Shown here: positions 1-64,000 of the stretch, in pieces | Layout of the letters: every line of letters starts with the position of its first letter | Numbering within the stretch: position 1 is the first letter of the stretch | Source of the DNA: Felis catus | Lineage: Eukaryota | Direction: 5' to 3' | Assembly: GCF_018350175.1 (NCBI RefSeq) | Contig: NC_058381.1 | Span: forward strand, 54,994,001 to 55,058,000 | Length of the DNA: 64,000 bases | Program-made: the position numbers and the translations under genes | Notes under the pieces: model-generated | Told to the model about the DNA's origin: nothing | What the model saw: only the letters and a program-made list of their open reading frames with translations | The model's database searches: none

Positions 1-24
1 TGATGCTGGGGGCTTCAGTGGAGC
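1..24 (-). CDS. Probable start of CD300C-like stalk exon (GSTEAPSI...), truncated by window edge
   Basis: Strong acceptor tgttgttcttccctctcag|GC at 25-26; read in phase 1 it gives an S/T/P-rich stalk-like peptide. Only 24 nt are visible. Confidence 0.55.
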
Positions 25-2472
25 CTGAGAGGGAAGAACAACACATCAGGCCTGCCGCCCTCCCCCTGGGTCTCCCACTCGGTCAACTGTGTGGTTCTCA
101 CTCACAGAGTCCTGGTCACTCAGAGATTCCAGTGCATGGACAGAACACATGGCTTCAGGCTCAGCCACAGCCACACCACGTGCACCCCGGCAGAGGATGG
201 GGTGAGGTTTACTCTGTAGAGATTGATCCAGAGCTTGGGGGAGCCAGGATCCTCAGGCAGGGCTGATGTCTGGGGTGAGGATCACGAAAGAGCACATTCA
301 GCAGAGTCTGCGATGAGTGACGGAAACCCTGGCCCTCAGTGCACTCGGCCCCCAGAACTGTCAGCCAGGCCTACGAACCTGGGCGGCCCTTGCACAGTCC
401 TCTCTGGGGGAGGGAATGACCAGAAAGAACGATCTAGGGAGACAGACACACACCCAGTGGACCCCATAGAAAGTGGCCTGTCTTAAAGCCAATGAGAAGA
501 AGGTCTTTCCCTCAGGTCCCCAGGGACGCCTGTGGACACTCAGCTCCTCACTGTTGAGTAGAAACCAACAGAGGGCATGGGAGGGAAATGCCTCATGCAT
601 GAGAGACAAACTAAGACCCACAAGAAGGACCTCAGAGTTCCCACAGAGGAACCAGGGACAAAAGCAGAATAAGAACACGAGATAAAAATCCACAGACTTG
701 GAGGGATGACCTTCATTTGGTTCTTAGGAAACAAAAACAGGGTTCTATTAAAGAAGACTTATTCGGTATATTTGGGACCATAAGACCTGAGAACGCATTT
801 TCTCCTCCTTCTCCTTTGTCTGAGGGGAGCCATTTCAGGGGTTTCTCTGGGTTCCCTCCTGTGGGGACGAGGTCCCAGAAGAAGAGGGGGAGGGTCAAGT
901 TGGAGGGCGGGGTTGTTCCCAAATGGTCACAGAAGCTCCAGATCAGGGTCTGGAGCTCATTCTTGGGCCGTCTCGAGGTTGCTGCAGACCTTGAAAATCA
1001 CAGCTGGGCTGTGGCCCCAGGAACCATCCATGACATAGTGATGTTCTCTAGGGCCCCAGGGTCATGGGCAGCCTATAAGGGTGAAGAAGCAATATCTGAG
1101 GGGTCCTGTCTCCCATTGGGAGGATAGAGAGATTCCAGGAGGAGACTAGGGTCCCTCTAGAGTAGACAGGACTCTTGTCAGGGCAGGAAGGCAGCTGACC
1201 TCAGACTCGGGGCCTCTCCCATCCCCCTTCCCGGGAGAGCTTTAGGCTTGACAGTGTGTCAGGGTGTGGCATACAGAGGCACCTACGACAGCCAGGGGTG
1301 TGCTTGTGTGAGTGTGCAGACAACACAACACATGCACACATGAATGCACATACATCTAGACACACACATGTGGACACGCCCACAAGAGCACATACATACA
1401 CCTCCCCGGTGTCCCGCGTCACCAGCCCCATCCTCTCCCTGTTCTTCTAGCCTACATGTCACCACTTTCCTGAAGGTTCGGGGTGACCGGCCCCAGTCTC
1501 AGGGGCCCTAGTACTGGTGCTGGGGGAGGGGTGTGTACAGCTCACCTGGGGTCACAGACACCACAATGTGGACGGCGGGGTCTTCCAAGTATCCTCCTAA
1601 CCATGATGTATCGATTCCACACCGATATATTCCTGCATCATCCTCTGTGAGGTTCTCCAAGGTCACTGTGAAGGTGAGGCTTGCAGGATGGTCCCTGATG
1701 GACACGTGGCCATTCCTCACTTCTCTGTTTGACCTTTTGGTCTCCACAGTTTTCCAAAAACATGGCCTTTTGCACCAGTATTTGGAATGTTCTCTTAATT
1801 GCTCTTCATATGAACATTGCACGCTCAGGGATCCCCCCACAGTGCCCGTCACGGAGGTGGGGCCACTTATAGAGGAACAGCCTGGAAAACACAGCCAAGT
1901 GTGGGCCCCTCATCAGATGGGCCTGGGTCAGTGGGCTTTTGGGTCAAGGTGCCTCTTGGATCCCTCAAGGGCCCTCAGGATCTGGAGGAGGCCTTGGCAG
2001 GAGACAGTCCTTTCCTGAGACCCAAGGGAGAGGATGTCACAGAGTGGACAAGGAGAGGCTGTTCACGGTGTGTGTGTGTGTATGTGTGTGTGTGTGTGTG
2101 TGTGTGCCCGCATGTGCACATGATGCTCCAAGACATCACTTCTGACTGTGACAATGACGTTAATGGTGGACACAGATTCCCTCTCATCGGTGCTGCTCAG
2201 TCCAGGACAGTGGACAAGATTCACCTGCTTCATGCATTGAATCCTCCTGGTCACTGCTGAGGCAGTAGCTGGCCGCTCCTGGAATTTTCTCTGTCCTCCC
2301 TCCTCTCTCCCACATCCTCCTTCCTTCCCCTTGGGTCCCTCTCTCCCCACCTCCCCCTGCCCTCCCTCCCACCAAGGGCCGACTTCCCTGCCCAGGCTCA
2401 GCCCCACTCACCTGGGACCTGTAGAAGGAGTAGAGCTGTAGGCAGCCATGCCCTCCCATTCCCCAGGGTCAT
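1..2472 (-). CDS. CD300C: CD300C-like (CMRF35-like molecule 6) gene, 5' part; exons 2472-2412, 1881-1546, 24-<1
   Basis: Spliced translation [48 protein letters not shown]...[31 protein letters not shown]. The leader and DTxWL...DP.V.V.VSV segment resemble human CD300C. It sits immediately downstream of CD300H on the same strand, as in the human cluster. The exact orthologue versus paralogue status is uncertain. Confidence 0.72.
1546..1881 (-). CDS. CD300C: CD300C-like exon 2 (IgV domain)
   Basis: Acceptor gttttccag|GC and donor CCAG|gtgagc; 336 nt, phase 1-1, no stops. IgV motifs [33 protein letters not shown]. Confidence 0.95.
2068..2106. repeat. (TG)n microsatellite in CD300C-like intron 1
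   Basis: Direct reading. Confidence 0.95.
2412..2472 (-). CDS. CD300C: CD300C-like exon 1 (signal peptide [21 protein letters not shown])
   Basis: ATG at 2472; 61 nt ending in phase 1; canonical donor CAG|gtgagt (actcac at 2406-2411). Confidence 0.9.
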
Positions 2473-3081
2473 TTCTATGGCACAGACGTCACCCACAGCA
2501 ATGTCAGGCTCCTGAGGGGGAACACTTCCAAGCCTCCTCACAGAAGGTCTGGTCTCCACATCCCACTTCTGCTTTCCTAGGCCTCTTTGGTTCCTTGTTC
2601 AGTCTGTCTTTGGTCCCCACAGTCTTCTTCCATGGTCACTCGAACTGGTCAGGGTGGAGGGAGCTTGGGGACAGAAGAGCATGGGCTGGTGCAGAGCCCA
2701 GGACCTGGTGCCCTGCGTGCTTCTCAAGCTGTGGACAGGTCCCGATCCGGGTCCAGGGCCGGCGTGGGATTGCCATCCCTCTCCACAGCCCACAGCTGCT
2801 CCTCTCACTATCCACATTCACCCCCACACTACGGAGACACATCAGAGCATTTCCTCCTCAGTGGGCCACCCACACCCTTGTGACACGTCACTTCCTTGTG
2901 CTCAGGAGGCACCATCTCTGGGGTAAAGGCCAGAGCACCCATCAGTGGTGACCACAGTGGTGTTAGGACCCCCCCCAACCTGCAGCTCCAAGCACTCCCA
3001 CAGTCCCCCATGGGACCCCTGTGCTCCTCTAGCCACACAGGTTGGCACTGTGACCTCACATTCCTTCAAAGGTCTCATTTT

Positions 3082-3290
3082 GGGGTGCCTGGGTGGCTCA
3101 GTCGGTTGAGCATCTGACTTTGGCTCAGGTCATAATCTTGAATCTTGTGGTTCAAGAGTTCAAGCCCTGCTTCGGGCTCTGTGCTGACAGCTCAGAGCCT
3201 GGAGCCTGCTTCAGATTCTGTGTCTCCCTCTCTCTCTGTTCCTCCTCTGCTCACACACTATCTCTCAAAAATAAATAAAAAATTTTAAAA
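3082..3290 (+). mobile_element. CAN-SINE (SINEC_Fc-type)
   Basis: ggggtgcctgggtggctcagtcgg head, CT-rich linker, A tail, TSD aaaggtctcattttg. Confidence 0.92.
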
Positions 3291-3869
3291 AAGGTCTCAT
3301 TTTGACTCTGGGTTCCCAACCAGGGTACAAATCCCTCAGGCTGTGTTTCTCTGTTCTCCAGACATAGACATGGAACAGCCGTCACCAACATGAGGACCTC
3401 ACTTTTTACTTTCTTCTTTGGAAAGTCCACTCTGCTGTGACTTGCAGGGGAGAGTACTGAGAATGGACAAGAGGATGCAGGGATTGGAGGTACTGATGAG
3501 AAAATGGGGGCACGTGAAGCTGAGGCTGGGCCTGTCCTCTCCAGCCAGTGGCACAGAGGGGTGGTTGTGTAACAAGATGGTGGTCCGCCAAACACAAGTT
3601 GCTGCTGTCTCTTTTGGGTTCACAGTGGTGACTAGGGGGTCTCTTCAAGGTGCAGGATGGGGGAAGGTCCTTGCCTGGAGGTGAGGAGCCAAGTCTATCT
3701 TAACTCAAAGTGGCTCATTCTCATGACGTGATGGATTTGGGATGAGTTTACCTTGGAAATGATAGTGAAGCAGGTCAAGGTTCAGGGCCCAACATCTTGC
3801 CTGGATTATGCCAGCTTCTCAGCATTGTCATGCACAACCAGGTCTACACAACAAAGTCTATCAACTTCC

Positions 3870-4740
3870 CCCTAAACACTCTCTCCCCAGATCTGGTCCT
3901 CTCCTACGCTATCTTATCCTGATCAAAGACAACAATATTTCCAGTGTTATTGCAACCAGACCACGACACCAGGGATTCCTCTCTCTGTCACTCCACTTAA
4001 TGCTTATTCTAGCACTTTCCATCTTCCTATTTCCCCTCTTCCCCCTGACATTATAACTGTACTCTCTCTTCCCAGTGCGATGGTGACATCCCTGTTCTTC
4101 CTTGTCCCCCCAGTGCCTTGACCTTCCTCTTTCCCACTCATCAGCAAGAGAGTACTTCAACAAAAGTCAATAGTAGCTAGTACACTCTTTGTCCCATGAC
4201 CTTCAGATGAAATCTACTCTTCTTGGTTGGTCTACATAGCCCAAGAGGACTCAGCCACTGCTGGGTTCTGCAATTCCATCTTGCCCCCCTGCCCCAGTGT
4301 GCCCTGTGCTCCAGCCACAGTGCCCGTCCTGCCCCAGGGCCTTATCACTTGCTTGTTCCTTTCCTTGGATCCTTTGCCCACCTCTTCTCATTGCTTGTTC
4401 CTTCTTACCCTTTAGATTTCACCTCGGATGTCACCCCTTCAGGAAGCCTTCCCTGATCACCCTTCCTAGGGGTCACCCTGTTGTCTAAATCACTGGTCTC
4501 TGTTTATTTCCTCCATAATTCACCAAACCTTGTTATTATGTTTTATTTTGGTGGTTTCTTTCCACTCCCCCACCCCATTAGGATATATCATAGCTTATAT
4601 CATAGCGGCATTTGGGATCCGTTGTATTCACCACGGAATAACCCGGTGCCCAACTGTAGTATGTGACAAATGGTCGGCTTATGATAAATATTTGCTATAT
4701 GAGTGAATGAGTGATTGAGTAAATAAACGAGAACTGAATT
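3870..4740 (+). mobile_element. Old L2 fragments
   Basis: gatgtcacc...aggaagccttccctgatcacc and a terminal ...aaatatttg...gagtgaatga, typical of the L2 3' end. Confidence 0.55.
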
Positions 4741-4774
4741 GGCTGCAGACACTGACCCCAGGCAAGTCCAACTA

Positions 4775-5150
4775 GATTAGATATCTATTGCTGCATAACA
4801 AATTCCCCCAAAACTTAGCAGATAAAAATATCAAACAATTATTACCTCACACTTCCTGAGAGTCGCAAATCTGAGAGTGGCTTATCTGGGTGGTTTGGGC
4901 TCAGGGCATCTCTTTCACGAAGTTGTGGTCAAGATGTTGGCCAAGGCTATACTCATCTGAAGGCTGGACTGGCCTAGAGGATCTGCTTCCAAGATGGCGC
5001 ACTCACATAGCTGTTGGCAGGAGACCTCAGCTCCTTGTGCAAGAGAACTGCATGAGTGTTTTCATGATATGGAAACTAGCTTCTCCCACAGTGAGTGATC
5101 CCAGAAGGAGCAAGGCCCAACACATTTATGATTGATCCTTGAAAGTCCTA
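4775..5150 (-). mobile_element. MLT1-type (ERVL-MaLR) LTR
   Basis: tctattgctgcataacaaatt...aaaacttagc...ttccaagatggc signature. Confidence 0.7.
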
Positions 5151-5162
5151 TACTATTGCTTC

Positions 5163-5345
5163 TGCCTGGGTGGCTCAGTCGGTTGAGCATCCGAATGGCT
5201 CAGGTCATAGTCCCACGGTTCATGGGTTTGAGCTCTGTGTTGGGCTTTGTGCTGATAGTGCAAAGCCTGCTTCGGGTTCCCTGTCTCCTTCTCTCTCTCT
5301 GCCCCTCCTTTGCTCTCTCTCTCTTAAAAAAAATTAAAAATTAAA
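5163..5345 (+). mobile_element. CAN-SINE
   Basis: tgcctgggtggctcagtcggttgagcatcc head and A tail. Confidence 0.85.
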
Positions 5346-5941
5346 AAAAAAAACAAAAAAAACCCCCCACAAAGAACCAAACCTTGAAATTATAGCTCCG
5401 AAACTTTGCTTGATTTTTTTCTGCGGGGGGGGGGGCAGTTGTCATTTATCGGTCTTTCTTCATATAACAAAGAGTTTACATAATCTCTCCCCCTTCTAGC
5501 TACCTTGCCAACAGCTCAGAGAATCAATAAACTGACCAGAAGCATGTTATAAGGGCTGATGTCAGGATCCGAACCCAGATTCCTCTGGCTCCACTGCTCA
5601 AGCGTCTTTCCCTCGTATCATAACTCTGGTGGGGAGAGGGTGGCCAAGAGACAGCAAGGGGGAGAGGCACAATCTTCAGACCCAGGAAGCAGAATGAAAG
5701 GATTTGTCAGGCAGCCAGTGGCCATTGTAACCCAAATTGAGAAAATTGACAGGGACTCACTGTTTCCTGAAACTTCTCCACCCACAACCATCTCTCTTCC
5801 TCTCTCACTTCCCAAGTGCTTCTTCTTTTTCTGAAAACACTTCAGCTTCTGTCAGCTCCTGATTGCCCTGAAAAGTTGGAAGGTCCACCGGGTGGGCAGG
5901 GCAAAAACAGCAGAAACTTGACTTTAGGTTTGAGTATGTGC

Positions 5942-6360
5942 TGTGACGGTTAATTTTATGTGTCAACTTAACTGGCTGTTCAGATGGAGCATTATGTCTG
6001 GATGTGTCTGTGAGGATGTTTCTGGATGAAATTAGCATTTGAATCTGCAGACTCAGTGAGGTAAGTTGCTCTCCCCTGGGTGGGTGGGCCTCACCCAATC
6101 TGTTGAGGATCTGAGTAGAATTCAATGACCAGCAGAGGAAAGAGGAATTTGCCCGTTGCTGCCTGATGACTTCAGCTAGGGCATCCATCTTTTCCTGCCC
6201 TCTGCATTCCTGGCTCTCAGACCTTTGAACTTGGAATGAATTATACCACTGGCTTTCTTGGGTACTCCTCATCTATCATAACCATGGGGGCCAATTCCTT
6301 ATAATGAACTCTTCATAATTTTCCTATTTGTTCTGTTTCTCTGTTTCCCTGACTAACACA
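5942..6360. mobile_element. MLT2 (ERVL) LTR
   Basis: TGTGAcGGTTAATTTTATGTGTCAACTT...CCCTGACTAAcACA termini. Confidence 0.85.
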
Positions 6361-6829
6361 AGTGTTTTTGACCCAGTGGCGATTTACTTCTCCAACCCTC
6401 AAGCCTGCACATGAGGGAAGATCCATGTGAGGACTCAACACGGGAGGATCCAAAAACTCACCACCTCCTGTCACCTCCCACTACATCTTCCAGAGTTGAT
6501 GGAACATTGGTGTTTTAAAGGCTGCTATAGAGAAATGCAGAGTAAAAGCCTAGGAGGTCAGCAGGCTGAGCATGAAATAGCATGGGAACCATCCACACAG
6601 TGAATTGGGTCTCTCTTTTGCAAGCAAAAAATAATGAAGCAAAGATCAAGTTAAAGGCAAATGTTATGCCTTTCCTTGGACTAGAATCAGAAGTATCTTT
6701 TTTATTCTTCTTTGGCTTCATGGTCCCCCTGAGGTCCAGAGAAGCCTGGGCCACTTTTATTTTGTGAAGCTCTTAAGAAAAGAGAGATTCCAAAATAGGG
6801 TTACAAAAATTATGGTATATATATATATT

Positions 6830-7060
6830 TTTTTTAATTAAAAATTTTTTAATGTTTATTTATTTTTGAGAGAGAGAGAGAGAGAGAGACAGAGTGTGAG
6901 CAGGGGAGGGCAGAGAGAGGGAGACACAGAATCTGAAGAAGGTTCCAGGCTCTGAGCTGTCAGCACAGAGCCTGAATGTGGGGCCTGAACCCACATACCA
7001 TGAAATCATGACTTGAGCTGAAGTCAGATGCTTAACCAACTGAGCCACCAAGGCGCCCCC
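6830..7060 (-). mobile_element. CAN-SINE
   Basis: Reverse-strand SINE with (GA)n and T tail. Confidence 0.9.
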
Positions 7061-8259
7061 AAAATTACAGTGTATTTTAGAGTTGGAAAAGGTGGCAGCT
7101 TGGCTTGGCTCCCAATGCCAGCCTGTAGGATGCCGAGTCCCACTATCTGCCTGGACCGGGTGCCCCGAGTGCGGTGGCTCCGATGGCACAAGCTTGTCTT
7201 CAGGATGCCAGCAGGGGCCCCTGGGCTGTGGGCACTGGGGCTCGCAGAGGTGCTGACCACTCTGGGACTGAAGGGAGAGTGTGAGTACTCGGGGGACCAA
7301 AAAAAAATTTATGGCATATTTTAAATGTGTGAAGTTCATGAATCAACTTTTTAATACACAAATGGTCATAAGGTATAATTAATTGGGCTATAAAAATGAT
7401 TCCTGAATTACAGTGTTAATGTATGTGTGCTTTGGTAGAAATAAAACACATGTATAAGTACATAGGATAGACAATTCAATGCAGCCCTGCGATTGTGTAA
7501 ACAATTCAACATAGAGATAATGTTAAAGACCATTTTTGAGACTGTTCCTGGGATGCCAGGCCAGAGTCAAAGTACAGACATCTCTCCCCACGCTGCAAGG
7601 TAGACCCTCCCACCCCAGCCTCCAGCCCATGTCTGCCCATCTCTCTTGGTCCCAGCACCTCTGTCTCCTTGTTTCTCACCTCCTCAGATGCCTTTCCTCA
7701 GACCTTGCTGGCACCAACTGTATCTTTGAAAAAAGCTGCTTCCCTTGTTCATGGGGGGTGAGAGGAAGCATTGCCAGCTGTCACCACACCAAGTTCTAAG
7801 CCAGCTGGCCATGTTCAGTAGGGGGCACTAGGTCCTTCTATCTCTTCCAAGGGTAAGAAATCCAGAAGAGCCCTGCGGACGCTGCTTCTCAATAAAGCTG
7901 AAGCCCTGGGTAGAGTCAGAAGTGTCTTGTCTTTCTGCCTGGTTCTATTCCATCCTCCAGGCACAGGGTATTAGGGCCCTGACTTATTCTAGTCTGAACT
8001 GCCCTTTGGGCTCCAGACCCCTGGTTGGATCTTGAGCTTTGGACCTGTGAATGTCTGGGTCCACCTCTGGTTGGTCCCAAAGGAGACAAAGTGACCCCAC
8101 GCGCATAGCTGATGATGTAAGACTCAGCCTGAAAAGGAAAGGCCATGAGGATACAATGGGTTTGTTTCTAACACCCAGGGGTGGCCAGGATCAGGGTATT
8201 TGAATCACCCAGGAGGGCCTCAGCCACTGAGAAGCAATCCTGTTAGAGTAGAATTATCA

Positions 8260-8292
8260 TTATTATTAGTTTTTTAGTGTTTATTTATTTTT

Positions 8293-8336
<44 letters not shown>

Positions 8337-8507
8337 CACAGAGCATGTGCGGGGAAGGGAGAGAGTGAGAGAAAGAGAGAATCCAAAGCAGGCTCCAGGC
8401 TCCGAGCTGTCAGTCCAGAGCCTGACATGGGGCTCGAACTCACAGACTGCGAGATCATAACCTGAGCCGAAGGAGGATGCTCAACCAACTGAGCCACCCA
8501 GGCACCC
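8260..8507 (-). mobile_element. CAN-SINE
   Basis: Reverse-strand SINE; TSD agagtagaa(t/c)tat. Confidence 0.9.
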
Positions 8508-10069
8508 CAGAGTAGAACTATTTTTAAGTCCTTGAACAGGGTCTCCAGAGAAGCTCTGCAAATGGCCACTATCACCATCTCGTGGTGGCTTGAAAAACTG
8601 CAACAAGTGTGCTCTGGCTGTTTCCTTCGTTCTCATCCATGAGGTTGGGAAATAGAAATGCCTTCTGTATTTGGGTATCAGGCCATGTTATGATCCTTCC
8701 AGATCCCTTCAGACAGAGAGCTGGGCCTCAGGGAAAGTCTCCATCCCCTTGGGAAAAAAAATTTGGTTTTCAGCAAAATAGATTAGAACTCAGATTTGGG
8801 AAGGATTGGCATCTGTTTAAATTTTCTTTGATTTCTGTCATCAGCATTTTGTAATTTTTGGTGTAAGGATCCACTACATATTTTGTTAAGTTTATACCTA
8901 AGCATTTCATTTCCTTTGGAGTTATTGTAAACGGAATTGCATTTTAAATTCTGGTTCATATATGTTCATTGTTGGTATATAGAAATGTGGTTGATTTTTG
9001 TGTGTTCATCTTGGATCCCATGACCTGATGAACTCACCTATTGGTTCTACGAGATTTTGTAGATCACTTGAGATTTTCTACATAGACAGCTATGTCATCA
9101 GCAAATAGGGACAGCTTTATTTCTTCTTTTCCATTCTCTATGCCTTTATTTCTTTTTCTAGCCTATTGCAAAGGCCAGAATTTCTGGATTAGTAACAATG
9201 ATGTTAGGATGAGTAACAATGGTGAGAGAGGACATCTCTGTCTTGCTCATTATCTTAGAGGGAGAGCATTTAGTTTGTCATCACTAAGTATGATGTTAGC
9301 CTTTCTTTTAGATGATATTCATCAGGTTGAGGAAATTCCCTCTATTCTTACTTTTATGAGGTTTTTTTTTTTTATCATGGGTGGGTATTGGAATTTGTCA
9401 TATGCTTTTTCAGTGTAAATTGATATGATCTTATGATTTTTCTTCTTTAGTTTGATATGGTGAATTACAATGAGTGATTTCTAAATATTGAGCCATCCTT
9501 GCACACCTCGAATAAATCTCACTCCATCATGGTGTATAATTCTTTTTATGCATTGCTGGATTCCATTTGCTAATATTTTGTGGAGGATTTTTGTGTCCAT
9601 GCTCATGAGACATACTGGTCTTTAGTTTTCTTTGTACTGTTTTTGTTAAGTTTGGTATCTGGATAGTACTAGCTTTTAAAATGAATTGGGAAGTTCTCTT
9701 ATTCTCTCTTCTGGGAGAGATTGTGCAAAAATGGTGTTAATTCATCTTTAAATGCTTACTAGAATTCTCTAGTGAATATGCACCTGGATGTTCCTTTTTT
9801 GATGTTTTTAAATTACATATTTCATCTCTTTAATGGTAATTGGACTTACTGAGGTTGTTTATTTCATTTTGGGTCAGTTTTGGTAATTTGTGGCTCTTAA
9901 GAAACTGGTCCATTTCCTTTAAGTTTGTTAAATTTATGGATATAAAGTTGTTTGTAGCATTTCTTTATTATCCTTTAATGGCTTCAGGGTCTTAGTGACA
10001 CCTCTGATATCATTTGTACATTGTGTTTTTGTTCTTTGTCAGTCTTGCTAGAAGTTCATTGTTTCTAAA

Positions 10070-10301
10070 AAATTTTTTTAATGTTTTATTTTATTTTTTT
10101 GAGAGAGAGAGAGCACATTTGTGCACTCTCTAGCAGGGGAGGGGCAGAGACAGACGGAGACACAGAATCCAAAGCAAGTTCCAGGCTCCGAGCTGTCAGC
10201 ACAGAGCCCGACGCCGGGCTCAAACTCACAAACCGTGAGATCACGACCTGAGCAGAAACCAAGAGTCAAATGCTTAACCACTTGAGCCACCCAGGGGCCC
10301 C
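10070..10301 (-). mobile_element. CAN-SINE within L1
   Basis: Reverse-strand SINE consensus. Confidence 0.88.
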
Positions 10302-10794
10302 TGTTTTTCTGTTCTNNNNNNNNNNNNNNNNNNNNNNNNNNNNNNNNNNNNNNNNNNNNNNNNNNNNNNNNNNNNNNNNNNNNNNNNNNNNNNNNNNNNN
10401 NNNNNNNNNNNNNNNNNNNNNNNNNNNNNNNNNNNNNNNNNNNNNNNNNNNNNNNNTTGGTTAGCATATAGTGCATCAATGATTTCAGGAGTGGATTCCT
10501 TAGTGCCCCTTACCCATTTAGCCCATCCCCCCTCCCACAACCCCTCCCTTAACCCTCAGTTTGTTCTCCATATTTATGAGTCTCATGTTTTGTCCGCACC
10601 CCTGTTATTATATTATTTTTGTTTCCCTTCCCTTATGTTCATCTGTTCTGTGTCTTAAAGTCCTCATATGAGTGAAGTCATATGATATTTGTCTTTCTCT
10701 GGCTGACTAATTTCACTTAGCATAACACCTGCAGTTCCATCCACATAGTTGCAAGTGGAAAGATTTCATTCTTTTTGATTGCCAAGCAACACTC

Positions 10795-10799
<5 letters not shown>

Positions 10800-10843
<44 letters not shown>
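10800..10843. repeat. (TA)n microsatellite inside L1
   Basis: Direct reading. Confidence 0.95.
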
Positions 10844-10845
<2 letters not shown>

Positions 10846-11159
10846 ACATCTTCTTTATCCATTCATCCATTGATGGACATTTGGACTCTTCCCATACTTT
10901 GGCTATTGTTGATAGTGCTGCTATAAATATGGGGGTGCATGTGTCCCTTTGAAATAGCACACTGTATCCCTTGGATAAATACTTAGTAGTGCAATTGCTG
11001 GGTAGTTGGGTAGTTCTATTTTTAGTTTTTTGAGGAACCTCCATACTGTTTTCCTGAGTGGCTAAACTCTTGAGGTAAGAGTTTACATGACTGATTTAAG
11101 ACTTTTCCTTTTTTTTAGTATAGGAATTAGAGGCTATAAATTTCCCTCATAGCACTGCT

Positions 11160-11508
11160 CTAGCTGTCAGCACAGAGCCCAACATGGGGCTTGATCTCAT
11201 GAACTGTGAGATCATAACATGAGCTAAAATCAAGAGTTGGACGTTTGGGGTGCCTGGGTTGCTCAGTCGGTTGGGCATCTGACTTTAACTCAGGTCATGA
11301 TCTTGCAGTCCATGAGTTTGAGCCCTGCGTCGGACTCTGTGCCGACAGCTCAAAGCCTGGAGCCTGCTTCAGATTCTATGTCTCCCTCTCTCTCTGCTCC
11401 TCCCCCACTCATGCCCTGTCTCTCTCTCTCCTTCAAAAATAAATAAACATGTAAAAAAATTTTAAAACAGAGTTGGATGCTTAACCGACTGAGCCAACCA
11501 GGTGCCCC
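11160..11508. mobile_element. Minus-strand SINE fragment interrupted by a plus-strand SINE (11247-11468)
   Basis: TSD agagttgga(c/t)g flanks the inner element. Confidence 0.85.
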
Positions 11509-12024
11509 ATTTTGATATATATTTTTTTAAGTTTTCATTCAGCCCAGTATAGTTTTTCCCTGCTGATATATATCTTCTCATATAGATACAAGAAAAAGAA
11601 AGGAAAAAAGAAAAAATATGTTCTCCTTTTGATGAGAACTCTTAGGATTTACTCTCTTAACAACTTTTCTATATATCATAGAGCAGTGTTAGTTGTAGGC
11701 ATCATGTTGTATAGCATATCCCTAGTACTTATTTACCTTATAACTGGAAATTTGTACCTTTTGACCACCTTCCTCCAGTTCCCCCCCACCACTTTTGCCT
11801 CTGGTAACTATGAATTTGGTTATTTTTTGTTTTCGTTTTTGTTTTAGATTCCACATATGAGATCACACAGTATTTGCCTTTCCTGACTTATTTCACTTGG
11901 CATAATGCCTTCAGGGTCCATCTTTATTTTTGCAAATGGTAGTATTTCCTAATTTTTTTATTCCAGAACAATATTCCACTGTAAATCTATACCATACCTT
12001 CTTTATCCATTGGACACTTAGATT

Positions 12025-12250
12025 TAAAAAAAATTTTTTTAATGTTTATTTTTGAGAGAGAGGGAGAGAGACAGACAGAGCATGAGTGGGGGAGGGGCAG
12101 GGAGAGAGAGGGAGACAAGAGTCTGAAGCAGGCTCCAGGCTCTGAGCTGTCAGCACAGAGCCCGATGCGGGGCTCGAACCCCGCGAACTGTGAGATCATG
12201 ACCTGAGCTGAAGTCAGACGCTCAACCGACTGAGCCACCCTCAGGTGCCC
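12025..12250 (-). mobile_element. CAN-SINE within L1
   Basis: TSD tggacacttagatt. Confidence 0.92.
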
Positions 12251-15100
12251 TGGACACTTAGATTATTTCCATGTCTTGGCTATTGTAAACAATGCTGCCA
12301 TAAACATGGAGATGCAGATATCTTTTTGAGTTTGTATTTTCATTTCCTTTGGATATATTCCCAAAAGTGGAATTGCTGTATCATGTTGTATTTCTATTTT
12401 TAATGTTTTGAGGATAATCTGTGTTGTTTTTTGTAGTGGCTACACCAATTTATATGTCCATCAACCAGAAGGTTTCCTTTTTCTCTATATCCATTGGCAA
12501 CATTGGTTATATCCTGTCTTTGTTATTTTGGCCACTCTAATAGGCATGAGGTGATATCTCATTGTGATTTTAATTTGCATTTCCGTAATGACTAGTGATG
12601 TTGAGGATCTTTTCATGTCTGTTGACCTTTCATATAGCTTCTTTGGAGAAATGTCTCTTCAGGCCTTTTACCCATTTTTTAATTGGGTTGTTTTTTTGCT
12701 CTTGAACTGTATGAATTCTTTATGTATTTTGGATATTAACCCTTTATCAGGTATATGGTTTACAAATATATTTTTCCCATTCCATAGGTTCTTTCTCACT
12801 TTGTTGATAGTTTCCCATCAGTTGTGCAGAAACTCTTTAGTTCGACATAGTCCCACTTGCTTCCTTTTTATTTTGTTGCTTGTGCTTTAGGTGTCATATC
12901 CAAAACATCATTACCAAAACCCATGTGAAGGAGCTTTATTCCCATGCTTTCTTCTAGGAGCNNNNNNNNNNNNNNNNNNNNNNNNNNNNNNNNNNNNNNN
13001 NNNNNNNNNNNNNNNNNNNNNNNNNNNNNNNNNNNNNNNNNNNNNNNNNNNNNNNNNNNNNNNNNNNNNNNNNNNNNNNNNNNNNNNNNNNNNNNNNNNN
13101 NNNNNNNNNNNTTGCATATTCTTGGTTCCCTTGTCAAACATTANNNNNNNNNNNNNNNNNNNNNNNNNNNNNNNNNNNNNNNNNNNNNNNNNNNNNNNNN
13201 NNNNNNNNNNNNNNNNNNNNNNNNNNNNNNNNNNNNNNNNNNNNNNNNNNNNNNNNNNNNNNNNNNNNNNNNNNNNNNNNNNNNNNNNNNNNNNNNNNNN
13301 NNNNNNNNNNNNNNNNNNNNNNNNNNNNNNNNNNNNNNNNNNNNTAAGTTTTAGGAGGTTTTTTTTCCCTACTACTGTAAAAAATGCCATTAGAATCTTG
13401 ATAGGGATTGCCTTGAATCTATAGACGGCTGGTTCTTGGCAAGGTGAATGATTTCTGTTAGATCCTGAACATTTTTGATATTATATTATGAGTCTCTTGA
13501 CCCTATTTAATCTCTCTTCTTATCTTCTTATCTTATTTCTAGTTTTTAAACAAAGGAAAAATGTGGAGGGCCTTTATATGGCTATAGTGATTAGGACAAT
13601 ATGGTAATGAACACAGATAAGTAAGTAGCCCAATTAAACAGAATAGAGCACCCATAACCAGACCTGTTTTTACCTGGACACCTGATATAACTCAGGTAAA
13701 TGGGGGAAGAAGGAAAACTGATAAATATGTTGGAATATGTGGTTATCCATATGGAGAAAAAGGAAAATGCTTCCAACTTCAAATCACAGAAGAAAAAAAA
13801 ACCCGATCCCAGTTGGATCAAGGACTTAAAATGTGAACTGCAAAAATTTTAGACTGTTAAGAAAAAATATAAGAGGTTATTTTTATAACTTTGGGATAAG
13901 AAACGTTTCTAAATTATGGTACCAAAAGCACAAACCATAATAATTTTGATGAATTCAAATACACTAAAATTCAGAACTATATTTATGAAAAGACTCTCGA
14001 ATGAAAAGACAAGCCACAAATTATGTGAGCACATATGAAAAATGTATAATTGATAAAATTTTACCAAACAAGAGTATGATTCCAGCAAGTCCTATAATCC
14101 AGTAAGGAAAAGAGAGCTAACGTAAGAACGGTAGGCAAAACTTGAACAGAAGGGGAAATGCAATAGAAAGTGAAAAGGTTCTCAACATGATGGCAGCCAG
14201 AGAAACTTAAATTAAAACCACAAGAAGGTTGGGCATGGCAGCCTCCTCCCTGACTTCTTCTTGCCCACAAAGAATGTGCCTGGAACACATCCTCACCGGG
14301 AGATAGGATCCCACACGGACTGTGCTGGGTTTATTGGCTTTTGCGGGAATCCCTTTCAGGTTCACTGAATGCTACTTTGTTCTGCTTGAGTGCTAGAGTC
14401 AGTGACCCTCAGGAGCACCCCAGTTTCCTATATTTCAGACCTCACTGGGAAGGAGTCTGGATTCTTGTGCAAGACAACTGGGGTGCATGCGACCACACTG
14501 CCCATGCTGGCTGTAGAGTGGACGCACCAGCCGTAGGAACAGATGCACAGCCTGGCTCCCTCTCTCTCTCCTTGTGCTGTAAGTAAACCCTGCTCCCCTT
14601 GAGCCTGGTGTGCCTGTTGTCTGTTCCCAGTGACCTCGAATCTTGCACTGACCTCTTTCCTGGGTCACGCTTACCTGCCTTTTGACCTTGGCTGCACAGT
14701 CTGGCCATCCCGTAAATTGTGAAATGAAAACTATTTCAAAATGGCAAAACCCCAAAACTAAAAGGTCTGACCAACCAAGTAGTCACACAGAGGCAGAGCA
14801 ATGGGGGTTCTCAGCCATTGCTGATGGGAGCATTAACTGGGGCAGTTAATGGGGTTGGAAAAATCATTTGGCATTATCTAGTGTGGTTGAGCATGCACAA
14901 ACCCTAAAACCCAGCAATTCCATCCCTAGGCATCTACCTTAGTGAACTTATTTCACGTATATATTAGGTGACCTGTATAAAAATGTTCACAGTGGCACTG
15001 GCTGTGGAAAAGCCCCAAATGGGCAACAACCCAAAGCCATCAACAGAAAAATGGATAAATAAGATGTAATATATCTTATCTTCTTCTCTAATCTGAAGGG

Positions 15101-15269
15101 CTATATGTCTGGGCAGCATATCAAAAGGCATGAAGGACTGAAGCATCCCTTAGTTGGGGTCCCCACAAAGGGGGAGGATACCCTGAGGACAGCACTGAGC
15201 ACGGTCAGGAGTGGAGGCACTTGCAGAAAGACCAGGAACTCCAGAAAGTGGACACTGCTAAACAGGGGC
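15101..15269 (-). pseudogene. Orphan or duplicated CD300 TM exon (possible alternative last exon)
   Basis: Intact phase-2 acceptor gtcaccatgttccccgcag|G, homologous to the intron end at 16627. Encodes PLFSSVHFLEFLVFLQVPPLLTVLSAVLRVSSP...PDI*. Confidence 0.75.
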
Positions 15270-16364
15270 CTGCGGGGAACATGGTGACAGACGGTGAGCT
15301 GCCTCCTCAAGACGAGGCCCCAGGTCTCTCCTTTCTGCCCCCCCAAGTCTCTCTGATCAAAGATCCCTTGGACCTAATAACCCACATTTGGGCTAGACTT
15401 GGATATCTGGATATACTCACCCCTAGCCTCTCAGCTCAACAGCTGACTTTGGGGGTTAGGTGGGTGATACTGAGAGGAGATAGAGGGTTGCCCCGGGGCA
15501 GGACCTGGCTTTCAGAAAGAGCTTCTTTACCCTAAGCCCCACCCCTTCTCCTGCCATCAACACTCCCAGGAACCCAGCTCAGATTGGGGTTGTTTTTGGT
15601 GATTTCTCAGAGGCCAGAGATCATTTAGGAACCAATCCTCAAGTGAATGCCTTGGCATCTTCACATCTGATCCTGGAGCCTCCTCTGCTGAAATCCTTCA
15701 GTGGCTCCCCATCTCTCAGAAGATGCAGCCCACCCCCCCCCCCAAAGCTTGCCCTGACTCCCCAGCTTCCTGCCCCACTGGCCTCAGTCACAGTGCTCAC
15801 CTGCCCTGAGCTTTGCTTTTGCTCAGCCCTTCCACTTTCCCTCCCTCACCTGCCTAAGGCTCTTACCCAAGAGGCTGTCCCTGTCCCCTGTCACCCCATC
15901 CTCTGAACTCTTACCCTTTCTTCTCCATGACACTTATTACAAACCAGTATTATTTATTTCTTTATTTTCTGAAACCAACTGTTAGAACACAAAGCTCGTG
16001 TTTTGTTGATTGCTCTATCCCCATAATCTAGAAATAAGTCTTCGCTATATAGGCTCTTGGTGAATATTTGGTGAGCGAGTGAAGAAAGGAAGGAATGTTG
16101 AGTTGAGAGGCTGCCTTGAGGGTTCTCAGCAGGGCGAGGTCACCCAAAAGCGGGCCCTCACTTTGGGATCCCTTGACCAACTAGTGTGTGCCTGGCACCA
16201 ATTTCTGCTGGCAAGTTAGGGGTCCTGTGGAATGTTTCCCGCGTGCTGCCCAGCCAACCACCAGGCACATCTACATTATACACACATTTTTGTATGTGTG
16301 ATATATTTCATTACATGTTTTCAAGGTTTTTTGTTTTGTTTTGTTTTGTTTCGTTTTGCTTTGC

Positions 16365-25017
<8,653 letters not shown>

Positions 25018-25443
25018 GGCCCCGTCCCTCTGGGTGACTCTCTTGCTGCAGCTGGAACCCCTCACCCAGGGGCCGCTCACCCTGTCCCCCCTCTTCTGCA
25101 TTTCTTGGCATTTCTCTGCTTCCTTCTTCAGCCTCTTGGTTCTGTTCTCAGGACTGGTCAGAAAATGGGGGAAGCGAGGGGCTCAGGGCATCACGTGACC
25201 AGTCGATTACTTGCTGAAGTTTTCCTCAGAAACATTTGAATGCACAGTTCTGCTTTCTGCTTCCTGTGAGGATAACACCCTTACCGTGACTCCACCACAG
25301 CCAACACACTCGCCTGCCACAGCAGGGAAGGGCCCAGCTGACTTCCTTCTAGATTTTCCGAGCAAGCCCTTCCCTCTACGAATAGCAAATGTCCTGTGGC
25401 TGGCGTGGCTGGCGGGTACAGGCATGATGAAGCCTCCTCTGGA

Positions 25444-25600
25444 CAAGACCAGCCGTTTGCAGGGCCCAGTGCAAAATGAAAACACCTTTGTCCTAGAATC
25501 ACCAACCATTTCGAGCCGGCAGGACAACAGAGCATTAAATCAAGCCCTTCTCAGCGGGGCACGGTGTGACCACAGAGGGGCCCCCCGTGAAGCTGGCCTC
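25444..25600 (-). mobile_element. MER45A-like (hAT-Tip100)
   Basis: Reverse complement contains tttaatgctctg...ttttcattttgcactgggccctgcaaa. Confidence 0.7.
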
Positions 25601-26099
25601 GTCTCCTGCTCTTGGTGGAGCGGGAGTGTGAGGCTGGGGCCACCTTTGGTGTGGGCTCTCCTCTTGTCAGTCCCCAACTCTTGGTCTGGCCTCACCAGAC
25701 CCCAGAGGCCTTGAATGGGCTCCTGCCTTGATCACATGCTCCCGACCAGCCCCCTTTGCTCAGGCACTGAGCCGTCCTCAAGCCTCCCCTTTAACCTGGT
25801 TAAATGAGCCGCCAAGCTTCCCACGGACAGAAAAGTTTTCAGTATCTCAAACGGCAACACGGGTGCACCTGGCCGGCATTATGCCCCATGACAGGAAACA
25901 GCCAGGGAGGACTTAGCAAGGCAGATGCCGATTTGGAATGTCTTATCCACGAACCCAGACTCACGTAAATGGAAAAGTCTAAAATTCCGGGATCCTATTG
26001 TCAAGCATCTCTTAACTGGCTGTTTCAGTAAATAAAGAAACAGCCTGCTGGTTCGTTTCTTGCTGCAGAGGGAGATCTCATGTATTCCGAGGTTTTGTG

Positions 26100-26120
26100 C
26101 GTGTGCGTGCACGGATGCGT

Positions 26121-26154
<34 letters not shown>

Positions 26155-26155
26155 G
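26100..26155. repeat. (TG)n microsatellite
   Basis: Direct reading. Confidence 0.9.
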
Positions 26156-27717
26156 GGCGCGCACCTCCCCCTCCCGACGTGTTCAACGACGACACAGAAC
26201 AGACAGAGCTAGGGAGGGAGGAGTTTGCCAGAAGCAGAAGAATTTTCAATTTGTGAACTTCCATTTACTTGGGCTCCGCGGCTCCCGCTCAGACCCTTGG
26301 GGGTGGGGGTGGGGTGGCTACGCGACCTCCTGTGTCCTTTCCTTTGCCAGGAGGGCAAAACTCTCCTCCCGGAGAGAAGAACATGGTTGTTGTCATTGCA
26401 TGCCTCCTGTCCTTCGTCACCTCGATGGGGGGGGGGGGGGGTCAACCAAAAGCCACCCTGACTTTGGACACACCATAAAAAGACCATTCCTTTCCTCACT
26501 AGTCCTTGTGACATTTTGTCTGCAAGTTTTCATTTTCTTTCCAACGTGCCCTTAAAGAAAATTGTTCCTCCTCAGGTGGGATTTGTGAAATGCCCTGGAA
26601 AGTTCCATGTTGCTATTTATTCGCTGTGCAACCTTAGGCGAGCCACATGATCGCTCTCAGCCCAGGATTCAAACTCACCCCCTCCTTCCCAGCTCACACA
26701 GCCTGCATGCAGCTGGCAGCAGGGAGGCATGTGTGTGCAAATGTGTGCATCTCTCTTTTGGCCTCCGGAAGTGGCTCTGTCTGCAATTGGTCTGGGCCAT
26801 TCAGACAGGCTGCTTAGGGACAGGCCTGTCCTTTCTGTGACTGTCATCTGCCTGTGAGAGGCCAGTCTTCCTCCACTGCCCTCTTGACGCCAGTGGCCCT
26901 TTAAGGGCAGAGCCTCGGAGCCGCTCACGGCTCTGGGAACTAAGGGAAGAGTCGCCTGCTCTTTAGTCTCCCTGCAAGAGCCCCGGTGGGGCGAGGCAGA
27001 CTCAGGGGGCACTGCTTACCACTTCTCCCTTGGGAGGCAGTGCCTGAGTCTGTGAAGGGGACAGTTCAGAGCTACAGGCTTTCCCAGAAAGGCACACTTG
27101 GTATCCTCATCCTGGACAAGCTACCTGCTGTGCACAGGACTGTATCAGTTAGCTTTTTCTAGGTGATGCTGCTGTAACAAAACTCCCAAATCTCAGAATG
27201 CTGGAGCCATGAAGACCATTCTCTCACTCATCTTACATGTCCGCAGAGGGCCCCATTTGCTTGGGGACCCAGCCTGAAGGAGCAGCCCTTGTCTGTGACA
27301 GGAAGTGGGAAGCAATAGAGTGTCTCCTAGAGGAGCCACTCAGAGAGGTACATGCCTCTTAGGCTCCTCCTTCATGGACCACAGCACGTCACATGGCCAT
27401 GCCTGATGTCAACGGGACGGAGTCGCATAATCCTGTCCGGGGAGAGGAGGCAGGAATAGCAAACCTACTACCAGAGGCTTCTATGAGCTGACAGTTCATC
27501 CCTGGCACACAGGCTTCATGGCTCCCTGCTGGTCTCAGGTCAAAGCAGGAAGAGGCTGCAGGGTGCACTCAGCCACCCTGTGTGTTTCTTTCTTCAGCTA
27601 CGGACAGGACACTTGGCCATATGCAAAGGACACGGCAGTGCACAGGAACTGGCTTTCACCCAGAAGCCCAGCGGACCCTCCAGAAAGCCTTGGTGACAGC
27701 ACCAAGGAGGGACTTGC

Positions 27718-28011
27718 CAGGGAGAATCGACACTCTGACAGTAGAAGCCCCATTTTAACCTCACACATTCAATGCCTGCATCGTCCTCATGGTAACTGTG
27801 AAGGTTGGGTCCCAAAGATGGTCGTAGATGGACACTTGGTCTCTGGCTGCCACCGCCTCTGGCCCCAAAGTCTTCACAATCTTCCTTGGCCGATGACACG
27901 GTTCTTGGCATCAGTATTGGTTAAAATGTGTTGGATTCCTCGTCATGCCTACAGGGCACACTTAGAGATTCTCCCACCATGGTGCCCATCACGTGCTTAT
28001 GGGCCAGCCAT
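27718..28011 (-). pseudogene. Decayed CD300(H-like) IgV exon
   Basis: Reads VMGTMVGESLSVPC...NQY*CQEPC...KIVKT...DQVSIYDH..PTFTVTM...EDDAG. It has a W-to-stop change, frameshifts and internal deletions; the acceptor cttcttcag is intact and the donor is gcaagt. Confidence 0.85.
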
Positions 28012-28404
28012 CTGAAGAAGGAGAAAGACTAGGTCCCAGCTCCCCACAGAGGCAGGTCTGGGGTGACAGCAGGGGTGCAGGTCCCCTCAAAGCCCCTGAA
28101 GAGCCATTCCCCTGTGGCTGGAGGAAGCGGCAGTTGGAAAGACAAGGGTCACTCAGGGCTGGGGTCAGGACACAAGAGTCAGGAGCAGGCCTGTCATGTT
28201 TGAGGAATCACATGGAGGCATGTGAAGCTGCTGAGGAGCATATGGAGGTCAGAGAACTGGAAGGCCAGTTAGTCTGCAAATGTTCAGTGTATCGATGGTG
28301 ACAGGCACTCAGTTAAGAACAGTGGGCAGAACAGTGGGCAGGTGGAGGCATGGTTAGATTCTGGACATTGATATTTTGAAGAAAGAGCAGCAGGATAGCT
28401 TAAA

Positions 28405-28625
28405 ACTTTTCTGATGTTTATTTACATTTTGAGAGAGAGAGAGAGAGAGAGAGACAGGGTGAGAGCAGGGGAGGGGCAGAGAGAGAAGGAGACACAGACC
28501 CGAAGCAGGCTCCGGGCTCCCAGCTGTCAGCACACAGACCAACGCGGGGCTCAAACTCAGGCAACATGAGATCATGACCTGAGCCAAAGTCAGATGCCCA
28601 ACCAACTGAGCCATCCAGGCATCCC
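28405..28625 (-). mobile_element. CAN-SINE (shared with copy B at 52445-52692)
   Basis: SINE consensus with the same flanks in both copies. Confidence 0.88.
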
Positions 28626-30394
28626 AGAGCAGCAAGATATCTTAACAGATTAGATATGAGCAAGAGAGGAATCAGGGGCCACTCCTAAGTTGAAGGCTGA
28701 GCACCTGGGGGTTTGGGAATGCAATGAACCAAAATGGGCAAAGCTGGGCTTGCAGGAAGAACAGATTCTGGTTTGGAATTGAAGGTGTCTGTTAGTCACC
28801 TGCCATGGACTGCGTGTCTGTGTCCTCCCCCAAATTCATATGTCGAAGCCCTAATCAGGGGTAATGCCAAGGACCCACTCACTGAGAAGTCTTTCCAAGT
28901 GTCTAGAATAACAGTGGAGGAGATTTTGGGGGTCCTTACCTGCATTCCACAGATCAGAGAGTGCTGAGATGAAAAGCTGAGCCTAGCATGGTGTCTGACC
29001 CCGCCTCCACACCCATGTCCGCCCCCACCCCCACCACTCTGCCCCAGCCTCGCCCCATGTGGGATTTGATGTCCTACACCCAGCCACCACCCATGGAGAT
29101 GCTCTTCTCACCCCTTTTGGGTTCTGCCACCCCATCCTGGGCTGACCCTCGGTGGGGAGGGCTTCCTCAGCCGGCTTGGACCCTGACACCCATGCCGAGA
29201 TGCCTCTCACTTGGATGCCCTCCGCAATTGCCTGGACTCCCAGCCCCCACAATACCATCTGATTTTGAACAACACATTAAAACTATCTCTGGACTCTGTG
29301 CCCTAAAAGACGAAGACTTCTGCATCTCACCCATGGCCCACTGTCCTCTTCCCAGTGCTGATTTTCTTAGAATGGTGTTCTTTGCATCTATGGCACTTAT
29401 ACTCTCTTCTGTAATCGTTCCCACCATTGCTTAGGGGTTTTGTGCTTAGGGTAAAACACTCATTGCTGACCACAGCTTCTCTTTTTTCACTATTTAACTT
29501 CACCCTTTGTTGGCAGACTTTGATCATGATGTATATTTTCTATTTTGAAAGGGCTCATGGGTGCTGTATTTCATAAGGTCTTGCATTCACGAGACAGTTG
29601 TCAGAGCATTCGGGAATATTCTGTCATTTGCTCAGAACATATAGATTCTCCTTCACTGTGTGTTGGGATGCAGTGTTGTTATGAAGCAAGAGTATTTCTG
29701 TCACACACCATGTGATCCTTCTGGTACGACCTTCTGATGTGATCATCGTTTCTGATACCAGCCCAGATGATTCTGTTTTATCCACAAGGTTCGGTAACTT
29801 CGTACCATTCTGGGTGTGGATCATCTGTATCAGTTCCTTTCCTGGGTCCCCAGCTGGGCTTTCAATGACAGCCTGAAAGATCTCTTTTGTTTCCACATAG
29901 TTTTTAATTCAATTCAATTATGTTTACTTTGGGCTTCTCTTTTCTCCTCCAAGGGAATAGTCGATGTACATTTGTGGCATCACCTCTCTGTCTCCTGTAC
30001 CTATGTCTGCCTCTCCACACGTTATACTGTGTTCACGTAAATGTCGCTTCAGGAAATATCCACAAGGCACCACGTCTGTGTGTTTTCAGGTACGATTGTC
30101 TTTGGGTTTTGTGGTTCTTTCCCTGATTCTTTCTTTCCAGCCACATTGGCTCCTTCTCTTCCGCTCCTTCTCTTTCCCGGGGTCAGCCTGCTGACTCTCC
30201 ATCGCCCTATCTTGTACTTCACTCTCTTTACTTTTCTAGAATCCTCCTGTTGTCTATCACTTCCTTGAGACTGAGTAGAACTATTTATGTGCCGATTTTT
30301 CTATGTTTCTTTGGACATATCCTTTCATGAAGTCTGTTCTTTAGTTTGCTTTGTCTTTATATTCTTTTTTTCACTTATAAGCTTTTTTTTAATT

Positions 30395-31400
30395 AAAACA
30401 TTTTTTAATGTTTATTTTTGAGACAGAGAGGGGTACAGAGTGCAAACGGGGAGGGGCAGAGAGAGAGGGAGACACAGAATCTGAAGCAGGCTCCAGGCTC
30501 CAAGCTGTCAGCACAGAGCCTGATGTGGGACTTGAGCTCACGAACCACGAGATTATGACTTGAGCCACTCAGGCACCCCTCACTTATAAGCTTTTGAAGG
30601 TGCTTTTCCCCTTTTGAATAAAAGTTGGTATTTGCCAAAGTCTAGTGTGGGGAGGGAGGTGGCTGGGAGAGTCTTCAAGCTGGAGCAGGTGATGGCCTGG
30701 AACCTTCCCCTTGTGCTGAGGGCAGGTGTCCTGTTGGTTCTCAGCTCACCCAGCATCACCTACCCAGTGGCTGTCTGCTTGGCTGCCTAGAACCACTCCT
30801 TCTCCCCTGTCTCATTCACCCCCACCCCCCACATCATTCTCCACTGCCTGGGGGCCCAGGTCATGTGCAATCAATATGCCAAGTCTGCCAATCAGAGCGT
30901 AAAGATAAAAAATTGACAACACCCAATGTTGGGGGTGGGGGATGGCCGTTTATTGTCACATTCAGACAAGGGTAGAAATGTTCCCAGCCTCTTTGTAATA
31001 TCCACCAAAATTGGGAAAATGTACAAACCACTAACACAGCTATTTTTTATAGGAATGGCCCTGTAGGTATATTCATAAATATGCATCAAGCCACATATGC
31101 AAGGAGATTTGCTACACAATTGAATGTAGTTGCAAAGTACCCAAAACAACTGAAATGCCTGTCATGAGTGAAACAAGTTTTTTCTTTAATTTATTTAATT
31201 TTTATTTTTTGAGAGACAGAGAGAGACAGACAGACAGAGCATGAGTGGGGAGGGGCAGAGAGAGAGACGGAGACACAGAAGCCAAAGCAGGCTCTGAGCC
31301 ATCAGCACAGAGCCCAACGCGGGGCTCAAACTCATAAACCGTGATATCATGATCTAAGCCACAGTCGGATGCTTAATCGACTGAGCCACCCAGGTGCCCC
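30395..31400 (-). mobile_element. Two minus-strand SINEs (30395-30579 with internal deletion; 31180-31400) with old L1 fragments between
   Basis: SINE consensus; TSD tcacttataagctttt for the first. Confidence 0.8.
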
Positions 31401-31619
31401 TGAAGCAATTAAATAAATCATGGTATGTAGCTGTCATGGAATACTATGAAGCCATTGCAAACAAAAATCTATAGATAGTGATACGGAATGGTTTTCAAAA
31501 TACATTCAGTGAAAATAAGCAAGATGTAGAACAATGTGTGTGATTTTTCTTTGAAGGAGGGAAAGAATATATGCACAAATACATTCTTTAGATGCATAGG
31601 ATTTCTCCAAAGGACGTGG

Positions 31620-31645
31620 ACACACACACACACACACACACACGT

Positions 31646-31686
<41 letters not shown>
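31620..31686. repeat. Interrupted (CA)n microsatellite
   Basis: Direct reading. Confidence 0.95.
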
Positions 31687-31689
<3 letters not shown>

Positions 31690-31776
31690 ACAGTCCTTGC
31701 CTTCGGTAGGGAAGTAGGGTAGAAGTCAGAACACACTGTTTTATTCTACATTTTGTATACTTTTAAAATTTCCCTT

Positions 31777-32020
31777 ATATGGATCCTGAGAAACTTAACA
31801 AAAGACCATGGGGAAGGGGAAAGGGAAAAAAAAAGAGAAGGAGGGACGCAAACCGTAAGAGACTTAAAAACTGAGGATGCACTGAGGGTTGATGGGGAGT
31901 GGGAGAGAGGGGAAAGTGGGTGATGGGCATTGAGGAGGGCACCTGTTGGGATGAGCACTGGGTGTTGCATGGAAACCAATTTGACAATAAATTTCATATT
32001 AAAAAATAAAATAAAATAAA
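31777..32020 (+). mobile_element. 5'-truncated felid L1 3' end (copy A only)
   Basis: ...ggaaaccaatttgacaataaatttcatattaaaaaataaaat tail; TSD aaaatttc(c/t)ctt; empty site at about 55785. Confidence 0.85.
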
Positions 32021-32134
32021 ATTTCTCTTTCTAAAAATCCACATTAAATATAAAAATTGGCATATCTGCCCAATTTTTCACTAGCTCCCTCTTGCTGAGG
32101 AGATGCCAGTGGTCCATGAGGGAAGAGTACTTCC

Positions 32135-32957
32135 CTGGGTCAATGGTCACTTGGACCCACGGTCCTCTCCAACTCTCCTAATCCTACACCAGCCTGTGTC
32201 TGCATTGACTTGCCTGAGTTCCTCCGTGTGTATTTAGAAGCCAGAGCTGGTTCATTGACTTAAGAAGATGCAGATCACGACCCGCTGCATGAGGAGGCAC
32301 AACCACCCACGTGGGTGGACAGGTGGGTAGCTCCCTCCATAGCCACACTCCCACTTTAGGGACATGAACCACCCAGGGACAGGGACATTTTAATGAAAGG
32401 CGCAGTTTCAATACACCCACACGATGGAAGCAGAGTCACAACATTTATTGTTTACAGATCCAGGGGAGAGCCTGAGGAAGGGCAGTCCCCCATCCTGGAC
32501 CACGAACAAGCAGGAGACTGAGAGCAGGAGACTGAGAGCCCCTGTGACTTACAAGGGGGTCGGGGAAGAGGTCACTGATTTTTCACAGAATCAAATCCAA
32601 GTGGTTAATTGAAAAGGTGCCCCAGAAAAAGCAAAGAAGGAACTTATGGAAGAATTCTAAGCTTGGGTCTTTCTCTGAATTTCCAGATTTCGGGCGTGAA
32701 CAGGGATGCCATTCTGTAAAACGCCTGGGAGCAACTCAGAAACACAACAGGTCATTTTTCTCAAAAATTGTTTTACTCCCCCCATATGGTCATGGAGAAT
32801 GTGTGCATTTTCTGATTGATGGACACATGGTTCTTCTTCAACTCTGATCCATTGGTTTGAACAACGATGGTGCAGCTACTCAAATCAGCATCTTGACACC
32901 AGGACCTCACGTAGGTCTCCCACTCTGGGCCATAGTGACATTGCATGGTCACTTGCA
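32135..32957 (-). pseudogene. Decayed CD300LB/LD/LF-like IgV exon split by a solo LTR and 5'-truncated next to an L1
   Basis: 32957-32785 reads VTMQCHYGPEWETYVRSWCQDADLSSCTIVVQTNGSE...FSMT. 32228-32135 reads EELRQVNADTGWCRIRRVGEDRG..VTIDP. The donor is mutated to ggaagt. Confidence 0.85.
32229..32784 (-). mobile_element. Solo LTR (about 556 bp, probably ERV1 class; family not identified)
   Basis: TG...CA termini, AATAAA on the minus strand near 32445, and a decayed 4-bp TSD (CATA/CACG) inside an Ig exon. Confidence 0.75.
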
Positions 32958-32959
32958 GA

Positions 32960-33632
32960 GGAAAGGAGAAGGAAGGAAATAATGAAGAAAAGAAAAAAAA
33001 TTAATGAAGTAGAAAGGAAATATAAAATAGAGAAGATATGGGGCACGTGGGTGTCTCAGTTGGTTAAGACTCTGACTTCAGTTCAGGTCATGATCTCACA
33101 GTTTGTGAGTTCAAGCCACATGTTAGGCTCTGTGCTGACAGCTCAGAGCCTGGAGCCCGCTTGGAATTCTGTGTTTCCCTCTCTCACTGCCCCTCCCCTG
33201 CTCGTGCTCTGTCTCTCTAGCTCTCTCAAAAATAAATAAACATTAAAAAAATAGAGAAGACCAAAAAAGCCAACATTGTTTTGTAAAAAAACCCAAAACC
33301 CTCGCAAGACGTTGTTGATAAAAGGAGAGGTCTGAATAATTGATGCCAGTCCTAAAAAGGTATATCACACAATACCCTGCACATTTTAAAAAGAAAGATA
33401 AAAATGGGATGTGATAATAAAAAGATATCTAAACAAGTTTATGCCAATAAACTTGTTTCTAGCAAAATAAACAAATTTCTAGCAAAAGTAACGTGATATA
33501 CTAAAATAGGCGCAAATAGAAATAGAAAACCTGAATCATTCTACTATTCAAATGAACCAAATCCTTACTTTTTTTAAGTTTTTACTTATTGATTGATTTT
33601 TGAGATAGAGGGAGAACACAAACAGGGGAGGG

Positions 33633-33669
<37 letters not shown>

Positions 33670-34120
33670 GAGACCCAGGATCTGAAGCAGGCTCCAGGCT
33701 CTGAGCTGTCAGCACAGAACCCAATGCAGGGCTCCAACTCACCAACCATGAGAACATGACCTGAGCCGAAGTCAGATGCTTAACTGACTGAGCCACACAG
33801 GCGTCCTGAGACTAGCATGCTCTTAATAGCAAAATGTGACAAGGGCAGTGCAAAAAAAAAAAAAAAAGAAAAAGAAAAAAGAAATATAGGCAAAAATCAC
33901 TCATGAACATAAATACCAAAGTCTGCAACAAAAAAATCAAAAAACTGAACCTAGGGATATATATGCAAGATAGTACATCATTGTCAAGTTAGCTATGACC
34001 CCAGAATACAAAATTGTTTGAACATGAGGAAATCAGTAAGTATAATATGCCACATTGACAAACTAAAGGAGAAAAGGCATATGATCATCTCATAGACACA
34101 GGCAAAAGTATTTGATAGAT
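32960..34120 (+). mobile_element. Old L1 ORF2 fragment with two SINEs (33040-33250 plus; 33570-33806 minus)
   Basis: A-rich L1 motifs (gaaggaaataat...atgccaataaa...aaggagaaaa...atgatcatctca); paralog at about 56960-58125. Confidence 0.78.
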
Positions 34121-34893
34121 TTAAGCAGCACTTTGACCATGGAGGCCATTCTGGACCTCAGGAATCCTCACAGCACCCCGACTGTGCTGGGCTCCTTCCC
34201 TCTGATACTCGATATGGAACAGGGGGTGGGAACAGCCGCTATGAAGTCCTGGCCCCAAACTCCAGAAAGAGCAGGACACAAGGTACCAGAGGTCCAGGAA
34301 GGCATTGGAAGGAATTGGGGTCTCTGGTCCCATGGAAGGAGGTCCCTTTAGCCTATGGGCTGAAACTGGGACCATCACCTTGATCTCTGTGGGCAATAGA
34401 CTCAGACAATGAGCTGTGCAGAGAAACACGTGCCCAGACAAGCTCGATTCTGTCCTGGAGGAGAAGCCGGGAGCCATGAGAGCATCTAAGAGATGGAGAA
34501 TCTTGGCTTTCTAGCACCCCACTCTCTCTCCACGCCCGACAGACCCCACTCAGGCTGGGATGTGCTGATGGTGGAGGCGACCAGGAAAAGAGGAGTTGCC
34601 TTCCCTGAACAAGCCTGTCCTGGCCGAGTCTATCCTTCTTTGCTCCCTCTGGGGAGACCAGGTGGAGACATGCGGAGTTTTGGGAGCTCACTCTTTCTTC
34701 CAATCCCTTCCAGACTCCTGGTGTTCCCCATCCATGCTCACACATGCACACACATGCTCACACAGGCACATGCACACGTGGGTTTTAAGTGAGTTTCGAG
34801 ACTCCTCTCCATCCGATCATCAGCAGAGAAACAGTTTTGACTCTTCTCGGGATGAGTCCCAAGGGCCCAGAGCACAGGAGGGGTAGTGCCTAC

Positions 34894-35223
34894 CTGGTTC
34901 GACAATCGCTGAAAATTTGTACCCTATATCAATGCCGGTCCGCTCAATCCCACACCAGTAGGTGTCTTCATCGTCCCACTGGAGGTTCTCCAAGGTCATG
35001 GTGAATGTGTGTCGGCTGTGATTGTCCTGGATCGACACTCTGCCCCTCTTCACCAGTTGTTCTGACCCGGTGGTTTTAACAAGGATTTTGCAGGAATCCC
35101 AGTCATTCCCACGACACAACCATTTTTTGTGAGATTCCCATCCTGGGCAATACACACAGGATGTGGTCAGTGTGCCCCCATATGTGCCTCTCTCCGCTTC
35201 CTCCTGGCAGGTGCAGAAGTGGC
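34894..35223 (-). pseudogene. CD300LD-like copy A IgV exon (open frame, intact splice sites)
   Basis: 330 nt, phase 1-1, GHFCTCQ...KKWLCRGNDWDSCKILVKT...DTYWCGIERTGIDIG. The leader is frameshifted and no stalk or TM exon follows. Confidence 0.85.
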
Positions 35224-36389
35224 CTAGAAAACAGAAAACCAACATGCACCTTGTCCTTCGTTGGCCCAGAGCTGACCTGGGCACTGCTGGAGCTTCTGGT
35301 CCTGCCCTGAAGACCAGCCAGGAGCCTCTGCTCTCTGTCTAATTGCCACATCCTGCTTGTCCCTTCATCCCCTGCAGGATTTGTTTTGCTGTCAACCCCC
35401 TTTGTGAATCCCCCCTGAGGCTCCTAACTGCCCAATACAGGGGCCTCTGCTCACTTGCTATCTTACTGACCACGGACCCCTCCTCGCCCTCAAGCAGCAC
35501 CTCTTCCTGGCAGCTCAGAGCACACACTGCAGCCACAGGTGTATTTCTGAATCCCAGAGCTGGTGAGACAGTGTGGCCCCCTCCCCATCCATGCCCCCAA
35601 CACTCTAACCCCCACACACCTATAAACCCTCAGCCCCCGAATCGACACATGACATGGAACTAAACACACACACTCACACACATGACAAACGCTCACTCCG
35701 TCCCACAGGTGATTGATTGATTTTTTTACCTACACACCTCGCTATTTTGTTTCTTCATACCTTTGTACAAGCTCTTCCCTCTGCCTACAATGTGCCTTCT
35801 TCTCTGCTTGAAGAAATCAACCCTTATCTTCTCCTTCAAGCCTTGGCTCAAATGGAGTCTCTTCTATGGTTTCTCTAGTTCTGCAGCCAACTCAGTCCCT
35901 CCCGGTGCCACCAGAGCACTTTGTCCCTGTCTTGGTAGTTGAGCTGATAACCTTGGATGTGGCCTGGTCTTTGGATCATCCAGAGCAGAGACCCAGGCAG
36001 GCTGATGTGTGGGGACGAGCAACTCTCCAGAGAGCCTTTCACCCTGGTTTTGCTGCCTGCCTTCCTCCCTGTTGTCTGAGCTCTTCAGAAGAGTGCTTCC
36101 TGGCTTGAGCGACAAATGAAGACCAGTTGTGCTTTTAAATGATGCAGATGCCTGAACCCCACCTTGACTGAGTGGCTCTCTGCTGGAGGTTGGGCACCTG
36201 TGCTTCTTCAGAGTTCCTCAGAATTTCATGCATTTATGTGTGTGTGCATATATATATGTGCATGTATGCATCTATCTATCATCCGTCTATGGATGAGTGA
36301 AAGTCTCTGCCGTTTCCCCAGGACAGACCCTGTCTGTGTCCTGCCCTGGCCCTGCAGGGGTTTGGTCCTGAAGCCCCCATGCCACTCAC

Positions 36390-36422
36390 CGTGGATGACG
36401 AGAAGGAGCAGAGCTGGCACAT
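36390..36422 (-). pseudogene. CD300LD-like copy A leader exon with 7-bp deletion
   Basis: ATGTG|CCAGCTCTG lacks gctgctc relative to the paralogs at 40870 and 60758. The exon is 33 nt (phase 0), so it is out of frame with the IgV exon; the donor gtgagt is intact. Confidence 0.85.
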
Positions 36423-38942
36423 GTCCTGCCTGCCTGGCTTGTCTCCCTGGTGCTCAGCAAATGTCAGCTGCCCTCTGGGGACTTGCACTGAACTCAGAGG
36501 CAAAGTGCCTCTATTTTAAATTTTTTCCTTTTTTAGTTTCTCTCATCTACTTCCCTTAAAATTTTCCTTCCATTACTTCCTAATTTCATTAATTAGAAGA
36601 AAATCAGTGCCTTCTTTGGGAGCATATGGCTGACGTCATCATGTGTCTTCCGTGATTTGCGGAAGCAAAGCATCCCACTGTCCAGGGTGCTACTGCAATT
36701 GTGCGTGAGGACCTGGGGAGCCAGCTGCCAGCCAACCAGGTGACCCAGTGCAGCAGGGAAGGGACACCAGAACCTCAGAGTTGGGTCCAAGGAGGAGATG
36801 GGCACACGTTGGGCTTGCACGTGGGGAAGAATCAGTGCTCAGGGCTCACACCCAGCCTCGCTGGCCATACAGCCCCTTCCTGAACCTCCTTCCGGGCAGC
36901 CCACCTCAGTGCACCCCAGACCACCCTCTCCCTCCCTCGGTCTTGGTCCAGCCCAGATCCTGACCTGTTGCCCCTCCCTCTCAGAGTCCCCTGGAGGTCC
37001 TGAGTCCCTCTGAGGCAAAGGTGCCATGGGAAGATTATAAGGAAGGAGAAGTCGCCCATTCCCATCAGCCTCATTGTGCCCTAGATGCTTCCTTGGTCAC
37101 CCTTGGCAGATTTCCCCTGACTGTGGGCTGTTGGTCACTTTCCAGCCCCAAACTTCTTACTAATGATTCCTACATGACTTTCACACAAGTGTCTCCTCTT
37201 CCTTCAGGTGTCCCCTCCTCTGACTGTCCCCTGCTCCCTTTCCCTCTCCTCTCTGAATCAGTTCTTTTGTCTCCTGTTTTTCTTTTACGTTTTCCAACTT
37301 TGTGAGTTTGGTTCTACCTTTTGGGAGGCCTTTTTTTTTTAATGTAATTTTGTGCTTTTATTCTCTCTTGTAATCTTTGATGAAATACTCAGTTTAAGAA
37401 TTATACTTTTATTTCAAAAGCTCCTTTTTTTTTGTTCTCTGCTTGGTGATGTTTTCAAAAACTCTCCTCACTCTGTGGTCATGCTTTGGTTTGGTCTGGT
37501 CTGCTCTGGTCCTTCTCCTTCATATTACACACCTGCCTCAATGTCTGATCATTGTTTGTTATCTGACTGTAATTGATAATGAGCCAAAACATAGCTGGTT
37601 GGGGTTCTGAGTATGTGGGGACAAAACTCCATGTAAAACAGGTGTGTCGTATGGTGCCAATTTCTTTCAACCGTCTATCCCTTCTTGATATACAGGCTAT
37701 GTCTTCACATGAGCGGGTAGAGGCATCTTCTAAATTCCAGAGTAAAGAGTTTTGAAGGTGACTTCCAGCATCCTCTCTAACGGCCTTGGTTTCCCCAAAT
37801 ATTTCATGAAGTTAAAGAGCCTTCTGGAGGATGGGACTGTTTGTGTCTGGATCGCAGTGCTGGTTGCATGGGTGTGTTTTCTTTGTGCAAATGTGTTGAT
37901 CTTTGCACTTCTGATGTGTGCACTTTCCGTGTGTATTTTATACTCCAATAAAAAAGTTTTATGTTTTATCATGGAAATCTTTCCAAGCCATCACACCTCT
38001 GCTTACTTATTCTTGAAATAGTTGTCTTAATGTTCCATTGTGTGGCTGTAGCACTGTGCACTACTCCTGTATTATCAGCCTTTGACCCTGTTTCCAGCAT
38101 TTTACTCTTGAAAATCTATGCAGTAACCTTCCAGCTCAGGTAAAATGAAGTCAACAACACTCCATAGACCTCGTGCCCTGACTACAGCTAAGAACCCAGG
38201 CAGAATATGTGCAGCGACTGAGTATTCTGCAAAATGAGCCCTAGTTTAAGAGATTGAGGAAGGAAACCAGACCAAGTATAAGACCAATCCAGCTGTGAGT
38301 TTTTCTGATTATTTTCTGATTATATTTCCTTTTATATCCTCCTACCTGAGCGGGAACCCTGCAGCCCACATCCTGAAAGTGCACTCTCAGCAGGACCTTA
38401 AGAGCTCCAGAGGAACAGAAAAACGAAGCACTAATGGAAGGGGGCGGGAGGAATCCCATGTTTTCTTGGTGTTCGTGTTTTCTTTCCCTCCTACCAAGTC
38501 CCCAGCAAGCAAACCTCAGGACGGAAGCTGCAAGTCCACCTGCAGCCGCTGGGGGCAGACAGCTGGAACTCTGAAGGGGGAAGGTCTTTGCTGCCCAGAA
38601 GAGCTTGGGCCCCAAGAGGGGGGAGAGAGAGAGGAATACCAGTGCATCTTCTCTCTTTGTTCTTCTACTGCTTGGCCCTGGATGCAAACCCAATCACAGG
38701 AAGTACACAGCAGACTGGGGAGAGTAAAGCTTCAGCTCTCCAAGCTTCCTAGCCAAAGGACGAGTAAAGGAGGAGGTGGCGGTTCTGAAAGCTGGGAGGG
38801 AATGGGGGAGGATGGAGAAGAGAAAGCAGTTGAAGAAAGGGACGCTTGATCTCCCGGGATCGCGCCCCAGTGGGCTCCTGATCAGACCCTGGGGAGAATA
38901 CTGGAGTTTGAGACTTGGTGAAGGCCATCGCCAGTCACAGAC

Positions 38943-38961
38943 TGGCCACTAGATGGCGCAC
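38943..38961 (+). promoter_or_regulatory. Putative CTCF site
   Basis: TGGCCACTAGATGGCGCAC, a close match to the CTCF core CCAC(C/T)AG(A/G)(G/T)GGCGC. Confidence 0.65.
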
Positions 38962-39454
38962 ATGGGGCATCTGGGAGCGCCTGCAAGGCTCCAGAAAGCT
39001 GAACCAGCGCAGGAACTACAGTCCACAGAAGCCACATTAGCATTTGAAGTCCTAACCTCACCAGCTGGACTGCCTGCCACTAAAGAAACGGAAGTCAGAG
39101 TGAAAGACCTGTCCCGCGAGGTGATAGCATTGCTTTGCATGTTTGTGGTGGTGGTTCTGTGAAATGATCCGTGTGTTAAACACATAGAACCGAACAGCAC
39201 CACAAAGTTGCACCGTATGTAAGATTCGAGAAGTAGCAAAAAGAACAAGAAAAACGCTTGAATCTTTTCGCTCTAAGCGTATGTGGTTTATTTTATCCCA
39301 ATTACACCTCAGTCGACCTTGAGAAAGGAAGGGAGGGAGGGAAAATTTGAGGAGAGGCCAATGTTCCCACTCACCACCCCTGCATAAATTCAGGGCTCAC
39401 TGGGGTCCCAATCCCAAAAGAAGGCTCAGCCTCACACATGGACACAAACAGAAG

Positions 39455-40160
39455 TATAGGAACTTAAGGCAGGTCCCCAGGTAGGCCACCTTGATGTGAA
39501 GATTATTCGGAGGTAAAGGCAGTCAAGACCCTGTGGGCTCCAGAGAAACTTTTGCCCCTCACTAACGACATAAAGAATCTCAATTGGAGGATCTTTGCAG
39601 AATAAGGGTTATTACGAAGGACAAGTGTTATCTGAGTAACGCAGCTGCATGGCAGGGCCAACATCTGTGCACCAAACACTTACTGGTTTCATCTTCCTGT
39701 GAATTGTGCTTCTTCCCTTAGAAATCTCAGACTCCTACCCCCTTCTCCTTCATTCACCATGACATTTTTACCTCTTTTTGCCTGACTGCCATGTCTGTGT
39801 GGACCCCCTGCCCGTATGCTGTTAGATGCGATTTTCTCTTGTTAATCTGTCTCATGTCAATTTGATTCTTAGTCCAACCAGAAGGACCTTGAAGGGGACA
39901 GGAATTCTTTTTTTTTTATTTTCATTTTTTTATGTTTATTTTTGAGAGAGAGAGAGAGAGACAGAGGTGAGTGGGAGAGGGGCAGAGAGAGATGGAGACA
40001 CAGAATCCAAAGCAGGTTCCGGGCTCTGAGCTGTCAGCAGAGAGCCTGACACAGTGCTCGAACCCACAAACTGTGAGATCATGACGTGAGCCAAAGTCGG
40101 ATGCTTAACCAACTGAGCCCCCCAGGAGTCCCAGGGACAGGAATTCTTGTTCTGCATCCC
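39455..40160 (+). mobile_element. ERV1/MER34-like LTR with an inserted SINE (39910-40132, minus)
   Basis: gttaatctgtctcatgtcaatttgattcttagtcca motif; SINE TSD gggacaggaattctt; paralog starts at about 63715. Confidence 0.7.
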
Positions 40161-40869
40161 CCCCACCCCCACCCTGGGCTGGCCAGCCACACCCTCTCCT
40201 ACTCCTCTGGCAAAGCCCTGGGCTGCTCCAGAGCCCCCCAACCCCCACCAAGCCCCCGACCCCTGCAAGGCAATCTGAGGGTGGCAGGCGGCAGGGAGAA
40301 GACCCCCCATCCTCTTTGTCTATGGAAGACTAGTGTGGTGGGGGCAGGTGGAGAGGAACCCCCAGGCCCACGGACCACATGTTGGGACAGATTGACTTTA
40401 GGAGTGCAGATGACAAGAAATGGCATTTGGAGCACATCTGAGCCGCTAACGGGGTGGACAGCTGTACAAAGGGGGCAATAACCAATGGAGGTGGGGAGCG
40501 GGGCTGGGAGATGGGGTACAGGAAGTAGGTGTGCACAGACTGGAGGTGGTGCTAGGGAGGGGAGGGGCAGAGCTCTCCCCAGAGAGAAGGTCCTCAGGGT
40601 CACCCTCCAGGGGGTGCCGAGTTGAGCAGCCAGAGCAAGGAGAGGGAACACCACATCACTTCAGCCATAAGCTCCCAACGGGCAGCACTACTTTGCAATT
40701 GATGAATGAAATTAGGAAGGAACTGAAGAAAAATTATTAAGAAAAGTAGATGAGAGAAACGAAAACGAATAGTTTAGAGAAATAGAAGGCAGTTTGACTC
40801 TGAGCTCTGTTCCAGTCCCCAGAGGGCAGCTGGCATTTGCTGAGCACCAGGGAGACAACCAAGCAGGAC

Positions 40870-40909
40870 ATGTGGCTGCTCCCGGTTCTGTTCCTTCTTG
40901 TCATCCAGG
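40870..40909 (+). CDS. CD300LD: CD300LD-like exon 1 (signal peptide)
   Basis: gacATG; 40 nt; donor CAGG|gtgagt. Confidence 0.88.
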
Positions 40910-43900
40910 GTGAGTGAGGCGGGGCTCTAGGATCGAGCACCTGCAGGGTGGAGGAGGGCAACACAGACAGGGTCTGCATGGGAGGAAGTGGCAGAGCCTT
41001 TCATTCATCCAGACACTTATTCATTAAAAATTTTTTTTAATGTTTTGTTACCTGACAGGTACTAAGTTAGGTGTTGGGGAAGGAAATAAAAATAAATAGC
41101 ACAAATGGTGTCCGTTTTCTAGGGCACAGTTTGTCAACTTGTGGTAGATAGATCCTAAGACAGATGATGGATGGGTGGACGGATGGATGGATGGATGGAT
41201 GGACAGATGGATAGATGATAGATAGTTGCATACACGCACACATATATGCACACACACATAAATGCATGAATTCCTGAGGAACTCTGAAGAAGCCAGATGC
41301 TCGGGCTCCAGCAGAAAGCCACTCAGTTAAGGTGGAGATCAGGCATCTGGATCATTTAAGCCTGTACATTTGGTCTTGAACTATAGCTTGAGCCAGGATC
41401 CTTTTTTCCGAAGACCTCAGACAACAGAGAGGAAGGCAAGCAGCAAAACCAGGGTGACAGGCTCTCTGGAGAGTTGCTCATCCCCACACACCAGCCTGCC
41501 TGGGTCTCTGCTCTGGATGATCTAAAGACAGATCATCATCTAGTGTCCTTAGCATGATACCTGAGACAGGGACTAAGTGGTCTGGTGGCGCCAGCAGCGA
41601 CCAAGTTGGCTACAGAAAGGGAGAAACTGTTTGAGCTGAGCCTTGAAGGATGAATATAAGAGTTTGATTCCTTCAAGCAAAGAAGAAAGCACATTCCTGG
41701 TAGAGGGAAGAGCTTGTACAAAGGTACGAAGACACAGAAGAANNNNNNNNNNNNNNNNNNNNNNNNNNNNNNNNNNNNNNNNNNNNNNNNNNNNNNNNNN
41801 NNNNNNNNNNNNNNNNNNNNNNNNNNNNNNNNNNNNNNNNNNNNNNNNNNNNNNNNNNNNNNNNNNNNNNNNNNNNNNNNNNNNNNNNNNNNNNNNNNNN
41901 NNTCCATGTGATTCAGAGGCTGAGGGTTTGTTGGGGAGCACAGGTAGAGTATCAGGGACATAGATGGGGAGGGGGTCACGCTGTCTCACCAGCTCTGGGA
42001 TTCAGAAATACACCTGTGGCTGCAGTGTGCGCTCTGTGCTGCTGGGAGAGGTGCTGCTTGAGGTCGGGCAGGGGACGGTGGTCAGTAGGATGGTGAGTGT
42101 GCAGACAGCCCTGTATTGGTTAGGAGAGTTAGGAGCCTCAAGGGGGATTCACAAGAGGGGTGACAGAAAAGAAATCCTGCAGGGGATGAAGGGACAGACG
42201 GGATGTGCCAATTAGACAGAGGGCAGAGGCTCCTGGCTGGTCTTCAGGGCAGGGCCAGAAGCCCAAGCGGCACCCGGGTCAGCCCTGGGCTCAAGGAAAG
42301 ATAAGATGCATGTTGGGTTTCTGTTTTCTAGGCCACTTCTGCACCTGTGAGGGAAAAAAGGTGAGAGGCACATTGGGGGGCACACTGACTGTGCGCTGTG
42401 CATACGGTCCGGGATGGGAATCCTACAAGAAGTGGTTGTGTCGCGGGACTGACTGGGATTCCTGCAAAATCCTTGTGAAAACCACTGGGTCAGAGCAACT
42501 GGTGAAGAAGGGCCAAGTGTCCATCCAGGACAATCACAGCCGACGCACATTCACCATGACCTTGGAGGATCTCCAGCAGGACGACGCAGACACTTACTGG
42601 TGTGGGATCGAGCAATTTGGCACTGACGTGGGGATCGAATTTTCCGTGATTGTCAGTCCAGGTAAGAACCACTCATCCTGTGCTCTGGGGTCATGGGACC
42701 CACCCCCAGAGGAGTCAGGACTGTTTCTCTGCCTTCCCCCATAGAGGGAGAGGAGTCTCGAAACTTGCCTGAGACTACACGTGTGCATGTGTTTGTGTGG
42801 GTGGGGGACACCAAGATTCTGGGAAAGACTGGAAGAAAGTGCGAGCCTCCACAACTCCGCATGTCTCCATCTGGTCTCCCCAGAGGGAGCAGAGAAGGGC
42901 AGACTCAGCCAGGACAGGCTTTTCCAGGGAAGGCAGCTCCTCTTTTCCCGGTCACGTTCACGTCAGCACATCCCAGCCTGCATGGGGTGATGTCAGGCAT
43001 ACAGGGAGGGGTGGGATGCTAGAAAGCCATGATCCTGATGGTCTCAGCTACAGAACAAGTGACCTTCTCCATGCCCCCTCCCTGCTCCCCTCTCTCCTCT
43101 GGCACAAGGGAGCAGGTGAGGAACCGTGAGCCCATATTTAGGAGAATGAAAAGCAGGTTCCACTATGGTGCAGAAACCTTCTCTTCTGCCTCTATCCTTG
43201 GAGAGACCCTGGGCTCCCCTGCAGCTGCCCCAGAAGCACTAGGCCCTCCCTGGAGACAAGCCTGGAAGGAGAGTCAGGCTGTAGCCCCCGCCCCACAGCT
43301 CTGCCTCTGGACCCCTAAGTCTTGTCTCCAACACACAGACACACAGACACTAGGGAGGTTTACATTTGCTACTGATTGCTCCATTTCTAAAGCAGAGAAA
43401 AGTCTCTTCAAACTTAGAATATGCAAATATGGTGTGCAAATATGTGCAGTGGGGACGGATGCTGGTCTTAGAATGTTTTAGAAATTAACTGAAAAGAAAT
43501 TAACACCACAAAGGTGGTGGATGTGTGCAAGGGTGGAGGAGGAGTTGGTGCCAGAGAATTGGAGTCTGGACCCTTGACCCAGATGACTTTCCCCGGGCAG
43601 GCCTGGAGAAGTAAGAAAGCAAGCCCTGGGGAGGCAGGAAGGACCGCAGTGGGAAGCAGGGGCTGCGGGCACTCGGCAGTCCCAGGAGACAGGGGACCCT
43701 GGGCCTGCCAGCTCTTGGGTCACATCGCTTCAGGGCAGCTGGCACAGAGCCTGCTTCAGGCCAGGCTGAGACTCAGAAAGGAGCCTGCCTGGCTGATTTA
43801 AGGCTCCAGGGATTGGGAACATGGTTCTGACATGCTCAGCTATGCCCAGCAGGACACTGAGATGAAACTGAATGGGAATTGCCCACATAACCAGCAACCC

Positions 43901-46818
43901 CAATATCTCACATGGCGGCAAACTGGTGATTCTCTGCAAATCAGTAATCGTTTGTTTGGAATAATGCCAAAAAGATGCAAGAGAAAACCAACATGGCTGA
44001 GCAGTGGCACTAAGACAGAAAGGTTCTGCACCCCTGGGGGTGGGGTGTGGAGACCATGGGAGCCACCTGTGACACTCACAACCATGCTCTGCTCTGTGTG
44101 TTTAGCCCCTGATCCAACAGACTCTCCCAAGCCTGTAGCGAGAACAACGCTGCCCAGTTGGACTTCCTCTCGTCCATTTCCCCAGGGCATCAACAGCAGC
44201 CAGCCCATGGATTTGAATAGCCCGCTAACCAGGTGAGCAGAGCTGGACCCACAGACCTTTCCCACTGTTGCCTTGGGACAGCTCTCCTCGGGACACTCTC
44301 ACAGTGACCCCCATTGGCCTCTCTGATGTTTCCTCTGCTGGGGAGAAACAGCAAGGTCTACGCTGGGCCCCCTCTTTGTACCTCTGAGTCCTTAAAGAGC
44401 TCCCCCTCCCCACAAGAAACCTAGGCAAAGTTGTTCAGCTGGGCTGCAGGAGAGAAGCTTCTGGTCTCCTTCTGACCTGCCTCCCAACCCCCAAGCAGCC
44501 AAAACAGGCACAGGTGTTTTCAGCCTCAAGTTGCCAGAAGGGAAGGGCTCTGGATTCGCTCCCTGTGGCTGCTGGAGCAAATCACCACCACCCTGGTGGC
44601 TGAAGGCAAAACGATGTTATGATCTTAAAGTTCTGGAGACAAGGTCTGGGATGAGTCTCACTGGGCTAAACTCAAGGTGCTGGCAGGGCTGGCTCCTCCT
44701 GGAGGCTCTGAGGGAGAAGGGCTTCCTTGTCTTTTCCAGCTTCTGGAGGATGCTGCACCCCTGGCTCGTGGTCCCTCCATGTGCACAGCCAGCAGGGGTG
44801 GTCAAGTGTTTCTCACCCTCATTACTCTGACACTGGCTCTCCTGTGTGCTTTCATTTATAAAGACACTGGCGATTCTATAGGATCCACCCAGATATCCCA
44901 GGATCACCTCCCCATCTCAAGGTCAGCTGCTGGCAAACTTAAATCCATCTGTATCATTAATTCCCCCATGCCATGTAACATAACACATTCACAGGTCTGG
45001 GGATTAGGACCTCTTTGGTGGGGGGCATTATTCTGCCCACAGACAGTCAAGCAGGTACCTGTTCCATGGATCCAGCCCTCCCCTCCCCAAGTGCTAGGGA
45101 AATGCTGGGAAGGAATGGGAAGCTGACATTTCTGTTTTCTCACGTTCCCAACATGGTCAGTCGACAGGCTGGGCCATCAATCTGAAACCCACCCCCTCCA
45201 CAGGCATCCAAAGAACAATCAATTAACTCTTTCTTCAAAGGGCAAACACCCTGTCCCAGTTTCACCCCATCCGAGTTCAGGGTGAAGGTGCGTTTCCTCC
45301 CAGAAGCCCCCTTCACCGCCTCCCTTCTGGTACAGTCTCTCTTCCTTCCCTTCTCAAGGATCCTACTCCTTGGAGCTGCCCTGCTGGACGGTGTGTTCGG
45401 TCATGTGTGCAGCCAGGCACTTGGTTCATGCTTCACGATCGGCCTCTGTCCTGCTCATGACTATTTAAAGACCAGTTTTTCTGTGGAGTCTGGAGAGGAG
45501 GATGTGAAACTTTTAGGGGACTGAGGGGCACAGGAGGAAGCCTGCAGGTGGAGAGATGGGGTGGCAGCTCCACAGGAAGTGGGGCGTGGGAAAAGAATGC
45601 AGTGGGTTCAAGGATAATTTAGGAAGTACAAAGCATCGTGTCTTCTCTCTCAAGAGAACCCCCTGTGAAATGAACATGACAAATCTTGCTCAAGGCAGGT
45701 AGAAGGAGAGAAAAAGTCCAGACTACAGGGAGGTCCTGGCACTGCTTGTAGGGGAGGGGATGAGGCAGAGGTTGAGGGGGTCAGATTCTGGATACTGATG
45801 GGGACTCCTAGGGGGACATATATGAGCAAGGGCCCAATGGTCCACTAGACCACATGTCTACTGTCCAGGGTGTATGCGATAGTGCACCTGCTATGTGCTA
45901 CCAGATGGGGTTCAGAGCCAGGAGAGACCCCTCCCAGGGGAAGCTAGAACATAAATTGCCAGATTACCAGGAAGAGGTATCTTCCTCTGCTTCAAAGAGG
46001 TGATATGAGGTCTGAGCTGGAAGTACAGGCAGAATTTATACAAGGTGGGACAGACGTAGATTCAAATAGGCAAAGGCAAATCTTTGGTCCTGGCTGGCCT
46101 GCTGCTGAGGCGGAGGGGATTTGGGGGAGGCGGCCGACAAGCAGGATGAAATCAGGGTGCAGAGGTGCTGGAGCCCAGGCTAAGGCTGCTGGGAGGCCCC
46201 TGAATGCTTCGCCTTGGGCAGCATGGCCGTGCCCTCAGAGGGGCTTTTGGGCAGGGACCGGGGCTGGCCTGTCCTCCAGGTCTGGGGGCAGGAGTGAGGG
46301 TGGACAGGAAGGGCCTGGAGCGGCCCCTGAAGAGGGACTCCACTCCTGTCAGCACGATCCCTGCTCAGGGCCCTGCTACACAACCTTCACTTTGTGCTTT
46401 TGACCTTTGTGAAGTTGCCCCTGCTTGGGTCCTGCTGTGACTGTGATGTGGGGAGTCCGGGGGACTCCAGGGGAAGATACGTCAGTCTGAGCAGGAGAAA
46501 CACAGCCCCCTCCCCCACCATGGACACCCCCGCACCCTCTGAGCTCTGGTCAGGGAAAGGGCAATGATTACATTTCCGAGACAGATGGGGGCCCCTGTTA
46601 GGTGAGGACTCCCCGCTTCCTGCTGTCAGGAATTAAAGTCTGGCTCCCTCTCTGCTCTGCACAGGTCGGGGACCATTGCCTCCACTGTGGAAGCAGAGAA
46701 AAGAAAGGGTGTATTCTCATTCCACCATCGGTCCTCAGCCGCACCTGTAATCTCTCCTGTGTGGATCCTCCTGGTACCTCCTTTCCTTGCCACCCTCGAG
46801 TTGCTCTGCCAAGGATAA
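40870..46818 (+). CDS. CD300LD: CD300LD-like gene, inverted relative to neighbours; exons 40870-40909, 42332-42661, 44106-44232, candidate 46665-46818 (216 aa)
   Basis: Leader MWLLPVLFLLVIQG; IgV with CAYGPGWESY..W.C.G.DW..C.ILVKT.GSEQ as in CD300LD/LB/LF; the stalk ends NSPLTR, like the recalled human CD300LD SSPLTR. Phases 1/1/2 are all consistent. The last exon is inferred. Confidence 0.7.
42332..42661 (+). CDS. CD300LD: CD300LD-like exon 2 (IgV domain)
   Basis: Acceptor ctgttttctag|GC and donor CCAG|gtaaga; 330 nt; all four CD300 IgV cysteines and DADTYWC present. Confidence 0.95.
44106..44232 (+). CDS. CD300LD: CD300LD-like exon 3 (S/T/P-rich stalk)
   Basis: Acceptor ctctgtgtgtttag|CC and donor ACCAG|gtgagc; 127 nt, phase 1 to 2. 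Encodes APDPTDSPKPVARTTLPSWTSSRPFPQGINSSQPMDLNSPLT(R). Confidence 0.85.
44570..45045 (-). mobile_element. MLT1 (MaLR) LTR
   Basis: gtctcactgggctaaactcaaggtg...ggaggctct...aacataacacattcacagg...gggggcattattctgccc signature. Confidence 0.85.
45336..45468 (+). pseudogene. Possible decayed ancestral TM exon of the CD300LD-like gene
   Basis: The acceptor ttcaccgcctcccttctggtacag resembles other CD300 TM-exon acceptors. In phase 2 it reads ...LELP, then after a 1-nt shift LLDGVFGHV (compare recalled CD300LD LELPLLLSMLGTV). Similarity is weak. Confidence 0.4.
46665..46818 (+). CDS. Candidate terminal exon encoding a GPI-signal-like C-terminus
   Basis: Strong acceptor ctccctctctgctctgcacag|G. In phase 2 it reads (R)SGTIASTVEAEKRKGVFSFHHRSSAAPVISPVWILLVPPFLATLELLCQG* with TAA at 46816-46818. 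Confidence 0.5.
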
Positions 46819-48559
46819 ATGACCCTTTCATCATTCAGGACTCTGGCCAACGATGGGTTTCCAATTCCAGTAAGCATAAAACCTGGGTTAAACCAAAAAG
46901 TTCCAGAGTGTGTCCACAGGGACAAAGACCCCCTGATGGGCCAGCTGCACAGAGTTCTGCCAATTCCACCTTCTGCTGCATCAGCGCCTCCAAGAAAGAA
47001 TTCCTTGAATGCAAAAGATGGAAAACAGGGTTGGACCATCGCCCAACCCACATCTGACCTGTTTGCCCTTTACATTTCCTATGAAATCTGTGGCTTTCTT
47101 TGCTCTTTTGAGATTATTTGGGGGGACACCATTTCAATGTTTATATGTGAGAGGACGACCCTTCCATTCTAGAGGGAGGGAAATGACTCTAAATCCAACG
47201 CTAGAATCCGAATGTGTCCGGGAAACGGGCAGTTGTGTGTGTAAATTTGTCCATAGTGGTTGAAGTTACTCTTTCCCCCTTTGTAAATAGTAAGTGTTTT
47301 GCAGCAGGGCTTTGTAACCATGTAAATATCCGCCTGTCCCTGCATCTACATCGGTGGCCTCTAAGCACAGGGGACTCATGCAGTCATCACCAGAACAGTT
47401 CATTTCTGTCCCTCCAATTGTCTCTTGGCCTCACTGGTCCTTAGGTGCAGGGGTTCCAGGGACCGTTTGGACTCTTCCATCGAGATGGAACGGATCTGTC
47501 CCCTCCTCACCCATGACACTGTCCATCCCCCAGACAGCTCAGACCCACCATCACCCACTCCTGGATTTAGCCGGACCTTTGGCCTTTATGTCCCGCCCCC
47601 ATGAACACTCTCACCCCCACGGCCAGCTGAGCAACACAGCCCAGGATGCCCAACCCTTCCTTTTTAACTTCCTCTACTCAGTCATCAAAAACTAATAACA
47701 CAAGCCTTTTTCTTTTTTAATTTTCAAAGTTATATATGTTTCCTCTCAATAATGATTTGGGTTTTGGATTTGTTTTTTGTTTTTTTTTTTCTCTTCCACT
47801 TACATTCTTCCTGGGCTCTGTCTGCTCTTTTTTTGTGTCCTTATTTTATTTATTTTATTTTGTTTTATTTTATTTTATTTTTAATCCCACAAATGCAAGG
47901 TCGGTTTTTTATTAACTTTTTATTTTTTTAATATGAAATTTATTGTCAAATTGGTTTCCATACAATACCTAGTGCTCAGATATTTTATTTTGAACGATTT
48001 TGGGGACCTCTATCTCTTTTCTGAGCTCCTTCTTTAGAGAGGTCATGTTGTCCATAATTTCTCCGAGACTGAGCTGAACTGGCCAGCTGGACTCTTCCTC
48101 TGTGTCCTGGGGCCCTGGCGCTCACAAAGCAAGTTCTCCAGCTGCATTTTGCTGGCACTGTGCTCCTCTCCTTGAGTCCATCAGTTAGGAAAGGTGCTGG
48201 TTCATTTTCGAGTAGAAGCTTCCTTTGAATGTGGTCGGGGCACTGCAGAGAGGTTGTGGGTGGGCAGCGGGGCGTTCTGCAGAGGCGGGTGGCTTCTTGT
48301 GGGGAACACCTCCCACCAGTGCTGACAGCTCCAGCCCACATGGTTCTGGTTCGCGCCTCTGAAAAGGGCAAGACCTCCAGGCCCAGCAGCCCGTGCACGT
48401 TACCGCATGAGGAGTCCGGCCCCAGGTTTCCGCCGCAGGGCTGAGTCTCCCAGGGGCCTCCCCCCAGCCCTCTGTGCATCCGGCAGAAGCAGCATGTTCC
48501 TTGAACCATCCTGCCTGGGGCTGGGACATTAAGTTCTCTCTGCTTAGATCTTCCGTGGG

Positions 48560-49290
48560 GCACAAAACAGCGATATTTCTGTCATGTCATAGATTCTGTG
48601 GTCAAGAATTCGGATGGAGTGCAGCAGGGATGGCCTGTCTCTGCTCTAAAAAGTCTGGGCCTCAGCTGGGAAGACATAATGGCGGTGGTGGGGGAGGGAT
48701 CTAAATGGCTGGGTGCTGCTGTCATCTGGAAGCTTCTTTTCTGCGTGTCTGGAACATGTGCCAAGACTGAGTTCAATCTCGATAGTTGACCTGAGATCCT
48801 ACAGGAGGCCTCTCCGTGTGGAGCTGGGTTCTGAGAAGGAGAGTCTCCAGAGCAAGTGTTTCAAGAGACGGAGGACAGAGTTACAGGGTTCCTTTGGGCC
48901 TGGCCTCAGAAGTCACACAGGGTCACCATACTCTATCCATGCATTGTGACAAGACAAGTATTGGTTCTTGGAAGGGAAAAAATGCTACTCTTTAATATAC
49001 AAAACATAGATGATCAATTGACAGATGGATCAATTGATCGATATATAGAACATAGGCATATATAAGCATATATCTTTGGTATTCAAATTTCATACCCATG
49101 ATGGGGATTCTAGTAGAAGAATGTCTAAACAGGCTCCTTAGGAAGATACTTATAGGGAAAAGTTGGGAATCTGCTCTAGGCTACTGACCTCACAGCCCCA
49201 GCCCACCCAGACTCAAGGGGAGGAGACACACCCTCAACTCTCAATAACAGGAGTGTCAAGAAATTTACAGTCCCCGTTTAGAGCTGCCAC
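48560..49290 (-). mobile_element. Old MLT1 LTR fragments
   Basis: gattctgtggtcaagaattcgg...cagggatggc...gtcatctgga...agaagtcacaca...cccagactcaagggg motifs. Confidence 0.6.
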
Positions 49291-49299
49291 CTGGAAGAA

Positions 49300-49521
49300 T
49301 CTTTTTTTTTAATGTTTATTTATTATTTTTGAGAGACAGAGAGACACCATGAGCAGGGGAGGGGAGGAGCAGAGAGAGAGAGGGAGACACACAATCTGAA
49401 GCAGGCTCCAGGCTCTAAGCTGTCAGCACAGAGCCTGACACGGGGCTCGAACTCACAAACCATGAGATCATGACCTGAGCCGAAGTCGGATGCTTAACCA
49501 ACTGAGCCCCCCAGGAGTCCC
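49300..49521 (-). mobile_element. CAN-SINE
   Basis: Reverse-strand SINE consensus. Confidence 0.9.
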
Positions 49522-50039
49522 AATTGCTTTTGGAAGACTCTTAACATAGTGCCTTCACATCACATTAAAGAATGAGGAGCCCAGAAGGGCCCTGAGCCCC
49601 CAGTCATAATGCCAGGGAGCAGACTTGGACCTGCCCCAAGGAGGTCCACACCATGATCCTGCGAGTCCATCTGTGCACTGGAAAGGTCAGGTCCCAAGCC
49701 TGGGTCAGGTCCCAAGCACTGGGGCACCATGTGGCCCCAGTGTAAGCACTAGGCAGACACAACAATGCTCTGCACTTTCTCTGCTTTACTCACTGGTCAC
49801 AGACCGCATCCGAGACTTGCATGAACTTACAAATAGGTTTTGCTTGGATCACAATATTTATTTAAGTGGAGGTTGTTGCCTACATGTAAACATGAGCCAT
49901 TTCACTTCTGACTTCTCTTTTAAAAGCAGAAATGCCAGAAAACAGTGGGTCCACGATGCTACATGCTCCACAGGGTCATCAGAGTGTTTAAGGCCTTCCA
50001 GGGGCTCCTAAGGTTCCGGGACACCACTGAAGCACACAG

Positions 50040-50830
50040 ATTAGGAAGGAAAAAATAAAACTGTGCCTTTGTACAGGCAACATGATTGTGTAGAAAATCC
50101 TAAGGAATCTATCAAAAAAATTTTACCAAACTGCTAGAACTGGTAAATTAATTTAACAAGTCACAGGAATAAAGATCGATACACACGCACATACACACAT
50201 ATACACGCATACATACACACACACATACACACACACACTTACACACATGCACACGGAGACACGTGCATACACATGGACACTGACACACGCAGAGACACAC
50301 ACATGCATGCACACACATACACACATACATACACTCACACATACACACATACACTAACACATATACATACATACATAAACACATACACATACACACACAC
50401 ACATATACACACCTACACACACACAATCTTACTTGTAAACTAGCGATGAGCATGTAGAAAATGAAACAAAAAGCACCGTGTTGTTCATGAGTGCTCAAAA
50501 AGAAGACAAAATACCCAGGTATAAATCTAACAGAACACATGCAACATCCAGAAACTTAAATTTACAAAACACTGGTGATAGAAGCCAAGGAGTATTTAAC
50601 TAAATTGCAAGAGGTACCATGTTATGGACTGGAAGACTCAACATAGTAAAGATGTCAATGTTCCCAGTATTGATCTATAAGTTTAATACGATTCCGATCA
50701 AAATACCAGGAAGATTGTTTTGGTAGATACACACAAACTTACTTGAAAATTTATCTGGAAAGGCAAAGAAACGAGAATGCTTGAAATAATTTTGAAGTAG
50801 AATAAAGTGCATCATAAGCTTCTTTCTTGC
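50040..50830 (+). mobile_element. Old L1 ORF2 fragment with a CA-rich low-complexity expansion (50180-50425)
   Basis: gtagaaaatcctaaggaatcta...ggaagactcaacatagtaaagatgtcaat L1 motifs. Confidence 0.82.
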
Positions 50831-51803
50831 CCGTCATTGTGTTTCCGATACCGCCCCATCTGTGTTTTATTAATAAGGTCTGGATGTGCCTCCTTGGTTG
50901 AATTTCTCCTTCAGCCAAGCCCTGGGCCAGTCCCAGCTCTCCTTGAGGTGTCACAAATGGCCCTGCCCTTGTGGGAGCCACGCCAGGGTTCAGGTTCTGA
51001 GTGTGGTGGCCCTGCCTGCAAACTCAGTACTCCAGAGCTTGGAGTGTTTTCTGGAAACTGGCATCACTAGCCCAGGGAAGGCTTGGGCTTGGTGGAGACT
51101 AGAGGGCTGCTCCACACACAAGGAGTTGAGTGAAGATGGTGACATGTGCTTATAACAGACTGTGCACCTCGCTGCAAACTTCAGGGAGGGAGCCGTTGTC
51201 AAGCATTCAAACCCAACAGAGCCTTTTCCGGGGGTGGGGGTGGGGGGATGTGTTAGCACCTGGGATACATAGACGGTTATATACAAGGAGGCTTATGTCA
51301 TAAGTGATCATTGTATTATGAAAAAATTGATGAGCTTGGAAATAAGTCTTATAAGTAGAGCAATGACTTGGATATAGAAATATTTCTCCTTGAATCTTGC
51401 CTGACTTTTATGAACTGGTCTGGAGTAAAATATATGCATCTTTGCGTGTCTCGTTTCATAGGATTGCGGTAAGAATTGGGTTAGATTATGTGGAAAACCA
51501 TGTAATGCAGTGATTAGCCCAATTAGCATTATTTCTCTGCTCCCCTCCCCTTTACTGGACATAAAACAATATTCCTGATTTTCAGAATGTGGTCATCAGG
51601 ATTAAAGTAGCCGATTTCTTTAGGGCTCGGAACATGCTCACCTGTGGGAAGCATCTTACCATCAACTCCTCCTCTTCTTTGGCTGGGTGAGGTTTTTCTG
51701 AGCTCACCCCCTCCTCTCTTTGCTTGTGTCCTCATCTCTTCCCTTCCCCATCACCAGCCTTGCCCCACACCATTGTCACCCAGACCTGCCCAGCCCCGCT
51801 CAC

Positions 51804-51843
51804 CTGGGACAGAGAGTAGCAGAAGAGCCGATGGCAGCCATAT
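51804..51843 (-). pseudogene. Orphan duplicate of the CD300H leader exon, ATG changed to ATA
   Basis: GCC ATA TGG CTG CCA TCG GCT CTT CTG CTA CTC TCT GTC CCA G|gtgagc; paralog of 24978-25017. No CD300H-type IgV exon follows within the duplicated block. Confidence 0.85.
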
Positions 51844-52469
51844 GGCCCCGTCCCTCTGGTGTCTCTCCTGCTGCAGCTGGAACCCCTCACCCAGGGGCCG
51901 CTCACCCTGTCCCCCCTCTTCTGCAATTCTTGGCACTTCTCTGCTTCCTTCTTCAGCCTCTTGGTTCTGTTCTCAGGGCTGGTCAGAAAATGGGGGAAGT
52001 GAGAGGCTCAGAGCATCATGTGGCCAGTCGATTACTTGCTAAAGTTCATCCTCAGAAACATTTGAATGCACTGTTCTGCTTTCTGTTCCTGTGAAGATCA
52101 TGCCCTTACTATGACTGCACCCGCAGCAGCCGACACACCCTCCTGTCACACAGTAGGGTGGTCCCAGCTGACTTCCATCTAGATTTTCCCACCCTGTCCT
52201 CCTATCTAGGAATAGCAAATGTCTTGTGGCTGGCATGTTTGAGAAATTGCATGGAGGCATGTGAAGCTGCTGAGGAGCATATGGAGGTCAGAGAACTGGA
52301 AGGCCAGTTAGTCTGCAAATGTTCAGTGCATCGATGGTGACAGGCACTCAGTTAAGAACAGTGGGCAGAACAGTGGGCAGGTGGAGGCATGGTTAGATTC
52401 TGGACATTGATATTTTGAAGAAAGAGCAGCAGGATAGCTTAAAACTTTTTTGATGTTTATTTATGTTTT

Positions 52470-52526
<57 letters not shown>

Positions 52527-53847
52527 TGAGAGCAGAGGAGGGGCAGAGAGAGAAGGAGACACAGACCCGAAGCAGGCTCCGGGCTCCCAGCTGTCAGCAC
52601 ACAGACCAACGTGGGGCTCAAACTCAGGCAACATGAGACCATGACCTGAGCCAAAGTCAGATGCCCAACCAACTGAGCCATCCAGGCATCCCAGAGCAGC
52701 AGGATATCTTAACAGATTAGATATGAGCAAGAGAGGAATCAGGGGCCTCTCCTAAGTTGAAGGCTGAGCACCTGGGGGTTTGGGAATGCAATAAACCAAA
52801 ATGGGCAAAGCTGGGCTTGCAGGAAGAACAGATTCTGGTTTGGAATTGAAGGTGTCTGTTAGTCACCTGCCATGGACTGCGTGTCTGTGTCCTCCCCCAA
52901 ATTCATATGTCGAAGCCCTAATCAGGGGTAATGCCAAGGACCCACTCACTGAGAAGTCTTTCCAAGTGTCTAGAATAACAGTGGAGGAGATTTTGGGGGT
53001 CCTTACCTGCATTCCACAGATCAGAGAGTGCTGAGATGAAAAGCTGAGCCTAGCATGGTGTCTGACCCCGCCTCCACACCCATGTCCGCCCCCACCCCCA
53101 CCACTCTGCCCCAGCCTCGCCCCATGTGGGATTTGATGTCCTACACCCAGCCACCACCCATGGAGATGCTCTTCTCACCCCTTTTGGGTTCTGCCACCCC
53201 ATCCTGGGCTGACCCTCGGTGGGGAGGGCTTCCTCAGCCGGCTTGGACCCTGACACCCATGCCGAGATGCCTCTCACTTGGATGCCCTCTGCACTTGCCT
53301 GGACTCCCAGCCCCCACAATACCATCTGATTTTGAACAACACATTAAAACTATCTCTGGACTCTGTGCCCTAAAAGACGAAGGCTTCTGCATCTCACCCA
53401 TGGCCCACTGTCCTCTTCCCAGTGCTGATTTTCTTAGAATGGTGTTCTTTGCATCTATGGCACTTATACTCTCTTCTGTAATCGTTCCCACCATTGCTTA
53501 GGGGTTTTATGTTTAGGGTAAAACACTCATTGCTGACCACAGCTTCTCTTTTTTCACTATTTAACTTCACCCTTTGTTGGTAGACTTTGATCATGATGTG
53601 TATTTTCTATTTTGAAAGGGCTCATGGGTGCTGTATTTCATAAGGTCTTGCATTCACGAGACAGTTGTCAGAGCATTCGGGAATATTCTGTCATTTGCTC
53701 AGAACATATAGATTCTCCTTCACTGTGTGTTGGGATGCAGTGTTGTTATGAAGCAAGAGTATTTCTGTCACACACCATGTGATCCTTCTGGTACGACCTT
53801 CTGATGTGATCATCGTTTCTGATACCAGCCCAGATGATTCTGTTTAT

Positions 53848-54072
53848 TTTATTTTATTATTTTTTATTTTTTTAATGTTTATTTTTGAAGGAGAGAGAGA
53901 CAGAGTGTGAGTGGGGGAGGGGCAGAGAGAGAGGGAGACACAGAATCGGAAGCAGGCTCCGGGCTCTGAGCTGTCAGCACAGAGCCGGACGTGGGGCTCG
54001 AACCCACGAACTGTGAGATCATGACCTGAGCCGAAGTCGGATGCTCAACCGACTGAGCCACCCAGGCGCCCC
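53848..54072 (-). mobile_element. Young, CpG-rich SINEC_Fc (copy B only)
   Basis: Perfect 16-bp TSD agatgattctgtttat (53832-53847 and 54073-54088); empty site at about 29765. Confidence 0.95.
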
Positions 54073-56264
54073 AGATGATTCTGTTTATCCACAAGGTTCG
54101 GTAACTTCGTACCATTCTGGGTGTGGATCATCTGTATCAGTTCCTTTCCTGGGTCCCCAGCTGGGCTTTCAATGACAGCCTGAAAGATCTCTTTGTTTCC
54201 ACATAGTTTTTAATTCAATTCAATTATGTTTACTTTGGGCTTCTCTTTTCTCCTCCAAGGGAATAGCTGGGGCACATTTGTGGCATCACCTCTCTGTCTC
54301 CTGTACCAATGTCTGCCTCTCCACACATTATACTATGTTCACATAAATGTCACTTCAGGAAATGTCTACAAGGTACCACGTCTGTGCATTTTCAGGCACG
54401 TTTATCATTGGGTTTTGTGGTTGTTTCATTCTTTCTTTTGGGCAATATTGTCTTTCTTTTCTGCTCCTTTTCATTTTTTTTAATGTTTATTTTCTCTGAT
54501 TGAGAGAGAGAGAGAGAGAGAGAGCCTGCTTGGCACAGAGCCTGATGTGGGACTCGATCCCACAAACCACAAGATTGTGACCTGAGGTGAAATCAAGAGT
54601 TGGATGCTTAACCAATTGAACCACCCAAGCACCCCATTGTCTCTTTCTCTTCTGCTCCTTATCTTTCCTGAGATCTGCTGTCTCACTTTCCATCACTCTA
54701 TCTTGCACTCCACTCTCTTTATGTTCTAGATTCATCCTGTTGTCTATCATTTCCTTTAGACTAAATACAGCTACTTATAGGTACTGATTTTCCTATGCTT
54801 CTTTGGACATTTCCTCTCATGAAGTCTGCTTTTTATTTGCTTTGTGCAAAAAAATGTTTGTTTTATTGTTTTTCACCTATCAGCTTTTGAAAGTGTTATT
54901 CCCCTTTTGAATTAAAGTTGGTGTTTGCCTAAGTCTAGTGTGGGGAGGGAGGTGGCTGGGAGGGTCTGCAAGCTAGAGCAGATGGTGGCCTGGAACCTTC
55001 CACTCATGCTGAAGGCAGGTGTCCTGTTGGTTCTCAGCTCACCCAGCATCGCCTACCTGGTGGCTGTGTGCTTGGCTGCGTAGAACTACTCCTTCTCCCT
55101 TGTCTCATTCACCCCCCACCCCCCACATCATTCTCCACTGCCTGGGGGCCCAGGTCATGTGTAATCAATATGCCAAATCTGCCAATCAGAGTGTAAAGAT
55201 AAAAAATTGACAACACCCAATGTTGGGGATGGGGGCTGGCCATTTATTAACAAATTCAGACAAGGGTAGAAATATTTACAACTTCTTTGGTTATATCCAT
55301 CAAATTTGGAAAAATGCACAGACCTGTGGCAGAGCTATATTTTCATAGGAATGTACTCTGCAGGTATATCCATAAATGTGTATCAATCCACATATGCAAG
55401 GAGTTTCATTGTGCAATTGCATGTAGTTGCAAAAACCCAAACAACTGAAATGTCCATCATGAGAGAAAAAAAATTCAACAAGTCATGATATGTAGATATC
55501 ATGGAATACTGTGAAGCCATTACATTACAAACAAAAATCTACACATACTATTATGGAATGATTTTTAAAATACACCCAGTGAAGAAGACAAGGTGTAGAA
55601 CAAGATGTGCAATTTTTCTATGAGGGAGGGAAAGAATATATGCTGATAAATATGTTTTAGATGCATAGGATTTCTCCAAACCACACACATGCACTGGCTA
55701 GAGTCTTTATACCTTTGGGTAGGGGACTGGGGTAGAAGTCAGAACACACTTTTTTTTTATTCTTCATTTTTGTACTTTAAAAACATTTCTCTTCCTAAAT
55801 ATTCACAAATAAATATAAAAGTTGGCGTATCTTCCCAGTGTTTCACTAGCTCCCTCCTGCTGAGGTGATGCCACATGGTGCACAAAAGAAGAGTTCTCCT
55901 CTAGGTCAATGACCACGTTAACTTTGACCCATAGTCATGATCCCAGGGTTGTGGGATTGAGCCCTGAGTCAGACTCCATGCTGGGCATGGAGCCTCCTTA
56001 AGATTCTCTCTCTTTGTCCCNNNNNNNNNNNNNNNNNNNNNNNNNNNNNNNNNNNNNNNNNNNNNNNNNNNNNNNNNNNNNNNNNNNNNNNNNNNNNNNN
56101 NNNNNNNNNNNNNNNNNNNNNNNNNNNNNNNNNNNNNNNNNNNNNNNNNNNNNNNNNNNNNNNNNNNNNNNNNNNNNNNNNNNNNNNNNNNNNNNNNNNN
56201 NNNNNNNNNNNNNNNNNNNNNNNNNNNNNNNNNNNNNNNNNNNCTTTCTCTTAAAAAAGCAAAA

Positions 56265-56785
56265 GAATATGCAGATCACGACAAGCTGGATGAGGAGTCA
56301 CAGCCACCCACATGGGTGGGCAGGTAGCTAGCTCCCTCAACAGCCACACTCCCACTTTGGGGACACGAATCACCCAGGACATTTTAATGAAAGGCTCAGT
56401 TTCAATACACCCACACAATGGAAGCAGAGTCACAAAATGCATTGTTTACAGATCCAAGGGAGAGGCATTCAGTGAGCCTGGGGAAGGGCAGTCCCACATC
56501 CTGACCACAGAGAGCAGGGGACTGACAGTGGGGTGATGGCCTCTGTGACTTACAAGGGGATTGAGGAAGAGGTCACTGATTTTCCACAGAATCAACTCCA
56601 AGTGGTTAATTTAAAGGATTCCCCAGGAAAAGTAAAACAGGAACTTATGGAGGAATTCTAAGCTTGGGTCCTGATCTAAATTTCCAGATTTTGGGTGTGA
56701 ACAGGGTTGCCATTCTGTAAGATGCCTGGGAGCAACTCAGAAAAACAACAGCTCATTTTTCTCAAAAGTTGTTTTACTCCCCCCA
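56265..56785 (-). mobile_element. Duplicate copy of the solo LTR at 32229-32784 (one end lost near gap/SINE)
   Basis: Colinear similarity to 32265-32784 and the same TGGGGGGAGTAAAAC start. Confidence 0.7.
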
Positions 56786-56958
56786 TATGGTCATGGAGAA
56801 TGTGTGCATTTTCTGATTGATGGACACATGGTTCTTCTTCAACTCTGATCCAGTGGTTTGAACAACGGTGGTGCAGCTACTCAAATCAGCATCTGGACAC
56901 CAGGACTTCACGTAGGTCTCCCACCCTGGGCCATAGTGACACTGCATGGTCACTTGCA
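56786..56958 (-). pseudogene. Duplicate of the LTR-split IgV fragment (5' part)
   Basis: VTMQCHYGPGWETYVKSWCPDADLSSCTTVVQTTGSE...FSMT; same LTR junction as at 32784. Confidence 0.85.
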
Positions 56959-57593
56959 GATGAAAGTAGAAGGAAGGAAATAATGAAGAAAAGAAAAATA
57001 TTAATGAAATAGAAAGGAAATATAAAATAGAGACCAAAAAGCCAACAGTTGTTTTCTTAAAGAAACAAAACCCTTAGCAAGATATTAGTGATAAAAGGAG
57101 AGGTCTGAATAATTGACACCAGGAATGAAAACAGGTATTTCACACAATATCCTGTGCATATTAAAAACAAGGTAAGATAATAAGGGATAGGATAATAAAG
57201 GAAATCTAAACAAGTTTATGCCAATAAGTTTGAAAATTTAGATGGAATAAACAAATTTCTAGCAAAAATAATGTGATATACTAAAATAGGTACAAAAAGC
57301 AATAGAAAATCTGAATCATCTTACAACTATTTAAATGAATCAAATCCATTGTTATTAAAGACCACTCACAGGGAGCACCCTCCAGCTCAGTGGGTACAGC
57401 ATGTGACCCTTGGTCTCTGGTATGTAAATTCAAGCCCTATGTTGGGTGTAGAGCTTACTTAAAACCAACCACCACAACAAAAACATACCTTTCCTAAAGA
57501 AGCCTCCAGACCCATACAACTTCAATGGAGATATCCCTTAAACATTTAAGGAAGAAAGAATGCCTATCTTACGTGAAAAATTCCAGACCATAT

Positions 57594-57790
57594 GGGTACC
57601 TGGGTGGCTCGTTTGGTTGAGCGTCCGACTTCAGCTCAGGTCATGATCTCGCGGTCCGTGAGTTTGAGCCCCGCATCGGGCTCACTTCTGTCAGCCTGTC
57701 AGTCTGTCAACGCAGAGCCCACTTCAGATCCTCCGTCCCCCTCTCTCTGCCCTTTTCCCGCTTGCACTCTCTCAAAAATAAATAATTTTT
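57594..57790 (+). mobile_element. CAN-SINE
   Basis: gggtacctgggtggctcg head; A tail. Confidence 0.88.
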
Positions 57791-58928
57791 TTTTAATTCC
57801 AGAACATAGAAAAAGAGGATGAAATACCAAATCCATTTATGAGACTAGCATACTCTTCATGGCAAAACCTAACAAGGACAGTGCAAAAAAGAAATATAGG
57901 CAAAAATCACTCATGAACATAAATACCAAAGTCTGCAACAAAAAAAGTCAGCAAGCTGAATCCAGGGATATATAAGCCAGGAACACATCATGACCAAGTT
58001 GGGTTTATCCCAAGAATGCAAAATTGTTTAAACGTGAGGAAATCAGTAAGTATAATATGCCACATTGACAGACTAAAGGAGAAAATCATGATCATCTAGT
58101 AGATATGGACAAAAGTATTTGATAGATTTAAGCAGCACTTTGACCATGGAGGCCATTCTGGACCTCAGGAATCCTCACAACACCCCAACTGTGCTGGGCT
58201 CCTTCCCTCTGATACTAGATATGGAACAGGGGATGGGAACAGCCGCTATGAAGTCCTGGCCCCAAACTCCAGAAAGAGCAGGACACAAGGCACCAGAGGT
58301 CCAGGAAGGCATTGGAAGGAATTGAGGTCTCTGGTCCCATGGAAGGAGGTCCCTTTGGCCTATGGGCTGAAACTGGGACCATCACCTTGATCTCTGTGGG
58401 CAATAGACTCAGACAATGAGCTGTGCAGAGAAACATGTGCCCAGACAAGCTCGATTCTGTCCTGGAGGAGAAGCCGGGAGCCATGAGAGCATCTAAGAGA
58501 TGGAGAATCTTGGCTTTCTAGCACCCCACTCTCTCTCCACGCCCAACAGACCCCACTCAGGCTGGGATGTGCTGATGGTGGAGGCGACCAGGAAAAGAGG
58601 AGTTGCCTTCCCTGAACAAGCCTGTCCTGGCCGAGTCTATCCTTCTTTGCTCCCTCTGGGGAGAGCAGATGGAGACATGTGGAGCTGTGGGCGCTCACTC
58701 TTTCTTCCAGTCCTTTCCAGAATCTTGGTGCCCCCCATCCACGCTTGCACGTGCCATTCTGTAAAACACTCATATATGCACACACACACTCAAACAAGCA
58801 CATGTATATGTGTAGTCTCAGGCAAGTTTCCAGACTCTTCTCCATCCATCAGGGAAGGTAGAGAAACAGTGCTGTCTCCTCTGGGGGTGGGTCCCAGGGG
58901 CCCAGAACACAGAAGGGGTAGTGTCTAT

Positions 58929-59258
58929 CTGTGTCAACAATCACAGAAAATTCCAACCCCAGGTCAGTGCCAAATCGCTCAATTCCACACTAGTAGATGT
59001 CTGAATCGTCCCACTGGAGATTCTCCAAGGTCATGGTGAATGTGCTTTGGCTGTGATTATCCTGGACGGACGCTCAGCCCTTCTTCACCAGTTGCTCTGA
59101 CTCAGTGGGTTTAACAAGGATTTTGCAGGAACTCCAGTCATTCCCACGACACCACCACTTCCTGTAGGATTCCCATCCCCGATCATATGTATAGTGTGCA
59201 GTCAGTGTGCCCCCCAGTGTGCCTCTCACCATTCTCTCCAGGCAGGTGGAGAAGTGGC
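58929..59258 (-). pseudogene. CD300LD-like copy B IgV exon, inactivated
   Basis: 330 nt; B-strand Cys changed to Tyr; TGA at 59074-59076; TAG at 58990-58992 (YWC to Y*C); donor GT changed to AT. Confidence 0.92.
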
Positions 59259-60718
59259 CTAGAAAACAGAAACCCAACATGCAGCTCGTCCTTCCTTGAG
59301 CCCAGAGTTGACCCCCATGCTGCTGGCGCTTCTGGCCCTTGCCTGAAGACCAGCCAGGAGCCCCTGCCCTCTGTCTAATCTCCACATCCTGCCTGTTCCT
59401 TCAACCCCCGCAGAATCTTTTGTTGTCACCTCTCTCATGAAGTTCTCCTTGGGTCTCCTAACTGCCCAATACAGGGGCCCTCTGCTCACTCCATCCTACT
59501 GACCACCGTCCCCTGCCTGCCCTCAAGCAGAACCTCTTCCCAGCAGCACAGAGCGCATGCAGCAGCCACAGGTGTGTTTCTGAATCCCAGAGCTGGTGAG
59601 ACATCATGGTTCCCTCCCCATCCCAGCTCCTGACATTCTAACCCCCACACACCTAAAAACCCTCAGCCTCTGNNNNNNNNNNNNNNNNNNNNNNNNNNNN
59701 NNNNNNNNNNNNNNNNNNNNNNNNNNNNNNNNNNNNNNNNNNNNNNNNNNNNNNNNNNNNNNNNNNNNNNNNNNNNNNNNNNNNNNNNNNNNNNNNNNNN
59801 NNNNNNNNNNNNNNNNNNNNNNNNNNNNNNNNNNNNTCTTCTGTGTCTTCATACCTTTGTACAAGCTCTTCCCTCTACCAGAATGTGCTTTCTTCTCTCC
59901 TTGGTGGAATCAAACCCTGATATCCGTCCCTCAAGGCTCGGCTCCAACATTGTGTTTTCTGGGGGATTCTCTGGTTCTACAGCCAACTCGGTCACCCCCG
60001 AGCCACCAGAGCACTTTGTCCCTGACTCAGTTACTGAGCTTCCAACACTGGATGAAGGTCCGGTCTGTGGCTTATCCAGAGCAGAGACTCAGGCAGCCTG
60101 ATGGGGGCGGGGCGGGGGAGAGGGGGCGGTGAGCAACTCGGCAGAGAGCCTGTCACACCCTGGTTTTGCTGTCTGCCTTCCTCCCTGTTGTCTGAGCTCT
60201 TGAGAAGAGAGGATCCTGGCTCAAGCTTCAAATCAAGACCATTTGTGCAGGCTTAAAAATGATGCTGATATCTGAACCCCAGCTGAACTGAGTGGGTCTC
60301 AGCTGGGGGTTAAGCTCCTTAAAAATCCCTCAGGAATTCATGCATTTATGTATGTGTGTATATATGTGTGCATGTGTGCATTTATCCATCAACTCTCTAT
60401 TCCTCCATCCAACCATCCATCCATCCATCTGTCCGTCCACCCACTTGTCCATCTACCATCTATTTACCCATCTATCTGCTAGGGGTGACAAACAATGCCT
60501 GAAAACAGACACTGCTTGTGCAATTTATTTTTGTTTTCTTTCCCCGACACCTAACTTAGTACCTGCTAGGTAACATAACTTAAAAAAAATTCTTTTTTGA
60601 CTGAAACAGTGTCCTGATGAATGAAAGACCCTGGCATTTCCCTCGGGACGGACCTAGTCTGAGTCTCACCCAGGTCCTACAGGGTAGTCTGTCCAGAAGC
60701 CCCTGCCCATGCACTCAT

Positions 60719-60758
60719 TTTGGAGGGCGGGGAGGAACAGAACCGGGAGCAGCCACAT
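60719..60758 (-). pseudogene. CD300LD-like copy B leader exon with dead donor
   Basis: MWLLPVLFLPALQ followed by atgagt instead of gtgagt. Confidence 0.88.
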
Positions 60759-63170
60759 GTCCTGCCCGCCTGGCTTGTCTCCTGATGCTCATCTGATTGC
60801 AGCTGCCCCCTGGGGACTTGAGCTGAGCTTGGAGTCAAACTACCTTCTATTGTCTAAATCATTCTTTTTTAGTTTCTCTCATCTGCTTCCGTTAACTTAT
60901 TTTTTCTTCACTGACTTCCTAATTTTATTAATTAGAAGAAAATCAGTGCCTTCTTTGGGAGCATGTGGCTGACGTCATCATGTGTCTTCCGTGATTTGCG
61001 GAAGCAAAGCATCCCACTGTCCAGGGTGCTATTGCAATTGTGCGTGAGGACCTGGGGAGCCAGCTGCCAGCAAACCAGGTGACCCAGTGCAGCAGGGAAG
61101 GGACACCAGAACCTCAGGGCCGGGTCCAAGGGAGGGATGGGCACACGTTGGGTTTGCACGTGGGGAAGAATCAGTGCTCAGGGCTCACACCCAGCCTCGC
61201 TGGCCATACAGCCCCATCCTGAACCTCCTTCCAGGCAGCCCACCTCAGTGCACCCCAGACCACCCTCCCCCTCCCTTGGTCCTGGTCCAGCCCAGATCCT
61301 GACCTGCTGCCACTCTCTCTCAGGGTCCCCCTGAGGTCCTGAGTCCTTCTGAGGCAGAGGTACTATGGGGAGATTATACTTTCCTTTTAGCCCTATTGTG
61401 TCCTAGACATTTCCTCCATCACTCTTGGGTGTATTTCCCCTGGGTGTGGGCTGTGGGCCACATCCCAGCCCCAAGCTGCTTATGCTAATGATTCCTACAT
61501 GATGTTCCCACAGGTGTCCCCTCCTCTGACTGTCCCCTGCTCCCTTTCCCTCTCCTCTCTGAATCAATTCTTTTGTCTCCTGTTTTTCTTTTATGTTTTC
61601 CGTGTTTGTGAGTTTGATTCTACTTCTTGGGAGTGTTTGGTTTGCTTTTGTGTATTTACTTTATCTTCCAATCTTTGCATGAAATATTTAGTTTAGAAAT
61701 TTTATTCCCTGCTTGTGGATGTGTTCAAAACTCTCATTTGTGGTCATGTTTTGGTTTGGTCTGGTCTAGTTTGGTCCTTCCCTTTCATATTACACACCTG
61801 CCTCAAATGTCTGATCATTGTTTGTTATCTGATTGTAAGTGAGATTGAGCCAAAACGTAGCTGATTGGGGTTCTTAGTATGTGGGTGCAAAACAGCATGT
61901 GAAACAGGTGTGTGGTATTGTGCCAAGGTCTTTGAGCCTTCCAACCCTTCTTGATATACAGGCTACGCTTTCACATGAGAGGCTGAGGGATCTTCTAAAT
62001 CCAGAATGAAGATCTCTAGCTGCCTTAGTTTCCCCAAATATTGTATGCAGTTAAAGAGGATCCTGGGGGATGGGACTGTTTGTTTCTGGATTGGGGTACT
62101 GGTTGCATGGGTGTGTTTTATTTGTGCAAGTGTATTGATCTTTGCACTTCTGTTGTGTGCACTCTCTCTGTGGATTTTATACTCCAATAAAAAGCTTTTA
62201 AATTTTGCTGCGGAAATCTTTCCAAGCCATTACATCTGTACTTATGTAATCCTTAAATAGTTGCTTTAATGTTCCATTGTGATTGTAACATAATTACCTA
62301 GTCACGTAGGGATGGTGGCTGAGCCCATTTCCAGCTTTTTGCTCTTGAACATCTATGCTGCAGGCTTCCAGCTCAGGGAAGATGACGTCAACACACTCCA
62401 CAGACCTCTCCCTAGACTACAATAAAAGCCCAGACAGAATGTGTAGAGCCACTATCTGAGTATTCTGCAGAATGAACCGTAACAGGAATTGGGGAAGGAA
62501 ACCAGACCAAGTATAGGACCAATCCAGCAGTGAGTTTTCTGATTATATTTCCCACTATATCCTCCTGCCTGAGCGGGAAACTTGCAGCCCACATCCTGAA
62601 AGTGCATGCTCAGCAGGGACCCTAAGAGCCCAGGATGAGCAGAAAAAGGAAACCCTAAGGGAAGAGGGGGTCAAATTGCCAGAGTTTTCTTGGTGTTCGT
62701 GTTTTCTTTCCCTCCCACGACGTCCCCAGCAAGCAAGCCTCAGGACAGAAGCTGCAATCCCACCTGCAGCCGCTGGGGGCCGAAAGCTGGAACTCTGAAG
62801 GGGGAAGGTCTTTGCTGCCCAGAAGAGCTTGGGCCCCAAGAGGGGGGAGAGAGAGAGGAATACCAGTGCATCTTCTCTCTTTGTTCTTCTACTGCTTGGC
62901 CCTGGATGCAAACCCAATCACAGGAAGTACACAGCAGACTGGAGAGAGAAAAACCTCAGCTCTCCAAGTTTCCTAGCCAAAGGACGAGGAAAGGAGAAGG
63001 TGGCGGTTCTGAAAGCTGGGAGGGAATGGTGGGGGGGATGGAGAAGAGAAAACAGCTGAAGAAAGGGACGTTTGATCTCCCAGGATCGCGCCCCAGTGTG
63101 GGCTCCTGATCAGACCCTGGGGAGAATACTGGAGTTTGAGACTTGGTGAAGGCCATCGCCAGTCACAGAC

Positions 63171-63189
63171 TGGCCACTAGATGGCGCAC
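63171..63189 (+). promoter_or_regulatory. Putative CTCF site (duplicate)
   Basis: Identical motif to 38943-38961. Confidence 0.65.
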
Positions 63190-64000
63190 ATGGGGCATCT
63201 GGGAGCGCCTGCAAGGCTCCAGAAAGCACCTGCAAGGCTCCAGAAAGCTGAACCAGCGCACGCAGGAACCACAGTCCACAGAAGCCACATCAGCACTTTA
63301 AGTCCTAACCTCACCAGCTGGACTGCCTGCCACTAAAGAAACGGAAGTCAGAGTGAAAGACCTGTCCCGCGAGGTGATAGCATTGCTTTGCATGTCTGTG
63401 GTGGTGGTTCCGTGAAATGATCCGTGTGTTAAACACATAGAACCGAACAGCACCACAAAGTTGTACCGTATGTAAGATTTGAGAAGTAGCAAAAACAGCA
63501 AGAAAAACGTTTGAAACTCTTCACTTTAAGCGTATGTGGTTTATTTTATCTTAATTACACCTCAGTTGACCTTGAGAAAGGAAGGGAGGGAGGGAAAAGT
63601 TTGAGGAGAGGCCAATGTTCCCGCTCACCACCCCCGCATAAATTCAGGGCTCACTGGGGCCCCAATCCCAGTAGAAGGCTCAGCCCAGCCCTCACACGTG
63701 AACACAAACAGAGCTACACAGGCTGAAGGCAGGCCACCCCAAGATGGGCCACTTTGAGCATGAAGATTGTTCGCAGGTAATGGCAGTCAAGACCCTGCTG
63801 TCTGCAGAAAAACTCTGCCCCTCCCTTTACTATATAGAAGAACCTCAATTGAGAGTCTTTGCAGAATAAGAGTTATTACCAGGAATAAATCTTATCTGAG
63901 TAACCCAACTACATAACAGGGCAAGCATTTGTGTAGCAAACACTGTTTTTCATTTTCCCACGAAATCCTTTCTTTCCCTTTGAAGTCCCAGACTCCTGCC

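Follow-up and report, generated by a model that had tools for sequence, protein, structure and literature searches.

The cat gene described here belongs to a carnivoran CD300 subfamily in which the transmembrane exon is broken and the C-terminal tail is predicted to be a GPI-attachment signal, so that the proteins would be GPI-anchored; we put the probability of this reading at roughly 0.65. A literature search found no description of a GPI-linked CD300, and PMC12447643 presents CD300s as type I transmembrane proteins that have a cytoplasmic tail.

Gene model and locus

The gene lies on the + strand of the window, the whole 64,000-nucleotide stretch of cat DNA that was analysed, and it sits in a CD300 cluster, flanked on either side by IgV and transmembrane exons of further CD300 genes in the 264 kb examined. 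Its features are as follows.

40870..40909, +, coding part of the leader (signal peptide) exon; phase-1 GT donor, leader type common to the three downstream paralogs
42332..42661, +, IgV exon of the CD300LF/LB/LD type; counterparts of the mouse CD300lf pocket residues W89, G96 and D98 kept
44106..44232, +, Ser/Thr/Pro-rich stalk exon; phase-2 donor, profile matching 112 carnivoran proteins
45359..45523, +, acceptor-like intronic site, placed outside the gene model by comparison with paralogs and relatives
46369..46567, +, old transmembrane exon with lysine, ancestral and now broken; frameshifted beyond a KLPLLG motif, weak acceptor
46665..46818, +, terminal coding exon, encoding the GPI-signal-like tail; ends in TAA, in agreement with RefSeq
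46701..46751, +, 51-nt in-frame segment, likely ancestral
46735..46743, +, predicted omega, omega+1 and omega+2 codons (S190-A191-A192; alternative omega S189)
46756..46818, +, hydrophobic C-terminal 20 residues and stop; 93.7-96.8% DNA identity among the four cat paralogs
47081..47086, +, decayed poly(A) signal ATGAAA; the three paralogs have ATTAAA at the counterpart position

Leader, IgV and stalk exons join in one open frame, intact and with the stalk ending in phase 2, as an earlier sequence-only reading had stated. The strong acceptor that it placed at 46664 was also found: the AG at 46663-46664 follows 14 pyrimidines in the 17 positions from -20 to -4 and starts an in-frame continuation of 51 residues that ends in the TAA at 46818. 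The full spliced product of 216 aa equals RefSeq XP_019672557.2 letter for letter, and the spliced models of cat genes A and B equal RefSeq proteins. The N-terminus is a hydrophobic leader exon of the CD300 type, a predicted signal peptide. The single IgV is of the CD300 type, its best match of known structure being human CD300LF (2NMS, E 6.7e-38), and PF07686 was found on all close relatives. Aligned to 6C74, it keeps the equivalents of the metal- and lipid-headgroup-binding residues W89, G96 and D98 of mouse CD300lf, numbered as in PMC6166816.

The absence of an intact canonical transmembrane exon was borne out, but the same reading had overlooked a lysine-bearing remnant at 46369. Its DNA matches an intact transmembrane exon of the minus strand, 16657-16569, with 69.7% identity across 89 nt (E 1.3e-5). 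A transcript spliced through 46369 would encode 231 aa, including a segment of low hydrophobicity (best 19-residue insertion-scale sum 6.1). The old exon is broken in all four cat copies, the AG at 46369 surviving in this one. The suggestion that 45359 might serve as an alternative exon was dropped, as either a degenerate transmembrane or a last exon: its AG is missing in one paralog, its frame is shifted in another, and none of the 112 annotated relatives uses it. A conserved donor-like GT at 46602 lies 63 nt from the acceptor, too close for a trusted intron.

The tail resembles a GPI signal

The annotated protein ends without a cytoplasmic tail. The run of small residues expected 25-28 aa from the end is there, as S189-S190-A191-A192; taking S190 as omega gives a small triplet (S190-A191-A192) and a 26-residue signal after omega. 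These features can be set beside the consensus of a small omega and omega+2, 20-30 residues after omega and a hydrophilic spacer of about 10 residues (PMC7125958). The spacer of this long form is atypical, being hydrophobic (Kyte-Doolittle mean 1.1, against -1.2 to 0.4 in most short forms); candidate sites in Ly6/uPAR proteins span -2.0 to 2.8. Both long and short forms obey the small-residue omega rule at -27 (43 of the 46 distinct tails), and omega+2 is Ala in 45 of the 46, while the displaced old omega site has Glu at omega+2 in 14/14 felid long forms. Positions -19 to -7 are free of K, R, D, E, H, N and Q in all 34 distinct tails compared, whereas 50-65% of simulated neutral lineages acquire such a residue or a stop there.

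In hydrophobicity the tails resemble the GPI signals of Ly6/uPAR proteins and not the transmembrane helices of CD300s. The best 19-residue insertion-scale sum is 2.6-7.1 in 45 tails and 0.3-11.0 in 14 cat Ly6/uPAR tails, compared with -4.3 to 0.6 in 31 of 32 canonical CD300 helices, and the mean hydropathy of the last 20 residues is 1.45 (Ly6/uPAR controls, 0.79-1.79). It is unlikely, though consistent with the low values, that the tail is used yet too weakly hydrophobic to be processed by the GPI transamidase, giving a soluble, secreted CD300, comparable to the secreted splice forms already known, or a protein held and degraded in the ER. Such sums are unfavourable for a helix, the tail has two prolines and a Glu, Lys or Gln at -6, and several annotated isoforms, which terminate with the stalk or use downstream acceptors, would be secreted. 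Equally low hydrophobicity is nevertheless found in Ly6/uPAR tails, and is also reported for the CD59 signal in PMC9520029. Moreover, a secreted protein needs neither an uncharged core of conserved, fixed length nor a small triplet at -27.

The GPI rule was home-made, its thresholds being set on the Ly6/uPAR controls, and it was also passed by 28 of 939 other polypyrimidine-AG sites in the 264 kb (3%) and by 5 of 136 unrelated library proteins. The tail of a single locus would therefore be weak evidence, and it is conservation across paralogs and species that lifts the signal above chance. The conservation and the physico-chemical profile both fit the GPI-signal interpretation of the sequence-only reading, which stays a prediction. 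An ESM Atlas search with residues 150-216 gave no usable match.

Distribution in Carnivora and the four cat paralogs

Relatives were defined as the 112 carnivoran proteins matching the stalk profile at 30 bits or more. The tail ends 92 of them, in seven families; its frame is kept in felids and in other carnivores, and the restriction to felids that had been supposed does not hold. Because the set comes from annotation, it contains an excess of open frames, and some models may have been carried over from another species. The other 20 proteins comprise 10 that end with the stalk, one partial, seven with other ends, a seal model that uses the old transmembrane exon and a walrus model that leaves the tail frame. 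Equivalents of G96 and D98 are kept in 91 of the 92 tail-bearing relatives. Between feliforms and caniforms the tail is 68% identical, the IgV 70% and the stalk 59%. A dog stalk-and-tail query returned 2 proteins among 29 candidates, both canid, in a search too insensitive to bound the range. The sequence-only reading had called the gene CD300LD-like; IgV trees, computed without any named CD300LD, gave a separate clade with support of 99/95 and 100/100. The switch to the new tail likely happened once, before the feliform-caniform split.

In the cat the subfamily comprises four tandem genes (A, B, C and D), this copy and three paralogs. Acceptor, frame, tail length and stop are alike in all four, whose IgVs are 80.7-85.9% identical. 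The tails show 0-2 changes each at synonymous and replacement sites, which are equally conserved, and the stalks of B, C and D are 100% identical; gene conversion can therefore explain part of the identity within the cat. With a pN/pS of 0.46-0.61, positive selection was not seen on the IgV. The RefSeq model of paralog C stops at the end of the stalk.

Splicing and polyadenylation

Three proteins found only in Logan, on contigs of 901-1257 nt, run from IgV through stalk to tail and are mustelid-like. As these contigs are shorter than the 2432-nt cat intron, they point to spliced RNA of a mustelid-like copy. The stretch or part of it was present in 20 of 24 sequencing runs listed, six being RNA on record, but these runs are no evidence of splicing or expression. 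As previously remarked, there is no AATAAA close to the stop: none occurs within 3 kb, the closest ATTAAA being the one at 49564. In the three paralogs an ATTAAA lies 271-273 nt past the stop, where this copy has ATGAAA.

Such decay, together with the atypical spacer and the surviving AG at 46369, would fit a copy that is weakly expressed or mostly yields other products (intron-retained, downstream-spliced and secreted, or the 231-aa form), whether or not the subfamily is GPI-linked. The leopard and clouded-leopard models of paralog D do use a downstream acceptor with a counterpart near 46871. We nevertheless regard this as improbable, since the pyrimidine tract at 46665 (14/17) is better than those at 46369, 46871 and 47451 (11, 10 and 10), and the long tail is present in all but one of the 15 members listed for this copy's 19-member cluster, where alternative stalk isoforms share the same ending.

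Origin of the tail

The old transmembrane exon differs from the WVNRP type and matches the exon type of donkey, bats and mole, in whose gene models (donkey, three bats and mole) it is intact; the IgV tree did not recover these genes as the sister group. Positions 46349-46771 align with a vampire-bat model in a single frame, which is not that of the tail (38.5% over 148 aa, E 1.2e-14). The model is colinear through the old transmembrane exon into the DNA of the last exon; its score on the last exon was reached by 0 of 2000 shuffles. From this protein-level comparison, mainly with one bat gene model, the last exon was likely recruited from the former 3' untranslated region of the old transmembrane exon. 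The 51-nt segment at 46701..46751 is present in this copy, felid orthologs and bears and missing in the three other cat paralogs. The vampire-bat model extends over it in a different frame, which makes the segment likely ancestral. That it is an insertion private to this copy is countered by bear, walrus and bat models. No similarity was found between the last exon and other cat CD300 genes. A transposon origin was set aside after a genome search returned the four paralogs alone, a weak result because common words were skipped.

That the tail is instead a replacement transmembrane helix without a cytoplasmic part, perhaps stabilised by a partner through its polar -6 residue, is quite improbable: the roughly 17 mostly apolar C-terminal residues would suit it, as would the charged helix residue used by activating CD300s (PMC12447643), but the tails are far less hydrophobic than 31 of the 32 canonical helices, most have no basic stop-transfer residues, and the charge at -6 is not kept (25 Glu, 5 Lys and 4 Gln among 34 tails).

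Returning to a GPI-anchored subfamily, we consider the following history somewhat better than an even bet. In an ancestor of Carnivora, an activating CD300 with a lysine-bearing transmembrane segment would have gained an acceptor in its 3' untranslated region, and with it a working GPI signal from non-coding DNA; the protein would have become lipid-anchored and non-signalling, the transmembrane exon would have been lost, and four copies would have arisen in cats.

Discussion

A GPI-linked CD300 would be expected to arise and act as follows. According to the RefSeq annotation, the stalk donor at 44232 would be joined to the acceptor at 46665, skipping the old transmembrane exon. After entry into the ER by way of its leader, the precursor would be cleaved behind S190 and receive a GPI anchor, leaving the IgV and a glycosylated stalk on the outer leaflet, with neither an adaptor-binding lysine nor a cytoplasmic tail. 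For this reason such receptors, if lipid-tethered, would be unable to signal alone. The kept CD300lf metal- and lipid-headgroup residues suggest that the IgV binds outer-leaflet lipids, and the protein may serve as a co-receptor, a tether or a decoy that can be shed, in each case without signalling itself.

By definition, CD300s are transmembrane receptors, either activating or inhibitory. If the GPI reading is correct, a third class would join these two, that of a tether or sheddable decoy which does not signal. Cats, dogs, ferrets, bears and seals would share it, animals in wide use as models of infection and in veterinary work, and the current names CMRF35-like molecule 1, 5 or 7 would obscure it. 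The gene shares with the activating CD300s (CD300LB, LD, E, H and C; mouse CLM/LMIR) the leader, a single IgV whose cysteines follow the CD300 pattern, the Ser/Thr/Pro stalk, the cluster position and the lysine-bearing transmembrane exon, here a remnant. It differs from them in that this exon is broken and that another exon supplies the annotated C-terminus, a GPI-signal-like tail. Secreted splice forms of the CD300Hs type lose the transmembrane segment by alternative splicing and are not known to have a conserved hydrophobic C-terminus, whereas the tails described here preserve their length, omega triplet and uncharged core in seven families. Fc-gamma-RIIIB (CD16b) and TRAIL-R3, two primate examples, are GPI-linked, non-signalling paralogs of signalling receptors, and it is this that the carnivoran CD300s are predicted to be; the GPI signals of CD16b and TRAIL-R3 derive from the transmembrane-coding region. 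A further parallel is offered by CEACAM5, 6, 7 and 8, Ig-superfamily proteins that, according to PMC2110893, changed from transmembrane to GPI linkage in one mammalian lineage and then multiplied. In the CEACAMs a stop codon truncates the old transmembrane exon, which thereby serves as the signal, whereas in the carnivoran CD300s that exon is skipped and downstream DNA is read in another frame. If confirmed, this would be a datable case in which untranslated DNA gave rise to a sorting signal, along another path than the stop-codon one taken by the GPI-linked CEACAMs.

Exon layout of the gene

Gene A, the gene under study (40870-46818, plus strand), is assembled from leader, IgV, stalk and tail exons:

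40870-40909, +, leader exon, open frame
42332-42661, +, IgV exon, open frame
44106-44232, +, stalk exon, open frame with a phase-2 donor
46665 (acceptor) to 46818 (TAA), +, last exon, a 51-residue continuation

These positions, including the phase-2 donor and the 46665 acceptor, agree with those of the sequence-only reading, as does the length of the spliced product, 216 aa. That product, with N-X-S sites at 81 and 153, is identical to RefSeq XP_019672557.2 ('CMRF35-like molecule 5', Felis catus), so that the gene model was already annotated, including the splice to the tail exon; what is new is the anchor reading. The sequence-only reading had also reported no intact transmembrane exon downstream. 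None is intact, but a broken lysine-bearing CD300 transmembrane exon at 46369, skipped by the annotated splice, had been overlooked; its frame shifts after a KLPLLG motif, and at the DNA level it is 69.7% identical over 89 nt (E 1.3e-5) to a transmembrane exon that is intact in another CD300 gene of the window.

Near the beginning of the IgV exon (42332-42350), A has two extra cysteines, most relatives have one and dog has none; they may fall inside the signal peptide or permit disulfide-linked dimers. Further acceptors lie downstream of the tail exon at 46871 and 47451. Their counterparts are used by paralog D models (leopard, clouded leopard and one from MetaClust), and such use would yield secreted isoforms.

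Tandem paralogs and gene conversion

The tandem array extends beyond the window and comprises four plus-strand genes with a common layout, A and three paralogs (coordinates continued past the window end):

72228-78361, +, paralog B, same layout as A
100040-105789, +, paralog C, same layout as A
131051-135715, +, paralog D, same layout as A

In each of the four, the leader, IgV and stalk exons are open, the stalk donor is in phase 2, the GCACAG acceptor is conserved, and an open last exon closes with the same type of 20-residue hydrophobic tail; the spliced model of B is RefSeq XP_019672558.1. Every copy of the old transmembrane exon is disrupted, each time differently: A carries a frameshift; D also carries one and has lost the acceptor; B holds a SINE-like insertion together with a stop; C lacks the 5' part. 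A donor-like AG/GTGAGG site within 46602-46664, about 60 nt ahead of the last acceptor, is kept in 4/4 paralogs, and a Mustela lutreola (polecat-type) isoform translates this stretch in frame before the same tail. No AATAAA occurs within 3 kb of the stop of A, as had been noted for its vicinity; ATTAAA stands 271-273 nt past the stop in B, C and D, where A carries ATGAAA.

Tail DNA (63 nt) is 93.7-96.8% identical between the cat copies, a conservation weakened as evidence by gene conversion, since paralogs B, C and D share stalks of 100% identity, whereas their IgVs diverge by 14-19%. The upstream intron is 77.8-80.7% identical in five of the six pairs and 97.3% in the A-D pair, and the 3' flank 77.1-90.7%. 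With 0-2 synonymous and 1-2 replacement differences per pair, the tail does not offer enough changes to test dN/dS. In intron sequence, A is 99% identical to B around 45250-45560 (within 44233-45949) and 97% identical to D in the intron preceding the last exon; together with the B/C/D stalks, this is patchwork gene conversion.

Likeness of the tail to GPI signals

According to the accessible part of PMC7125958, GPI signals have a small residue at omega and at omega+2, followed by 20-30 residues with hydrophilic and hydrophobic parts. The predicted omega triplet in A is S190-A191-A192. Best 19-residue sums on an insertion scale were 2.6-7.1 for 45 carnivoran tails vs 0.3-11.0 for cat Ly6/uPAR controls and -4.3 to 0.6 in 31 of 32 canonical CD300 helices. 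The controls, presumed GPI-anchored as members of that family, were 14 of 20 extracted tails; of the six set aside, three were short ends of secreted type, one was long and atypical, and two were non-terminal or spurious. A home-made rule with thresholds tuned on these controls passes 13/14 of them, 43/45 tails and 1/103 other proteins. It also passes 31/942 polypyrimidine-AG sites over 264 kb, real exons accounting for three, and 5/136 library proteins, so a single locus is weak evidence; conservation is the stronger. The spacer after omega in A is hydrophobic (1.1), which counts against the GPI reading.

Of 46 distinct tails, 43 satisfy the omega rule at a site 27 residues before the C-terminus; small indels displace the site in two of the others, and the third has Met. 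The triplet is encoded by different DNA in the long form of the exon, which contains a 51-nt segment (46701-46751; A and bears), and in the short form, which does not, with the register unchanged. The displaced omega site has Glu at omega+2 in 14/14 felid long forms, counting as one event. No charged or amide residue occurs at positions -19 to -7 in 34/34 distinct tails; in simulated neutral lineages (0.10-0.15 changes per site) 50-65% acquire one, or a stop, there, and the full rule stays intact in 6-18%, indels included. Feliform-caniform identity (104 pairs) is 68% for the tail, 70% for IgV, 59% for the stalk and 53% for the omega region.

Distribution in Carnivora

Conservation of the tail-exon frame in other felids and carnivores, which the sequence-only reading had named as a check, was found: among the matches listed, at least 112 carnivoran proteins have the subfamily stalk and 92 of them end in the tail, although such counts are biased in favour of the GPI reading because annotation favours open frames. 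Relatives were gathered by sequence searches and cluster look-ups covering part of the matches (15/19, 15/19 and 15/27 members of three clusters; the best 120 of 174 matches in one search). Tail bearers include cats, hyenas, meerkat, canids, bears and panda, mustelids and true seals. Of the other 20, ten stop at the stalk end (including the RefSeq model of paralog C), one is partial, a harbour-seal model runs through the old transmembrane exon, a walrus model departs from the frame of the tail, and the remaining seven have other ends. In seal and ferret models the old exon is open with polar substitutions (insertion-scale sums 6.6 and 4.7), which fits relaxed constraint.

Three Logan-only proteins (contigs of 901, 1004 and 1257 nt) read IgV-stalk-tail; as the cat intron is 2432 nt, they are most simply spliced RNA, from a mustelid-like copy and not from cat. 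Subfamily IgVs form one clade, carnivoran in a sampled set without a pangolin ortholog (support 99/95 and 100/100 in two trees; 110 columns, deeper forks weak). The tail occurs in 0/136 new library representatives from a profile search, in a library that hides relatives above 50% identity.

Origin of the last exon

In donkey, vampire bat, pipistrelle, free-tailed bat and star-nosed mole models, the type of lysine-bearing transmembrane exon that survives as a remnant in cat is intact; these models lack the tail, and most end shortly past the helix. Vampire-bat XP_045046249.2 continues: in frame +2 it aligns to 46349-46771 with no intron-sized gap (E 1.2e-14 in 264 kb; 38.5% over 148 aa), spanning the remnant, the acceptor used today and the 51-nt segment. 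In cat, the tail is read in frame +1. For the last exon alone, 0/2000 shuffles match the bat score in its frame, and the coding frame is at chance level. This colinear match in another frame indicates that last-exon DNA is part of an old terminal exon past the helix in a bat. From such protein-level alignment to gene models, the last-exon DNA would have been 3' untranslated in the ancestor, the long form is probably ancestral, and a new acceptor would have turned this DNA coding in Carnivora. The IgV tree neither favours nor rejects the donkey, bat and mole genes as sister group.

Neighbouring CD300 loci

Other CD300 loci are as follows (c, continued coordinates):

16500-25017, -, intact activating CD300: leader 25017, IgV 19641, lysine-bearing WVNRP transmembrane exon 16657
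34895-36640 and 58936-60980, -, inverted subfamily leader and IgV copies, no stalk or tail exons
84669 and 115527 (c), -, two near-identical CD300LF-like IgV exons, subfamily-type leader upstream
142100-147711 (c), second intact activating CD300
235700-238500 (c), inhibitory CD300LF-type gene

Both inverted copies lie inside a segmental duplication of about 24 kb, with more IgV fragments at 32952 and 56953; their leaders look damaged, and the IgV at 59256 has two stops. No transmembrane exon was found within 6-8 kb downstream of the 84669 and 115527 exons, which suggests chimeric, secreted or dead genes.

Discussion

These genes form a real CD300 subfamily, already annotated and Carnivora-wide, whose conserved end resembles a GPI signal and has a traceable origin; we put at about 0.65 the probability that its members are GPI-anchored. 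The residues with which mouse CD300lf holds metal and phosphocholine (W89, G96 and D98, in the part of PMC6166816 available) are kept, by alignment, in A, and the equivalents of G96 and D98 in 91/92 tail-bearing proteins. These pocket residues, like the exon layout, the broken transmembrane exon and the conserved tail, are observed. The precursor would be cut after S190 and GPI attached, displaying the IgV on a glycosylated stalk at the surface; it would couple to no adaptor and might bind lipids as a co-receptor, tether or sheddable decoy. The pathogen-decoy role raised by the sequence-only reading stays speculative.

The available portion of PMC12447643 describes CD300s as type I transmembrane proteins and leaves GPI unmentioned. 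Titles and abstracts yielded no GPI-linked CD300, carnivore, feline or canine included; subscription papers, supplements or database feature annotations may contain such a prediction. The nearest precedent appears to be CEACAM5-8, whose GPI signals, as the accessible text of PMC2110893 has it, were derived from the transmembrane exon through a stop codon, whereas here a new acceptor beyond the broken transmembrane exon would have supplied the signal.
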